DNA of 64,000 bases. It comes from Microvirga sp. (GTDB lineage Bacteria; Pseudomonadota; Alphaproteobacteria; Rhizobiales; Beijerinckiaceae). This document shows, piece after piece, positions 1 through 64,000 of this stretch. The notes below the pieces were generated by a model. The model ran no database searches. It had not been told where the DNA came from and saw nothing but the letters and a program-made list of their open reading frames with translations. How positions within the stretch are numbered: the stretch's first letter is position 1; each line of letters begins with the position of its first letter. The stretch is from contig JAYSGD010000020.1 of the NCBI GenBank assembly GCA_041913065.1, positions 1,354-65,353 on the forward strand. Reading direction: 5' to 3'. The position numbers were made by a program, and so were the translations under genes.

Positions 1-247
1 CTTCGGATTCGACGACGTTGATGCCCATCTCGGAGAGCTGGCCGAGCACGTCCTCGATCTGCTCGGAGGAGAACTCCTCCGGCGGCAGAACCTCGTTCAG
101 CTCGTCATAGGTGACGTACCCGCGCTTCTTCGCGAGCTTGATCATCCGTTTGACGGCGGCATCGCTCAGGTCCAGAAGCGGCCCATCGCTCTGCTGCTCC
201 GGAGCCGTCGTCTCGCCTTCGTCCCGTTCGGTTGCCTTCGTTGCCAT
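1..247 (-). CDS. rpoD: RNA polymerase sigma-70 factor RpoD, N-terminal part (gene continues past the left edge)
   Basis: Reverse translation from the ATG at 247 gives MATKATERDEGETTAPEQQSDGPLLDLSDAAVKRMIKLAKKRGYVTYDELNEVLPPEEFSSEQIEDVLGQLSEMGINVVESE, which is sigma-70 region 1.1. It lies directly downstream of dnaG, the conserved dnaG-rpoD order. It is absent from the ORF track because it is truncated. Confidence 0.85.
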   Translation of the reverse strand, partial: MATKATERDEGETTAPEQQSDGPLLDLSDAAVKRMIKLAKKRGYVTYDELNEVLPPEEFSSEQIEDVLGQLSEMGINVVESE

Positions 248-429
248 GCTTCGTTCTACTCCGGCGCCCTGCCGGTCCCCTTTAGCCAGGCGCCCAATGC
301 GCGACAGGGTGGCGAGACCCACAGAGAGCCTACCACCCGGAAATCAGTCCCAACCATAAAACAGCAAGTCGCTTGACTAACCGTTAACCATCTCACCCGC
401 ACCGCCTGCGCCATGCCGCGCTCTGACCA

Positions 430-2355
430 TCAGACATGGGCGCCCCCGAGGGATCCACCCTTGTCCAGATCGGCCTCGGCACCCTCGACGGAGGACAGTT
501 GGTTTTTGACCTCTCGCAGCCAGGCGAGATTGGCCTCATTGTCCTCTTCGGCGAGCGCGCGCTCGGCAGCCCGAAGCTCGCTATGTAACGTGCGTGCACG
601 ACGATGCAAGGTGATGGCCTGCCGCAATGCGTCCTCAAGCCGCAAGGAATCCGCATGCGGATCGAGCATCCAGCGGTCTCCGGGACGGACCAGGGCGATC
701 ATCCGGTCGGCCGCGTCGGTCAATCCGGCCCGTTCCAGACGGGCCTGCATCACGGTGGTATCGGCCGGCTCGCCGCTGGCCGCCCCATCCAGGAGCAGGC
801 CTCGCATCATTTGGGCCGCGCGCCCCTCAAGTTCAAGATCTGCAAGGATTTCTGCATGATTCTGAAGGAGCGCGGGATGCACCAGGAAGGTGCACAGGAT
901 CATCGCCTCGCGGGGGGATTCCACCGATCCGCCGGTGAAAAGCGGGCTCCGGGCCAGCAACGGACTTACATTCTTGCGCGAGCTCGGCGTGGTGGGCGAA
1001 GGCCCGCGAAAATCCCGTCGGCCGCGCCGCTCCTGCCGATTGAATCGATTGGCCCGGGAATCCGGATTCAGGGCCGAAATCCGGCTCTCGACCTCCTCGC
1101 GGTAGTATTTCTTGAGGGTCTCGTCGCGAATCAGTGCCAGTGATTCGCGCAGACGGCGCTCCAAGGCGGCCCGGCGCTCGGGCGTATCGAGAGGCCCCGC
1201 TTCCAGCTCCCGCGCCCAGAGCACGTCCACCAGAGGCTTGGCCGCGGAGAGAACCCTTTCGACCGCCGTGCGCCCGCCGGAACGGGCGAGATCGTCCGGG
1301 TCCTGCCCCTGGGGCAGCAGGGCAAAGCGCAGGGATTTGCCCGAGGTCAGGTTCGGCAGGGCCACGTCGAGGGCGCGATAGGCCGCGCGCTGGCCCGCCT
1401 TGTCGCCGTCGAAGCACAGGATCGGCTCCTCCGAGAGGCGCCAGAGCAGGGCAAGCTGGTCTTCCGTCAGCGCCGTGCCGAGCGGGGCGACCGCGTTGGG
1501 AAAGCCCGCGACGCTCAAGGAGATCACGTCCACATAGCCTTCCACCGCAATCACCGTGCCCCGATCATGCGCGGGCTGGCGGGCGTGGTGGTAGTTGTAG
1601 AGAAGCCGCCCCTTGTTGAAGAGCGGCGTATCCGGCGAGTTGAGGTATTTCGCCGGCGCATCCGCGCTCATGGCGCGTCCGCCGAAGGCGATGACCCGGC
1701 CCCGCACGTCGCAGATCGGGAACATCACCCGGTCGCGGAAGCGGTCGTAAGGCACCTTCACGTCCTCGCCGGAATAAAGGAGCCCCGCCTCCACCATCAT
1801 GTCGATGGAGATGCCCTTTTCGGCGAGGAAGTCACGCAGCCCGAACCGCTCCGGCGGCGCATAGCCGATGCGGAAGCGCTTCTGCGTCTCGATGCTGAGC
1901 TGGCGTCCGGCGAGGTAATCGCGCGGCTTCATGCCGAAGCGGCACTGCAGCGAGGCCTCGAAATACTGCGTCGCCAGCTCCATGGCGTCATAGAGGGTCT
2001 TGCGCTTGACCTCCTCCGCCCGGTCCTCCGGCGTCAGCTTGGGCAGAGGCACCCCGGCTTCAGCGGCCAGCCGCTCGACGGCCTCGGGGAAGGACAGCCC
2101 TTCCGTCTCCATGACGAAGGTGAAGATGTCCCCGTGCTTGCCGGAGGAGAAGCAGTGATAGAACTGCTTCTGGTCGTTCACGTAGAAGGACGGCGTCTTC
2201 TCCGCGTTGAAGGGCGAGAGCCCCTTCCATTCCCGCCCCGCCTTTTTCAGGCGCACGCGCTTGCCCACCACTGCCGAAACCGGCAGCCGCGCGCGGATCT
2301 CCTCAAGGATGTGGGGCGGGTAGCGCAATTCGAGCGGACTCCAAACCTGCTGCAT
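430..2355 (-). CDS. dnaG: DNA primase
   Basis: 641 aa ORF. The N-terminal zinc-ribbon-like region reads EKTPSFYVNDQKQFYHCFSSGKHGDIFTF. TOPRIM motifs are present (VIAVEGYVDVISL, ILCFDGDKAGQRAA). It sits upstream of rpoD. Confidence 0.9.
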   Translation of the reverse strand: MQQVWSPLELRYPPHILEEIRARLPVSAVVGKRVRLKKAGREWKGLSPFNAEKTPSFYVNDQKQFYHCFSSGKHGDIFTFVMETEGLSFPEAVERLAAEAGVPLPKLTPEDRAEEVKRKTLYDAMELATQYFEASLQCRFGMKPRDYLAGRQLSIETQKRFRIGYAPPERFGLRDFLAEKGISIDMMVEAGLLYSGEDVKVPYDRFRDRVMFPICDVRGRVIAFGGRAMSADAPAKYLNSPDTPLFNKGRLLYNYHHARQPAHDRGTVIAVEGYVDVISLSVAGFPNAVAPLGTALTEDQLALLWRLSEEPILCFDGDKAGQRAAYRALDVALPNLTSGKSLRFALLPQGQDPDDLARSGGRTAVERVLSAAKPLVDVLWARELEAGPLDTPERRAALERRLRESLALIRDETLKKYYREEVESRISALNPDSRANRFNRQERRGRRDFRGPSPTTPSSRKNVSPLLARSPLFTGGSVESPREAMILCTFLVHPALLQNHAEILADLELEGRAAQMMRGLLLDGAASGEPADTTVMQARLERAGLTDAADRMIALVRPGDRWMLDPHADSLRLEDALRQAITLHRRARTLHSELRAAERALAEEDNEANLAWLREVKNQLSSVEGAEADLDKGGSLGGAHV

Positions 2356-2531
2356 AAACTAGGGCGGCGGAGATCAGGTTAAAAACCCCAAAGCCAAGCT
2401 ATTCTTTGCCCATTATTCACAGGTCCGGCACCCGCACCGTCCTCAGTGTCCGGCTCATCGTGCGCTACCGGCTCTTTTCCCTCCCCCTCGCGTGGAGGGA
2501 AGCACGCGCTTCATCCCTTATGTGCCGATCC

Positions 2532-3116
2532 TCACGGCGCCGTCACGACGATGGCCGAGCAGGGAGCAGGCTCCTCGCACCGGTAGCTGTGCGGCGCGCC
2601 GGAATCGAAATAGATCGCGTCACCCTCATCCAGGATGAACTCGCCGCCGGCGATGCTGAGGGCGAGACGCCCCTTCAGCACGTAGACCAGTTCCGCGCCA
2701 TCATGCTGGTGCGGCTGCGGCTCTTTCTCCGAGGCGGGAAACTCCGCATAGAAGGCCTGAAGCTTGCGGTCGGTGACGGGAAAGTCGAGGCTTTCGAAGA
2801 AGTAGGACGGCACGCCCTCCCCTGGCCGGTCCGGCAGGCGCAGCCGCTCAGATTTGCGGACCACCGCGACCTTGGGCCCGTCGGAAGGCTCGGCGAAGAA
2901 GTGGTCGAGCCCTACGCCGAAGACCATGGCGATACGCATCAGGGTCGGCAGCGTCGGGATCAGCTGCCCGCGCTCGATCTTCGACAGCATGGCCGGCGAC
3001 AGGCCCGTATGCTCTCCGAGCTGGACGAGACCGAGCTTCTTCCCCTGTCGCAGCGCCCGAATCTTGGCGCCGATCCCATATTGCCCCAGCCCGTCGGCCA
3101 GCGTCTCCGACAGCAT
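2532..3116 (-). CDS. XRE-family HTH transcriptional regulator with C-terminal cupin domain
   Basis: 194 aa. The N-terminal HTH_3-like segment is IRALRQGKKLGLVQLGEHTGLSPAMLSKIERGQ. The C-terminal cupin_2-like segment is HQHDGAELVYVLKGRL...GDAIYFDSGAPHSY. Confidence 0.8.
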   Translation of the reverse strand: MLSETLADGLGQYGIGAKIRALRQGKKLGLVQLGEHTGLSPAMLSKIERGQLIPTLPTLMRIAMVFGVGLDHFFAEPSDGPKVAVVRKSERLRLPDRPGEGVPSYFFESLDFPVTDRKLQAFYAEFPASEKEPQPHQHDGAELVYVLKGRLALSIAGGEFILDEGDAIYFDSGAPHSYRCEEPAPCSAIVVTAP

Positions 3117-3311
3117 TCCACGCCTCCGTTTTCATCTGGATCAATTCACCCGATCTCTTTTTTACTGTCAATAAAACACGTGTTCATCTCACGAAAAATT
3201 GAGTGTCATGAAAATCAATTTGCTCCATATGAAATATGCAGAGGCCAGAACGATGGCTCTCCGCCGGTCGCCGCAGCGCGACCGAGTCACCTTGTGCAAG
3301 GAGCATGAACG

Positions 3312-3806
3312 ATGAAACTCGAAATCAGGAATGTAGCGCTCGCAGCCGTCGCAGCTCTCGGAATCGTCGCCGGAGGCACAAGCGCCCGCGCGGCCGATAT
3401 CGTCGATACGGCCGTCGCGGCCGGCCAGTTCAAGACCCTTGCGACCGCGCTGACCCAGGCGGGTCTCGTCTCGACTCTCAAGGGCTCCGGGCCCTTCACC
3501 GTCTTCGCCCCCACGGATGCGGCCTTCGCCAAGCTGCCCGCCGGAACGGTCGAGGACCTTCTGAAGCCGGAGAACAAGGACAAGCTCACCGCCATCCTCA
3601 CCTACCACGTCGTCCCCGGAAAGGTGATGGCGGCCGACGTCACCAAGCTTCAGCAAGCCAAGACGGTGAACGGCAAGGAGCTGAAGGTCAGCACGAAGGG
3701 CTCGGGCGTCATGATCAACGACGCCAGCGTCACGCAGACCGACATCGCGGCCTCGAACGGCGTCATCCACGTGGTCGATACCGTGATCCTGCCGCCGGCC
3801 AACTGA
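3312..3806 (+). CDS. secreted fasciclin (FAS1) domain protein
   Basis: 164 aa. Signal peptide ends ...[12 protein letters not shown]1 motifs are [24 protein letters not shown] and [13 protein letters not shown]. Confidence 0.85.
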
Positions 3807-3927
3807 TCCTGCGGCCTGGAGCGCGAGCCCCGGCGCTCCAGGCCTCTTTTCCGGTGCTCCGAAGCGTGGCATTGCGCCGTGGAGCGGCTATCATGGATCC
3901 AGTCGGCCCTGCCCAGGTTGACCATCC

Positions 3928-5271
3928 ATGGACCGCATCCGCAACATCCTCGCTCTCCTGCGCGCGCAGCTCTGGATCATTCCACTGACGGTCAGCGCGC
4001 TTGCCCTCGGTCTTGCCTGGTGGGTCCTGACCGATGGCTCCCTCCTCCTCGAACGCTGGTCCTCCGGAAGCGGATTCTGGTGGCTTTACGGAGGCGATGC
4101 CGAGTCGGCACGCGGCCTCCTTTCGAGCCTGCTCTCCGGGCTAATGACGATGACCTCGCTGATCGTGTCGGTCACTTTCGTCATTCTGACCCTGTCTGCG
4201 AACCAACTCGGCCCCCGCCTGATCTCGACCTTCATGGCGGATCGCCAGATCCAGATCGTGCTGGGCCTCTTCCTTGGCACGATCCTCTACGTGCTGGTGA
4301 TCCTGCGCAGCCTGGACGAGACTTTGGGCCGCGAGGGAGTGCCTCATGTTGCCGTCACGATTGGAAGCGCGCTGACGATCATCTGCCTCTTCGCGCTGCT
4401 GTTCTACGTTCACAAGATCGCCCGGTCGATCATTGCAGATAACGTTGTCGAGCGGGTGGCCGCCGATCTGCACCGCAACATTGCCGGGATGATGAAGGAT
4501 CGGAACGAAGAAGCCGCACAGCCGGAAATACTTGAGCCCGTCGCAGGGTCCATCGCGTTGGAACGGGTCGGCTACGTGCAGGTGGTCGACTACGATCACC
4601 TCGTGGAAATCGCATGTAGATCCGAGGCGATCCTGCGGGTCGATGTGAGGGCCGGCCATTTCGTGCTGCGCAACGGCGAACACGTGGTCGTCCACGGCCG
4701 CCGTTCCTTGGACGACGATGAAGTGGATGCCGTCAAAGCGGCCTTCGTGATCGGCGTGGAGCGAAGCCCGGCACAGGACTTGGAGTACGATCTGCGCCAG
4801 CTGGTCGAGATTGCTCTGCGAGCGCTGTCTCCCGGCATCAACGATCAATACACCGCCATTGCGGTCGTCAATCAGCTCGGCGCAGCCCTCGAGGAGATCT
4901 TTCAGCGCTCGCTGCCGCCGGTTCTCCTACGGGACAATTCCGGCGATGTGCGGGTCATCGCCCAGCGCTCGGACGCGCAAGGACTGATCGATGCGGCGTT
5001 CGACTCCATCCGCCAGTCCGGAAGCAGCGTTCCGGCGATCCTGATCAGGATCGCCGATGTCCTGGGCCAGCTCGCACCCGTCCTTCGGACCGAAGCCGAG
5101 AGACAGGCCGTCATGTCCCAGCTCGGCAAGCTCGAGGAAACCGCGAGCCAGTCCCCGGTGCCTCCCTGCGACCGTACAGCCATCCTGTCCCGCATCGCGC
5201 AAGCGACGGAATTGATCCCACGGACGCGGTCTTCGCCAAGCTGCCGACTGGAACGGTCGAGGACCTTCTGA
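3928..5271 (+). CDS. DUF2254-like integral membrane protein, with a C-terminus that appears chimeric
   Basis: 447 aa with four N-terminal TM helices and a soluble C-terminal domain. The family assignment is from memory. The last ~18 codons are read out of frame from a fasciclin gene fragment. Confidence 0.65.
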
Positions 5272-5345
5272 AGCCGGAGAACAAGGCCAAGCTCACCACC
5301 ATCCTGACCTACCATGTCGTCCCTGGACGTGTGATGGCGGCCAAC
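5217..5345 (+). pseudogene. internal fragment of a fasciclin-domain gene (paralog of 3312..3806)
   Basis: About 129 nt, roughly 90% identical by eye to 3509..3638. In its own frame it reads [43 protein letters not shown]. It has no start and no FAS1 C-terminal part. Confidence 0.8.
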
Positions 5346-5368
5346 CTTCTCCCCGTTTCAAAGCGCCT

Positions 5369-5800
5369 TCATCGTTCTACGCTGCGGCTGTTCGTCATGA
5401 CCTTTCGCAGGACTTCGAAAATCACCGCGGTTGACCACCCGAACAACAGGACGCCGTTCATCGCCGTCATTGGCCCAAGCAATTGCCAGCGCTCCGTCGG
5501 CGTCACGTCGCCGTAGCCGAGCGTCGTGTAGTTCACGAAGGAGAAGTAAATCAGGTCAGCATCTTCAGGTGCGGCGTCGAAGAATGCGTAGGCCATCGAC
5601 CAAACGAGCACCTCCGCCAGATGCGCGGCCATCAGGAACGATACCGTCGCGATCATAACGACGATCAACTGAACCGATTGACGTGACGTCGTGATCTCAA
5701 CGGCAGTCCGCGCCGCCCACATGACAGCCGCCATCAAGAGTGCATGGATGGCAATGTTGCAGAGGCTGACGGCGGCACCCACGAGAATTTGGCGCAACAT
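5369..5800 (-). CDS. two-TM potassium channel (Ion_trans_2 type)
   Basis: K+ selectivity filter [10 protein letters not shown] lies between two TM helices. I start it at the internal ATG ([11 protein letters not shown]...) because the longer ORF overlaps the upstream antiporter gene. Confidence 0.75.
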
Positions 5801-5823
5801 GCAGACCACTCCGGTAGGGCCGA

Positions 5824-6918
5824 TCACTGAACCTGGGGCGGCAACAGATACAGCGTCATCGCGAAAATCACGTACACCAGCAGAACCAGCACTCCGACGA
5901 ACCATGCCGAGCGTCCGCTATTTGTCACCAGGGACACAGTCATGCTGGCAATGAGCATCATGATCACCGCGCCCGGCCAGAACTGCAGGTTCATCGGCGC
6001 CGGGCCGATGACGTAGCTGAGAAGCACCAGCACCGGGGCGACGAAGAGCGCGATCTGGGCCGAGCTTCCCAGTGCGATGCCCACGCTCAGGTCCAGGCGG
6101 TCCTTGCGCGCGCCGGAGAAGGCCGAGGCCATCTCCGCCGCAGCGCCCACCAGCGCCACGACGACAAAACCCACGAATGCGGGAGTCATCCCGAATGCTA
6201 CAGCCGCTTGCTGCACGGATTCGATGAAAACCTCGCTCACCAGCGCGACCAGGATGGTGACGCCGGCCAGCGTGGTCAGGGCCAAGCCCATCGGCCACGG
6301 CGTCTCGCCGATTTCGGCATGATCGGCACTCCCGAAAAATTCGCGATGCGTCTTGAGGGTGAACAGCAGGCCCAATCCATAGGCCACGATGAGCAGCGCG
6401 GACAGGCTCACGCTCAACTTGTCGGTAAACCCTGACCCCGCCGCGGAATCGGCTTCAGAGACAGCCGACGGAATCAATAACGCAATCGTGGCCAGGAAGA
6501 GCAGGCCCGCTTGTAGACGGGCGTTGCCCCGGTTGTATTCCTGCACATGATGCTTGAGCCCGCCGAGGAAAAACGACGCGCCCAACATGAATAACGAGTT
6601 GGTGACGATCGCCCCGGCGATGGATGCCTTCACGAGCGCATATTGCCCGGCGCGCAGCGCAGCCAGCGCGATGATCAGCTCCGTCAGGTTTCCGAGCGTG
6701 GCGTTGAGCAGCCCCCCGACCGCGTCGCCTGTCTTGGAAGCGACGGATTCGGTGGCGTGGCTCAACAGCACGGCCAGCGGCACGATGGCCAGAACGGACA
6801 GCACGAAGAGCAGCGTGTGTGCTTCAGGCGCGATCACGTGGGCGGCGAGGACCGCAGGCACAAAGACCAGGAGCCAGAGAGCGGGATTGCGACGGATCTC
6901 TCCAAGCAAAGGTTTCAT
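5824..6918 (-). CDS. Ca2+/H+ antiporter (CaCA family, ChaA/Cax-like)
   Basis: 364 aa with about 10-11 TM helices. Two alpha-repeat motifs are present (GNLTELIIALAALRAG and GAAAEMASAFSGARK). Confidence 0.85.
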   Translation of the reverse strand: MKPLLGEIRRNPALWLLVFVPAVLAAHVIAPEAHTLLFVLSVLAIVPLAVLLSHATESVASKTGDAVGGLLNATLGNLTELIIALAALRAGQYALVKASIAGAIVTNSLFMLGASFFLGGLKHHVQEYNRGNARLQAGLLFLATIALLIPSAVSEADSAAGSGFTDKLSVSLSALLIVAYGLGLLFTLKTHREFFGSADHAEIGETPWPMGLALTTLAGVTILVALVSEVFIESVQQAAVAFGMTPAFVGFVVVALVGAAAEMASAFSGARKDRLDLSVGIALGSSAQIALFVAPVLVLLSYVIGPAPMNLQFWPGAVIMMLIASMTVSLVTNSGRSAWFVGVLVLLVYVIFAMTLYLLPPQVQ

Positions 6919-7093
6919 AGGTCCAGCCCGGCCGCCTTGAGTTGCGCTTAATCTCTCTCAAGCACCACCTCACCAATGCATGAGAAGAGCATCGTAGCAT
7001 CGTAGCATCACCGCCATGGTTCGCGGAATTTCTCTTTAGGGAGTGCAACGCCACCGAATGATCCGCCATGGGTCGATGCAGAATTGCGCACCT

Positions 7094-7141
7094 AGAGCAT
7101 TTTTTTCGGTGAAGTGGATCCGGTTCACCGTCAAAAAATGC
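7094..7141. repeat. hairpin repeat with GTGGATCCGG loop (REP-like; same family as 29126..29155 and 59487..59510)
   Basis: Arms TTTTTTCGGTGAA / TTCACCGtcAAAAAA flank the loop gtggatccgg. The other two copies carry the reverse-complement loop CCGG(G/A)TCCAC. Confidence 0.6.
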
Positions 7142-7218
7142 GGCCCAGCAAAGAAGGGAGCTGATTCCATGCAAATGGAAACAGCTCTAAGCCAAAGGCG
7201 ATCAACGGAGAGAGCTAT

Positions 7219-7261
7219 GTTCCTATTTTGTTCTTGACTCTTGTCCTAATCTTGGCTATAA
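7219..7261 (+). promoter_or_regulatory. LexA (SOS) box fused to a sigma-70 promoter, copy 1
   Basis: GTTCCTATTTTGTTC at 7219-7233 is a perfect alphaproteobacterial GTTC-N7-GTTC direct repeat. It abuts CTTGAC (7233-7238), followed by N17 and CTATAA (7256-7261). Confidence 0.7.
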
Positions 7262-7268
7262 CATTCGC

Positions 7269-7603
7269 AGCCTGATCCATCGAGGGGCGCTTTCGCGAGG
7301 CGTCGTGACTGTGGGACCAGGCACGGTCCCGTGAGCCAGCTAACGCAGGCTGGTTCGACGGGAGGCCCCGGCGAGAGGCTGGGCTCCGCTCTGGTCCAAG
7401 GCCGCCCGTATCAAGACGGTGTCCGCCTTGGGCAGAGCTGGGGCCATGTCGCGCCGGTCCGCCTAAAAAAGCCGTGCGCGAAGTGCAGCTCTGCTCTTCA
7501 AACACAAACATCATCGAGCCGGGCTGCCCATCGCGCCACCCTCGATTGCCTTCAAGGCTCCCGGCTGTCTTCAGCCCGGAGCCCGCAGGCGCATGCCGTT
7601 TTT
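7269..7603 (+). ncRNA. candidate LexA-controlled structured RNA or long structured leader, copy 1 (family not recognised)
   Basis: It starts about 7 nt after the -10 element. It is homologous to 53953..~54285, with 124 nt identical (7357-7480). Several strong helices are present and one hairpin is compensated between the copies. There is no conserved ORF. A hairpin at 7556-7583 is followed by a T5 tract at 7599-7603. The ends are estimates. Confidence 0.5.
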
Positions 7604-7643
7604 CCAAGCCATTTGTTTCAACATCGATTGCCGAGGCTGTTCC

Positions 7644-7910
7644 ATGACCAGGAGCCGTACCGAAATTGCTCTTTCCCGCATGCCCGACCCCGACGATGCC
7701 CTCCGGCGTCTGGCCGACGTGCTGCGGATGCCGGCCGAGTGCCGCAAGCGCAGCTGCCGCACCGATGGCCGCTGCCAGGGCGGCTATGGGCCACCATGCT
7801 TCTTCCACCGGCGCGAGTTCTTCTCCGATGCATTGCGGGATCGCATGCCCGAGTACCGGGACATGTGGGACGAGCACCGCACCACCGTGCGGCAGATGAT
7901 GCGGGGATGA
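7644..7910 (+). CDS. small Cys-rich hypothetical protein (88 aa)
   Basis: GAGG lies 7 nt upstream of the ATG. Third-position GC is strongly elevated. The sequence contains CRKRSCRTDGRCQGGYGPPC. I recognise no family. Confidence 0.6.
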   Translation: MTRSRTEIALSRMPDPDDALRRLADVLRMPAECRKRSCRTDGRCQGGYGPPCFFHRREFFSDALRDRMPEYRDMWDEHRTTVRQMMRG

Positions 7911-7941
7911 GGGGAAGGCGCAGTATGGCTGCCTCGCCGTC

Positions 7942-8130
7942 ATGGCCGGCCTTGTGCCGGCCATCCCGATCGGAAGAGTGCGACGCTTCAAGGCCGGTGA
8001 TCCCGATGCCTTGAAGCGTCGCAAGCTCAGTGATCGTCCTGGACGAAGCGCAGCGAGGATCCGGGATCGCCGGCAGGATCAAGCCCCGCTCATGTTGGAC
8101 GATCCCGGGTTCCGCTATGCGGCCCCGGGA
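7942..8130. repeat. cluster of GC-rich palindromic intergenic repeats
   Basis: A 9-bp-stem hairpin ATGGCCGGC/GCCGGCCAT lies at 7942-7964. A perfect 15-bp inverted repeat GCGACGCTTCAAGGC/GCCTTGAAGCGTCGC lies at 7980-7994 and 8008-8022. The GATCCGGGATCGC motif is also seen at about 51410. Confidence 0.6.
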
Positions 8131-8164
8131 TGACGCGTTGGGCGCTGGCGAGGTGAAGTCCCCC

Positions 8165-8623
8165 TCAGCCCTTGGGCAGCATGTCCTTCACGAGGCCGCT
8201 GGCCTTGGCGAAGTCCATCTGGCCGACATACTTGGCGCGAAGCGCGGCCACGACCTTGCCCATGTCCTTCATGGAGGCTGCACCCGTCTCGGCGATGGCG
8301 GCTTCGATCGCGGCCTTGGTCTGGGCCTCGTCCATCTGCTGCGGAAGGTAGGAGGAGATGACGGCGACCTCGTTCTTCTCCTGGTCGGCGAGCTCCTGGC
8401 GTCCGCCCTGCTCGTACATGGTGATCGATTCCTGGCGCTGCTTCACCATTTTCTGGAGGAGAGCGAGGATTTCCTCGTCGGAGAGCGGCTCCTTGCCGTT
8501 GCCCCGGGCCTCGATGTCCTTGTCCTTGAGGGCGGCCTGGATCAGGCGGATCGCGCCAAGCCTGCCCTTATCGCCGGCCTTCATGGCCTCTTTCATCTCA
8601 GCGGTGAATCGTTCGCGCAGCAT
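8165..8623 (-). CDS. GatB/YqeY domain protein
   Basis: 152 aa. The sequence MLRERFTAEMKEAMKAGDKGRLGAIRLIQAALKDKDIE... is the typical YqeY family pattern. Confidence 0.9.
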   Translation of the reverse strand: MLRERFTAEMKEAMKAGDKGRLGAIRLIQAALKDKDIEARGNGKEPLSDEEILALLQKMVKQRQESITMYEQGGRQELADQEKNEVAVISSYLPQQMDEAQTKAAIEAAIAETGAASMKDMGKVVAALRAKYVGQMDFAKASGLVKDMLPKG

Positions 8624-8760
8624 GAGGATCTCCTTTAAATTAAGGTGCTTGAAACGTTGACGGGACGCGAGCGGCCCCTTAAGTCACGAGGACAGTTCAA
8701 GGGCGGCCCTTCACGGGCCTGTTCAAGCACGGCCTGTTGGCCTCCGGACTTAAAGAGATC

Positions 8761-9978
8761 ATGACGATGCTGCAAGACAAAGACACCACCGGGTCCCACT
8801 CGGGTGGCTGGGAAGAGCCACGCGCAACGGCCGTTCTCGTGCTCCAGGACGGCACGGTGCTGGAAGGCTTCGGCATCGGCGCCGAGGGCGAAGCCACCGG
8901 CGAGGTCTGCTTCAACACGGCGATGACGGGCTATCAGGAAATCCTGACGGACCCGTCCTATGCCGGGCAGATCGTGACCTTCACCTTCCCGCATATCGGC
9001 AATGTCGGCACCAACGACGAGGACATCGAGAGCGTGAACGCCGCCTCGTCCTCCGGCGTGCGTGGGCTCGTGCTCGCGGCCACCATCACCGAGCCCTCCA
9101 ACTGGCGCGCCTCGCGCGACCTGGATGCGTGGCTGAAGGCTCGCCAGATCGTGGGCCTGACCGGCATCGACACCCGCGCTCTGACCGCTCTCATCCGCGA
9201 CAAGGGCATGCCCAACGCGGTGATCGCCCATGACCCGAAGGGCAATTTCGACCTTGAGGCCCTCAAGGCCAAGGCTGCCGCCCTCCCCTCCATGGACGGC
9301 CTCGACCTCGTGCCGCTGGTCACAAGCACCCAGCGCTTCGACTGGAACGAGACCACCTGGGAGCGCGGCGAAGGCTATGGCCACCAGGACGGTGAGCCCA
9401 AGCATCACGTGGTCGCCATCGATTACGGCGTGAAGCGCAACATCCTGCGCCTCCTGGCGCGGGCCGGCTGCAAGGTCACGGTGGTTCCGGCCACCGCCTC
9501 GGCCGAGGACGTGCTGGCCCTGAAGCCCGACGGCGTGTTCCTCTCCAATGGCCCCGGCGACCCGGCGGCAACGGGCGAATATGCCGTGCCGGTCATCCGC
9601 AAGGTGCTGGAAGAAAAGATCCCGACCTTCGGCATTTGCCTCGGCCACCAGATGCTGAGCCTGGCCGTGGGCGCCAAGACCAAGAAGATGCACCAGGGCC
9701 ACCACGGCGCGAACCATCCGGTCAAGGACAAGACCACCGGCAAGGTGGAAATCACCTCCATGAACCACGGCTTCGCGGTGGATCCCGAGACCCTGCCCCG
9801 GAATGCGGTGGAGACCCACGTCTCCCTGTTCGACGGCTCCAATTGCGGCATCTCGCTGACCGACCGCCCGGCCTTCTCGGTGCAGTACCACCCGGAAGCC
9901 TCCCCCGGCCCGCAGGACAGCCACTACCTCTTCGACCGCTTCGTGAAGCTGATGGACGAGGGCAAGGCGAAAGCCTGA
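8761..9978 (+). CDS. carA: carbamoyl-phosphate synthase small (glutaminase) subunit
   Basis: Contains GEVCFNTAMTGYQEILTDPSYAGQI and the GATase triad region FGICLGHQ. The ORF-track start at 8737 is a TTG, so I use the first ATG. The start is uncertain by a few codons. Confidence 0.9.
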   Translation: MTMLQDKDTTGSHSGGWEEPRATAVLVLQDGTVLEGFGIGAEGEATGEVCFNTAMTGYQEILTDPSYAGQIVTFTFPHIGNVGTNDEDIESVNAASSSGVRGLVLAATITEPSNWRASRDLDAWLKARQIVGLTGIDTRALTALIRDKGMPNAVIAHDPKGNFDLEALKAKAAALPSMDGLDLVPLVTSTQRFDWNETTWERGEGYGHQDGEPKHHVVAIDYGVKRNILRLLARAGCKVTVVPATASAEDVLALKPDGVFLSNGPGDPAATGEYAVPVIRKVLEEKIPTFGICLGHQMLSLAVGAKTKKMHQGHHGANHPVKDKTTGKVEITSMNHGFAVDPETLPRNAVETHVSLFDGSNCGISLTDRPAFSVQYHPEASPGPQDSHYLFDRFVKLMDEGKAKA

Positions 9979-10125
9979 TCGTCGCGATCGGCCGAGTTTC
10001 GAGATCAGCGCCGTCACTCTCGCAGGGTGGCGGCGCTTTCCTTTCGGCGGCTCGACGGCGTGCGTTTTCTCACCCGGCGAACCGCCGCGACAAACGGGAA
10101 TGTTGCCTCCCGACCCCAAATCACG

Positions 10126-10141
10126 TTAACCGGTCCTTAAC
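10126..10141 (+). promoter_or_regulatory. perfect CtrA box TTAA-N7-TTAAC
   Basis: TTAAccggtccTTAAC, followed by CAT so that it includes the TTAACCAT half-site. It lies 45 nt upstream of the ATG at 10187. Confidence 0.5.
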
Positions 10142-10186
10142 CATAAAAATTAATGATTTCCGGGCTTTGCTTTGGGGGTTCCTCCG

Positions 10187-10561
10187 ATGGATTTAGAAAA
10201 CGATTCCGGCGAATTCAGCCGTCTCCACAGCCTCTTCACCTTCCACCTCGGCATCGCGGTCATGCTGTCCTGGGTGACGTCGCTCTATGCCGCGTTCTAC
10301 GCGCCGTGGGTGCGCAACATCCGTCCGCTGATCGACCCCGCCAATGTGGGACAGGTCGAGAGCACGTGGTCGTATCTCTTCATTTTCCCGGTCGTGCTGA
10401 CCGCAGCCTGGCTGATCTCCATCTTCGGCCAGAACATCTTCGCACAGGTCCGCCTCATGAAGAACCAGGCCATCGAGTTCGGCATCGCCGCCGTCGTGGC
10501 TTTCAGCGTCTTCTACCTCTCCATCGACCGCGCCGTCGCGGCGATGCTGCTCGGCATGTAA
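10187..10561 (+). CDS. hypothetical small membrane protein (3-4 TM)
   Basis: Hydrophobic segments are present (LHSLFTFHLGIAVMLSWVTSLYAAFYA, YLFIFPVVLTAAWLISIF, FGIAAVVAFSVFYLSI). Third-position GC is high. The start is uncertain. Confidence 0.5.
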   Translation: MDLENDSGEFSRLHSLFTFHLGIAVMLSWVTSLYAAFYAPWVRNIRPLIDPANVGQVESTWSYLFIFPVVLTAAWLISIFGQNIFAQVRLMKNQAIEFGIAAVVAFSVFYLSIDRAVAAMLLGM

Positions 10562-10623
10562 GGCCCGGACGCGATCTTTTCGCCCGAACACGCGTTCTCA
10601 CCCGAACATGGGAGAGAACGCGC

Positions 10624-11172
10624 ATGGCTGAGGCAAAAGGATACGGCGATCCACGCGGCTACAACGTGCCGCTGGGCACGGAGACCTACGTCTTCCAAAG
10701 CAACGGCATCGTTCCGAACAACGCATTGCCATTGATCGTGCGTCGGGGCGCGGTGACGCCAGACGAGAACGATCCCGCCAAGGCATTCGAGACGACCTTC
10801 GCCCGGAATGGCTGGACCAATTCCTGGCGCAACGGCATCTTCCAGTACCATCACTACCACCCGAACACCCACGAGGTGCTCGGTGTGTATTCAGGCTCGG
10901 CCTCCGTGCGCTTCGGTGGCGAGGACGGCGAGCTCGTTTCCGTCTCCACCGGCGATGTGGTCGTCATTCCCGCCGGCGTCGCCCATGCCCTCATCAAGAG
11001 CAGCGACGACTTCGCCGTCGTCGGCGCCTATCCAGGCGGCAGCGACTACGACACCCTTCGCGACGATCCGAACGCGCTCGCCATCGCTCAGGAGAGGATC
11101 GCACAGGTGCCCCTGCCGGATGCCGACCCGGTCGATGGTGCGGATGGGCCGTTGATGAAGCTCTGGTCCTGA
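10624..11172 (+). CDS. cupin-domain protein
   Basis: Internal ATG of the 10153 ORF, with GGGAGAG upstream. The cupin core reads HYHPNTHEVLGVYSGSASVRFGG...GDVVVIPAGVAH. Confidence 0.7.
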   Translation: MAEAKGYGDPRGYNVPLGTETYVFQSNGIVPNNALPLIVRRGAVTPDENDPAKAFETTFARNGWTNSWRNGIFQYHHYHPNTHEVLGVYSGSASVRFGGEDGELVSVSTGDVVVIPAGVAHALIKSSDDFAVVGAYPGGSDYDTLRDDPNALAIAQERIAQVPLPDADPVDGADGPLMKLWS

Positions 11173-11213
11173 GCAAGATGACGCCCGCTCAAGCTTAGGC
11201 TAAGACTTGGGCC

Positions 11214-11906
11214 ATGAACTGGCGAGATTACTGGAACCAAGACACGCCGATCTATTCGGGGGAGCGCCACAAGCTCCTCCATTACCGGCTTGTCGCGAAC
11301 GACATCATCGGCCTTATCCCGTCCCGGGATGCGGTCGTGCTCGATTATGGCTGCGGCGAAGCGTTGTTCGCGGACAAGGTCGCGGCGGCATGCGCGAAGC
11401 TCTACTTGAGCGATGCGGCTCCGCTCGTGCGCGATCGATTGAACGAGCGCTTCAGGGGCAATGACAAGATCGTGGTGCTGGCGCCAGAAGACGTGTCAGG
11501 CATCGATGATGCATCCGTTGACCTGATCGTGGTCAACTCCCTCCTGCAATACCTGTCGCTGGACGAGCTGCGCGGACTTCTCAAGTTGTGGAAGGCCAAG
11601 CTGAAGAGTAGCGGCCGGCTCATCGTCGCCGACGTCATTCCACCTGATCTAGGGCCTGTCGCTGATGCCAAAGCTCTGCTGAGTTTTGCCTGGCAGGGAG
11701 GCTTCCTGCGATCCGCAGCCATCGGCCTCGCGCGCACCGCCTTCTCGGATTACCGAAAGATCCGCGAGGACATTGGCCTATCGCTATACAGCGAGGACGA
11801 GATGATCGACATTTTGGATGAAGCGGGCTTCACACCGGAACGGGCCGAACGCAACCTTGGCCACAACCCAGGACGAATGACCTTCATCGCACCACCTCGG
11901 TCCTAA
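11214..11906 (+). CDS. class I SAM-dependent methyltransferase
   Basis: SAM motif I VLDYGCGEA is present, with a post-I acidic residue and motif II-like IVVNSLLQYL. Confidence 0.8.
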   Translation: MNWRDYWNQDTPIYSGERHKLLHYRLVANDIIGLIPSRDAVVLDYGCGEALFADKVAAACAKLYLSDAAPLVRDRLNERFRGNDKIVVLAPEDVSGIDDASVDLIVVNSLLQYLSLDELRGLLKLWKAKLKSSGRLIVADVIPPDLGPVADAKALLSFAWQGGFLRSAAIGLARTAFSDYRKIREDIGLSLYSEDEMIDILDEAGFTPERAERNLGHNPGRMTFIAPPRS

Positions 11907-12405
11907 TCCTATTCCCCTCGCTAGCGAGGGGAATAGAAAATGCTGGGCAGTTCTCGGGTTCACCATCACAAGGCACCGAGAGTAAAGCCGCCTTCGACAA
12001 CCAATACGCGTGGTGTTTCGCCTTGTCCCATATGGACATAGTGTCGGTCTTCGGCAGCATCACATTAGCCAGGTGCCGCATTTCAAATCGGCGGCAACCA
12101 AGAGCTTCCGTGCAGATCCAACTTCGATGATCCGTATCGTACCATTGGTTCAACATCGCGAAATCGCGCATGGCAACGATCCAGCCGTCGCGATCACGCA
12201 GAAAGAGGCGGGCATCTGTATCGCTCCCCTGTCCGGGCATTGCGAAAGGCACAAACCCTATCCCGCCCACATGAGCGATAAAGCTTCCATCGGGACTGTC
12301 TGAGCGGAAGATGTGCCCTTCGGGTGGGATCGGCTCGTAAAGTGCAAGAAGACGCCACAAAAGGGCGACACTCGCACCCAGAAGCGTCCAGGCAAGTGTT
12401 CGCAT
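11884..12405 (-). CDS. hypothetical protein, low-GC, N-terminal TM/signal segment
   Basis: MRTLAWTLLGASVALLWRLLALY... No family recognised. GC is visibly lower than in the neighbours. The 3' end reads through a 13-bp palindrome and overlaps the methyltransferase gene by 23 nt. Confidence 0.4.
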   Translation of the reverse strand: MRTLAWTLLGASVALLWRLLALYEPIPPEGHIFRSDSPDGSFIAHVGGIGFVPFAMPGQGSDTDARLFLRDRDGWIVAMRDFAMLNQWYDTDHRSWICTEALGCRRFEMRHLANVMLPKTDTMSIWDKAKHHAYWLSKAALLSVPCDGEPENCPAFSIPLASEGNRIRTEVVR

Positions 12406-12457
12406 TTTTGCTGGCCCCGGCAAGCATCAATAAAGCTTGTAATTTAATCACATAACT

Positions 12458-12853
12458 CTAGCTGAAGGTCCAGGCCTTGTGGGCGATGAAGCTCCACAGC
12501 ATCACCACTCCCGTGGTGACCACCTGGGCGGGCAGGTACGGCCCTTCCAGCCAGACCGTGAGCGCGTGCATGATGAACCACGTCAGCAGGAAGCCTACGA
12601 AGGCCACCATGGCGAAGCGCCACGTCGCTTCCCGGTGAGGCCGGTCGCTCCGATAGGTGTGCTTCCGGTTCAGGGCATAGGAGATCAACCCGCCTGCCAC
12701 GTATCCCGCGAGCGTGGCCGGAACGGGGTCCGCCCCGAAACCTTCCACAAGCAGAATGAGAAGCCCATAATGGGCCAAAGCCGCCGCGAGACCGACTCCG
12801 GAGAAGGCCACGAGCTGGCGGATCAGGCGCTTGAAGGGGAATGATGCGTTCAC
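12458..12853 (-). CDS. GtrA-family membrane protein
   Basis: 131 aa with 4 TM helices. Pattern [23 protein letters not shown]...NRKHTY. Confidence 0.8.
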
Positions 12854-13051
12854 GGCCTCTCGTTAGCGCGTCCGAACCGCAAGGTCACCTTGTTTCGCAG
12901 AGGTTCTTCCCCTGGCTCGCATGCCTTTAGGCCTTCCTTTCCCGGGAAAGGCCGTGTAAGAGCCTCGCTCAACCTTCAATCTGACACACACCAGCTGCGC
13001 TCGAAGCGCCGCGTTACGCGGCCGCGCGGCTGGATACGCCTGGGTGGGCCT

Positions 13052-16000
13052 ATGCCGAAGCGGACAGACATTTCCTCCATTCTCATCGTCGGCGCCGGAC
13101 CGATCATCATCGGTCAGGCATGCGAGTTCGATTATTCGGGCACGCAGGCCGTAAAGGCCCTGAAGGAGGAAGGATTCCGCATCATCCTCGTGAACTCCAA
13201 TCCGGCGACGATCATGACCGACCCGGATCTCGCGGATGCCACCTATGTGGAACCGATCACGCCAGAGATCGTGGCGAAGATCATCGAGAAGGAGCGTCCC
13301 GACGCGATCCTGCCCACCATGGGCGGCCAGACGGCGCTGAACTGCGCCCTGTCCCTCAAGAAGATGGGCGTGCTCGACAAGTACAACGTGGAGATGATCG
13401 GCGCGACGGCGGAAGCCATCGACAAGGCCGAGGACCGGCAGCTCTTCCGCGAGGCCATGACCAAGATCGGTCTCGATACGCCCAAATCGCGCCTCGCCAA
13501 CGCCTCGGCCCTCAAGAAGGCCGACCGGGACGCCTATCTCGCCGAGCTGGCGCGCATGGAAGCCATGGACATGCATCCCGGCGACAAGAAGCGCCACATC
13601 GCGGCCTACAAGCTGAAATGGGACGCAGCCGAGAACGACCGCCGCAAGCGCTACCAGGAGCACGCCATGGGCGAGGCCCTGATCGCGCTCTCCGAGGTCG
13701 GCCTGCCCGCGATCATCCGCCCCTCCTTCACCATGGGCGGCACCGGCGGCGGTATCGCCTATAACCGCGAGGAATTCCTCAGCATCGTGGAAGGCGGCCT
13801 CGATGCCTCCCCCACCAACGAAGTGCTGATCGAGGAAAGCGTGCTCGGCTGGAAGGAGTACGAGATGGAGGTCGTCCGCGACAAGGCGGATAACTGCATC
13901 ATCATCTGCTCCATCGAGAACTTCGATCCGATGGGCGTGCATACCGGCGACTCGATCACCGTCGCGCCGGCGCTGACGCTCACCGACAAGGAATACCAGA
14001 TCATGCGCGACGCCTCGCTGGCGGTTCTGCGCGAGATCGGCGTCGAGACCGGCGGGTCGAACGTGCAGTTCGCGATCAACCCGGAGAACGGGCGCATGAT
14101 CGTGATCGAGATGAACCCGCGCGTGTCGCGCTCCTCCGCGCTCGCCTCCAAGGCGACCGGCTTCCCCATCGCAAAGGTCGCCGCGAAGCTCGCGGTCGGC
14201 TACACGCTCGACGAGATCGCCAACGACATCACCGGCGGTGCGACGCCCGCTTCCTTCGAGCCCACCATCGATTACGTGGTCACGAAGATTCCGCGCTTCG
14301 CCTTCGAGAAGTTCCCCGGCGCCGAGCCGACGCTGACTACGGCCATGAAATCCGTGGGCGAGGCGATGGCCATTGGCCGCTCCTTCCCGGAATCGCTGCA
14401 GAAGGCGCTTCGTTCGCTTGAGACCGGACTCACCGGCCTCGACGAGATCGAGATCGAAGGCCTCGGCAAGGGCGACGACCGCAACGCCATCAAGGCCGCC
14501 ATCGGCACGCCGACCCCGGATCGCATCCTGAAGGTCGCGCAGGCTTTGCGCCTCGGCATCAGCCACGACGAAGTCTATGCGTCCTGCAAGATCGACCCGT
14601 GGTTCCTGGAGCAGCTTCAGGACATCGTCGATATGGAAGCGAAGGTGAAGGCGAACGGCCTGCCCAAGACGCCGGGCGCCTTCCGCCAGATCAAGGCTCT
14701 GGGCTTCTCCGACGCGCGGCTTGCGGTGCTCACCGGCACGACCGAGGCCGAGGTGCGCGAGGCGCGCCGCGCTCTCGATGTGCGCCCGGTCTTCAAGCGC
14801 ATCGATACCTGCGCGGCGGAGTTCGCCTCCCCCACCGCCTACATGTACTCGACCTATACCGCGCCCTTCGCCGGCCAGCCGGCCGACGAGGCCAATCCGT
14901 CGGATGCGAAGAAGGTCATCATTCTCGGCGGCGGCCCGAACCGGATCGGCCAAGGCATCGAGTTCGATTATTGCTGCTGTCATGCCTGCTTCGCGCTGAA
15001 GGACGCGGGTTATGAGACCATCATGATCAACTGCAACCCGGAGACGGTCTCGACCGACTACGACACCTCCGACCGGCTCTATTTCGAGCCGCTGACGCAG
15101 GAAGACGTGCTGGAGATCATCGAGACAGAGCGCTCCAAGGGCACGCTCCACGGCGTAATCGTGCAGTTCGGCGGCCAGACCCCGCTGAAGCTCGCCCATG
15201 CCCTGGAAGAGGCCGATGTACGCATTCTCGGCACCTCGCCGGACGCCATCGACCTCGCCGAGGACCGCGACCGGTTCAAGCGCCTGCTCGACAAGCTGCA
15301 CCTGAAACAGCCCAAGAACGGCATCGCCTATTCGGTGGAGCAGGCCCGCCTGATCGCCGCCGATCTCGGCCTGCCCTTCGTGGTGCGCCCCTCCTACGTG
15401 CTCGGCGGCCGCGCCATGGCGATCATCCGCGACGAGACCCAGTTCGAGGACTACCTGCTCGGCACCCTGCCGAGCCTGATCCCGTCGGACATCAAGGCGC
15501 GCTATCCCAACGACAAGACGGGCCAGATCAACACCGTTTTGGGCAAGAACCCCCTTCTCTTCGATCGCTACCTCTCGGACGCCATCGAAGTGGACGTGGA
15601 CTGCCTCTGCGACGGCAAGGATACCTTCATCGCCGGCATCATGGAGCACATCGAGGAAGCGGGTATCCACTCGGGCGATTCCGCCTGCTCGCTGCCGCCC
15701 CGCTCCCTGTCGGAAGAGACCATCGCCGAGCTTGAGCGCCAGACGCGGGCATTGGCCCTGGGCCTCGACGTGGGCGGCTTGATGAATGTGCAATACGCCA
15801 TCAAGGACGGCACGATCTACGTGCTGGAGGTGAACCCCCGCGCCTCGCGGACCGTGCCTTTCGTGGCCAAGGTCATCGGCGAGCCCATCGCCAAGATCGC
15901 AGCCCGCGTGATGGCGGGCGAGTCTCTCGCGAAGTTCGGACTGACCCCGAAGGAGCTGCCGCATATCGGCGTCAAGGAAGCCGTGTTTCCCTTCGCCCGC

Positions 16001-16522
16001 TTCCCTGGCGTGGATGTGCTGCTTGGGCCGGAAATGCGCTCCACGGGCGAGGTCATCGGCCTCGACCGGAGCTTCGGGGTGGCCTTCGCCAAGAGCCAGC
16101 TCGGCGCCGGCAGCCAGGTTCCGAAGACCGGCACCCTCTTCGTCTCGGTGCGCGACTCGGACAAGGAGCGCATCCTGCCGACCGTGCGGATGCTCGAGGA
16201 GCTGGGCTTCAGGGTGCTGGCGACCGCCGGAACCCAGAAATTCCTGGTGGAAAACGGCGTGAAGGCTGCGCGCATCAACAAGGTGCTGGAAGGCCGTCCC
16301 CACGTGGTGGACGCCATCAAGAACGGGGACATCCAGCTAGTTTTGAATACCACCGAAGGGGCGGGCGCCCTCTCAGATTCCCGCTCTCTTCGTCAGGCTG
16401 CCCTCTTGCATAAGATACCTTACTACACCACTCTTGCAGGAGCGATCGCTGCGGCCGAGGGCATCAAGGCCTATCTGGGCGGCGATCTCGAGGTGCGGGC
16501 GCTTCAGGACTATTTTGCCTGA
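13052..16522 (+). CDS. carB: carbamoyl-phosphate synthase large subunit
   Basis: Starts [33 protein letters not shown]. Two ATP-grasp halves and a C-terminal MGS-like domain are present. The in-frame upstream extension in the ORF track is not used. Confidence 0.95.
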
Positions 16523-16629
16523 GGCATCTGGCCTCAACATTGGAACTGCGAAGCTTCTGGGAAGTTTTCGTTGACATGCGAGGGCGCTGGAAACAGCGGC
16601 CTCGTACCTCTTTTTAGACGAGACAAACG

Positions 16630-17106
16630 ATGGACAAGGTCCCTCTGACGATCAAGGGTTTTGCGGCGCTGGAGGAAGAACTCAAGCACCGTCAACAGGT
16701 TGAACGCCCCCGGATCATCCAGGCGATCGCGGAAGCGCGCGCGCTTGGCGACCTGTCGGAGAACGCGGAATACCACGCCGCCAAGGAAGCCCAGTCCCTC
16801 AACGAGGGCCGTATCCTGGAGCTGGAAAGCCTCATTTCCCGCGCGGAAGTCATCGATATCACCAAACTCTCGGGCGAGCGGATCAAGTTCGGCGCGACCG
16901 TGAAGCTGGTCGATGAAGATACCGAGGAAGAGAAAATCTACCAGATCGTCGGTGAGCCCGAGGCGGATGTCCGCTCCGGACGGGTTTCCGTCGCGTCTCC
17001 CATCGCCCGCGCCCTCATGGGCAAGACCATCGGGGATACGGTGGAGGTCTCGACCCCCGGCGGCGGCAAATCCTACGAAGTCGTCGGCGTTCGTTTCGGC
17101 GCCTGA
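16630..17106 (+). CDS. greA: transcription elongation factor GreA
   Basis: 158 aa, with [22 protein letters not shown]. Confidence 0.95.
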
Positions 17107-17122
17107 TAGAATGAGGGGGCGA

Positions 17123-17650
17123 ATGATGAGACATCAGGCCATGCTCCCTCAGTCCCGCCGTTCCTTTTTGATGAAACTGGTCTGCGCCGGCCTTGCCGGT
17201 GCGGGCTTGCTCCTGCACGCCCCGGCGCAGGCGCAAAGCTTCCCCCAGGCCTTCTCGTCGTTTGCGGTGGATGTTAGTCCCTTGAAGGCCAAGGGCCTCG
17301 GACCGTTTGCCGATCTCGTCGCTCAGGCCGCTCTGGACGAGCTTCACCGGTCCTTCGCCGACCGGGTGGATCCGCGCGGACCGCGCTTCGTGCTGGTGAT
17401 CACAGGCATCTTCCTGACGCCCTTCCCTGATGGCGGCGTCGGATGGCGCCGCGAGGGTGGCGGCGGAGGCGGCGGAAGCGATGGCATGGACGGCGAAGCC
17501 CTGGCCGTCGGCCGCAGGGGCGAGATCCTGGCCCGTCACCCGCAGCATGCGGTCCTGGACGTGAACAGAAGCATCACCGACCCGGACGAGCCGGGCCGTG
17601 CGGTCGCCCTGGCCCAGCATTACGTGCGCTGGCTGCGGCGCCGTCTCTGA
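17123..17650 (+). CDS. hypothetical exported protein with twin-arginine signal
   Basis: MMRHQAMLPQSRRSFLMKLVCAGLAGAGLLLHAPAQA, with GAGGGGG upstream. Contains a poly-Gly stretch. No family recognised. Confidence 0.5.
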   Translation: MMRHQAMLPQSRRSFLMKLVCAGLAGAGLLLHAPAQAQSFPQAFSSFAVDVSPLKAKGLGPFADLVAQAALDELHRSFADRVDPRGPRFVLVITGIFLTPFPDGGVGWRREGGGGGGGSDGMDGEALAVGRRGEILARHPQHAVLDVNRSITDPDEPGRAVALAQHYVRWLRRRL

Positions 17651-17655
17651 TCGCC

Positions 17656-18141
17656 TTACTCGGTCGCCTCGGCCACATCCTCAATCGGCACCAGCGGCTC
17701 GTCCTTGATCAGGTCGAGGGTCAGGGCCGTGCGGACGTTGCGGACGTTCGGCAGGGACGTAAGCTCGGAGACGAGCTCCTGGAACGAGGCGAGGTTCGGA
17801 GCCACGCATTTCAGGATGAAGTCGATATCGCCGGACAGGGTCCAGCACTCGCGGACCATGGACCAGTCCTTGACCCGCTGCTCGAACTCGCGAAGCTCCT
17901 TCTTGCCCTGCACGTCGAGCTGGACCATGGCGAAGCACACGATCTCGAAGCCCAGACCCTTCGGGTCGAGGATGGCGCGATAGGCCTTGATGATGCCGGC
18001 GCTCTCGAGCGCCCGCACCCGGCGCAGGCAGGGGGGAGCCGACAGGCCGACGCGACGGGCCAGTTCCACGTTGGTGATGCTGCCGTCGGCTTGCAGTTCC
18101 TTCAAAATGGCCCAGTCGATGGAATCGAGGCGTCCGCGCAC
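17656..18141 (-). CDS. Lrp/AsnC-family transcriptional regulator
   Basis: GTG start preceded by GGAG gives MRGRLDSIDWAILKELQADGSITNVELARRVGLS..., with an AsnC-type C-terminal domain. Confidence 0.85.
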   Translation of the reverse strand: MRGRLDSIDWAILKELQADGSITNVELARRVGLSAPPCLRRVRALESAGIIKAYRAILDPKGLGFEIVCFAMVQLDVQGKKELREFEQRVKDWSMVRECWTLSGDIDFILKCVAPNLASFQELVSELTSLPNVRNVRTALTLDLIKDEPLVPIEDVAEATE

Positions 18142-18317
18142 GGTAACTCCACAAGGACATGACCGAAACGGAGGGCAACAACCCTTTTCCGCCCCGATCA
18201 TGAGACATTGGTCAAAAAACTCGTCTTGGCTGAGTAGACCGTGTAGAGGGTCTGCACAAGAAGGGCATGCGATTAAGTCGCAATGAACTTCATGAACTCC
18301 ACAGGCTCATTGATCGA

Positions 18318-20293
<1,976 letters not shown>

Positions 20294-20405
20294 GTTTATT
20301 AACAACTGGTTAGTGCTCTGCTCGGATTCCTGTTGCGTCTGGCAGCTCCCTCATCAGAAATAAGGTGCCCCGCGTCAGGTGCATGCGAGGCACGAGGGAA
20401 GCGCC

Positions 20406-21296
20406 GTGGACTGGGACAAAATCCGGATTTTCTACACCGTCGCTGAAGCGGGCAGCTTCACGCGGGCAGGCGACGATCTGGGCCTCAGCCAATCGGCGGT
20501 GAGCCGCCAGATCAGCGCGCTGGAACGCGAGCTGAAGGCCCCCCTCTTCCACCGCCATGCCCGTGGGCTCATCCTCACCGAGCAGGGCGACCTGCTCTTC
20601 CGCGCCGCCCGCGACATGCGGATGCGCCTCGAGACCACGAAGGCGCGCCTCGTGGAGACAAGCGAGCGCCCCTCCGGCGAGCTGAAGGTGACGACCACGG
20701 TGGGCCTCGGCTCCATCTGGCTTGCCCAGCGCGTTGCCGAGTTTCTCGATCTCTATCCGGATGTGAGGGTCGAGCTGATCCTCTCCAACGAGGAGCTCGA
20801 TCTTGCCATGCGTGAGGCTGATGTAGCGATCCGCCTGCGCCGTCCTGCGCAGCCGGATCTGATCCAGCGGCGCCTCTTCACGGTGCATTTCCACGTCTAT
20901 GCATCGACCGATTACATCAAGCGCTTCGGGGAGCCGAAGACCCTGGAAGACCTCGACGAGCACCGCATCATCTCGTTCGGAGGCGACCAGCCCTCCTATC
21001 TGATGTCCGTGCACTGGCTCGCAACGGCGGGACGCGAGGGCAAGGAAGCGCGCCAGTATCATTACGTGGTCAACAACATCACCGCCCTGAAGATCGCGGT
21101 GGAGACCGGGGCCGGCATTGCGGTGCTGCCGGATTATGCGGCTGTGGGGAACCCGAACCTCGTCCAGATCCTGCGCGACGTGGAGATGCCGTCCCTCGAC
21201 AGCTACCTCGTCTATGCCGAGGAAATGCGCTCGGTCGCCCGCGTCCAGGCCTTCCGCGATTTCCTGATTTCCAAGGCCCAGCGCTGGACCTTCTAG
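20406..21296 (+). CDS. LysR-family transcriptional regulator (LsrB/VtlR-like by position next to trxB)
   Basis: GTG start preceded by GAGGGAAG gives VDWDKIRIFYTVAEAGSFTRAGDDLGLSQSAVSRQISALE. Orthology to LsrB/VtlR is inferred from synteny only. Confidence 0.8.
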   Translation: MDWDKIRIFYTVAEAGSFTRAGDDLGLSQSAVSRQISALERELKAPLFHRHARGLILTEQGDLLFRAARDMRMRLETTKARLVETSERPSGELKVTTTVGLGSIWLAQRVAEFLDLYPDVRVELILSNEELDLAMREADVAIRLRRPAQPDLIQRRLFTVHFHVYASTDYIKRFGEPKTLEDLDEHRIISFGGDQPSYLMSVHWLATAGREGKEARQYHYVVNNITALKIAVETGAGIAVLPDYAAVGNPNLVQILRDVEMPSLDSYLVYAEEMRSVARVQAFRDFLISKAQRWTF

Positions 21297-21394
21297 GCTA
21301 AGAATCGCTTCCGGGCTTGCAAGCTTGACCGGATTGTGACGGTCACCGGCTTAAGCCATGCGCAGAACGCAGCCCTTTCATGAGGCATATTGCA

Positions 21395-21422
21395 TTGCAA
21401 ATAAGCTTTGGGCGGTCGATAT
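21395..21422 (+). promoter_or_regulatory. possible sigma-70 promoter of the sRNA candidate
   Basis: TTGCAA (21395-21400), N16, then CGATAT (21417-21422). This is close to the rhizobial CTTGAC-N17-CTATAT consensus. Confidence 0.35.
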
Positions 21423-21427
21423 GAGCC

Positions 21428-21555
21428 TTGGCTGATTTCACGCGGCATCGCTTTCTTCCTCCCGGCGATGTCGTGTCGGCCGTTCCCTCTGGAAGGTTTT
21501 GACTTTTTTGTCGGACCTCTACTTTTATGCCGGGCCCTTGGCCCGGCTTTTTTTT
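21428..21555 (+). ncRNA. candidate AbcR-like (alpha-r15-type) trans-acting sRNA
   Basis: A 12-bp hairpin at 21440-21451/21465-21476 has the loop UUUCUUCCUCCCG. A single-stranded GUUCCC follows at 21482-21487, then a strong intrinsic terminator. There is no plausible ORF. It lies directly downstream of the LysR gene. Confidence 0.55.
21529..21555 (+). terminator. Rho-independent terminator
   Basis: GCCGGGCC ctt GGCCCGGC followed by T8. Confidence 0.8.
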
Positions 21556-21587
21556 GGCCTCGCCGCCGCGCTACCTGGTGCAAGGCG

Positions 21588-23321
21588 CTACTTGGCGTCG
21601 GACCGGGTGACCTCTTCCTTCAGCATGCGGCGCAGGATCTTGCCGACATTGGTCTTGGGCAGGAATTCCCTGAATTCGACGCGGCGCGGCACCTTGTACC
21701 CGGTCATGTTCTCGCGGCAGAAGTGGCGCAGGTCCTCGACGGTCAGGGACGGGTCCTTGCGGACCACATAGGCCACGACCATTTCCCCGGACTGATCATC
21801 CGGCAAGCCGATGACGGCCGCCTCCATGACGCCGGGATGCTGAACGATCACGTCCTCGACCTCGTTCGGATAGACGTTGAAGCCGGAGACCAGGATCATG
21901 TCCTTCATCCGGTCCACGACCTTGATCTGTCCGTCCGGCAGGATGGTGCCTACGTCGCCCGTGCGGAAATAACCGTCCGGCGTCATGACCTTTGCGGTCT
22001 CTTCCGGATTCTCCCAGTAGCCGGCCATGACCTGCGGACCCTTGACGCAGATCTCGCCGCGCTCGCCGGGAGGCAAGGTGGCGCCGTCCGTCGAGCGGAT
22101 GACGACGTCGGTGGAGGGCAGCGGATAGCCGATGGTGCCGGTGAACTCCTCGATGTCGAGGCGGTTGGCGCAGACGACCGGCGAGGTCTCGGACAAGCCG
22201 TAACCCTCGACGATGGGACGGCCGGACACTTCCTTCCACTTGCGCGCCACCGTTTCCTGGGTCGCCATGCCGCCTGCAACGGCAAAGACGAGCTTCGAGA
22301 AATCTACGTCCCTGATGCCTTCGGCATGAGCGAGCGCATTGTAGAGCGTGTTGACGCCGGCCATGAGCGTGAAATGGCTCTTCTTGAGAATCTTCACGAA
22401 GCCCGGGATGTCGCGCGGGTTTGCAATCAGCAGCTGGCACCCGCCGATCTTCGTCATGAGAAGCGCGCAGACCGTCAGCGCGAAGATGTGGTAGAGCGGC
22501 AGCGCGGTGACCATCGAGTGGTCCTCGCGCTCGCCGAAGAACGGACGCATCCAGGCCTCGCATTGCAGCACATTGGCCGTCACGTTGCGGTGAAGCAGAA
22601 TGGCGCCTTTGGAGATGCCGGTCGTTCCGCCGGTATATTGCAGGAACGCGATGTCGTCCGGCGAGACATCCACGGGCTGCGGCTTCTTCGCGAGGCCTTG
22701 CTTGTGGATGCTGGCAAACGAGAGCGCGCCCGGAATGGTGTACGGCTTGACCGCCTTTTTCACATAGCGCGAGACGAAATTGACGATCTGCCCTTTGAAA
22801 CCGAGCAGATCGCCGGGCTTCACGATGATGACCTTGGTCAGCGTGACATCCGCCATCGCCTCCTGCACGGTCTCGGCGAAGTTCTCCAGCACGAAGAGCG
22901 TCTGGACGCGCGCGTTCACCAATTGATGCCGCAGCTCGCGGGCAGTGTAGAGCGGATTGACGTTGATGACGACGCCGCCGGCCAGCAGCACGCCGAACAT
23001 GAGCGCCGGATAGGCCATCACGTTCGGCAGCATGATCGCGACGCGATCACCCTTCTTCAATCCTTGGCTCTGCAGCCACGAGGCGACCGCTTCAGCGCTG
23101 CGATTGAGCTCGGCATAGGTCATCTTGCTGCCGAAGCTTTCCACCGCGGCGCGGTTCGCGTAATCGCGAACGGCAGCCTTGTAGATATCGACGATGGTGC
23201 CGATGCGGCTCTCATCGATCGTCTTGGATACGCTCTGCGGATAGGACTGTAGCCAGGGCCGGGCCGAGGCGGTTCCAGCAGCGTCGTTGAGGGTGGCCGC
23301 TGGTGTCGTGGCGTTCATCAT
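21588..23321 (-). CDS. long-chain fatty acid-CoA ligase (AMP-binding enzyme)
   Basis: 577 aa. The AMP-binding signature is LQYTGGTTGISKGA. Also contains GYGLSETSP and a C-terminal KILRR. Confidence 0.85.
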   Translation of the reverse strand: MMNATTPAATLNDAAGTASARPWLQSYPQSVSKTIDESRIGTIVDIYKAAVRDYANRAAVESFGSKMTYAELNRSAEAVASWLQSQGLKKGDRVAIMLPNVMAYPALMFGVLLAGGVVINVNPLYTARELRHQLVNARVQTLFVLENFAETVQEAMADVTLTKVIIVKPGDLLGFKGQIVNFVSRYVKKAVKPYTIPGALSFASIHKQGLAKKPQPVDVSPDDIAFLQYTGGTTGISKGAILLHRNVTANVLQCEAWMRPFFGEREDHSMVTALPLYHIFALTVCALLMTKIGGCQLLIANPRDIPGFVKILKKSHFTLMAGVNTLYNALAHAEGIRDVDFSKLVFAVAGGMATQETVARKWKEVSGRPIVEGYGLSETSPVVCANRLDIEEFTGTIGYPLPSTDVVIRSTDGATLPPGERGEICVKGPQVMAGYWENPEETAKVMTPDGYFRTGDVGTILPDGQIKVVDRMKDMILVSGFNVYPNEVEDVIVQHPGVMEAAVIGLPDDQSGEMVVAYVVRKDPSLTVEDLRHFCRENMTGYKVPRRVEFREFLPKTNVGKILRRMLKEEVTRSDAK

Positions 23322-23495
23322 TCTTCCTCCCGCTTATGAGCGAGGCCTGCTTTAATGGAGACGATATCTCCTTAAGGCAGAGATTGGCGCTAAAGCCCCC
23401 CTTTGTCGATGGGCCGAAGGAAGGAGAAACGGCCGGTTTCGGCGAAACCGGCCGTCTGATGGGTGTTTTGCGGTCAAATCCTGCTGATCGAAGCC

Positions 23496-25535
23496 TCAAT
23501 GAGCCTTGTGGAGCACCATTTCGGCCGGCTTGCCGCTCAGTTCGGACAGATGGTCGAAACGCGTGGAGAACGTGCCGACACCGGCCGTCACGGACCGCAA
23601 TTCGATGATCAGGTCGCCGATCTCCGCCTCCGGGATGGTCGCGCTGATCACATCCCAGCCCGACCAGCCGGGCCTGCTGTCGTAGCCGAGGATCTGCCCG
23701 CGCCGTGCCGTCACGAGGCCGGTCGCCTTGGACAGGGCGTCCGTCGGAATCGCGATCTCGGCGGCGAGAACGGGTTCCAACAACACCGGCTTCGCCTTCG
23801 GCAGCGCCTCGGCCAAGGCAAGCTTGGCGGCGGCCTGGAAGGCGGCATCGGATGAATCCACCGTGTGGTAGGAACCGTCCGTGAGCGTTACGGCGATGTC
23901 CACCAGCGGGAAACCGAGCGGGCCGCTCTTCAACGCATCGCGCACGCCTGTTTCGACGGAGGGAATGTACTGGCGCGGCACCACGCCGCCCGTGATCCTG
24001 TCCTCGAAGAGGAAGCCTTCGCCCTTCGGCAGCGGCCTGATTTCGAGCATCACGTCGCCGTACTGGCCGTGACCGCCGGTCTGCTTGCGATGCCTGCCGC
24101 GCGCCGATGCGGGTGCACGGATCGTTTCGCAATAGGCCACGCGCGGCTTCATCATTTCCACGCCGACCTGGAAACGCGCCGCGAGTTTCTCGACGGCGAC
24201 CCGCAGATGCATCTCGCCCTGGCCGAGCAGCCTGATCTCGCCCATGTCGGGACGGGTTTCGACGACGAGCGACGGGTCTTCTTCCGTGATCTTCGTCAAG
24301 GCGCTCGAAAGGCGCACGTCGTCCTTGCGATCCTTCACTTTGATCGCGAGCATATAGACAGGCTCAGGCGGCGCGGAGGATACGATGGCGTCCGGACGCG
24401 TCTTGCCGGCTGCGAAGCTGTCGCCTGTCGCAATGCCCTCCAGCCGTCCGAAGCCAAGAGTATCACCGGCCTTCGCTTCCTGTACGCGCGTGGTGTTGCT
24501 GCCGACGATCGTCATGAGGCTGCCGATGCGTGCCTCCGTGCCGCGCGATCCCAACACCGTGTCGCCTTCGTGAAATTCCCCGCGCAGAACGCGAGCGAGC
24601 GAGAGCTTTCCGCCCTGTCCCATATGCTGCGTTTTCATGACCTGGGCGAGAGGCGGCCCATCTTCGGGAAGCCCAAGGCGGGTGAGGGTTTCCTGCAAAC
24701 CCGGCGCTTCATGACGCAGCGCCTTGAGAAGGCGCGTCACGCCGTTCCCGCGCTCCGCCGAACCGATGAGCGCAGGCACCACATGCCGTTCCTTCAGCTC
24801 GCGCGACAGATCGTCGAACACGCGGTCGCGCGGCGGCTCGATCTCGGAGATCAAATCTTCCATCAACGCATCGTCGTAATCGGCGAGACGTTCGAGCATG
24901 GCGTAACGCGCTTCACGCTCGCGGGAGTCCTCGCCGTCGGGCATCTCCACCACTTCGCTCGCCGCATGCTCGCGATAGATGAAGGCCCGCTCCAACGCGA
25001 GGTCGATGAATCCTCTGACGATACCGTCCTTCCACAGCGGGATCTGGCGCAGGAGCAACGGCGTGCGAGAAGCCTGCTGCAGCAACGCCAGCGTTTCGCG
25101 CACGCGCTGCGTGGCAGAGTCGATCTTGTTGATGAACAGGAAGCGCGGAATGTCGGCTTCCTCGAGTTCCCGCAAGATGACTTCGAGGGCGGGCACCTTG
25201 CGCTCGTCCGCCTCGCACACGACAATCGCGGCGTCGCATACGGGCGTGACATTGCGCATTTCGTGCATGAATTCCATGGAGCCGGGGCAATCGACGAAGG
25301 TCATCGCCTCACCCAAGAACTCGACTGTCGCGACATTCGGTTCGATGCTCATGCCATGAGCGCGGGCCTGTGCGCTTGCATCACCGACACTGTCGCCATT
25401 GGCGACGCGGCCTGCGCGGGAGATCGCGCCTGTCCGCTCCAGGATCGCTTCGAGCAGCGTGGTCTTGCCGCTCTGGAATGGGCCGACGATGGCGATGCAT
25501 CGCGGGCCCGCGGCTTGTCTGCCGTTGGGTGCCAT
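23496..25535 (-). CDS. elongation factor G paralog
   Basis: Starts at MAPNGRQAAGPRCIAIVGPFQSGKTTLLEAIL with GGAAGGAG upstream. GTPase G1-G4 motifs and EF-G domains II-V are present. It is not in an str-operon context. Confidence 0.85.
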   Translation of the reverse strand: MAPNGRQAAGPRCIAIVGPFQSGKTTLLEAILERTGAISRAGRVANGDSVGDASAQARAHGMSIEPNVATVEFLGEAMTFVDCPGSMEFMHEMRNVTPVCDAAIVVCEADERKVPALEVILRELEEADIPRFLFINKIDSATQRVRETLALLQQASRTPLLLRQIPLWKDGIVRGFIDLALERAFIYREHAASEVVEMPDGEDSREREARYAMLERLADYDDALMEDLISEIEPPRDRVFDDLSRELKERHVVPALIGSAERGNGVTRLLKALRHEAPGLQETLTRLGLPEDGPPLAQVMKTQHMGQGGKLSLARVLRGEFHEGDTVLGSRGTEARIGSLMTIVGSNTTRVQEAKAGDTLGFGRLEGIATGDSFAAGKTRPDAIVSSAPPEPVYMLAIKVKDRKDDVRLSSALTKITEEDPSLVVETRPDMGEIRLLGQGEMHLRVAVEKLAARFQVGVEMMKPRVAYCETIRAPASARGRHRKQTGGHGQYGDVMLEIRPLPKGEGFLFEDRITGGVVPRQYIPSVETGVRDALKSGPLGFPLVDIAVTLTDGSYHTVDSSDAAFQAAAKLALAEALPKAKPVLLEPVLAAEIAIPTDALSKATGLVTARRGQILGYDSRPGWSGWDVISATIPEAEIGDLIIELRSVTAGVGTFSTRFDHLSELSGKPAEMVLHKAH

Positions 25536-25709
25536 GAAAAGTCTCCTTCCCTTGCCCCCAGTGATGTACGCCCTGTGTCCTCGGGCGCTTGGCAGTCTCT
25601 TTCTCGAGAATGCTCTGCTCATTGAGCGATCTTGGCAAGGAGTCTTTTGCGGATACGAGAACGACCAAGCGAAAGCTTGGCCGTTGAATTTCTCTCGGAT
25701 GTCAGAGGA

Positions 25710-26183
25710 TTACCGCGCTGCCCGCAACTCGAAGTCGCTGACGCCGAGGGCGAAATTCAAGCCGGTCTGCCCGCTGACGGAAAGCGGCTGTAGAGCGATG
25801 GATCTGTTGTTGCCCCCGACCAGAACATTGGCGCCCAGGCCCGCTCCCAAGGTCGCCTCGGCCGAGGCGCCCACGTAGCTTCCGGCGAGCGAACCCGGCG
25901 CAACGCTGCCGCCGGAGAAGACTGCCCAAGCCAGAACGCCCCGTCCCGTCACGCCGACATCGAGCCCGAAGCGACGGATCACGCCGACATAGCGCTCATT
26001 GCGTCCCCGGCGCGGATCGAAGGTGCATACGGTCGATTGCTGCGATGTGACGATGAGGCCGATGCCGCCGGACACGCTGCAGGTCAGGACGCCTACGCGC
26101 GTGCGGTTCTGGGCCTGCGCGTCCTGAAAACCCGATGATGCGACGAGAGCTAGGAATGCGGCGGGAAGAGCGACGCGAAGCAT
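25710..26183 (-). CDS. DUF992-family exported protein
   Basis: MLRVALPAAFLALVASSGFQDAQA signal peptide, then VGVLTCSVSGGIGLIVTSQQSTVCTF...LGANVLVGGNNRSIALQPLSV. Confidence 0.7.
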   Translation of the reverse strand: MLRVALPAAFLALVASSGFQDAQAQNRTRVGVLTCSVSGGIGLIVTSQQSTVCTFDPRRGRNERYVGVIRRFGLDVGVTGRGVLAWAVFSGGSVAPGSLAGSYVGASAEATLGAGLGANVLVGGNNRSIALQPLSVSGQTGLNFALGVSDFELRAAR

Positions 26184-26218
26184 GGTTGAACTCCTAAGCT
26201 TGGTGAAGCTTAGCGAGC

Positions 26219-26243
26219 AACCGGCGGGCCGGAATGTCGTTCC
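26219..26243 (-). promoter_or_regulatory. EcfG-like promoter, near match (GGAAC-N16-GGTT)
   Basis: On the minus strand GGAAC (26243-26239), N16, GGTT (26222-26219), about 36 nt upstream of the DUF992 ATG. Confidence 0.35.
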
Positions 26244-26327
26244 ATCGCCAGGCCGACACTCCTGCAACAATATCGGATTGCCTCGGGAGTTACGCCGTAA
26301 TCCCGAGGCAGTATTGAGCGAACTGGC

Positions 26328-28706
<2,379 letters not shown>

Positions 28707-28736
28707 TCAAAGCTTGGCCGGACACGGTCAAAATGG

Positions 28737-28752
28737 TTAATGATTAGTTAAC
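28737..28752 (+). promoter_or_regulatory. perfect CtrA box TTAA-N7-TTAAC
   Basis: TTAAtgattagTTAAC in an intergenic region. Confidence 0.5.
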
Positions 28753-28799
28753 GCCGATACTTAGCCAAGTCTCTCAAAGAATGACTTCAGTCCGCACCT

Positions 28800-28824
28800 G
28801 GAACTTTCCTGATTCAAAGAGGTT
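28800..28824 (+). promoter_or_regulatory. EcfG-like promoter, near match (GGAAC-N16-GGTT)
   Basis: GGAACtttcctgattcaaagaGGTT, about 42 nt upstream of the ATG at 28866. Confidence 0.35.
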
Positions 28825-28865
28825 TTTTATCCAAACCCACCTTGGCCTCTCAAGGGGAAGTGCCA

Positions 28866-29057
28866 ATGAAGACCTTTCGCTCAAGAACCACCTGCCATGT
28901 GGCATCCCGCGCCCATCGCGTCGACGCGCAGCAACAGAATCGCTGGTCCCTGGTGCTAATCATGATCATGGGCCTTGCGACGCTTTCGGTCCTGGCGACC
29001 ACGCAATCGCTGTCGGCTCAGGATACGAATACTGTCCACGTCTATTCGCACCGATAA
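28866..29057 (+). CDS. possible small exported peptide (63 aa)
   Basis: GGGGA Shine-Dalgarno 8 nt upstream. MKTFRSRTTCHVASRAHRVDAQQQNRWSLVLIMIMGLATLSVLATTQSLSA-QDTNTVHVYSHR. GC is low. No family recognised. Confidence 0.3.
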   Translation: MKTFRSRTTCHVASRAHRVDAQQQNRWSLVLIMIMGLATLSVLATTQSLSAQDTNTVHVYSHR

Positions 29058-29120
29058 CGCCGGAGTGATCGGCAGCACGGTTGACGCCCTGCCCCGAAGG
29101 GTTAGCTCTCCGACCCTGGA

Positions 29121-29232
29121 GCATAGTGCGAAAAACCGGGTCCACTTTTTCGCACGAACGATGCTCTCATTCTAAGAAGCAAGCATTGGATGGATCCCAA
29201 AAGTGCAAGTCCACTTTTGGGACCGATGCTGT
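29121..29232. repeat. composite palindromic repeat element (MITE/REP-like), copy A
   Basis: Hairpin GTGCGAAAAA/TTTTTCGCAC at 29126-29155 with loop CCGGGTCCAC. A second hairpin CCCAAAAGTG/CACTTTTGGG lies at 29196-29221. The whole unit recurs inverted at 59405..59522. Confidence 0.75.
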
Positions 29233-29251
29233 AGACTGACGGAGAGCCCCG

Positions 29252-30391
29252 ATGATGATACCCCGCCTCGCCCTCGCCTGCGCCCTGACCTTCGCCGCCG
29301 CCCCTGCGGCCCTCGCCCAGGACACGCAGCGCCTTCGCACCGACAAGGTCGAGGTGGTCGTCGAGACCTTCGCCCGGGGCCTGCAGAATCCGTGGAGCCT
29401 CGCCTTCCTTCCCGATAACAGAATGCTCGTGACGGAAAAGCCCGGCCGCCTGCGCATCGTCTCGGCCGACGGCAGCCTGTCCGAGCCCATCAAGGGCCTG
29501 CCCCGCATTTCGGCACGCGGCCAGGGCGGGCTTCTCGATGTGGCTCTCGATCCCGATTTCGGCCGGAACCGCCTCATCTACATGAGCTTCGCGGAGGACC
29601 GGGGCGAGGGCAAGAACGGCACAAGCGTGGCCCGCGCCCGCCTGAGCCAGGATGGCACGGCCCTCGAGGACACGCAGGTGATCTTCCGCCAGGAGCCGTC
29701 CTATGCGGGCACGCACCATTTCGGATCGCGCCTCGTCTTTGGCCGCGACGGCAATCTTTTCGTGACGCTGGGCGAACGCAACGACCTGCGCGATCAGGCG
29801 CAGAACCTGGCGAACCACATCGGCAAGATCGTGCGCATCAAGCCGACCGGCGGCGCCGCAGCGGACAATCCCTTCCTCAACCGCGAAGATGTGCGGCCGG
29901 AGATCTGGTCCTACGGCCATCGCAACGTGCAATCGGCAGCGCTCAACCCGGCCACGGGAGAGCTCTGGACCGTCGAGCACGGCGCGCGCGGCGGCGACGA
30001 GGTCAACATTCCCCAGAAGGGCAAGAACTACGGCTGGCCCGTGATCTCCTACGGCGTGCATTATTCCGGCCAGAAGATCGGCGAAGGCTCGGCGAAGCCC
30101 GGCCTGGAACAGCCGGTCTATTACTGGGACCCGTCGATCGCCCCCTCGGGCATGGCCTTCTATACGGGCGACAAGTTCCCGGCTTGGCGCGGCAGCATTC
30201 TGGTCGGCGCGCTGAAGAGCAAGCTCGTGTCCCGGCTCGAGACGAACGGCAACAAGGTGACCGGCGAGGAGCGGATGCTCCAGAACCTCGGCGAGCGCAT
30301 CCGCGACGTGCGCCAGGGGCCGGACGGCCTGGTTTACCTGCTCACGGATTCCCAGCAGGGCCGCATCCTGCGCATGAAGCCTGCGGAATAA
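29252..30391 (+). CDS. PQQ-dependent soluble sugar (glucose/sorbosone) dehydrogenase, YliI-like
   Basis: 379 aa with a signal peptide and beta-propeller motifs ([36 protein letters not shown]). Confidence 0.85.
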
Positions 30392-30398
30392 GGCCGCT

Positions 30399-30719
30399 TC
30401 AGCCGCGTGGCCCGAACAGGATGACCGTCGCGCCGACCAGGCAGAAGGCTGCGCCCGCCAGATCCCACCGGTCCGGGCGCGTGCTTTCCACGCCCCAGAG
30501 CCAGAGGAGCGAGGTCACAATATAGATCCCGCCATAGGCCGCATAAGCGCGCCCGGCGGCATCGCTCGGCGCCAGCGTCAGCAGATGGGCGAAGAGCGCC
30601 AGGGAGCCCATTCCCGGCACGAGCCACCAGGCCGATTTGTCGAGGCGCAGCCACGCCCAGAACGCGAAGCAGCCTGCGATTTCCGCCAGCGCCGCACCGG
30701 CATAGATGGCGAAGGTCAT
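30399..30719 (-). CDS. ynfA: YnfA/UPF0060-family membrane protein
   Basis: 106 aa with 4 TM helices. [26 protein letters not shown]...YAAYGGIYI. Confidence 0.8.
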
Positions 30720-30722
30720 CGC

Positions 30723-31064
30723 TTATCTGCCGTGGAAGATGAAGGCCGCGCCGCCCGCGATGAGACAGAAGCCGATCAGATGGTTCCAGCCCAGCGGCTC
30801 CTTGAGGTAGAGCACCGAGAAGCCGGCGAAGACCAGAAGCGTGATCACCTCCTGCATGGTCTTCAGCTCGGCCGCCGAATAGACCTCGGAGCCGATGCGG
30901 TTCGCCGGCACGGCGAGCCAGTACTCGAAGAATGCGATGCCCCAGCTCACGATCACGGCCATCCAGAGCGCCGTTGTCTTGAATTTCAGGTGCCCGTACC
31001 AGGCGAAGGTCATGAAGACATTCGATGCGACGAGCATCAGCACGGGCGTGACGTGTGGATTCAT
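30723..31064 (-). CDS. DMT-superfamily small membrane protein (DUF486)
   Basis: 113 aa. LVASNVFMTFAWYGHLKF...AELKTMQEVITL. Confidence 0.75.
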   Translation of the reverse strand: MNPHVTPVLMLVASNVFMTFAWYGHLKFKTTALWMAVIVSWGIAFFEYWLAVPANRIGSEVYSAAELKTMQEVITLLVFAGFSVLYLKEPLGWNHLIGFCLIAGGAAFIFHGR

Positions 31065-31240
31065 GGGATGGCCGTTTGAGGAAGATGGTTGAGAATATTG
31101 GGCAAGTTTCCCCTTGCCCTATTCTTCTGAACGGCAGTGTCAAGCCGCCCGGGCAACCAGGATGGGATATGTCGCAGGAAGCCTGGAGCATCGGGCGCGA
31201 ACGATGATTTCATTCAGAGCGAAAGAATCGGATCGCGGCG

Positions 31241-32059
31241 TCAGCACAAGGCGGCTTGTGCGCCGGCTCTCGGTGGGCGGCAGGCTTGCCGCGCGGGAAC
31301 AGGCAGGGCGTTGAGGCGCGCCAGCACCTCGGATCCGCCTGCGATCTGCGGGTTGGACGGATCGAAGCCCTCCCGCCGCTCACGCTGCGTGACGAGGCCA
31401 CGCGCCGTCTCGAACGCCGCGTCGAGGCGCGGCTCCCTGCGCAGGGCCTTGTTGAAGAACGCATCGCCGAAATAGGTCCAGGCCGCGCCGTCGCGGCAGC
31501 CGAAGGACGGCTTGTCGGCGGCGGCGGCCGTGATCACGAGCGTGCGCGGATCGGCCAGGGCATCGGCGAAAACGCCCGAGTAGCAAGCAGAGACGATGAG
31601 GATGCGGTGCCGGGCCTTGGTCTCGTTCAGCAGGACCTTCACGTCATCGGGCGTCAGCAGTTGCGCGTCTCGCCCGGCCACGATGCCGACGCCCTCCGGC
31701 GCTCCATGCGAGGTCAGCACGAGCGCCACGATATCTTCCTCGGGGTCGACAACCTGCCCGGTCGCCCGTGCGGCGGCAAGCAGAACGGGCGGCGTCGCAC
31801 CGAAGCGCCGCTTGGTATTGAAGCGCACGATGGTGCGCCCCTTCGAGCCGAGCTGCGTTTCGAGAATGCGCGCCGCGCCCTTCGCCTCGCTCTCGAAAAC
31901 GCTCTGCGAGCCCCACAGACCGAAGGAGAGCGCATAGACATCGACCTGCCCCGGCCTTTGCGGCTGGAGAGCGAACCGGTTTGCTTGAGCCGAGACCTCG
32001 GTGGCGACACCGGCGGACAGCAAAGCTGCGATGAGGAAAAACGTGAGGAATCGGCGCAT
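31241..32059 (-). CDS. peptidase C13 (legumain-like) family exported protein
   Basis: Starts MRRFLTFFLIAALLSAGVATEVSA. The His/Cys dyad context is LVLTSHGAPEG and ILIVSACYSGVF. The upstream extension in the track is rejected. Confidence 0.7.
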   Translation of the reverse strand: MRRFLTFFLIAALLSAGVATEVSAQANRFALQPQRPGQVDVYALSFGLWGSQSVFESEAKGAARILETQLGSKGRTIVRFNTKRRFGATPPVLLAAARATGQVVDPEEDIVALVLTSHGAPEGVGIVAGRDAQLLTPDDVKVLLNETKARHRILIVSACYSGVFADALADPRTLVITAAAADKPSFGCRDGAAWTYFGDAFFNKALRREPRLDAAFETARGLVTQRERREGFDPSNPQIAGGSEVLARLNALPVPARQACRPPRAGAQAALC

Positions 32060-32195
32060 GACGACCTTTTCTCTGTCGGAATATCCTAACAGCCATACCG
32101 TTTCGTGGGAAAGACCGACAGAAGCTGAACCGAAAGCCCTCTGAATGGTTTCCCCTCTCACAGAACTTAAAACCAGGTTTTCGAAGAGGGTTTCG

Positions 32196-32585
32196 ATGGA
32201 TATCGCGCTGGACAAGGTGTGCGAACTCATTCTCCGGGTCAGGGCTATCGACGTGAAGGAGGGGGTGACCGACCCCGCCTCGGGCTCCAACCCCATCGAC
32301 GACGGCGCCATCGATGCCCTCACCACTTCCCCAGACGATGCCACGGAAGACGAACTGCGCGACGTGATCGCCGGCCTCAACGACGACGAGCGCGCCGATC
32401 TCATCGCCCTCGTCTATATCGGCCGCGGCGACATGGAGCCGGAGGAATGGGGCGACGCGGTTCGCCTTGCCCGCGAGCGGGAAGAGGCGAACTCCGTCTC
32501 GACCGCCGACTGGCTGATCGGCATCCCCAACCTCGCCGACCTCCTCGACGAGGGCCTGAACGCCATGGGGCGCAGCTGCATCTAA
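32196..32585 (+). CDS. DUF3775 domain protein
   Basis: MDIALDKVCELILRVRAIDVKEG...DDERADLIALVYIGRGD. AGAGGG Shine-Dalgarno upstream. Confidence 0.75.
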   Translation: MDIALDKVCELILRVRAIDVKEGVTDPASGSNPIDDGAIDALTTSPDDATEDELRDVIAGLNDDERADLIALVYIGRGDMEPEEWGDAVRLAREREEANSVSTADWLIGIPNLADLLDEGLNAMGRSCI

Positions 32586-32800
32586 GCCTCCAACACCATC
32601 CGCTGTTCTACCGGCATGCCCGATCTGGTGTCGGAATCGCGATTGGGTGAGCGCCTCGTCATTCACCTCTCGTGACTGTGATCGACTTCACAGACATCTG
32701 TCCTGTTTTCGTGTGCATAGCAGAACCAACACGGTAACGGTGCCCTATTTGCGACACCAACCAGGACAACAATCGTATCCATAAATGCATGGAGGATGCC

Positions 32801-33028
32801 ATGTCTCCGCGTTCCCCTAAAGACACGCGTGAGGACGACATGCAGGACAAAGCTCTGCATGTCGTCCCCGACGCAATCAGCGAAGCTCGCGCGCTCAAGG
32901 AAGACGCCGCTCTTGCGGATGAGATGCCCCCTGTCGAAGACGCAAAGCAGGTCGAATTCGTCGAGACCACGGTCGAACTCGACCGCGTTGCGATTTACCT
33001 CAAGGGCCCAACCGCCTTCAGTGCCTGA
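32801..33028 (+). CDS. small acidic hypothetical protein (75 aa)
   Basis: GGAGGA lies 6 nt upstream of the ATG. The product is highly acidic. It lies in a low-GC intergenic stretch. No family recognised. Confidence 0.4.
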   Translation: MSPRSPKDTREDDMQDKALHVVPDAISEARALKEDAALADEMPPVEDAKQVEFVETTVELDRVAIYLKGPTAFSA

Positions 33029-33346
33029 GCGGCCATATTTTCCCTTACACTGATCGCCAAGCAATTCGTCACCGGCCATAAGAGATCGGGCGATCAAAGT
33101 CTGCGCGTGCAGACATCGATGGCATGTCAAAAGCAGCGCCCCGCGACCGCACCCTGCGGCCAAGACAGACGCTATTTCGCCATGCTTGTGGGAGCCGGGT
33201 CGAACTCCGCGCCCGTATCGAATGGCGCGCCAAGATAATGTAATTGAATAGCGCAAATCCCGCCAAGGTGATATTTCCGTGAGCATCGCCGCAACCGCAA
33301 GCCAGACGCAAGGTTGTCGAGCATAGGATACTTGACGGGAGACACC

Positions 33347-34393
33347 ATGAGCATCGGCCTGATTGCCCTGCTGGACGACATCGCCGGCCTTGCCAAGGTC
33401 GCGGCGGCTTCGCTCGATGACGTTACGGCTCAGGCCGCCAAGGCCGGCGCGAAGGCGGCCGGCGTGGTCATCGACGATGCCGCCGTCACGCCGCGCTACG
33501 TGGTGGGGTTTTCGTCCTCACGCGAACTGCCGATCGTCGGCAAGATCGCGGTGGGTTCGCTCAAGAACAAGCTGATCTTTCTCCTTCCCGCAGCCCTGCT
33601 TCTGAGCTTTTTCGCACCCTGGGCGATCACGCCCCTGCTCATGCTCGGCGGCGCCTATCTCTGCTACGAGGGATCGGAAAAGGTGTTCGAGGCGCTGTTC
33701 CCGCACGGCGCGCACCAGCACGAGGCAGCCGTGGGCGAGGCCGTGCAGAGCGCGCAGAGCTTCGAGGACGAGAAGGTGCGCGGCGCCATCAAGACCGACT
33801 TCATTCTCTCCGCCGAGATCATGGCGATCACGCTGGCGACGGTGCCGGAGGCATCGTTCTGGATGCAGGCCGCGGTGCTTGCGGTCGTCGGCATCGGCAT
33901 CACGCTGCTGGTTTACGGCGGTGTGGCGTTGATCGTGAAAGCGGATGATGCGGGCCTTGCGCTTGCCGTCAACGGCAGGCCGGTTTCCAGCCTTCTGAAG
34001 CGCAGCGATGTATCTCCTGGCGCCGGCGATCGCGCGCTTGCTCCCGTCACGCAAGGCTTCGGGCGCGGCCTCGTGCACGCCATGCCGGTTCTCCTGCGCA
34101 TTCTCGGCATCGTCGGCACCGCGGCGATGATCTGGGTCGGCGGCGGCATCATCATTCATGGCATGGAAGGCTACGGCTTCGCCGGCTTGGGGCACGCCAT
34201 CCACGACGTCGCGGCCGCTGCCGGTCATGCCGTTCCTTCTCTCGGCGGCGCGATCGAGTGGATCGTCTCCGCCGCTGCCGCAGGCCTCTTCGGCCTTGTC
34301 CTGGGTGCGGTGCTGATCCCGCTCGTTCACTACTCCGCCGTTCTGCTGCGCAGCCTGCGCGGCACGGGGAAGAAGGCAAACAAGCATGCCTAA
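33347..34393 (+). CDS. DUF808 (YedI-like) membrane protein
   Basis: MSIGLIALLDDIAGLAKVAAASLDDV...KTDFILSAEIM. GGGAGA Shine-Dalgarno upstream. Confidence 0.85.
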   Translation: MSIGLIALLDDIAGLAKVAAASLDDVTAQAAKAGAKAAGVVIDDAAVTPRYVVGFSSSRELPIVGKIAVGSLKNKLIFLLPAALLLSFFAPWAITPLLMLGGAYLCYEGSEKVFEALFPHGAHQHEAAVGEAVQSAQSFEDEKVRGAIKTDFILSAEIMAITLATVPEASFWMQAAVLAVVGIGITLLVYGGVALIVKADDAGLALAVNGRPVSSLLKRSDVSPGAGDRALAPVTQGFGRGLVHAMPVLLRILGIVGTAAMIWVGGGIIIHGMEGYGFAGLGHAIHDVAAAAGHAVPSLGGAIEWIVSAAAAGLFGLVLGAVLIPLVHYSAVLLRSLRGTGKKANKHA

Positions 34394-34445
34394 CGAAAAA
34401 GGGGCCGCCCGATGAGCGGCCCCTTTGCGCTATGAGCGCTAAAGC

Positions 34446-36629
34446 TCAGAGCTTGCCGAGCTTCATGAACTGCGTCTCGCCCGAGGAGTCGTTGACGCCG
34501 TCATTGTCGGTGACGATGTAGGCATCGCCTGCCGCATCGATGGCGAAGCTCTCCACCTTGTCGAGCACGTAGCCCTTGGCGACATTGAGATCGGGCAGGA
34601 GATCGCGAAGCATCGTCTTCTTCACCACCGGCAGTTCACCGCCGAGCGCGACGGGCTTCATATCGGCGAGAGAAACGGAATAGAGCTTCTTGCGCTTCGC
34701 CTTCTCGGCGATCTGGTTGTCGCGCTCGATGATGATGACGCGCTCGCCCACAGCCGTGATTTCGGACAGGCCGACCCAGCCTTCTTCCGTCGTGTCGAGC
34801 GGATAGCGCACCGCGCCCCAGCTCTTGTCCGACGGCTTGTAGGCCAAGAGCTTCACGGTGTCCTTGGAGTCGTCCGCCCATTCGCGCTGCACGGCGAGCC
34901 AGACGATTTCATCCGCGCCGGAGCCGGTGACCGTCACGCCCTCGACGCCGTAGTTCTTCGCGCCTTCTTCGAGAGCGGCGGGCAGCGAAACTTCCTCCTG
35001 GATCGCGCCCTTGGCATCGACACGAACAAGCAAGTTCTTCACGCCCTTCGGAACGTTGCCTTCCGATGCGAGCCAGAAGCCGCCGTCGCTTGCAAGCGCC
35101 ACGCCTTCGAGGTCGAGCTTTTCGGCGGCCTGCCCGTTACGCGTCACGAGCGTTTCCGCCGTGATCAGTGCGGGCTTTTGCGTAGCGTCGATGGTGAGGA
35201 TGCGCGGCGCGCCGCCATAGGCGCTGTCCGTGATCGCATAGAGCTTTCCTGCCTGAGACTTGTCGGCGGCAATGCCGGAGAGAGCGCCCCAGGCAATCGG
35301 AAGGCCCTGGCCGTTCCTGGCCGAGCGGATCGTGGGATAGGCGGGCGCTGCGCGCTCGGCACGTTGATAGATCATCACATGCGGAGCAACGCCGCCTTCC
35401 ACATGCAGAGGCGTCTCGCTCGTGGCCACGAACAGGTTGCGCGAGGGGATGGCGATCAGGCCTTCAGGGCCGACGCCCGTGGGGAGAACCTGCACGAGTT
35501 CGGGAGCAGCGCCCGTATCGCGGTAGACACCGACCACGGAGCCGCGCTCGGAGCCCACGAAGATCAGGTTGTCCTGGCCGAAGCGGGCAGCCTCGATGCC
35601 TTCGATCTCGATGCCCTTCTTGTTGCGGCTCTCGGGATAATGTCCGAGCGAGACGAGTTCATGCTCCAGGCTCGCGCCGGATTCGTATGAAACGCTGCCG
35701 TCCTTGTTGAAGATGGTGAAACCGCGCGAACCGCCCTTCCAATCGCCTTCATTGGCGGTGGCGAAACGGTTGTCGTCGATCCAGTGCACGCCGTCGGGCT
35801 CGCGCACCACGCCGTTCATGGAACCGCTGAGATCGATCCTGCCGTCCTTCTTGGTGTCGATGTTCTTCAGGTCCACCTGACCGGCGGAGAAATGGGATTC
35901 GACCTTGCTGGTCTTTCCATCCACCACGACGATGTGGTTGTTCTCCTGCAGGGTGACGACGATTTTTCCTTCGCCATTCACGTCCACATATTCCGGCTCC
36001 GGATCATCGCCGGCAACAGCCGCAATGCCGGTCATGGCGACCGTCTTGAGCGCCGAGCAGTCGATGGCGCTGCCATTGAGATTGCCGATCACCAACGCGC
36101 CTGCTGGAAGCTGCGGCAGGGCGCCGTCATTCAGCTTCTCGTCGCGCTCGTTCTCGATGGCGATGGCGAGCACGCCCGCATTGGCCGCAACCGAGTCGGG
36201 CTGGCCGGGAAGCGGGCATTCGGAAGCGATCTTAAGGCCCGCCAGATCCACCAGCACCAGCTTGCCGCTCGGGCTCGTGTAGCTCTCCGAGGTGTTGACG
36301 GCGACGAAGGCGGTGCCGCCCACGACCTTCACCGATGTGGGCTCGCCGCCCAGAGCCAGCATGCCGCCGGGCTTCGGCGCGGCCGGATCGGTGATGTCGA
36401 TGAAGCCGAGGCTCTTGCGCGGGCTGTCCGTATAGACGAGCAGGTTGCCGTCCTCGCTCGCGGACATGATCTCCGCCACCGTCTCGCTCTTCTTGTCCGC
36501 ATCGCCGGGCAGGTTGGCGGTGATCGGAAAACTGGCGATCCGGTCGAAATATTCGGCTGCTGAAGCGTTAAGAGCAGTACCCGACAGCAAAACGGCTGCA
36601 AGAGAGCCGACAGCGAGTGAGCGATGCAT
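34446..36629 (-). CDS. large secreted beta-propeller protein with C-terminal phytase-like esterase domain
   Basis: 727 aa with a signal peptide ending NASA-AEY. The N-terminal half is repeat-rich and propeller-like. The C-terminal half has LDLEGVALASDGGFWLASEGN, as in 'esterase-like activity of phytase' proteins. The assignment is from memory. Confidence 0.6.
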   Translation of the reverse strand: MHRSLAVGSLAAVLLSGTALNASAAEYFDRIASFPITANLPGDADKKSETVAEIMSASEDGNLLVYTDSPRKSLGFIDITDPAAPKPGGMLALGGEPTSVKVVGGTAFVAVNTSESYTSPSGKLVLVDLAGLKIASECPLPGQPDSVAANAGVLAIAIENERDEKLNDGALPQLPAGALVIGNLNGSAIDCSALKTVAMTGIAAVAGDDPEPEYVDVNGEGKIVVTLQENNHIVVVDGKTSKVESHFSAGQVDLKNIDTKKDGRIDLSGSMNGVVREPDGVHWIDDNRFATANEGDWKGGSRGFTIFNKDGSVSYESGASLEHELVSLGHYPESRNKKGIEIEGIEAARFGQDNLIFVGSERGSVVGVYRDTGAAPELVQVLPTGVGPEGLIAIPSRNLFVATSETPLHVEGGVAPHVMIYQRAERAAPAYPTIRSARNGQGLPIAWGALSGIAADKSQAGKLYAITDSAYGGAPRILTIDATQKPALITAETLVTRNGQAAEKLDLEGVALASDGGFWLASEGNVPKGVKNLLVRVDAKGAIQEEVSLPAALEEGAKNYGVEGVTVTGSGADEIVWLAVQREWADDSKDTVKLLAYKPSDKSWGAVRYPLDTTEEGWVGLSEITAVGERVIIIERDNQIAEKAKRKKLYSVSLADMKPVALGGELPVVKKTMLRDLLPDLNVAKGYVLDKVESFAIDAAGDAYIVTDNDGVNDSSGETQFMKLGKL

Positions 36630-36755
36630 GATATCCCCGCGATATGGTTGAGCTTGGCAAGGCTCTCATGCGTCAATCTCATGACGGGTGGATGACGGCA
36701 GGGAGAAGCGCCCCCACCCTTTCAATTTCCGCACTTTTGTACCATATTCGTTCCC

Positions 36756-39461
36756 ATGGCCAAATCACCCAAGAAGCCCAAGCTTTCCACCGGGAAAGCC
36801 TCCAAGCCTGAGCTCAAGCCGCTCGATCCGTACCTCGCAGATCTCCTCAATCCCGCCGTCAACCGGGAGCGGGAGGCGGCGGAGGGCTTTGCCGAGCGCG
36901 CGCAGGAAACCTTCATCCACGGCGACATCACGGATGTCGACCCGGCACTCGCCAAGAAGCTTGGCCTGAAGGGTCCCGACGATGGACCGGATGTGGCGAA
37001 CGAGTTAGGCGACCTGACGACGGAATCGGGTTTCTCGGCCACCGTCGATGCGCTCTCGAAGCTGCTTACGGAAGGCGATCCGCGCTTCAAGAACGGCAAG
37101 GCCTGGGTGCCGCACCGCCCGCCCCGGCCCGAGAAGTCGGAAGGCGGCATCCCGTTCAAGATCAAGTCGGATTTCCAGCCAGCGGGTGATCAGCCCACCG
37201 CGATCCGCGAGCTGGTGGACGGCGTGCGCCGTGCCGAGCGCGATCAGGTGCTTCTCGGCGTCACCGGCTCGGGCAAGACCTTCACCATGGCCAAGGTGAT
37301 CGAGGAGACGCAGCGCCCGGCGCTCATCCTCGCGCCGAACAAGACGCTGGCGGCCCAGCTCTACGGCGAGTTCAAGTCGTTCTTCCCAGACAACGCGGTG
37401 GAATATTTCGTTTCGTACTACGACTATTACCAGCCTGAAGCCTATGTGCCGCGCTCGGACACCTTCATCGAGAAGGAAAGCTCCATCAACGAGCAGATCG
37501 ACCGCATGCGCCACTCGGCGACGCGCGCGCTGCTCGAACGCGATGACGTGATCATCGTCGCCTCCGTGTCGTGCATCTACGGTATCGGCTCGGTGGAAAC
37601 CTATACCGCCATGACCTTCTCCGTGAAGGTGGGCGAGAAGATCGAGCAGCGCCAGCTCATCGCGGATCTCGTGGCCTTGCAGTACAAGCGCATCCAGAGC
37701 GACTTCGCCCGCGGCACCTTCCGCGTGCGCGGCGACGTGATCGAGCTGTTTCCGGCGCACTTGGAGGATCGCGCCTGGCGCATCGGCCTCTTCGGCGACG
37801 AGATCGAGAGCATCGTCGAGTTCGATCCGCTCACCGGCAAGAAGACCAACGATCTGCAATTCGTGAAGGTCTACGCGAACTCGCACTACGTGACGCCGCG
37901 TCCGACCTTGCAGCAGGCCGTGAAAGGCATCCAGGACGAATTGCAGCACCGCCTGCAGGAGCTCGCCCGCATGGGCCGCCTATTGGAAGCGCAGCGCCTG
38001 GAGCAGCGCACGCAGTTCGACCTCGAAATGATCGAGGCCACCGGCGTGTGCAACGGCATCGAGAACTACTCGCGCTATCTCACGGGCCGCAAGCCCGGCG
38101 AGCCGCCGCCGACCCTGTTCGAATACCTGCCCGACAACGCTCTCGTGTTCACGGACGAGAGCCACGTCACCGTGCCGCAGATCGGCGGCATGTACCGCGG
38201 CGACTTCCGCCGCAAGGCGACGCTCGCGGAATACGGCTTCCGCCTCCCCTCCTGCCTCGACAACCGCCCGCTGCGCTTCGAGGAATGGGACGCCATGCGC
38301 CCGCAATCGATCCACGTGTCGGCCACGCCGCAGAAATGGGAAATGGAGCAGACCGGCGGCGTGTTCGTGGAGCAGGTCATTCGCCCGACGGGCCTCGTCG
38401 ATCCGATCGTCGAGATCCGTCCCGCGCGAAGCCAGGTGGACGACCTCGTGCATGAGGTGAAGGAGTTGTCCGCGCAGGGCTACCGCACGCTCGTGACCAC
38501 GCTCACCAAGCGCATGGCCGAGGACCTCACGGAGTACATGCACGAGAACGGCATCCGCGTGCGCTACATGCACTCGGACATCGACACGCTGGAGCGCATC
38601 GAGATCATCCGCGACCTGCGACTCGGCGCCTTCGACGTGCTCATCGGCATCAACCTGCTGCGCGAGGGCCTCGACATTCCGGAATGCGCGCTCGTCGCCA
38701 TTCTCGATGCGGACAAGGAGGGCTTCCTGCGCTCAGAGACGTCGCTGGTGCAGACCATCGGCCGCGCGGCGCGTAACGTGGAAGGAAAGGCCATCCTCTA
38801 CGCCGACAAGATCACCGGCTCCATGGAGCGCGCGATTGCGGAGACGAACCGCCGCCGCGAGAAGCAGTTGGCCTACAACGCCGAGCACGGCATCACGCCG
38901 CAAAGCGTAAAGAAGAACATCGCCGACATCCTGGAGAGCGTCTACGAGCGCGATCACGTCTCCGTCGATACGGGCCTCGCCGACAAGACCGTCGGTCACA
39001 ACCTCAAGGCCGTCATCGCGGATATGGAAAAGCGCATGCGCGAAGCCGCCGCGAACCTGGAATTCGAGGAAGCCGCGCGGCTGCGCGACGAGCTCAAGCG
39101 CCTTCAGGCCACCGAGCTTGCCATCAGCGACGATCCCATGGCGCGGCAGTCCGATGTGGAGCGCGATGCAGGCAAGTATGGCGGCTCGCGCAAATACGGC
39201 CGCAACGCCAACCTGCCCCCGAAAGGCCTGCCGCCTTCCGGCGAAGGAGCGGCCCAGGGCGACGAGGATTCGGATGCCTACGGCCCGCTCGGCAAGGGCC
39301 GCTCCGACGAGGGCACCCGTATCCGCAAGCCCGGTCTCGACGAGATGGGGCCTGGAACGGATCGCGAGATCCCGCTGAACTATCGCGAGCGTCCGGCTGC
39401 CCGCTCGACTCAAGGGTTCGCGGGGCAGAAGCCGAAATACAAAGGGAGGAAGGGGCGCTAA
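36756..39461 (+). CDS. uvrB: excinuclease ABC subunit B with long N- and C-terminal extensions
   Basis: [15 protein letters not shown], Walker [10 protein letters not shown], helicase motifs and the UVR domain [14 protein letters not shown] are present. About 130 aa precede the canonical N-terminus and about 100 low-complexity aa follow the UVR domain. Confidence 0.93.
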
Positions 39462-39477
39462 GCGCCCCTTTTATTTG
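39452..39477 (+). terminator. Rho-independent terminator of uvrB
   Basis: GGGGCGC taa GCGCCCC TTTTATTT. The loop contains the stop codon. Confidence 0.7.
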
Positions 39478-39501
39478 GGCTCCTTCGCCCCAAAGTCGGG
39501 A

Positions 39502-39542
39502 GGCCCCGTCGTGCCGCTAAGGGGATAACAGCCGACGGGGCC
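39502..39542. repeat. hairpin repeat A with CCGCTAAGGGG motif
   Basis: GGCCCCGTCG/CGACGGGGCC 10-bp stem with a 21-nt loop that contains CCGCTAAGGGG (39514-39524). Confidence 0.6.
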
Positions 39543-39732
39543 TGCCCTTTCTGATCCCGTCTCGGAGGATCAATGGTCCGGTCCGGCGTGCACGGCCGAG
39601 AGGTCGAGCGGCCATGAGGGCACCTGATCGTCTCGGTTGCGGAGGCGAACCGCAATCGAGAATACATTGGGCTTTATATTTTGCAACCAAAGGATGCATA
39701 GAGCATCGGGCAGAACTGCCGGTTCGGGAACG

Positions 39733-39767
39733 CCCCGTCATCCGCTAAGGGGCGACGGATGACGGGG
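39733..39767. repeat. hairpin repeat B with CCGCTAAGGGG motif
   Basis: CCCCGTCATCCG/CGGATGACGGGG 12-bp stem. The motif CCGCTAAGGGG lies at 39742-39752. The flanks (CGGGA..CCCCGTC and GACGGGGCC..CTTTC) are homologous to repeat A. Confidence 0.6.
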
Positions 39768-39960
39768 GCCTTTCCTGCCGCTGGGCGCCAGGAAAGATAG
39801 CCTCACCCCTCAAGCGGAAGCACCGGCATGAGTTTTGGGGGAGCCATGCCTGCCCTTCCGTGAGCCCTTAAAGGGCGACGCGGAATTGTAGATAGGGCGG
39901 GCTCCCGCCCGCCGATGTGCGTGGGCACACAAGCTCGGCAGTCGCGCGAGGGGATGTGTT

Positions 39961-39996
39961 CGAAAACGACGATGGCCGGAGCATGCTCCGGCCATC
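39961..39996 (-). terminator. Rho-independent terminator of the DUF3309 gene
   Basis: A perfect 26-nt palindrome GATGGCCGGAGCATGCTCCGGCCATC lies at 39971-39996. On the minus strand it is followed by GTCGTTTTCG. Confidence 0.6.
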
Positions 39997-40023
39997 GCAG
40001 ACATATGAGGGCCGATTGACCCG

Positions 40024-40182
40024 TCAGATTCGTCCCAGCAGCAGCAGGATGATGAGGATCAGCAGGATCACGCCGAGCAGGCCGCTCGGGCCGTAACCCC
40101 AACCGCGGCTGTAGGGCCATGCCGGTACGGCGCCGATCAAGAGCAGAATGATGAGAATGAGAAGAATTGTGCTGAGTGCCAT
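40024..40182 (-). CDS. DUF3309 small membrane protein (52 aa)
   Basis: MALSTILLILIILLLIGAVPAWPYSRGWGYGPSGLLGVILLILIILLLLGRI. GGAGG Shine-Dalgarno upstream. Confidence 0.75.
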   Translation of the reverse strand: MALSTILLILIILLLIGAVPAWPYSRGWGYGPSGLLGVILLILIILLLLGRI

Positions 40183-40286
40183 GGTTGTCGCCTCCTGTTG
40201 GTTCCTGCCAGGCCCTCGACCGAAGCCCAGGATGCGGGGCTCAACCATCGGTCGATGATCCGGCAAAGATCACTCTGTTGCAGGGA

Positions 40287-40311
40287 AACTTGACCGTAAG
40301 GATTAAGTTCC
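40287..40311 (-). promoter_or_regulatory. EcfG-like promoter, near match (GGAAC-N16-AGTT)
   Basis: On the minus strand GGAAC (40311-40307), N16, AGTT (40290-40287), upstream of the DUF3309 gene. Confidence 0.3.
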
Positions 40312-40423
40312 ACGCGCCATCGAAAGAGCTGTGGGCAGGGCACGACGGAATGCCTGCCCGGGCCGGAGAAAGCATCGGACCGATCGCAAGATGCAGATCC
40401 ACTTTCGGGTCGGATGCCGTGGC

Positions 40424-40448
40424 GGAACGATCGAGATGGCTTGACGTT
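40424..40448 (+). promoter_or_regulatory. EcfG-dependent (general stress response) promoter of nepR-ecfG
   Basis: GGAACgatcgagatggcttgaCGTT is a perfect GGAAC-N16-CGTT. It lies 62 nt upstream of the nepR ATG, the expected autoregulated position. Confidence 0.75.
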
Positions 40449-40509
40449 AGCATGTCGGCGATTGGGTGCCGCCCTGTGCGTGCCCTCTTAGGGAGGTCGC
40501 CGCTTCTCA

Positions 40510-40755
40510 ATGGATCAGGACGGCCCAATGCAGAAAAAGAACCCCACTCACATACCTCAATTCGATCCCGAGCCGGTTCCCGGCCTTAGAAAATCCTCAT
40601 CGCCAGCACTCAGCCCATCCGTTCAGGCCCAACTCGGCCAACGGCTGCGGCAGTTCTATGAGTCACTCGCTTTGGGTGAACAGCCGGTGCCGGATCGCTT
40701 CATCGAGATCATCAATCAGTTGGATCAGCGTCAGCCGGAGAAGCAGCAATCATGA
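40510..40755 (+). CDS. nepR: NepR-family anti-sigma factor
   Basis: A short protein whose stop overlaps the ecfG start (ATGA). The conserved core is LRQFYESLALGEQPVPDRFIEIINQL. The start could instead be the ATG at 40528. Confidence 0.75.
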   Translation: MDQDGPMQKKNPTHIPQFDPEPVPGLRKSSSPALSPSVQAQLGQRLRQFYESLALGEQPVPDRFIEIINQLDQRQPEKQQS

Positions 40756-41300
40756 GCATCGATCCCGATCTTCGCGATTCAATGCTCAAGGCCACGCCGA
40801 ACCTGCGCGCCTTCGCCATCTCGCTGACGAACAATGTCGACCGCGCGGACGATCTGGTGCAGGAAACATTGATGCGGGCGATCGCCAATATCGACCGCTT
40901 CCAGCCCGGCACCAATATGCAGGCCTGGCTCTTCACCATCCTGCGCAATCTCTTTCACTCCGAATACCGCAAGCGCCGCCGCGAAGTCGAAGATGCGGAC
41001 GGGAAATACGCGGCGGCCCTCTCGGTGCAACCTGATCAACTGCCTCATCTCGATTTCGAGGATTTGCAGAAGGCCCTCGCCCGCCTGCCTCACGACCAGC
41101 GCGAGGCATTGTTGCTCGTCGGCGCGTCGGGCTTCTCGTATGAGCAGGCTGCGGAGATTTGCGGCTGCGCCGTCGGCACCATCAAGAGCCGCGTCAATCG
41201 CGCACGCAACCGCCTCGCGGAGCTGATGCATTTCGAGGACATGGACGAGGATATCGGCCCCGACCGCGTGACCCTCTCGGTGATGCACGCCGTCGCTTAA
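40752..41300 (+). CDS. ecfG: ECF sigma factor of the EcfG (general stress response) group
   Basis: 182 aa. Region 2 is DDLVQETLMRAIANIDRF. Region 4 is QREALLLVGASGFSYEQAAEICGCAVGTIKSRVNRAR. It is preceded by nepR and a GGAAC-N16-CGTT promoter. Confidence 0.85.
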   Translation: MSIDPDLRDSMLKATPNLRAFAISLTNNVDRADDLVQETLMRAIANIDRFQPGTNMQAWLFTILRNLFHSEYRKRRREVEDADGKYAAALSVQPDQLPHLDFEDLQKALARLPHDQREALLLVGASGFSYEQAAEICGCAVGTIKSRVNRARNRLAELMHFEDMDEDIGPDRVTLSVMHAVA

Positions 41301-41413
41301 AGCTTCGCAATCTCTCAAACGCCAAAGCCCGGCAAAGCGGAAACCGCTTCCGGGCTTTCATTCATCGGACATCGGAGAAACGAATGCGCGATCCTTAAGA
41401 TCGCGCAATCAGC

Positions 41414-41695
41414 TTACCGGCGACGGAACTGCTGATTGCCGCGCTGCGGCGGGCGCGGACCGGACGATGCACCCGAGTCCTTGTGGCGGAAGATGAGCCG
41501 GCCCTTTTCGAGGTCGTAGGGCGACATCTCAACGGTCACGCGGTCGCCCGCCAGCGTCTTGATGCGGTTCTTCTTCATCTTGCCGGCGGTATAGGCAATG
41601 ACCTCATGGCCATTGTCGAGCTGCACGCGGTAGCGCGCATCCGGCAGGATCTCGGTCACAAGTCCTTCGAAGGTGATCAGTTCTTCCTTTGCCAT
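41414..41695 (-). CDS. infA: translation initiation factor IF-1 (with a basic C-terminal tail)
   Basis: [72 protein letters not shown]. Confidence 0.95.
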
Positions 41696-41721
41696 GCAAA
41701 GTCTTCCTCATAACAAAAAAG

Positions 41722-41756
41722 CCGCTCCTCGACCGGAACGGCTGATAGGCAAGAGG
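41722..41756 (-). terminator. Rho-independent terminator after cspA, about 25 nt before the infA ATG
   Basis: On the minus strand AGCCGTTCC ggtcga GGAGCGGCT followed by TTTTTT. A second hairpin GAGGACGTGC/GCACGTCCTC lies just upstream of it. Confidence 0.65.
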
Positions 41757-41787
41757 ACGTGCCAAGCACGTCCTCCGTCATCAAACC

Positions 41788-41997
41788 TTAGACGTTCTGC
41801 AGGTTCACTGCAGAAGTACGACCAGTGCGCTGATCGGTCTGAAGCTCGTAGGCGATCTTCTGACCCTCGCGCAGACCACGCATGCCAGCGCGCTCGAGCG
41901 CCGTAGCATGAACGAAGATGTCCTTGCCGCCGTTGTCGGGCTGAATGAAACCATAGCCCTTGGTTTCATTATACCACTTCACGGTTCCCTGTTCCAT
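41788..41997 (-). CDS. cspA: cold-shock protein (CspA family)
   Basis: [34 protein letters not shown] contains the RNP1 and RNP2 motifs. Confidence 0.95.
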
Positions 41998-42190
41998 GGG
42001 AATTCCTTTCACTGTCGTTTGCACGTGGGTGGGGGCCAAAGCCAAGTTCACCCGCTAGTCGATATTGGTAGAGAAGGAACGTGCGCCCGGCAGTGCCAAA
42101 GCGAAGCAGCCCAGTCGTCCGGCCAAATGTCGATGGCCGCTAAGGTAGGTGAAGGATAGGGCAATTGCAAGGCATTGCGGCTAAGCCTTC

Positions 42191-42451
42191 TTAGGTAGAA
42201 AGGCTACTGCGAATGCCGGAAATGAGGGCTTGCAAGGCCTTCTCGCCGCTGTCCGTGAAATGGATCGCCTCTCCGTCCGCCTCGATGAGCCCCCTGCCCT
42301 GAAGCTCCTCGACGGCCTTGTCGCTCGCCTTGTGACCGGACCCATCCTTCTGGACGACGCTCTTCACCATTTGCCCGCTGGTCAGCTGGTGATAGGCCGC
42401 GAATACGAAAACAGCCAATGCTTCGTCGCTGAGCCCAGACATGTCCGCCAT
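42191..42451 (-). CDS. hypothetical protein (86 aa)
   Basis: ATG preceded by GAGG. MADMSGLSDEALAVFVFAAYHQLTSGQ... No family recognised. Confidence 0.45.
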   Translation of the reverse strand: MADMSGLSDEALAVFVFAAYHQLTSGQMVKSVVQKDGSGHKASDKAVEELQGRGLIEADGEAIHFTDSGEKALQALISGIRSSLST

Positions 42452-42585
42452 CGTCAACCTCGCGTCGGAAACGGTTTCAAGGATCGTGCCCAGGTCAATG
42501 CGGCCCACGGCGCCCAGTTCAAGCGAGGCCGGTCAAAAAGACCGCTTTTCCGGGCTTTCTTGAAGGATCGTGACCGGGGTCCACA

Positions 42586-42610
42586 GGAACGTCCCCATGC
42601 CTGTCACGTT
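42586..42610 (+). promoter_or_regulatory. EcfG-dependent promoter
   Basis: GGAACgtccccatgcctgtcaCGTT is a perfect GGAAC-N16-CGTT, 57 nt upstream of the BON-domain gene. Confidence 0.7.
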
Positions 42611-42666
42611 GGTTTTCGAGCCCGATGAAAGGGGCTATCCATTCCCAAACAACTGAGGAGCGCACC

Positions 42667-43512
42667 ATGGCCAACGACCGTTATCGCTATGATCCGGACC
42701 GCGACGAGGACGGCTACATCGCCCGCCGCGGCTTCGGGAATGAGCGTGCAGGCTACGACCGCGACCGCACCCGCGACGAGGGGCCTGCGAGAGGCCGCGA
42801 GCGTGATTTCGGAGATTCCGCCGGCTACGGCACGGGCGGCTCGGCCCGCGACTGGCGCGACGTGGTCGGGGACAGCGACTATGACCGCTCCGTCTTCGGC
42901 ATGGATCGCTCGCGGGATACGGGCTACGGGCGGGACTATTCCAGCTCGCCATCCTACAGCCATACCCGGGAGCGCCACGGCAGCCGCTACGGCTCGGACA
43001 GCTTCGGACGCGGCTCGCGGGATTACAACGAGGATCGCGGCTTCTTCGAGCGGGCCGGCGACGAGGTCCGTTCCTGGTTCGGCGATGAGGATGCCGAGCG
43101 CCGCCGCGACCGCGACCTGCGCGAGGCAGGCTACCATCGCGGGCGCGGCCCCAAGGGCTATCAGCGGTCCGACGCTCGGATCACGGAGGACGTCAACGAC
43201 CGCCTGACCGATGATCCGCATGTCGATGCATCGGAGATCGAGGTGTCGGTGAAGGACCGCGAAGTCACCCTGACCGGCACCGTCAACAGCCGGTTCGAGA
43301 AGCGCCATGCGGAAGATCTCGCGGAATCCGTTTCCGGCGTCTCGCATGTGCAGAACAACCTGCGCGTCCAGCAATATGCGGATGCGGGCATGGGCGGCGC
43401 CATGAGTTCCGGCGCGGCCGCGGCCGGTGCCGGCAGCACGAGCTCGGTTGAAGGCAACATGACCGGCGTCCCGCAGACGAATCGTGGTCCGCGCACGAAA
43501 TCAAGCCTGTAG
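42667..43512 (+). CDS. SWFGD / BON domain stress protein
   Basis: An RD/G-rich N-terminal half contains SWFGDEDAERRR. The C-terminal BON domain is ITEDVNDRLTDDPHVDASEIEVSVKDREVTLTGTV...VSHVQNNLRV. Confidence 0.8.
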   Translation: MANDRYRYDPDRDEDGYIARRGFGNERAGYDRDRTRDEGPARGRERDFGDSAGYGTGGSARDWRDVVGDSDYDRSVFGMDRSRDTGYGRDYSSSPSYSHTRERHGSRYGSDSFGRGSRDYNEDRGFFERAGDEVRSWFGDEDAERRRDRDLREAGYHRGRGPKGYQRSDARITEDVNDRLTDDPHVDASEIEVSVKDREVTLTGTVNSRFEKRHAEDLAESVSGVSHVQNNLRVQQYADAGMGGAMSSGAAAAGAGSTSSVEGNMTGVPQTNRGPRTKSSL

Positions 43513-43666
43513 CCGCCTGGGAAAGGATTGAACTTTCCTCGGAAAAACGCCTGATTTCCAACCCTGCGCCCTGCTCCCCCCGGGAGCGGGGCGTTTCAGT
43601 TTTGGCCCCCCTGCCTTTTCCTGCAATAGTGCGCCCCCATATGTGACAGGGAGGACGAGGACGATA

Positions 43667-44041
43667 ATGGCAGGAATTTCCGTCACGCTCGAAGGCGACA
43701 ACATTCAGCTTGCGTTCCAGAAAGGTGACCAGTCGACGGCTGTCGTCATGGATCCGCACGCGGCGCGCTCCCTGGTCAAGGCCCTGAGCCAGCTCCTGAT
43801 CGCCATCGGCGAGAACAGCGAAGGAAGCGAGGAAGGCGAGGAGGAACTCGTCGAAGTGACCTCCCAGACCATCGACGTGGGCATGGACGAGCACGGCATG
43901 GCCGTGGTGGCTCTGCAGGCAGGCCTCATGCCGCCCTTCATGCTGCGCCTGAAGGATGACGAGGCCCGGCACATCGCCACGAGCCTCCTCGAAATCCTCA
44001 ACAGCCCCCGGGACGTCCGCACCTCTCACGGCGACCATTGA
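43667..44041 (+). CDS. hypothetical protein (124 aa)
   Basis: GGGAGGA/GAGGA upstream of the ATG. High GC3. No family recognised. Confidence 0.5.
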   Translation: MAGISVTLEGDNIQLAFQKGDQSTAVVMDPHAARSLVKALSQLLIAIGENSEGSEEGEEELVEVTSQTIDVGMDEHGMAVVALQAGLMPPFMLRLKDDEARHIATSLLEILNSPRDVRTSHGDH

Positions 44042-44149
44042 AAACCTTCCGAGACGAAGGGTTCTCAATCCCGCTCTGAAATGATATATCTTTTGCATTC
44101 CCTATGGTCACCTTGACCATTTTCTCGGGAAGGCGAAGGATTTTTTGAG

Positions 44150-45736
44150 ATGTCGGATTGGTCTGCCGGTTATGTTGTGGATGTCGACTATACCCACGGC
44201 TTCTATCAGGAGCTGACCCCCAGCCACCTGAACTTCTGTGCCCTGCTGCATGGGGTCCAGGCGCCCGACCTCGACCAGCCTTCGCTGGCCTATTGCGAAC
44301 TCGGCTGCGGCCAGGGATTCGCGACCAATCTGCTTGCCGCGGCCAACCCGAACATCGAATTCTACGCGACCGACTTCAACCCGGCCCACATCGCGGGAGC
44401 CAGGGCCCTGGCCCGATCCACGCGCTCGCCGAACGTCCACTTCTTCGACGACAGCTTCGCCGACTTCATCCATCGCAAGGACCTGCCGGATTTCGACTAC
44501 ATCACGTTGCACGGCATCTACAGCTGGATCTCGCCGGAGAACCGCAAGGCCATCGTGGATTTCATCCGCCTCAAGCTGAAGCCCGGCGGCCTCGTGTACA
44601 TCTCCTACAATGCCATGCCGGGGTGGGCCTCCATGATGCCGCTTCGCCGCCTCATGCTGGAGCACGCGGCGTCTCAAGGCACGTCCGCTTCGCTTCACTC
44701 CCGCATCGCCGCATCGCTCGATTTCGCAAGCCGATTGCAGGGACTCGATACGCACTTCTTCGCCAATCATCCCAGGCTCGAGAAGCGGATCGAGAAGCTG
44801 AAGCAGCAGGACCGCAACTACGTCGCTCATGAATATTTCAATCAGGACCTGACGCCGTTCTACTTCATGGATGTGGCGCGGGAGTTGAGCGATGCGAAGC
44901 TCTCCTTTCTCGGTTCCGCCGCGGTCATCGACACTATCGAGAAGCTCAATCTCACGCAGGAGCAGGTGAAGTTCCTGGCCGATATCGATGACCGCGCGCT
45001 GCGCGAGACGGTCAGGGATCACATGATCGACCAGCAGTTCCGTCGCGACATCTTCGTCAAGGGAGCCGTGCGTCTCTCGCCCGGGCAAGCACGCGGAAAA
45101 TGGGACGAGACCCGTTTCATCGCCATGCAGCGGCACCAGGACGCCAAGTATGAGCTTCAAGGCATGCGCTTTACCGCCAGACTGGAAGAGGCGGTCTACA
45201 AGCCTGTGATCGAAGCGCTCGAACAAGGACCGCTTTCCCTCGCTGCCCTGACGAAGCATCCCGCCCTGTCCAAGATCAATCCCAATCGATTGATCCAGGC
45301 CATCACCTTCCTGGCGGCGAAGAGCGCTCTCCGGCCTTGCCTGTCCGAGCAGGGACTTCCCGAGCGCAGGTTCCGGACGGATCTCTTCAACCAAGCCATC
45401 GCGGAGCAGGCCCTTCACGACAACCGGTATTCCTATTTCGCATCGCCCGTCACCGGCGGCGGCATCGGCCTGGAGCGGACGGCGCAGCTGATCGCGCTCG
45501 CCAAAAGCCGAAAGGAAAAGGATGCGCTTCGCTTCGTCCGGGATGCCTTGCAGCAGACAGGCTACCGTCTCATGAAGGATGGCAAGATTCTCACCGACGA
45601 AGCTGAGATTCTGGCCGAGTATGGCAAGCGCATCGAGATATACGACGAGAAAAGCGCCTCCCTATGGAAGGCGCTCGGAATCGACGATTTCCGCGCGACC
45701 TCCAAGGCGCCGGAAGCTCGCAAGCGGACGGCCTGA
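44150..45736 (+). CDS. SAM-dependent methyltransferase with C-terminal 'methyltransferase regulatory' domain
   Basis: 528 aa. SAM motif I is YCELGCGQG and motif II-like is ITLHGIYSWI. The large C-terminal domain resembles the MethyTransf_Reg type. The assignment is from memory. Confidence 0.7.
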   Translation: MSDWSAGYVVDVDYTHGFYQELTPSHLNFCALLHGVQAPDLDQPSLAYCELGCGQGFATNLLAAANPNIEFYATDFNPAHIAGARALARSTRSPNVHFFDDSFADFIHRKDLPDFDYITLHGIYSWISPENRKAIVDFIRLKLKPGGLVYISYNAMPGWASMMPLRRLMLEHAASQGTSASLHSRIAASLDFASRLQGLDTHFFANHPRLEKRIEKLKQQDRNYVAHEYFNQDLTPFYFMDVARELSDAKLSFLGSAAVIDTIEKLNLTQEQVKFLADIDDRALRETVRDHMIDQQFRRDIFVKGAVRLSPGQARGKWDETRFIAMQRHQDAKYELQGMRFTARLEEAVYKPVIEALEQGPLSLAALTKHPALSKINPNRLIQAITFLAAKSALRPCLSEQGLPERRFRTDLFNQAIAEQALHDNRYSYFASPVTGGGIGLERTAQLIALAKSRKEKDALRFVRDALQQTGYRLMKDGKILTDEAEILAEYGKRIEIYDEKSASLWKALGIDDFRATSKAPEARKRTA

Positions 45737-45769
45737 ACCGGCATCACTGCCTTTAAGCTAGGCCGCCAC

Positions 45770-45794
45770 GGAACTTCATTACTGCCATGCGGTT
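45770..45794 (+). promoter_or_regulatory. EcfG-like promoter, near match (GGAAC-N16-GGTT)
   Basis: GGAACttcattactgccatgcGGTT, 43 nt upstream of the ATG at 45837. Confidence 0.45.
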
Positions 45795-45836
45795 GTCGAA
45801 CGCGGGTCATTACCGGCCGCGCTTTGGACAAGGCTC

Positions 45837-46652
45837 ATGGCAGTTCACGATCCAGAACTCATTTCCAGCGCTCATCCCGGCGTTCCGATGATGGACGCCA
45901 AGGCGGAGCCGACCCTCAAGCACCCGGAATCCGAGGCGTTCTATGCCGAGGCGCTGCGTGAGCTGAACCAGCTCGGCCTGCCTTTCCTGCTGGCGGGAAC
46001 CTATGCGCTCTCCGCCTATACGGGCATCACGCGGCCGACCAAGGATCTCGATATCTTCTGCAAGGCGGGCGACTACACCCGCGTCCTCTCGCATTTCAAG
46101 AATATCGGGTACTCGGTCGAGATCGAGGACGATCGTTGGCTCGGCAAGGTTTTCAAGGGCAAGTATTTCTTCGACGTGATCTTCGCCTCCTCGAACGGTA
46201 CTATGCCCATCGGCGACCAGTGGTTCGAGCATGCGCGGCAGATCGAAGTCTTCGGATCGCCGGTCCGCATCGTCGGCCCCACCGAACTCGTCTGGTCGAA
46301 ATGCTTCATCCAGCTGCGCCACCGTTATGACGGCGCCGATGTCGCTCACACGATCTTGAAGGCGCATGACCAGATCGACTGGCATGGCCTGCTCGCCTAC
46401 ATGGAAGTGCATTGGGAAGTGCTTCTCATGCATCTTCTCAACTTCCGCTGGATCTATCCATCCGAGCGCGACAAGGTTCCGCGCTGGGTCATGGATGAGC
46501 TTCTCGACAGGCTTGCCAAGCAGCTGGACCTGCCGCCGCCGCAGATGAAGGTCTGCCGTGGGCGCATGTTCTCCCGTGTCGATTACGAGATCGACGTCAA
46601 GCAGTGGGGCTTCGCTGATGTCGGCGGCGAAGGTGAATGGCGGAATGAGTGA
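45837..46652 (+). CDS. Pol-beta-superfamily nucleotidyltransferase-fold protein (uncharacterised)
   Basis: 271 aa. The NTase signature is LLAGTYALSAYTGITRPTKDLDIF (G[ST]-x14-DxD), with a downstream third acidic residue in FFDVIF. I cannot name a subfamily. Confidence 0.55.
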   Translation: MAVHDPELISSAHPGVPMMDAKAEPTLKHPESEAFYAEALRELNQLGLPFLLAGTYALSAYTGITRPTKDLDIFCKAGDYTRVLSHFKNIGYSVEIEDDRWLGKVFKGKYFFDVIFASSNGTMPIGDQWFEHARQIEVFGSPVRIVGPTELVWSKCFIQLRHRYDGADVAHTILKAHDQIDWHGLLAYMEVHWEVLLMHLLNFRWIYPSERDKVPRWVMDELLDRLAKQLDLPPPQMKVCRGRMFSRVDYEIDVKQWGFADVGGEGEWRNE

Positions 46653-47379
46653 CGAACAAGAGCTTGTGCAAGAACGCATGACGGTCGCCGCGATGGGCGA
46701 CCTTCACGTTCGCGAAGACAACTGGGTTTCGTATCGCGATCTGTTCGGCGAAATCTCCAGGGAAGCCGATGTTCTCGTACTGACCGGCGATCTGACCGAT
46801 CTCGGCAAGCCGAAGGAAGCCGAGCTGCTCGCGCAGGACATCAAGGCCTGCTCCATTCCCGTCGTCGGCGTACTCGGCAATCACGACTATGAATGTGGCG
46901 CGGCGGAAGAAGTCTCGCAGATCCTGCGCGACGCGGGAATGAAGCTGCTCGATGGACAATCCGTCGAGATCGACGGCGTCGGCTTCGTCGGCGTCAAAGG
47001 CTTTGCCGGCGGCTTCGGACGGCGCATGCTCGGCTCGTTCGGCGAGCCCGCCATCAAGCAATTCGTGGCGGAAACCATGAACGAGACGTTGCGGCTCGAG
47101 AATGCCATGCGCCAAGTTCGCGCCAAGCGTTCGATGGTTATTCTTCACTACGCGCCGATCGTCGAAACCATCGAGAGCGAACCGTTGGAGATCTATCCCT
47201 TCCTCGGTTCATCGCGTCTCGCTGAAACCATCGACCGCTTCAAGGTCAACGCCATCGTTCACGGTCACGCGCATCGCGGCCGGTACGAGGGGCGCACGCC
47301 CGGCGGCCAGCCCGTCTACAATGTCGCGCGGCATATCGAGAAGCCAACCGGCAAGCCATATGCGCTGATCGAAATCTGA
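46645..47379 (+). CDS. metallophosphoesterase (calcineurin-like)
   Basis: MSDEQ... start overlaps the upstream stop by 8 nt. Motifs GDLH, GDLTD, GNHD, HYAP and VHGHAH are present. Confidence 0.8.
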   Translation: MSDEQELVQERMTVAAMGDLHVREDNWVSYRDLFGEISREADVLVLTGDLTDLGKPKEAELLAQDIKACSIPVVGVLGNHDYECGAAEEVSQILRDAGMKLLDGQSVEIDGVGFVGVKGFAGGFGRRMLGSFGEPAIKQFVAETMNETLRLENAMRQVRAKRSMVILHYAPIVETIESEPLEIYPFLGSSRLAETIDRFKVNAIVHGHAHRGRYEGRTPGGQPVYNVARHIEKPTGKPYALIEI

Positions 47380-47431
47380 TCCGCAAAGACCAGCGGGCCG
47401 CAGAATATGCGGCCCGCTGGTCTTTTCATCA

Positions 47432-47653
47432 TCACATACGCGGTCCCGGATCGGTCGGATTGCCCGGCAGATAGTCGGGCTCGAAGCCTGGCCCTTTCGG
47501 GTCCGTAATGCCCGGATCGTCCACGGGATAAGGCGTGCGCGGACCCGTGGGGCCGATATCGGGCTGTTCGTCGGGAACGGTCCCTGGCGGCACTTCGCTG
47601 GGAATGTTGCCGCCCGGCATCGGATCGTTCGTCGGCATTCCTGGATTGGCCAT
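47432..47653 (-). CDS. small proline-rich hypothetical protein (73 aa)
   Basis: GAGGAAG Shine-Dalgarno upstream. MANPGMPTNDPMPGGNIPSEVPPGTVPDEQPDIGPTGPRTPYPVDDPGITDPKGPGFEPDYLPGNPTDPGPRM. Confidence 0.5.
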   Translation of the reverse strand: MANPGMPTNDPMPGGNIPSEVPPGTVPDEQPDIGPTGPRTPYPVDDPGITDPKGPGFEPDYLPGNPTDPGPRM

Positions 47654-47687
47654 AAGTCTTCCTCGATTTCTCTTCGTTGATGAGGTC

Positions 47688-47712
47688 AACAGGCCAGTGC
47701 ATGAGGGGTTCC
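47688..47712 (-). promoter_or_regulatory. EcfG-like promoter, near match (GGAAC-N16-TGTT)
   Basis: On the minus strand GGAAC (47712-47708), N16, TGTT (47691-47688), about 35 nt upstream of the Pro-rich ORF. Confidence 0.3.
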
Positions 47713-47729
47713 CGATCAGCGCAAGCGCC

Positions 47730-47754
47730 GGAACCCTCTCACGTCTCATCCGTT
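47730..47754 (+). promoter_or_regulatory. EcfG-dependent promoter
   Basis: GGAACcctctcacgtctcatcCGTT is a perfect GGAAC-N16-CGTT, 36 nt upstream of the DJ-1/PfpI ATG. Confidence 0.7.
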
Positions 47755-47789
47755 CGCACATATTCCTCTCAAAAATCATGGAGTGCGAC

Positions 47790-48371
47790 ATGCCTGACAT
47801 CAAAGAGGCGAACATCCTCATCATGGCGACCGATGGCTTCGAGCAATCGGAGCTGATGGTGCCGCAGAAGAAGCTCTCGGAGGCAGGCGCGAAGGTCGAG
47901 ATCGCCGCGCCGAAATCGCGCATGAGCCAGGGTGAAATCCGCGGCTGGGACGAGAAGGACTGGGGCAAGAGCGTGAAGGTCGACAAGGATATCGAGAGCG
48001 TCGATCCGTCTGCCTATGACGCGCTCGTTCTGCCCGGCGGCCAGATCAACCCCGACAAGCTGCGCGCGGAAGGGAAAGCCATCGAGATCATCCGTGCCTT
48101 CTATTCCTCCGGCAAGGTTGTTGCCGCAATCTGCCATGCTCCGTGGCTGCTCATCGAGGCGGGCGTGATCAAGGGCAAGAAGTGCACGTCCTATCATTCG
48201 ATCAAGACCGACGTGACGAATGCCGGCGGGCAGTGGCGCGATGAGACAGTGGTGACGGATGAGGGACTGATCACCAGCCGCAACCCCGGCGACCTCGACG
48301 CCTTCGTGAGCAAGATCATCGAGGAAGTGCGCGAGGGCTCGCATGCGAACCGGCGAGATGCGGCGGAGTAA
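47790..48371 (+). CDS. DJ-1/PfpI-family type 1 glutamine amidotransferase-like protein
   Basis: ILIMATDGFEQSEL, the nucleophile elbow AAICHAPWLL and GLITSRNPGDL are present. GGAG lies 8 nt upstream. Confidence 0.9.
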   Translation: MPDIKEANILIMATDGFEQSELMVPQKKLSEAGAKVEIAAPKSRMSQGEIRGWDEKDWGKSVKVDKDIESVDPSAYDALVLPGGQINPDKLRAEGKAIEIIRAFYSSGKVVAAICHAPWLLIEAGVIKGKKCTSYHSIKTDVTNAGGQWRDETVVTDEGLITSRNPGDLDAFVSKIIEEVREGSHANRRDAAE

Positions 48372-48393
48372 CCGCGCCTCACGTTGCACAACG

Positions 48394-48430
48394 AAAAACG
48401 GCCGGTCGCTATGACCGGCCGTTTCTTTTT
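48394..48430. terminator. bidirectional Rho-independent terminator
   Basis: AAAAACGGCCGGTC gctat GACCGGCCGTTTCTTTTT lies between convergent genes. Confidence 0.75.
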
Positions 48431-48446
48431 GCATCGGACTTAGGCT

Positions 48447-49499
48447 TTAAGCCTGTTGGATCGCGGAGATCTTCCAGGCGCCGCCCTGATCGCGGCGGAA
48501 GGTCCAGAGCTCGGTCGCTTCCTGCGGCTGATCCGGATTGCCCTCGACGACGCGGCCCGTCGTCCTGTCGGTCAGCACATCGATCAGCGAGAAGCGCATG
48601 GCAACCGTGGCATAATCGGTGCTGCCTTCACGCCAAGCCTCTGACAGGTCGCCCTGGAGCAGGCGCACATCGGAGAGCTTGTTGCCGACGCCGCGCGCGG
48701 CGTTGTCGTTCAACTCTTCCTGGATGTAGCCCGCCATCTCGGGCGTCGCCAACGTCCAGAGCTTCGCGACATTCTCGCGGGAATAGGCATCCTGCAGCTC
48801 GACAAGCGAACGCTCGAAATCGGCATAGTCCTTTTCACCGATGCCAATCTCGTCGCGCACATCCGTGCGCTGGCGCTGGTTCAATCCGCCGAGTGCGCCG
48901 CCGAGGCCACCGCCAAGACCGCCTCCAAGACCACCACCAAGCGCGCTACCGCCCATCATGCCGCCGATGCCGCCTGCGGGGCGGCCACCCGTCGGCGGGA
49001 CGCTGCCGCCGGTCGCCGAGCGGTTATAGCTCTGCGGCCCGGCATAGGCCGGTTCCTGACGACGGCGGAACCACTTCATGGCGAAGGAGACCAGCAGGAC
49101 CACCAGGCCGATCTGCAGCAGCAGGCCCAGGATCGAAGCGAGGCCGCCGAGGCCGCCGAAGAAGCCGTTGCCCATGAGCATGCCGAGCAGGCCCGCGCCG
49201 AAGAGGCCGGCCATCAGGCCCGTGCCGAAGCCGAAGCGCCGCGGCTGCGCCACGTTCGGGGCGGGGGTGCCCGGACGGTTCATCTGCGGGCCCTGGTTCG
49301 GAACCTGCGAGCGCTGGATCGGAGCGGCGGCATCCGGCGCGGTGCGGGTCGCCGGCGGCGGCGTATAGGTGCGCGCGCCGCGCGAGCCGAAGCTGCCGCC
49401 TCCTCGGCCGACGCGAGCCTCGGCGGCGCTGCCGGCGAGTATCAGCGCGGCGGCCAGCCCGATCATGACGCGACTTCGGCGAGAAGCAATTTTCATCAT
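48447..49499 (-). CDS. Tim44-like domain membrane protein
   Basis: Signal/TM segment, then a Gly-rich linker, then the C-terminal Tim44-like fold (ATPEMAGYIQEEL...TELWTFRRDQGGAWKISAIQ). The start is uncertain (49499, 49496 or 49514). Confidence 0.75.
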   Translation of the reverse strand: MMKIASRRSRVMIGLAAALILAGSAAEARVGRGGGSFGSRGARTYTPPPATRTAPDAAAPIQRSQVPNQGPQMNRPGTPAPNVAQPRRFGFGTGLMAGLFGAGLLGMLMGNGFFGGLGGLASILGLLLQIGLVVLLVSFAMKWFRRRQEPAYAGPQSYNRSATGGSVPPTGGRPAGGIGGMMGGSALGGGLGGGLGGGLGGALGGLNQRQRTDVRDEIGIGEKDYADFERSLVELQDAYSRENVAKLWTLATPEMAGYIQEELNDNAARGVGNKLSDVRLLQGDLSEAWREGSTDYATVAMRFSLIDVLTDRTTGRVVEGNPDQPQEATELWTFRRDQGGAWKISAIQQA

Positions 49500-49632
49500 C
49501 GTTTCGTTTTCCATCCCTTTGGAATCGTTGGAGCACGACGCTCTTGCTCTCCATGTAGTGACGGCCCGCCTCCTGCAAAAGAGGCGAGCCATCGTTCCTG
49601 GCGTTATCGTGAAGGAAAATCGGCTGGATTTT

Positions 49633-49884
49633 TCAGCCTTGTCGCTCCTGCCTCAGCTGATCGATCCGCTTCGAGGCTTCGGCCTTGTCGAGTTTGGGAT
49701 CATAGGCGTCGGGATCATGCGCCTGCTCGGAGAGGGTCTTCAGGTAGGATGCCTGCGCTCCGGTCATCGGCTCATGGCCGCTTACCCATTCCTCCGGGTC
49801 CTTGATCTGGTTGTCCACGGGTGTCGGATTTGCCTTGGGATTATCGATGTCCTTCGCCTTGCGCGCCTTGGTGTCGGAAGACAT
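49633..49884 (-). CDS. DUF3072 domain protein
   Basis: 83 aa. EPMTGAQASYLKTLSEQAHDPDAYDPKLDKAEASKRIDQL. GGAG Shine-Dalgarno upstream. Confidence 0.7.
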   Translation of the reverse strand: MSSDTKARKAKDIDNPKANPTPVDNQIKDPEEWVSGHEPMTGAQASYLKTLSEQAHDPDAYDPKLDKAEASKRIDQLRQERQG

Positions 49885-49898
49885 AGGAGACTCCTATT

Positions 49899-49913
49899 GT
49901 TCTCATTTTGTTC
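49899..49913. promoter_or_regulatory. LexA (SOS) box
   Basis: GTTCTCATTTTGTTC is a perfect GTTC-N7-GTTC, 15 nt from the DUF3072 start codon in the divergent intergenic region. Confidence 0.65.
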
Positions 49914-50027
49914 TGGAACGAGAACACCGGATTCAGGCCATTGGTTCCGCAAAGGAAAGAGTGGCTACTCCCGCGGACTCATCCCCGTTATCCACAGAAG
50001 TCACGCTCGACTCCCCGCCAAGCTTAT

Positions 50028-50042
50028 GTTCTTATTTTGTTC
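50028..50042 (+). promoter_or_regulatory. LexA (SOS) box
   Basis: GTTCTTATTTTGTTC is a perfect match, 24 nt upstream of the GTG start of the Y-family polymerase. Confidence 0.7.
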
Positions 50043-50065
50043 ACACGCAAGACGAGCGAGCAACG

Positions 50066-51310
50066 GTGCGCAAGCCAACTGGCCTGGAGCGGCTTTATGT
50101 CGACTTCGACTCCTTCTTCGCCAGCGCCGAGCAGCATCTCCAATCGCATCTGCGCGGCCGGCCGGTGGGCGTCATTCCGGTCGACTCGGAGCATACCGGG
50201 CTGATCGCGGTCAGCCGGGAGGCCAAGGCGCTCGGCATCAAGCGCGGGGCTTTCGTCCGCGATATCCGGCGTCAATGGCCGGGTGTGATTCTCGTGACGG
50301 CCCGGCACGAGGTTTACGTGGAGCTTCACAAGGCGATCTGCAAAGCCATCGAGACGGTCGTGCCCGTCAAGGCCGTCTGCTCCATCGATGAAATGCTCTG
50401 CGCGCTCCTGCCCTCGGAGCAGGCGCAAGCGATAGCCATCGGCCGCAGGGTGAAGGACACCATCGCCACTCTGATCGGCCCCACCCTCACCTGCTCCGTG
50501 GGCCTTGGGCCAAACGATCTGCTCGCCAAGATCGCCGCCGAAATGGAAAAGCCCGACGGGCTCGTCGCCATCCACCCGAGCGACCTTCCCGACCGTCTCC
50601 TGTCGCTCGACCTCACCGACATCCCCGGCATCGCCAAGGGCAACGCGGCCCGCCTCGCCCGCGCCGGCGTCGGGGACGTGGCGGCGCTTCTGAAGCTTCA
50701 GCCCAAGGAGCTGCGCCGTCTCTGGGGCAGCGTGGAGGGCGAAAGGCTCTGGATGGGGCTGCACGGCTACACGGTGGAGCGGCCCGAAACGCAGCGCCGC
50801 ATGTTCGGCCATGGCCGCGTGCTGCCGGCCGATTGGCGGCATCTGGGCGGCGCCTATGCCGCCGCCCGCGTCCTGCTGATGAAAGCCTCGCGCCGCATGC
50901 GCCGCTCGGGCTTCGCCGCCCGCGCGCTCGCCCTGTGGCTCACCGACAGGCACAGCGCCGGCTGGTATGGCGAAGAACGGTTTCTCGCGACCTGGGACGA
51001 CCCCTCGTTTCTCGCCTCCTTGAGCCGCCTCTTCCTCCATGCGGAACGGGAGGGCATGGGCCGGAGCCGCAGCGTTCACATCACCCTGCACGATCTGGTG
51101 CCCATGCGCGACATCGAGCAGGATCTGTTCGGCTACACGGCCGAGGCGCAGCTCAAGCGGCGCATGGAATACCTGTCGGCGGTCGCGGACAGGCTCAATA
51201 CGGCACACCAGAAGACGCTTCTGCACTGGGGCCCGCTCATCGACATTCCCGGCGGCTATGCGGGCGCGAAGATCGCGTTCAACCGCATTCCCGACGCGGA
51301 GGACTTTTGA
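50066..51310 (+). CDS. Y-family (DinB/ImpB-type) translesion DNA polymerase
   Basis: GTG start chosen downstream of the LexA box. The catalytic motif is LYVDFDSFFASAEQ. Also contains SIDEMLC and a little-finger region. The N-terminal 88 codons of the track ORF are rejected. Confidence 0.85.
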   Translation: MRKPTGLERLYVDFDSFFASAEQHLQSHLRGRPVGVIPVDSEHTGLIAVSREAKALGIKRGAFVRDIRRQWPGVILVTARHEVYVELHKAICKAIETVVPVKAVCSIDEMLCALLPSEQAQAIAIGRRVKDTIATLIGPTLTCSVGLGPNDLLAKIAAEMEKPDGLVAIHPSDLPDRLLSLDLTDIPGIAKGNAARLARAGVGDVAALLKLQPKELRRLWGSVEGERLWMGLHGYTVERPETQRRMFGHGRVLPADWRHLGGAYAAARVLLMKASRRMRRSGFAARALALWLTDRHSAGWYGEERFLATWDDPSFLASLSRLFLHAEREGMGRSRSVHITLHDLVPMRDIEQDLFGYTAEAQLKRRMEYLSAVADRLNTAHQKTLLHWGPLIDIPGGYAGAKIAFNRIPDAEDF

Positions 51311-51379
51311 GGATCCTGAGCGCCCGGCGCATCAAGCGCATTCTACCGCGTCCATGATCGCTCGTGCGGATGCAGCTCC

Positions 51380-51780
51380 ACCAGGATGTCATCCCGGACG
51401 GCGCAAGCCGATCCGGGATCGCAGGCAGAACAAAGCGCGCGCTCCCTCCCCCTTGCGAGGAGGGCCGGGGTGGGGGTGGTCCGAGCGGGTGAGCGCTTTG
51501 TCGGTAAAGCGCGACCCTAACCTCTCCCGCGTGGGAGAGGTCGACGCGCGCCAGCGCGGCGGGTGAGGGACTGCCATCTCCTGTGAGGGCATGCCCGCAC
51601 CCCTGCCCCTCTCCCATCGCAAGTCGGGTGCTCCCGACTTGCGCAAGCCAAAACTGATCTCGGAAATATCCGAGATCAGGGAGAGGGGATGCTCGTAGAA
51701 CTCGTTGCGCTGACTGGATGAGCGCTGCGCGTCCCTCAATCCCTCCCCGCAAGGGGGAGGGAACACGCGCAGCGCAGCTG
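51380..51780. repeat. dense array of GC-rich palindromic intergenic repeats (REP/BIME-like)
   Basis: Hairpins present: CCCTCC..GGAGGG, CCTCTCCC gcgt GGGAGAGG, GCAAGTCGGG tgct CCCGACTTGC, TGATCTCGG aaatat CCGAGATCA and CCCTCCCC gcaa GGGGAGGG. The GATCCGGGATCGC motif is shared with about 8060. Confidence 0.65.
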
Positions 51781-51782
51781 CC

Positions 51783-53811
51783 TCAGACGATGAGGAAATC
51801 CGCCGCCGAGAGCGCGGCCTTGTTGGCGATCTTCATGATCTCGACCGGCTTGTATTTCGCGCCGTTGCCGTCGGCATCGTAGGAGACCACGCCGCTCTTG
51901 TAGATCAGGTAGTCGTTCTTGTCCGTCGCCTTGGTCTTCTTGAAGAACTTCTTGTTCAGGGTTCCTGGCGCCTCCATCGTGCCCTTGCCGAGCTTCTTGA
52001 AGATCTTGTTGTCGAGCAGGATCTTGTCCTCGCCGCGCGTGAAATCGGTGATCGTGTCGAAGTTCACCTTGCGGTCCGTCTTCCAGGTGCCGGGCTTGGC
52101 ATCGAACACGAACCGGTCCGCGCCGGCGCCGCCGGTGAGCACATCATTGCCTGACTTGCCGTAGAGCTTGTCGTCGCCGGCCCCACCGGTCAGCGTGTTC
52201 TTCGCCTTCGTGCCGATGAGGGTCTGACCCGCTGGAGAGGCTCCAGGAGGCGTGCTTCCGGCGGGTGCGGGCACTGGCCCATTTTGATCCGTGAGATGTT
52301 CAATGCCGTTAGCCCTCAGCAGGGCAATATCGGCGGCACTGAAAATGCCATTCGTCAAAATGATATGGTCGTTGGCTGTCGAATGCCCTCGCATAAGGCG
52401 CGCTGTTTCCATGGAGTCGACCCCAACGACCGTACCGTTCTTGGCAAAATCGATGATTTCCACGTTCATGAAATATTTGTCGCTGAGATCGAAGACGGCT
52501 CCGTTCAGTCGCACAATGTCCTTGCCGTCGGTCGATTGCCCCCCTCAGATCGATGACACGAACATCCTCCATGGAGTTCGGAGCTATCATGACGGTTTCG
52601 TCTCTGTTCGAGCCCCTGACGGCATCGACGCTACGAAGATAGCCATCGTGAATATTGAACGAACCACCGCCGCTGAGGAAGAGAGTATTGTCTCCATCTC
52701 CGCCGTAAATTCCGTTGAAGGGAAGCTGGAGTCCTTCTCTCGTCGAGAAGAAATTCACGCGGTCTCTACCAACGCCTTTCCATTCTGCGGGCATTTCAAA
52801 CTGTGTGCCGTTTGGAGCGACAGTTGCCTGGACGACTGCCCGATCCGTCCGGTTCTCGTTATCGACCACAATGACTTCGATCTGCCTTTCCGAAACTTGG
52901 AAGGCATCGGTGTTGGTGTACGTCAACGCTCGCAACACCTCCTGCACGCGCGCACTGGTTGCGTTGTTGTTGAATGCTATCTCGAGACCGGCTGCTGACA
53001 GGTTTGAGACTGAGCCAATAACCGTGCCTTCGACGAGAATGTTTGTGCCTTTCGCCATAGGACCCGAGAGGCTTACAGCGCTGTCTGTGGCTGTACGAAT
53101 TCCGTATACATCGAAGATGTCGTGGAAACCGGTCGTTCGCACGGTGAGGGATTTCATGTAGGGAGCCGAACCTTGGAAGAGCAACTCGGCGCCTTGATCC
53201 AGCAGGCCCGGATTGCCGGCCTCCGTCTGCATCCTATCATTGTGAAAATTGTTCATGAGCGGCCTGGGGTTCACATGGTCGCCGCTCTCATCCCGCAAAT
53301 AAATCACGCCTCGTTCATAAAGTGCGAGCCTCTGAGCTTCGGAGAAAGTTCCCTCTGAAAGGGTGACGTACACACTGTTATAGGGGCTGACTTTCACGAG
53401 CATCGCGGTTTCAAAATCGCGAACAACGATGCGCGCCGGCGTAACAGCCGAGAACATCGAGTACGTGATCTCATGAATGTTGCTCAGCGTCAGATCGGTA
53501 AGATCCAGATCGTCGCCGTAGAACAGCAGCGTGTTGTATCCTGTGCCGCCTTTGATATGCTTGAGCTTTGGAAGGACATCCCTTCCGAGTTGAAAGATCG
53601 TGTCTCCAGTTGCTCCCTCAATCGTTTCGATGCTCGTGATGTTCAAGTCGTAAAGACGAACATATCCTGCTTCATTGATCTTCAAGGTATCGTTGCCGGC
53701 GCCGCCGTCGAAACGGCCAAGAATATTGGGGCCGACGATGTGGACGTCATCTCCGTCGCTTCCCGTCCATTCCTCGTATGTTTCAGAGGCAAGGCCTAGC
53801 GGTGACGTCAT
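51783..53811 (-). pseudogene. RTX-type calcium-binding secreted protein gene interrupted by a 1-nt frameshift in a G6 run
   Basis: ORFs 52309..53811 and 51783..52514 are one reading frame if one G is removed from the run at 52539-52544. The C-terminus has GGAGDDKLYGKSGNDVLTGGAGADRFVF nonapeptide repeats and a T1SS-like tail. GC is clearly lower than in the surroundings. Confidence 0.7.
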
Positions 53812-53902
53812 CGAAAGCTCCTAAGTAAACATTCCTTGTGTAATAATGTACCTAAGAATTTACTTTGTCTATCAAGGGTCTCTGGTTGACCATCCAGCAC
53901 AT

Positions 53903-53946
53903 GTTCCTATTTTGTTCTTGACAAGGTTCCTAAGCTTGGCTATGGG
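53903..53946 (+). promoter_or_regulatory. LexA (SOS) box fused to a sigma-70 promoter, copy 2
   Basis: GTTCCTATTTTGTTC at 53903-53917 is identical to 7219-7233. It is followed by TTGACA (53918-53923), N17 and TATGGG (53941-53946). Confidence 0.65.
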
Positions 53947-53952
53947 TGGCTT

Positions 53953-54285
53953 GGCCCGATCCACCGAGGGGCGCTCTCGCGAGGCGTCGTGATGGTGGGA
54001 TCGGGCACGGTCCCGTGCGGAGGATGACGCAATCCCCCGTGACGGGAGGCCCCGGCGAGAGGCTGGGCTCCGCTCTGGTCCAAGGCCGCCCGTATCAAGA
54101 CGGTGTCCGCCTTGGGCAGAGCTGGGGCCATGTCGCGCCGGTCCGCCTAAAAAAGCCGTGCGCGGGGAGCCGTTTGGTTCTTCACTCACACTAGCCGAGC
54201 CGGACGCCTCCTCGCGCCCCCTCGACCTCAAACCCTCGGGCGAGCCGCGCCGCGAGGATACTCCCGCTCGTTCTTTGAAAATCAC
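53953..54285 (+). ncRNA. candidate LexA-controlled structured RNA, copy 2
   Basis: Collinear with copy 1 at a constant offset of 46684 nt up to 54164. 54041-54164 is identical to 7357-7480. The hairpin at 54018-54039 differs in sequence from copy 1 but still folds. The 3' end is an estimate (T-rich tract at 54271-54276). Confidence 0.45.
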
Positions 54286-54287
54286 AT

Positions 54288-54400
54288 GCCCTTCCGTCAT
54301 GGCCGTCCCCGGACTTGATCCGGGGATTGATCCGGCCACTCACGTCTTCCACCGCGTCAAGGCGTGGATCCCCTCAACAAGTGCGGGGATGACGGAGCAA
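54288..54400. repeat. palindromic intergenic repeat (CCGTCAT...ATGACGG type)
   Basis: CCGTCATGGCCGTCCCCGGActtgaTCCGGGG ... GCGGGGATGACGG. It is related to the ATGGCCGGC..GCCGGCCAT elements near 7942. Confidence 0.5.
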
Positions 54401-54530
54401 ACGACCTACTAGCCGATCGCCGCGTCAAGGTTTTCTTCCCCCCGCTGCGCTTCGGCCAGGAATGACACCTTGTTCTGACACGCTGACCCGCCTCGTGCCG
54501 TCGATCACGACACTGGCGAGCCCAGCGCCT

Positions 54531-54565
54531 TTCAAAAACGAAATGCCCGGCACAGGGCCGGGCAT
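54531..54565 (-). terminator. Rho-independent terminator of ilvE
   Basis: ATGCCCGGC/GCCGGGCAT stem at 54543-54565. On the minus strand it is followed by TTCGTTTTTG. Confidence 0.75.
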
Positions 54566-54593
54566 GACGGTAGAGATAACGAAGTAAAAAGCC

Positions 54594-55484
54594 TTAAGCG
54601 GCCTTGGCCTTCTTCGGCTGCACCTCGGCGAGGTAGTCTTCCATCAGCGTCTTCGAGATGTTGCCCGGCGTGAACTTGTAGGGGCCGATCTCGGCCACCG
54701 GCGTCACTTCCGCCGCCGAGCCGGTGATGAAGCACTCGTTGAAGCCGGCAAGCTCCTCCGGCATGATCCGTCGCTCCGCCACCTCGAAGCCGCGGCGCTT
54801 GGCGAGGTCGATCACCGTGCGGCGCGTGATGCCGTCGAGGAAGCAATCGGCGATCGGCGTATGGATCACGCCGTCACGGGTGAAGAACACGTTCGCGCCC
54901 GTGCATTCGGCCACACGTCCCTGCCAGTCGAGCATGAGCGCATCGGCATAGCCCTTCCGCTCGGCCTTGTGCTTGGAGATCGTGCAGATCATGTAGAGGC
55001 CCGCAGCCTTCGCGGCGGAGGGCGCGGTCGCCGGATCGGGACGACGGTACTCGGCCATGTCGATGCGGATGCCCTTCATCTTCTCTTCCGGATTGAAGTA
55101 GCTCGGCCATTCCCAAGCCGCGATGGCGAGGTGAATCTTGTTGTGCTGGGCAGAGACACCCATCATTTCCGAGCCGCGCCAGGCGACCGGACGCAGATAA
55201 GCGTCCTTCAGCCCGCTCTTCTCCAGCACGAGGCGCTTGGCCGCGTCGATCTCGGCCACGGTGTAGGGAATCTCGAAATCGAGGATCTGAGCCGATTTCT
55301 TCAGGCGCTCGGAATGCTCGGTCGACTTGAAGATCTCGCCGCCATAGGCGCGCTCGCCCTCGAACACGCTCGATCCGTAATGGAGACCATGGGACAATAC
55401 GTGCAGCTGCGCGTCCTTCCACGGTACGATCTGCCCGTCGTACCAGATCCATCCATCACGTTGATCGAAGGGGGTCGCGGACAT
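54594..55484 (-). CDS. ilvE: branched-chain amino acid aminotransferase (class IV)
   Basis: 296 aa. GLHYGSSVFEGERAY, PSAAKAAGLYM and GANVFF are present. Confidence 0.93.
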   Translation of the reverse strand: MSATPFDQRDGWIWYDGQIVPWKDAQLHVLSHGLHYGSSVFEGERAYGGEIFKSTEHSERLKKSAQILDFEIPYTVAEIDAAKRLVLEKSGLKDAYLRPVAWRGSEMMGVSAQHNKIHLAIAAWEWPSYFNPEEKMKGIRIDMAEYRRPDPATAPSAAKAAGLYMICTISKHKAERKGYADALMLDWQGRVAECTGANVFFTRDGVIHTPIADCFLDGITRRTVIDLAKRRGFEVAERRIMPEELAGFNECFITGSAAEVTPVAEIGPYKFTPGNISKTLMEDYLAEVQPKKAKAA

Positions 55485-55637
55485 CGTCTTTTCTCCTTGC
55501 TGCCGGCCTTTTGGCGAACCGGGGCCGTGTAATTTCCGGTTTGCTTTCGTCCCGTTGGAATTTCATTCATTTCGCGAAAGCGCCTTGACGAGTAACAATC
55601 GTCCTGAGATATGTCAACAAGGCTGACATAAAATTGG

Positions 55638-56165
55638 ATGAGGAAGTTGCCCGATACGCTCCCGGTTCTGAAAACCCGCCAACCCGGCAAGGACATCCTG
55701 GCCGAGACGCCGGCCTATGACCTGATCGAGCTGTTCTTCTTCGCTTATCGCGACTTCGTCAGCGATCCCGACAGAATCCTGGACGAATACGGCTTCGGCC
55801 GGGCGCATCACCGCGTGCTGCATTTCGTCAGCCGCCAGCCCGGCCTGACGATCGCGGAGCTGCTCGACATTCTCAGGATCACGAAGCAGAGCCTGAACCG
55901 CGTGCTGAAGGAGCTGATCGAGAAGGACTTCATCGAGAGCCGCACGGGCACCTCTGACCGGCGCCAGCGGCATCTGCATGCCACGCCCCAGGGCCATGAT
56001 CTCGCCTTGAAGCTGGCCAAGCTTCAGACGCGCCGCATCATGCGCGCCCTGTCCGATATGGAGCCTGAGGCCAAGGAGGCCGTCAGCCGCTATCTCGTGC
56101 GCCTCATCGACCCGGATGACCGGGCCCATGTGGAACGTCTCGTATTCGGGCCGGGGAAAATCTGA
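55638..56165 (+). CDS. MarR-family transcriptional regulator
   Basis: The winged HTH is LTIAELLDILRITKQSLNRVLKELIEKDFIESRTGTSDRRQRHLHATPQG. Confidence 0.85.
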   Translation: MRKLPDTLPVLKTRQPGKDILAETPAYDLIELFFFAYRDFVSDPDRILDEYGFGRAHHRVLHFVSRQPGLTIAELLDILRITKQSLNRVLKELIEKDFIESRTGTSDRRQRHLHATPQGHDLALKLAKLQTRRIMRALSDMEPEAKEAVSRYLVRLIDPDDRAHVERLVFGPGKI

Positions 56166-56213
56166 TAAAGCAGGCATCCGACGACGCCTGTCGAGCCCGA
56201 ATACAAGAGACCG

Positions 56214-56933
56214 ATGGAACCCAGCCGCATCGATATACCCGATCACGCCCCGCACGTCCTCGTGGTGGATGACGACCGGCGCCTGCGCGACCTGCTGACC
56301 CGCTTTCTCACCGAGAACGGATATCGCGTCACGGCCGCGTCCAGCGCGGCGGAAGCGCGCTCCAAGGCCGGGAGCTTCGTGTTCGACGCCCTCGTGCTCG
56401 ACGTGATGATGCCGGGCGAGACCGGCTTCGAATACGCCCGCAGCATCCGCGAGACCTCGCAGGTGCCGATCCTCATGCTGACCGCCCGCGCCGATGCATC
56501 GGACCGGGTCACCGGCCTCGAGATCGGCGCCGACGATTATCTCCCCAAGCCCTTCGAGCCGCGCGAACTGCTGCTGCGCCTCGGCAACATTCTCAGGCGC
56601 GCCGTGGCAGTTCCCGGAGCCGCCGGAACGGATGCTCCGGAGGTCATTCATTTCGGCCCCTTCTCCTACCGCTTCGACCGAGGCGAATTGCGGCGCGGCG
56701 AGGAAGTGGTGCGCATCACCGAACGCGAGCGCGAGATCCTGACCATTCTCGGAACCGCCACGGGCGACAACGTCCCGCGCGATGCGCTGGCCGGCAACGG
56801 CGCCGCCGCGAACGAGCGCACGGTGGACGTGCAGATCAACCGCCTGCGCCGCAAGATCGAGGTCGATCCGGCGAACCCGATGCTCCTGCAAACGGTGCGC
56901 GGCATCGGCTACCGGCTCGTGATCGACCGATGA
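56214..56933 (+). CDS. OmpR-family response regulator
   Basis: Receiver domain (VLVVDDD...DALVLDVMMPG...LPKPF) and winged-helix output domain (VDVQINRLRRKIE...TVRGIGYRL). Confidence 0.9.
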   Translation: MEPSRIDIPDHAPHVLVVDDDRRLRDLLTRFLTENGYRVTAASSAAEARSKAGSFVFDALVLDVMMPGETGFEYARSIRETSQVPILMLTARADASDRVTGLEIGADDYLPKPFEPRELLLRLGNILRRAVAVPGAAGTDAPEVIHFGPFSYRFDRGELRRGEEVVRITEREREILTILGTATGDNVPRDALAGNGAAANERTVDVQINRLRRKIEVDPANPMLLQTVRGIGYRLVIDR

Positions 56934-58297
56934 AGATCGGCGCGACCCTGCGATACGCACCGCTCGATCATGCGATGCGCTGGTTCGGCAGGTTTCTGCC
57001 CAAGGGTCTCTATGCGCGCGCGCTCATCATCATCATCGCGCCGGTCATTCTGCTGCAATCGGTCGTGGCCTACGTGTTCATGGAGCGCCATTACCAGCTC
57101 GTCACGCGCCGCCTGTCCTCCGCGGTGACCGCCGATATCGCGGCGCTGATCCAGATCTATGAAAGCTATCCGCAGGATCGCGACGCGACGGTTCTGTCCC
57201 GCATCGCATCGGACAGCCTGCAGCTCGACGTGGACATCCTCCACAACACCGACCTGCCGCCGCCGGGACCGAAGCCTTTCTTCTCGATCTTGGACGAGAC
57301 CCTCTCCACCGAATTGCAGCGCCAGATCGAGAAGCCCTACTGGCTCGATACGGTCGGGCGCTCGAATTATGTGGAAGTGCGCATCAAGCTCGATGGCGGC
57401 AACGTGATGCGCGTGCTGGCGCGTCGCAACCAGGCCTACGCCTCCAACTCGCACATCTTCCTTGTCTGGATGGGCGGCTCGTCCTTCGTGCTTCTCGGCA
57501 TCGCCATTCTCTTCCTGCGTAACCAGATCAGGCCTATCCTGCGCCTCGCGGAAGCCGCCGAAGCGCTCGGCAAGGGGCGCGAGATCGAGTTCCGTCCGCG
57601 CGGCGCGCGCGAGGTGAGACAAGCCGGCCATTCCTTCCTGGAGATGAAGCGGCGCATCGAGCGGAACATCGAGCAGCGCACGACCATGCTCAACGGCGTC
57701 AGCCATGATCTGCGCACCATCCTCACACGCTTCAAGCTCTCGCTCGTCTTCCTTGAACAGACACCGGAAGTGGAAGACCTCAAGCGCGACGTGGACGAGA
57801 TGAGCCGCATGCTGGAAGGCTATCTCGCCTTCGCGCGCGGAGAAGGCGGAGATGCGGGCGAGGTCGCCTGCGAGACGGACCTGCGCCAGCTGCTGGAGGA
57901 AGCGCAGCTTGATGCGGAGCGACAGGGCCACATCACCGAGCTCGACATCGTCGGCGACCCGATCATCACCGTGCGCCCCGATGCCTTCCGGCGTCTTCTG
58001 TTCAATCTCGTGTCCAACGCGGCACGGCACGGCGACCGGATCGAGATCAGCGCGAACCATGAGACGCGCTGGCTCATCCTTCACGTGGATGACGACGGGC
58101 CCGGAATTCCGCAGGATATGCGCGAGGAAGTCTTCAAGCCGTTCGTGCGTCTCGATGAAGCGCGCAACCAGGATGAGGGCGGCTCAGGCCTGGGCCTCGC
58201 CATTGCCCGCGATATTGCGCGTTCGCACGGCGGCGACATCATGCTGAGCGAAAGTCCGCTCGGAGGGTTGCGCGCAACGGTGCGGCTGCCGGCTTAA
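56930..58297 (+). CDS. EnvZ-like sensor histidine kinase
   Basis: Two TM helices, a HAMP domain, the H-box GVSHDLRTILTR, the N box LVSNAARHG and the G boxes DDDGPGIP / GGSGLGLAIAR are present. There is a 4-nt overlap with the regulator gene. Confidence 0.9.
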   Translation: MKIGATLRYAPLDHAMRWFGRFLPKGLYARALIIIIAPVILLQSVVAYVFMERHYQLVTRRLSSAVTADIAALIQIYESYPQDRDATVLSRIASDSLQLDVDILHNTDLPPPGPKPFFSILDETLSTELQRQIEKPYWLDTVGRSNYVEVRIKLDGGNVMRVLARRNQAYASNSHIFLVWMGGSSFVLLGIAILFLRNQIRPILRLAEAAEALGKGREIEFRPRGAREVRQAGHSFLEMKRRIERNIEQRTTMLNGVSHDLRTILTRFKLSLVFLEQTPEVEDLKRDVDEMSRMLEGYLAFARGEGGDAGEVACETDLRQLLEEAQLDAERQGHITELDIVGDPIITVRPDAFRRLLFNLVSNAARHGDRIEISANHETRWLILHVDDDGPGIPQDMREEVFKPFVRLDEARNQDEGGSGLGLAIARDIARSHGGDIMLSESPLGGLRATVRLPA

Positions 58298-58305
58298 GCC
58301 GTCGA

Positions 58306-58662
58306 TCAGTAGAGGCGCCCGCCAATCGGCACGTCACGATCAGGCCGGATGAGCATCACATCGCCATTGGCATCCGGCACGCCGAGGGTGAGCACTTCCG
58401 ACATGAAGGGGCCGATCTGGCGCGGCGGGAAGTTGACGACGGCGAGCACCTCGCTGCCGACCAGATCGTCGATCTTGTGATTCACCGTAATCTGCGCGGA
58501 CGAGCGCTTGGTGCCGATCCCGGGGCCGAAATCGATGGTCAGCTTGTATGCGGGCTTGCGTGCCTGCGGGAACGGCTCGGCGGCGACGATGCGTCCGACA
58601 CGAATATCGACCTTCAGAAAGTCGTCAAAACCGATTGTCGCATGTGTTGCCGACTGATCCAT
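58306..58662 (-). CDS. csaA: tRNA-binding-domain protein (CsaA-like chaperone)
   Basis: FLKVDIRVGRIVAAEPFPQARKPAYKLTIDFG...QIGPFMSEVL. Confidence 0.8.
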   Translation of the reverse strand: MDQSATHATIGFDDFLKVDIRVGRIVAAEPFPQARKPAYKLTIDFGPGIGTKRSSAQITVNHKIDDLVGSEVLAVVNFPPRQIGPFMSEVLTLGVPDANGDVMLIRPDRDVPIGGRLY

Positions 58663-58674
58663 GCTGTCCCTCGA

Positions 58675-59373
58675 TCAAATAGCTGCCGCCGGATTATCCG
58701 CATCACCGTTGTCGGTCGAGGCCTGCTCTCGGCGGCGCGAGCTACGACCCTCCACGAATGCACGGCCGATGGCGCGAAGCGGCGCGGTCAGGCGGCGGAA
58801 ATCCTCCGCCCCCTCGAGCACGCGCTCGCCACGACGCAACTCGCGGTCGAGGCTCGCCATGGTGCGCGCCAGTGCCGGATCTTCATCGTCGAGCCATGTA
58901 CGCATGGTCTTCGAATAGACCGCGACCATGCCCTGAAGCTTCAGCGTACCAAGCGGGCCTTCCGTGTTGATGCCGGCGGCAGCGAGCATGAAGCGCATGG
59001 AATTCACCGCGACCTGATGCAAGGCCGCGAGCGACAGCGGATCGTAGCGCAATTCGCGGAAGATGCGCCGCAGCGCAGGCTTGTAGGGTTCGAGCGCATC
59101 GAGGCGGCGCATGATCACATCGAAGATGCGTTCGCGGGCCGGTTCGCCCGCGAGATCGTCGGTGGTCTCCTCCAGCACCTGCCGGTCGATCACGCGTGAT
59201 AGGCCGCCGAGAACCGCTCCCTTGGAGGGAAAGAGATCGCGGAATTCCGCGAGCGATATGCCAGCCATCTGGGCGATGTCGCCGATCTCGATTTCATTCC
59301 ATGGCCGCGTCGCTGCCAGATTCATCAAGGCTTCGATAATGGCCTTGCGATTGTCGATCGGGGCATCCGCCAT
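58675..59373 (-). CDS. TetR/AcrR-family transcriptional regulator
   Basis: MADAPIDNRKAIIEALMNLAATRPWNEIEIGDIAQMAGISLAEFRDLF. AGGAGAG Shine-Dalgarno upstream. The 8-codon upstream extension is not used. Confidence 0.85.
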   Translation of the reverse strand: MADAPIDNRKAIIEALMNLAATRPWNEIEIGDIAQMAGISLAEFRDLFPSKGAVLGGLSRVIDRQVLEETTDDLAGEPARERIFDVIMRRLDALEPYKPALRRIFRELRYDPLSLAALHQVAVNSMRFMLAAAGINTEGPLGTLKLQGMVAVYSKTMRTWLDDEDPALARTMASLDRELRRGERVLEGAEDFRRLTAPLRAIGRAFVEGRSSRRREQASTDNGDADNPAAAI

Positions 59374-59404
59374 GGCAACTCTCCTTGAACCTAACATGCA
59401 TCAT

Positions 59405-59522
59405 CTAAAGCATCGGACCCAAAAGTGGACTTGCACTTTTGGGATAAACCCGATGCTTCCTTCCAAAAACGAGAGCATCGTATGGCCGGAAAACCGGATC
59501 CACTTTTCCGTACGATGCCCTA
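59405..59522. repeat. composite palindromic repeat element (MITE/REP-like), copy B, inverted relative to 29121..29232
   Basis: CCCAAAAGTG gacttg CACTTTTGGG lies at 59419-59444. GGAAAA ccggatccac TTTTCC lies at about 59487-59510. The shared flanks are CGATGCT..AAG and GAGAGCATCG. Confidence 0.75.
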
Positions 59523-59549
59523 AGTGTCGTCAGATCGAAGACCATGGGA

Positions 59550-60377
59550 TCAGCCGGAGAGTTCCCCGGCACGCCGCTTTGCCGCAGCCACGGCGTCACG
59601 CATCAGTGCCTTCATGCCGTTCGGATCGGCCATGAGGATTTCGAGCGCTGCCGCCGTCGTGCCGCCGGGCGAGGTCACGTTCTGGCGCAGGGTGCCGGGA
59701 GGAAGATCACTTTGGAAGAGCAGTTCGCCCGCGCCCGTGATCGTCGCCCGCGCAAGACGCTCCGCCAGATCGCGCGGCAATCCCGCCGCGGCGCCGGCTT
59801 CGGCGAGGCATTCGACGAGATGGAACACGTAAGCAGGGCCGGAGCCGGATACGGCGGTAACCGCGTCGATGAGGCCTTCCGACGAGACCCATTCCACGAT
59901 GCCGTTGCTGGCGAGAAGCGCATGGGCCATGCGGCGCTGCTTGTCGCTCACCTCGGCATTGGTGGCGGCACCGGTTGCGCCGCGCCCGATGCTGGCGGGA
60001 AGGTTGGGCATGGCGCGAATGACGGCCGAGGCTGCGGGCAGGCGCGCCTTCAGATCGCCGATGGTCTTGCCTGCAAGGATCGAGATGACGAGCGTCTGCG
60101 GACCGATGAACCCGTTGAGGTCCGGCGCAGCCGTAGCAAGCATCTGCGGCTTGATGGCGAGTACGACCACGTCGGCCGGCGAAACGCTTGCGGGATTGAG
60201 CGCGATGCCCTTTTCCAAGCAGAAGCGCGTCATCTCGTCAGAAGGACGCGGGTCGACGACCGTCACGTCCTTCGGGTTCAGGCCGACCTTGAGCCAGCCC
60301 TCCAGCATGGAGCCGCCCATCTTGCCGGCGCCGACCAGAATGAGGGATGACGGCAGATCGTGAGATTGAGGCGACAT
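59550..60377 (-). CDS. proC: pyrroline-5-carboxylate reductase
   Basis: MSPQSHDLPSSLILVGAGKMGGSMLEGW..., plus AVSGSGPAYVF and TSPGGTT. Confidence 0.9.
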   Translation of the reverse strand: MSPQSHDLPSSLILVGAGKMGGSMLEGWLKVGLNPKDVTVVDPRPSDEMTRFCLEKGIALNPASVSPADVVVLAIKPQMLATAAPDLNGFIGPQTLVISILAGKTIGDLKARLPAASAVIRAMPNLPASIGRGATGAATNAEVSDKQRRMAHALLASNGIVEWVSSEGLIDAVTAVSGSGPAYVFHLVECLAEAGAAAGLPRDLAERLARATITGAGELLFQSDLPPGTLRQNVTSPGGTTAAALEILMADPNGMKALMRDAVAAAKRRAGELSG

Positions 60378-60468
60378 GGTCTCTTCCCGAAGCATGGATG
60401 GATTTGCACCGCATCATCCATGCTCCGCCCTACCCTGTCGAGGCAGGCCTTGGCTTTTCGACCGGCTT

Positions 60469-60969
60469 TTAAGCCTCGCCCTCGGTTTCGAACAACACGC
60501 TGTCGAGAGCCTCGCGGGCGGTCTTGCCGGCCCAGATCACGAACTGGAAAGCCTGGAAATAGCGCTCGCAGGCTTCCACCGCGACGCGCAGCATGGTCTC
60601 GCATTGCCCCTGGGTGGGGTCCGCGCCGCCCGCCAGCAGCAGGGAATGGCGGAACATGACCACGTTTTCCGTGCTCCAGAGGTCGAAATGGCCGACCCAG
60701 AGCTGCTCGTTGATGTAGGAAATGAGCTGGAGAACTTCCTGCCGCCGCCGCTCGGGAACCTTCAGGTCGAAGGCGCAGGCCACGTGCAGAGCCTCCACAT
60801 CCTCGATCCAGGTGAAGGCGATGTCGTAATCCGCCCAGCGTCCGGCAACGGAAATCGACATTTCGTCAGCTTCCGCGCGGTCGAAGATCCAATGCCGATG
60901 GGAAGCGATCCGCTCGACAACGTCGAGTGGATGTTCCAAGCGATCGATTTCGATGTGATGCTGAGACAT
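60469..60969 (-). CDS. YbjN-domain protein
   Basis: 166 aa. PLDVVERIASHRHWIFDRAEADEMSISVAGRWADYDIAFTW... The position upstream of proC is conserved. Confidence 0.75.
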   Translation of the reverse strand: MSQHHIEIDRLEHPLDVVERIASHRHWIFDRAEADEMSISVAGRWADYDIAFTWIEDVEALHVACAFDLKVPERRRQEVLQLISYINEQLWVGHFDLWSTENVVMFRHSLLLAGGADPTQGQCETMLRVAVEACERYFQAFQFVIWAGKTAREALDSVLFETEGEA

Positions 60970-61213
60970 GTCGATCCAAAAAGCTCGATTGCCCGAATAT
61001 GGTAAACAGAAACAGGCAATATCGTTGCGTTAATCCAAGCTTTTTCTGAAAAGAGCTTCCCGAATACGTAAGAGCATCCGGGATTCTTGTCACTGCCGGC
61101 TCGAATCAGCTCATGAATCACAGTCTTAGATTTTAGCCCCCCTCACAATGCGCTATCCGGACCTGTCCACAACAGGAGGGTTTCGCTGGAAGCAGGGCCG
61201 TATCCCACCTGGA

Positions 61214-64000: not shown

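Follow-up and report, generated by a model that had tools for sequence, protein, structure and literature searches.

The analysed window, a 64,000-nt stretch of a contig from Microvirga, a member of the Methylobacteriaceae/Beijerinckiaceae, contains two copies of a unit in which a predicted LexA operator, a promoter and a structured RNA follow one another on the same strand; in the first copy a small open reading frame (ORF) is found downstream. The main features, with their coordinates in the window, are:

7217..7233, + strand: predicted LexA operator of copy 1, ATGTTC-N6-TGTTC, sharing its last base with the start of the -35 element
7233..7261, + strand: promoter of copy 1, CTTGAC (7233-7238), a 17-nt spacer and CTATAA (7256-7261), with a predicted start at about 7267-7270
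7268..7546, + strand: structured RNA core, copy 1, identified by covariance model R1 (282.8 bits), covariation and RNAalifold
7556..7603, + strand: 3' module with the P7 hairpin (7556-7583), a mini-hairpin GGC-GCAT-GCC (7588-7597) and T5 (7599-7603); terminator-like, not canonical
7644..7910, + strand: small ORF (88 aa, pI 9.6), supported by tblastn and homologue searches; conserved partner gene of the RNA
53901..53917, + strand: predicted LexA operator of copy 2, a perfect match, overlapping the -35 element
53917-53922 and 53940-53945, + strand: promoter of copy 2, CTTGAC and CTATGG, with the geometry of copy 1 and a weaker -10 element
53952..54226, + strand: structured RNA core, copy 2, with helices P1-P6 as in copy 1 (R1 239.6 bits)

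The two copies are collinear at an offset of 46684, with 226 of 262 positions identical across 7219-7480, and their homology begins exactly at the operator. Identity is unevenly distributed: only 67 of the 95 positions of 7262-7356 are shared, and the longest identical run spans exactly 124 nt (7357-7480). Alignment of both copies confirms the collinearity, the offset and the 124-nt identity reported in the original prediction. The 124-nt stretch had also been taken as the conserved part of the transcript: between species, no part of the family varies more, and recent gene conversion is the simpler reading of the identity. A protein partner shared by the two copies was considered as the cause of their identical hairpins and rejected, as the hairpins of two M. 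calopogonii units, L003 and L089, differ. The feature most conspicuous in one genome may therefore be the least conserved of its family. Copy 2 differs from copy 1 by compensatory changes in P1, in the P4 hairpin and in P6, and has neither homology to P7/P8 nor a small ORF downstream.

The operator sequence GTTCCTATTTTGTTC occurs at 7219-7233 and again at 53903-53917. The perfect alphaproteobacterial SOS box, the adjoining CTTGAC-N17-CTATAA and the repetition of this geometry at the second locus are all present as originally described. With the Caulobacter LexA consensus, (T/A)TGTTC(N6)TGTTC (quoted in PMC13384398), as reference, TGTTC-N6-TGTTC is found four times in the window, against 0.04 expected, and none of 100 shuffles reaches four. 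The remaining two operators flank a DUF3072 gene and a Y-family polymerase gene, the latter located 42 kb from the unit. In all 14 Microvirga units GTTC-N7-GTTC abuts TTGAC at a fixed position, with a varying operator spacer. By the placement and the conservation of their operators, both loci would belong to the alphaproteobacterial LexA regulon. Scanning with an E. coli-type promoter model did not call the copy 1 promoter, because the last base of its -10 element is not T. TTGAC-N17-(C)TATA is nevertheless common to all homologues, including those devoid of a LexA box.

Full-length homologues of the RNA were found in other Microvirga genomes (14) and four distinct, divergent ones in related metagenome-assembled genomes (MAGs); overall, the RNA occurs in more than 14 species, and some genomes hold two units. 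The family is described by model R1, which represents the core and not the full-length RNA, and by the pattern CGAGGGGCGCNNTCRYGAGGCGTC. The divergent (type-II) group has no LexA box, one locus featuring GTTC-N7-GTGC. As judged from these operators, the LexA link is specific to Microvirga, and not a property of the whole RNA family; the function of the RNA would therefore not be intrinsically tied to DNA damage. Genomic contexts vary: SIR2/nSTAND genes are found near one unit (L082), ThsB-TIR and a recombinase near another (L085), an integrase near a third (L093), and many units sit among ordinary housekeeping genes.

Searches in databases returned no described family. With Rfam 15, neither the whole window nor 10 homologous loci gave any match at the gathering threshold; in E-value mode the best hit reached 18 bits (E = 0.6), where the threshold is 48, the rest being chance-level eukaryotic families. 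ARAGORN found no tRNA or tmRNA in the window. The absence of Rfam 15 and ARAGORN matches agrees with the earlier statement that the RNA is not RNase P, tmRNA, 6S, SRP, a riboswitch or a named alphaproteobacterial sRNA. No match was obtained by blastn against plasmids and phages, by the conserved-block pattern in viral contigs, or for the RNA in the literature searched. The 22-mer CCGTATCAAGACGGTGTCCGCC and the pseudo-peptides VQGRPYQD and LGQSWGHV matched nothing in metagenome, viral and genome collections; these scans, seeded in the core, were empty because nothing in the family varies more than the core hairpin.

The RNA is about 270-350 nt long, some 330 nt for the gene in this genome, with a core of about 280 nt containing five covarying helices. 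The elements of copy 1 are the following:

7270-7278/7314-7322, + strand: P1, the 5' hairpin, carrying the invariant block
7281-7305, + strand: invariant block CGAGGGGCGC..TCGCGAGGCGTCG
7323-7327/7471-7475, + strand: P3
7328-7362, + strand: P4 with an ACGCA-loop hairpin
7363-7366/7461-7464, + strand: P5, bearing a peripheral hairpin of variable length
7367..7460, + strand: long peripheral hairpin, 100% identical in copy 2, varying in length and sequence between species
7465-7470, + strand: A-rich junction strand
7476-7536, + strand: P6, the 3' hairpin domain
7497..7515, + strand: P6 apical loop, G-poor and C/A-rich, variable in sequence and unpaired in every homologue
7539-7546, + strand: CCCTCGAT, following P6

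In the covariation-supported fold, P3, P4 and P5 make a three-way junction. In three species the peripheral hairpin is replaced by a 5-bp stem with a TGAAAGAC loop. Inside P1, the block CGAGGGGCGC..UCGCGAGGCGUCG is invariant, and the invariant CCCUCG after P6 may form a pseudoknot with the 5' CGAGGG. The CGAGGG/CCCTCG closing helix does not covary in homologues, because both strands are nearly invariant; for the same reason covariation gives no verdict either on the pseudoknot or on pairing inside P1. The palindrome UCGCGA becomes UCAUGA in the divergent group. Kissing-loop dimerisation is not needed as an explanation, since a local hairpin with UCGUGA, using G-U pairs, accommodates the same changes.

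Compensatory changes are well above controls. In the alignment of 14 sequences, 97.4% of the cells are paired and 23 of the 45 pairs changed on both sides; shuffles yield 10.5 +/- 1.9 (0 of 500 reach 23), and slid controls 4-5. An independent MAFFT alignment features 18 compensatory pairs out of 64, against 10.7 +/- 1.9. Folded as a single sequence, 7262-7610 greatly exceeds shuffled sequences in stability (z = -5.45), and the fold contains the hairpin proposed at 7388-7438. G-U pairs, both invariant and frequent, are compatible with the + strand only, so that the conserved structure is assigned to this strand. The claim of a structured transcript is thereby strengthened, although two of its four proposed helices are replaced: in 11 homologues neither GGGACC/GGTCCC nor CGCGC/GCGCG is backed by a compensatory change, and their strands belong to the covariation-supported P1 and to P6 with the variable hairpin. 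In the 3' module, the hairpin at 7556-7583 and the T5 tract at 7599-7603 are as described; the former, P7, is supported by four pairs with compensatory changes, and a run of 3-5 T is present at this position in all full-length Microvirga members examined. The module was not called by a simple terminator scan.

Duplicated or mobile GC-rich intergenic DNA, devoid of function and folding by virtue of its base composition, might also give helices: GC-rich sequences fold readily, and the 124-nt identity points to recent gene conversion. This explanation is hardly tenable, being already contradicted by the occurrence of the RNA in more than 14 species with compensatory changes above both shuffled and slid controls, by the conservation of promoter and operator, by the stability of the fold, and by the absence of terminal inverted and tandem repeats. 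No flanking inverted repeats were found at the units, and no reverse transcriptase or transposase adjoins them, their neighbours including genes for a Ca2+ exchanger, YqeY and IlvE; the units resemble neither a mobile element (MITE/IS) nor a retron RNA.

No reading frame conserved across the RNA homologues was found. The distance between GGAGGCC and CGCCTAA is 33, 40, 103, 105 or 107 nt, covering all residues modulo 3; the frame running through the conserved 3' block differs between homologues, all three being represented, and in some members stops are present in every frame. With no conserved frame, and a core spacing that varies by non-multiples of three, the non-coding nature claimed for the RNA is borne out; the TAA at 7259-7261 and the ATG-initiated ORF of six codons in the core are also as described. 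Two coding alternatives were rejected. A hidden peptide ending at the invariant CGCCTAA, suggested in three species by an SD-like GGAGG followed by a short frame, is incompatible with distances varying by non-multiples of three, and the segment forms a hairpin in which compensatory changes occur. An upstream ORF coupled to the small ORF via ATGA agrees in frame in just four of nine loci.

The small ORF, in contrast, encodes a conserved protein. Its homologues are basic, 86-150 aa long, and share four invariant cysteines, C-x4-C-x5-C-x7-C, with the motif CQGG[YF]GPPC. The protein of the window contains 20% arginine, has a GRAVY of -1.06 and, with a maximum 19-residue hydropathy of -0.22, no hydrophobic segment. 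These properties, together with its pI and the four cysteines, would fit a nucleic-acid-binding protein. No sequence match was found in Pfam, NCBIfam, PADLOC, PHROGs or PDB, and an exact-protein look-up returned no record. The structure model, of low confidence (pLDDT 64), gave no Foldseek match and no known RNA-binding fold.

RNA and protein are closely linked. The gene lies directly downstream of the RNA in most loci, including those of the divergent group, and wherever enough upstream DNA is available for a homologue of the small protein, it contains the RNA. The linkage persists at about 40% protein identity, where R1 still scores 44-60 bits (E 1e-11 to 1e-16). RNA subtypes match protein subtypes, which could be simple co-inheritance. 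In Microvirga a hairpin and a U-tract separate the RNA from the ORF, while in the divergent group the RNA continues straight into its start codon.

Such an arrangement would also suit a riboswitch, or another attenuator responding to a ligand, located in the 5' UTR of the gene for the small protein. Its aptamer would consist of the conserved junctions; the expression platform would be P7/P8 and the U-tract in Microvirga, and the ribosome-binding-site region in the divergent group; copies without the ORF would be leftovers or decoys. Wherever the ORF is found, the RNA lies 5' of it and points the same way, which speaks for this explanation, as do the highly conserved junction and loop nucleotides, combined with peripheral stems of varying length, and the 3' elements just mentioned, a hairpin with a U-run or an RNA reaching the start codon. 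Alternative pairings are possible as well: the 3' strand of P1 may pair with the 5' strands of P3/P4 (94% pairable, without covariation). We regard this explanation as possible but doubtful: the terminator is non-canonical, a core of about 280 nt would make a large aptamer, no ligand is suggested by the regulated gene, and in several species RNA-only copies persist, with intact promoter, LexA box and compensated helices.

Three such RNA-only copies are known: copy 2 of the window, L003 and L058. Box, promoter and fold are preserved in all three, and no gene follows on the same strand. They score 239.6 (window copy 2), 226 and 157 bits with R1, full units scoring 160-283 bits, and their helices are kept through compensatory changes, which speaks for an RNA that functions with no ORF in cis. 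In both genomes with an RNA-only copy for which a check was possible, a full unit is present too (the genome of the window, and M. calopogonii with L003 and L089). The original prediction had left the choice between a free sRNA and a leader of the 7644 ORF. Each half proves partly true: the RNA is linked to homologues of this ORF throughout the family, and RNA-only copies are maintained as well.

A free RNA may act in trans by base pairing, as an SOS-induced sRNA having its seed in the P6 loop or in another unpaired segment, with the small ORF as a co-transcribed passenger. SOS-induced sRNAs are known elsewhere: IstR-2 of E. coli is an SOS-induced regulatory sRNA, and the Klebsiella cell-division sRNA is reportedly the SOS-induced DinR. 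Maintained RNA-only copies would be expected, the conserved scaffold displays an unstructured C/A-rich loop of 17-24 nt, and the 3' hairpins with the U-run resemble sRNA 3' ends. Yet the candidate seed lacks conservation even among members of the genus, no site complementary to it is present in the 64-kb window, typical base-pairing sRNAs are much smaller and less elaborate in their fold, and a passenger would hardly stay linked down to about 40% protein identity; on balance this role is unlikely. The variable loops were also considered as guides for nearby DNA, a possibility rejected as no matches were found in the window.

Less likely still is a toxin-antitoxin-like or defence-linked cassette in which the small protein and the RNA counteract each other, following the logic of LexA-controlled type I modules such as tisB and dinQ, or of type III modules with an RNA antitoxin. 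It would account for the presence of several copies, for RNAs without an ORF and for the changing genomic positions: orphan copies do exist, some genomes have two units, some units lie beside defence-type or mobile genes (L082, L085, L093), and the LexA box, long structured leader and small ORF form an architecture of this kind. Type I toxins, however, are small, hydrophobic, membrane-active proteins, usually of less than 60 aa with a transmembrane helix; the protein found here is hydrophilic and has no membrane segment, and is therefore not a type I toxin. In ToxIN-like type III systems the antitoxin RNA is encoded as tandem direct repeats before the toxin gene; no tandem repeats are present in 7100-8200, which excludes a system of this type. 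In addition, no PADLOC family matches, no antisense or trans antitoxin RNA was noticed, and many contexts consist of ordinary housekeeping genes.

Our preferred explanation, to which we assign a probability of about 0.45, is that of a structured RNA derepressed in the SOS response, acting as partner and/or leader of the small protein. The RNA would be transcribed from a housekeeping-type promoter, whose -35 element is overlapped, in Microvirga, by the LexA operator. In undamaged cells LexA would block the promoter; upon DNA damage, RecA-stimulated cleavage of LexA would release it. The RNA would be protein-binding, forming a complex with the small protein and/or serving as its autoregulatory leader; it would also accumulate in free form, ending at the U-tract, and RNA-only copies, such as copy 2 of the window, would supply additional RNA in trans. 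Against this explanation, a riboswitch or attenuator would account just as well for the location ahead of the ORF, the terminator-like module and the varying peripheral stems.

Taken together, the sequences look like a new damage-inducible RNA/protein module. Its two components provide experimental handles: a predicted on-switch, the LexA operator, with mitomycin C or UV as expected inducers, and a conserved, unannotated protein partner with four invariant cysteines. Since the same module occurs with a LexA operator in one lineage and without it in another, it also offers a case of regulatory rewiring. To our knowledge, the SOS response of alphaproteobacteria is otherwise described in terms of proteins; if RNA and protein act together after damage, an RNA-based component would be added to it. 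A more ambitious proposal, of which we are rather doubtful, is that a new class of large structured RNA, with a three-way junction clamped by a pseudoknot, and a new Cys4 protein family form a dedicated ribonucleoprotein (RNP), wired to the SOS response in Microvirga. If true, this would be a DNA-damage-inducible RNP with an activity of its own (ligand sensing, catalysis, or the sequestering of a repair or replication factor), and neither an ordinary leader nor a base-pairing sRNA. As far as we know, large bacterial RNAs supported by covariation and falling outside all described families are rare; once studied, such RNAs often turn out to be ribozymes, riboswitches or RNP components.

Among known systems, E. 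coli tisB/istR-1 and dinQ/agrB are similar in combining a promoter-located LexA operator with a long structured 5' region before a small ORF; in tisB and dinQ the fold of the primary transcript governs the expression of the small protein. They have no sequence or Rfam relationship to the RNA described here, whose associated product is hydrophilic, arginine-rich and of Cys4 type instead of a membrane peptide, and which is also maintained without the ORF. Autoregulatory leaders and riboswitch 5' UTRs likewise feature a conserved multi-helix RNA directly upstream of one gene family, with variable peripheral stems, conserved junction nucleotides and a 3' hairpin/U-tract or ribosome-binding-site region; unlike them, our RNA matches no Rfam 15 family, is conserved in stand-alone copies and carries an SOS operator on its unit. 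With SOS-induced sRNAs, such as DinR of Klebsiella and IstR-2 of E. coli, our RNA would share a synthesis switched on when LexA is cleaved. Those sRNAs are short base-pairing RNAs, while a core of about 280 nt, with five covarying helices and no conserved seed, is found here. A cell-division sRNA of Klebsiella is the subject of PMC10907235. Finally, the promoters of the alphaproteobacterial LexA regulon share with the Microvirga units the GTTC-N7-GTTC direct repeat and its overlap with the -35 element; other genes of this regulon encode repair, mutagenesis or cell-division proteins, whereas the product of these units is a structured RNA with an uncharacterised small protein.

Seeds from the 124-nt core identical in the two window copies had no match in metagenome, viral and genome collections. 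A protein scan with the neighbouring YqeY/GatB-like protein yielded 80 syntenic loci, where blastn and nhmmer located the element 3' of yqeY in six other species, in all six with GTTC-N7-GTTC fused to TTGAC; beyond yqeY, the region is otherwise non-syntenic. No RNA was found in the yqeY neighbourhood of the Methylobacterium and Bosea loci examined, and the family appears narrowly distributed, in Microvirga and close relatives. Two weak matches to R1, the covariance model of the RNA core, lie in the direction of carA, about 350-500 nt 5' of the start of yqeY (L002 4506-4647, L015 4506-4624 (- strand); 18.6 and 13.6 bits, E 0.002-0.05), and are probably GC-rich hairpins that arose by chance.

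The single-sequence fold of 7262-7610 is far stabler than shuffled sequences (z = -5.45), and RNAalifold predicts the same architecture from 8 and from 11 sequences. With 11 sequences aligned by MAFFT, 95.6% of the cells pair and both sides have changed in 18 of 64 pairs; shuffles give 10.7 +/- 1.9 (0 of 500 reach 18) and slid controls 6-8. When 14 sequences are aligned by R1, including two from the divergent group (related MAG loci with a longer small-protein subfamily), 97.4% of the cells pair and 23 of 45 pairs are doubly changed (shuffles 10.5 +/- 1.9, 0 of 500; slides 4-5). The latter alignment, being fitted to the model, leans towards it, while the MAFFT result is free of such bias. Covariation above controls in both alignments supports the structured transcript of the original prediction, whose items are all present where it placed them. 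The features of the fold are the following:

7270-7278 / 7314-7322, + strand: P1, with 6 covarying pairs
7323-7327 / 7471-7475, + strand: P3
7328-7362, + strand: P4, closing a hairpin; stem wholly different between copies 1 and 2, ACGCA loop kept
7363-7366 / 7461-7464, + strand: P5, bearing the peripheral hairpin
7465-7470, + strand: A-rich strand
7476-7536, + strand: P6, with a G-poor apical loop of 17-24 nt
7556-7583, + strand: P7

P1 and P6 are formed independently by every sequence in single-sequence folds. The structure is assigned to the + strand, since on the opposite strand the invariant G-U pairs, and the pairs alternating between G-C and G-U, would turn into A-C mismatches. Two helices proposed earlier, GGGACC/GGTCCC and CGCGC/GCGCG, show no compensatory change and are abandoned, their strands jointly belonging to P1, P3/P4 and P6. 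Of the proposed domain-closing helix, nothing survives except CGAGGG/CCCUCG: its strands are near-invariant across the whole family, divergent group included, and often pair in single-sequence folds, with no covariation for or against. This helix would cross P1, and would therefore be a pseudoknot; it is one of three alternatives for pairing within P1, the others being GGCGC/GCGUC and UCGCGA/UCGUGA. The palindrome UCGCGA, which becomes UCAUGA in the divergent group, is still self-complementary there; a local hairpin also fits through G-U pairs.

The two window copies are indeed collinear (offset 46684), with 226 of 262 positions identical over 7219-7480 and a longest identical run of exactly 124 nt (7357-7480). 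This core, formerly regarded as the conserved part, corresponds to the peripheral P5 hairpin and its surroundings, and between species is the most variable part of the family. Three species feature, in place of the peripheral hairpin, a 5-bp stem with a TGAAAGAC loop, the short stem itself covarying; in M. calopogonii the peripheral hairpins differ between its two paralogues. The flanks are about 70% identical (just 67 of 95 positions directly before the core), and against this background recent gene conversion is the best reading of the 124-nt identity within the window genome.

No reading frame is conserved in the RNA across homologues, in agreement with its proposed non-coding nature: the conserved GGAGGCC and CGCCTAA lie 33, 40, 103, 105 or 107 nt apart, three different frames run through the conserved 3' block, and of 9 loci just 4 have the GTG-initiated frame in register with the small ORF. 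Nor did the window and ten homologous loci match Rfam 15, at gathering or relaxed thresholds, as anticipated; ARAGORN found nothing. The literature searched on LexA- or SOS-linked structured RNAs and on Microvirga RNA motifs offers no counterpart, and neither LexA/SOS nor the Microvirga clade comes up in two large, recent surveys of bacterial structured RNAs. The structured RNA family is real and previously undescribed.

Both copies carry GTTCCTATTTTGTTC (7219-7233 and 53903-53917), which perfectly matches the Caulobacter LexA consensus defined by experiment, (T/A)TGTTC(N6)TGTTC (quoted in PMC13384398); 3' of the box come CTTGAC-N17-CTATAA (copy 1) and CTTGAC-N17-CTATGG (copy 2). TGTTC-N6-TGTTC is found four times in the window, versus 0.04 expected. 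The other two matches (49898-49913 and 50027-50042) are intergenic, perfect operators, flanked by two divergent genes:

49633-49884, - strand: DUF3072 gene, on one side of the operator pair
about 50066-51310, + strand: Y-family (IMS) DNA polymerase gene, on the other side

These genes are likely a divergent SOS-controlled pair, and the region between them is an expected site for a real SOS operator. At the RNA, the operator occupies the same place, with differing spacers, in 14 of 14 Microvirga units examined (the two window copies, L003, L004, L005, L012, L013, L058, L082, L083, L085/L086, L089, L098). Divergent loci feature a good promoter of CTTGAC-N17-CTATAT type and an A/T-rich upstream region, with no LexA operator at the promoter in those examined; one such unit without a canonical box (L096, about 2655-2680) has a near-operator, GTTCCCGTTCTGTGC (GTTC-N7-GTGC), between -35 and -10. 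Judged from this distribution, LexA control is lineage-specific, and the RNA/protein module is older than its recruitment to the SOS regulon. LexA binding and damage induction of the RNA are predictions, based on the operator known from alphaproteobacteria and on its being conserved at this site.

The small ORF (7644-7910, + strand, 88 aa) is conserved at the protein level 3' of the element in L004, L005, L012 and L013. Of the database homologues, 16 at first and 115 with a profile, most belong to named species of Microvirga; MAGs labelled 'Beijerinckiaceae bacterium' and 'Microvirga sp.' account for a longer subfamily. The protein is basic, arginine-rich and devoid of hydrophobic segments, with four invariant cysteines (C-x4-C-x5-C-x7-C, motif CQGG[YF]GPPC). 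It has no match in Pfam, NCBIfam, PADLOC, PHROGs and PDB, and is previously undescribed; its AlphaFold model is all-helical, at low confidence. On contigs of nine homologues, the RNA lies directly 5' of every one with enough upstream DNA, which bears out the suggested link to this ORF; in the divergent subfamily, where the protein is about 40% identical, the RNA is still upstream, as full-length R1 matches (44-60 bits, E 1e-11 to 1e-16). In Microvirga units, the start codon is preceded by a conserved ATTGCCG(G)AGG. Neighbourhoods vary from locus to locus, so that only the RNA and the small ORF make up the conserved unit.

Some units have defence-type or mobile genes as neighbours, encoding a SIR2_2/nSTAND NTPase protein (L082), a ThsB-TIR protein and a serine recombinase (L085), or a tyrosine integrase (L093); other units lie among housekeeping genes. 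A direct repeat, CACCCTCGATTGCC (7537-7550, after P6) and CAACATCGATTGCC (7619-7632), recurs just before the small-ORF Shine-Dalgarno. Two strong palindromes are located 3' of the ORF (7939-7965 and 7979-8023): CATGGCCGGCC..GCCGGCCATC, and the perfect 16-bp inverted repeat TGCGACGCTTCAAGGC/GCCTTGAAGCGTCGCA. The CATGGCCGGCC..GCCGGCCATC type, found at 87-90% identity in other Microvirga loci (L011, L020 and L058), resembles a REP-type intergenic repeat.

No small ORF accompanies window copy 2, L003 (M. calopogonii) or L058, nor does one follow the partial copy in L006, a M. lupini scaffold, where an assembly gap (about 100 N, about 6811-6909) leaves only the 3' domain readable; L020 retains a decayed 3' remnant of the RNA. 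The RNA-only cores of copy 2, L003 and L058 score like full units (239.6, 226 and 157 bits by R1). Since operator and promoter are retained in these copies, and the changes that separate them are compensatory, they are under selection for the fold. A full unit is present elsewhere in both checkable genomes (window, copy 1; M. calopogonii, L089). On the same strand, RNA-only copies are followed by intergenic repeat sequence and a convergent gene. A similar repeat, CGTCATGGCCG...GGCCAC.CACGTCTT...GTCAAG.CGTGGATCCCC, at 54290-54420 after copy 2 and at about 5700-5860 (- strand) in L058, may be a trace of the rearrangement in which the small ORF was lost. Divergent to copy 2 lies a 500-aa protein (52309-53811, - strand) with no Pfam match and a GGAGNDTL-like motif, adjoining a 243-aa ORF (51783-52514, - strand) with, by eye, hemolysin-type Ca-binding-like GG.G.D repeats; a protein annotated HemolysinCabind follows the L082 unit (3726-5765). 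Their proximity may be a coincidence.

What the data establish is a non-coding element on the + strand, structured and conserved, whose promoter is conserved too and in Microvirga carries a LexA operator; genetically, the element is coupled to a small basic Cys4 protein. As a hypothesis for its mechanism, the RNA would be SOS-induced and end, as a free RNA, at the P7/P8/U-tract module (7556-7603), with partial read-through into the small ORF, as the terminator is non-canonical. We propose that it binds the small protein, as a ribonucleoprotein and/or an autoregulatory leader, which would account for the ancient linkage, the maintenance of RNA-only copies in protein-encoding genomes, and the protein's composition. 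It would also account for an elaborate fold without a conserved seed. The main rival, a riboswitch or attenuator for some ligand, fits the upstream position of the RNA and its variable peripheral stems, but RNA-only copies less well. A base-pairing sRNA and non-functional DNA are less likely.

By comparison with known systems, the unit has neither the hydrophobic toxin that defines type I toxin-antitoxins nor the tandem RNA repeats that define type III, and a toxin-antitoxin or defence cassette is less likely; the defining features of any curated RNA family are likewise absent. In logic, the unit is closest to LexA-controlled type I toxin mRNAs, with their long structured leaders, to leaders of the protein-binding or riboswitch type, and to sRNAs induced by the SOS response.
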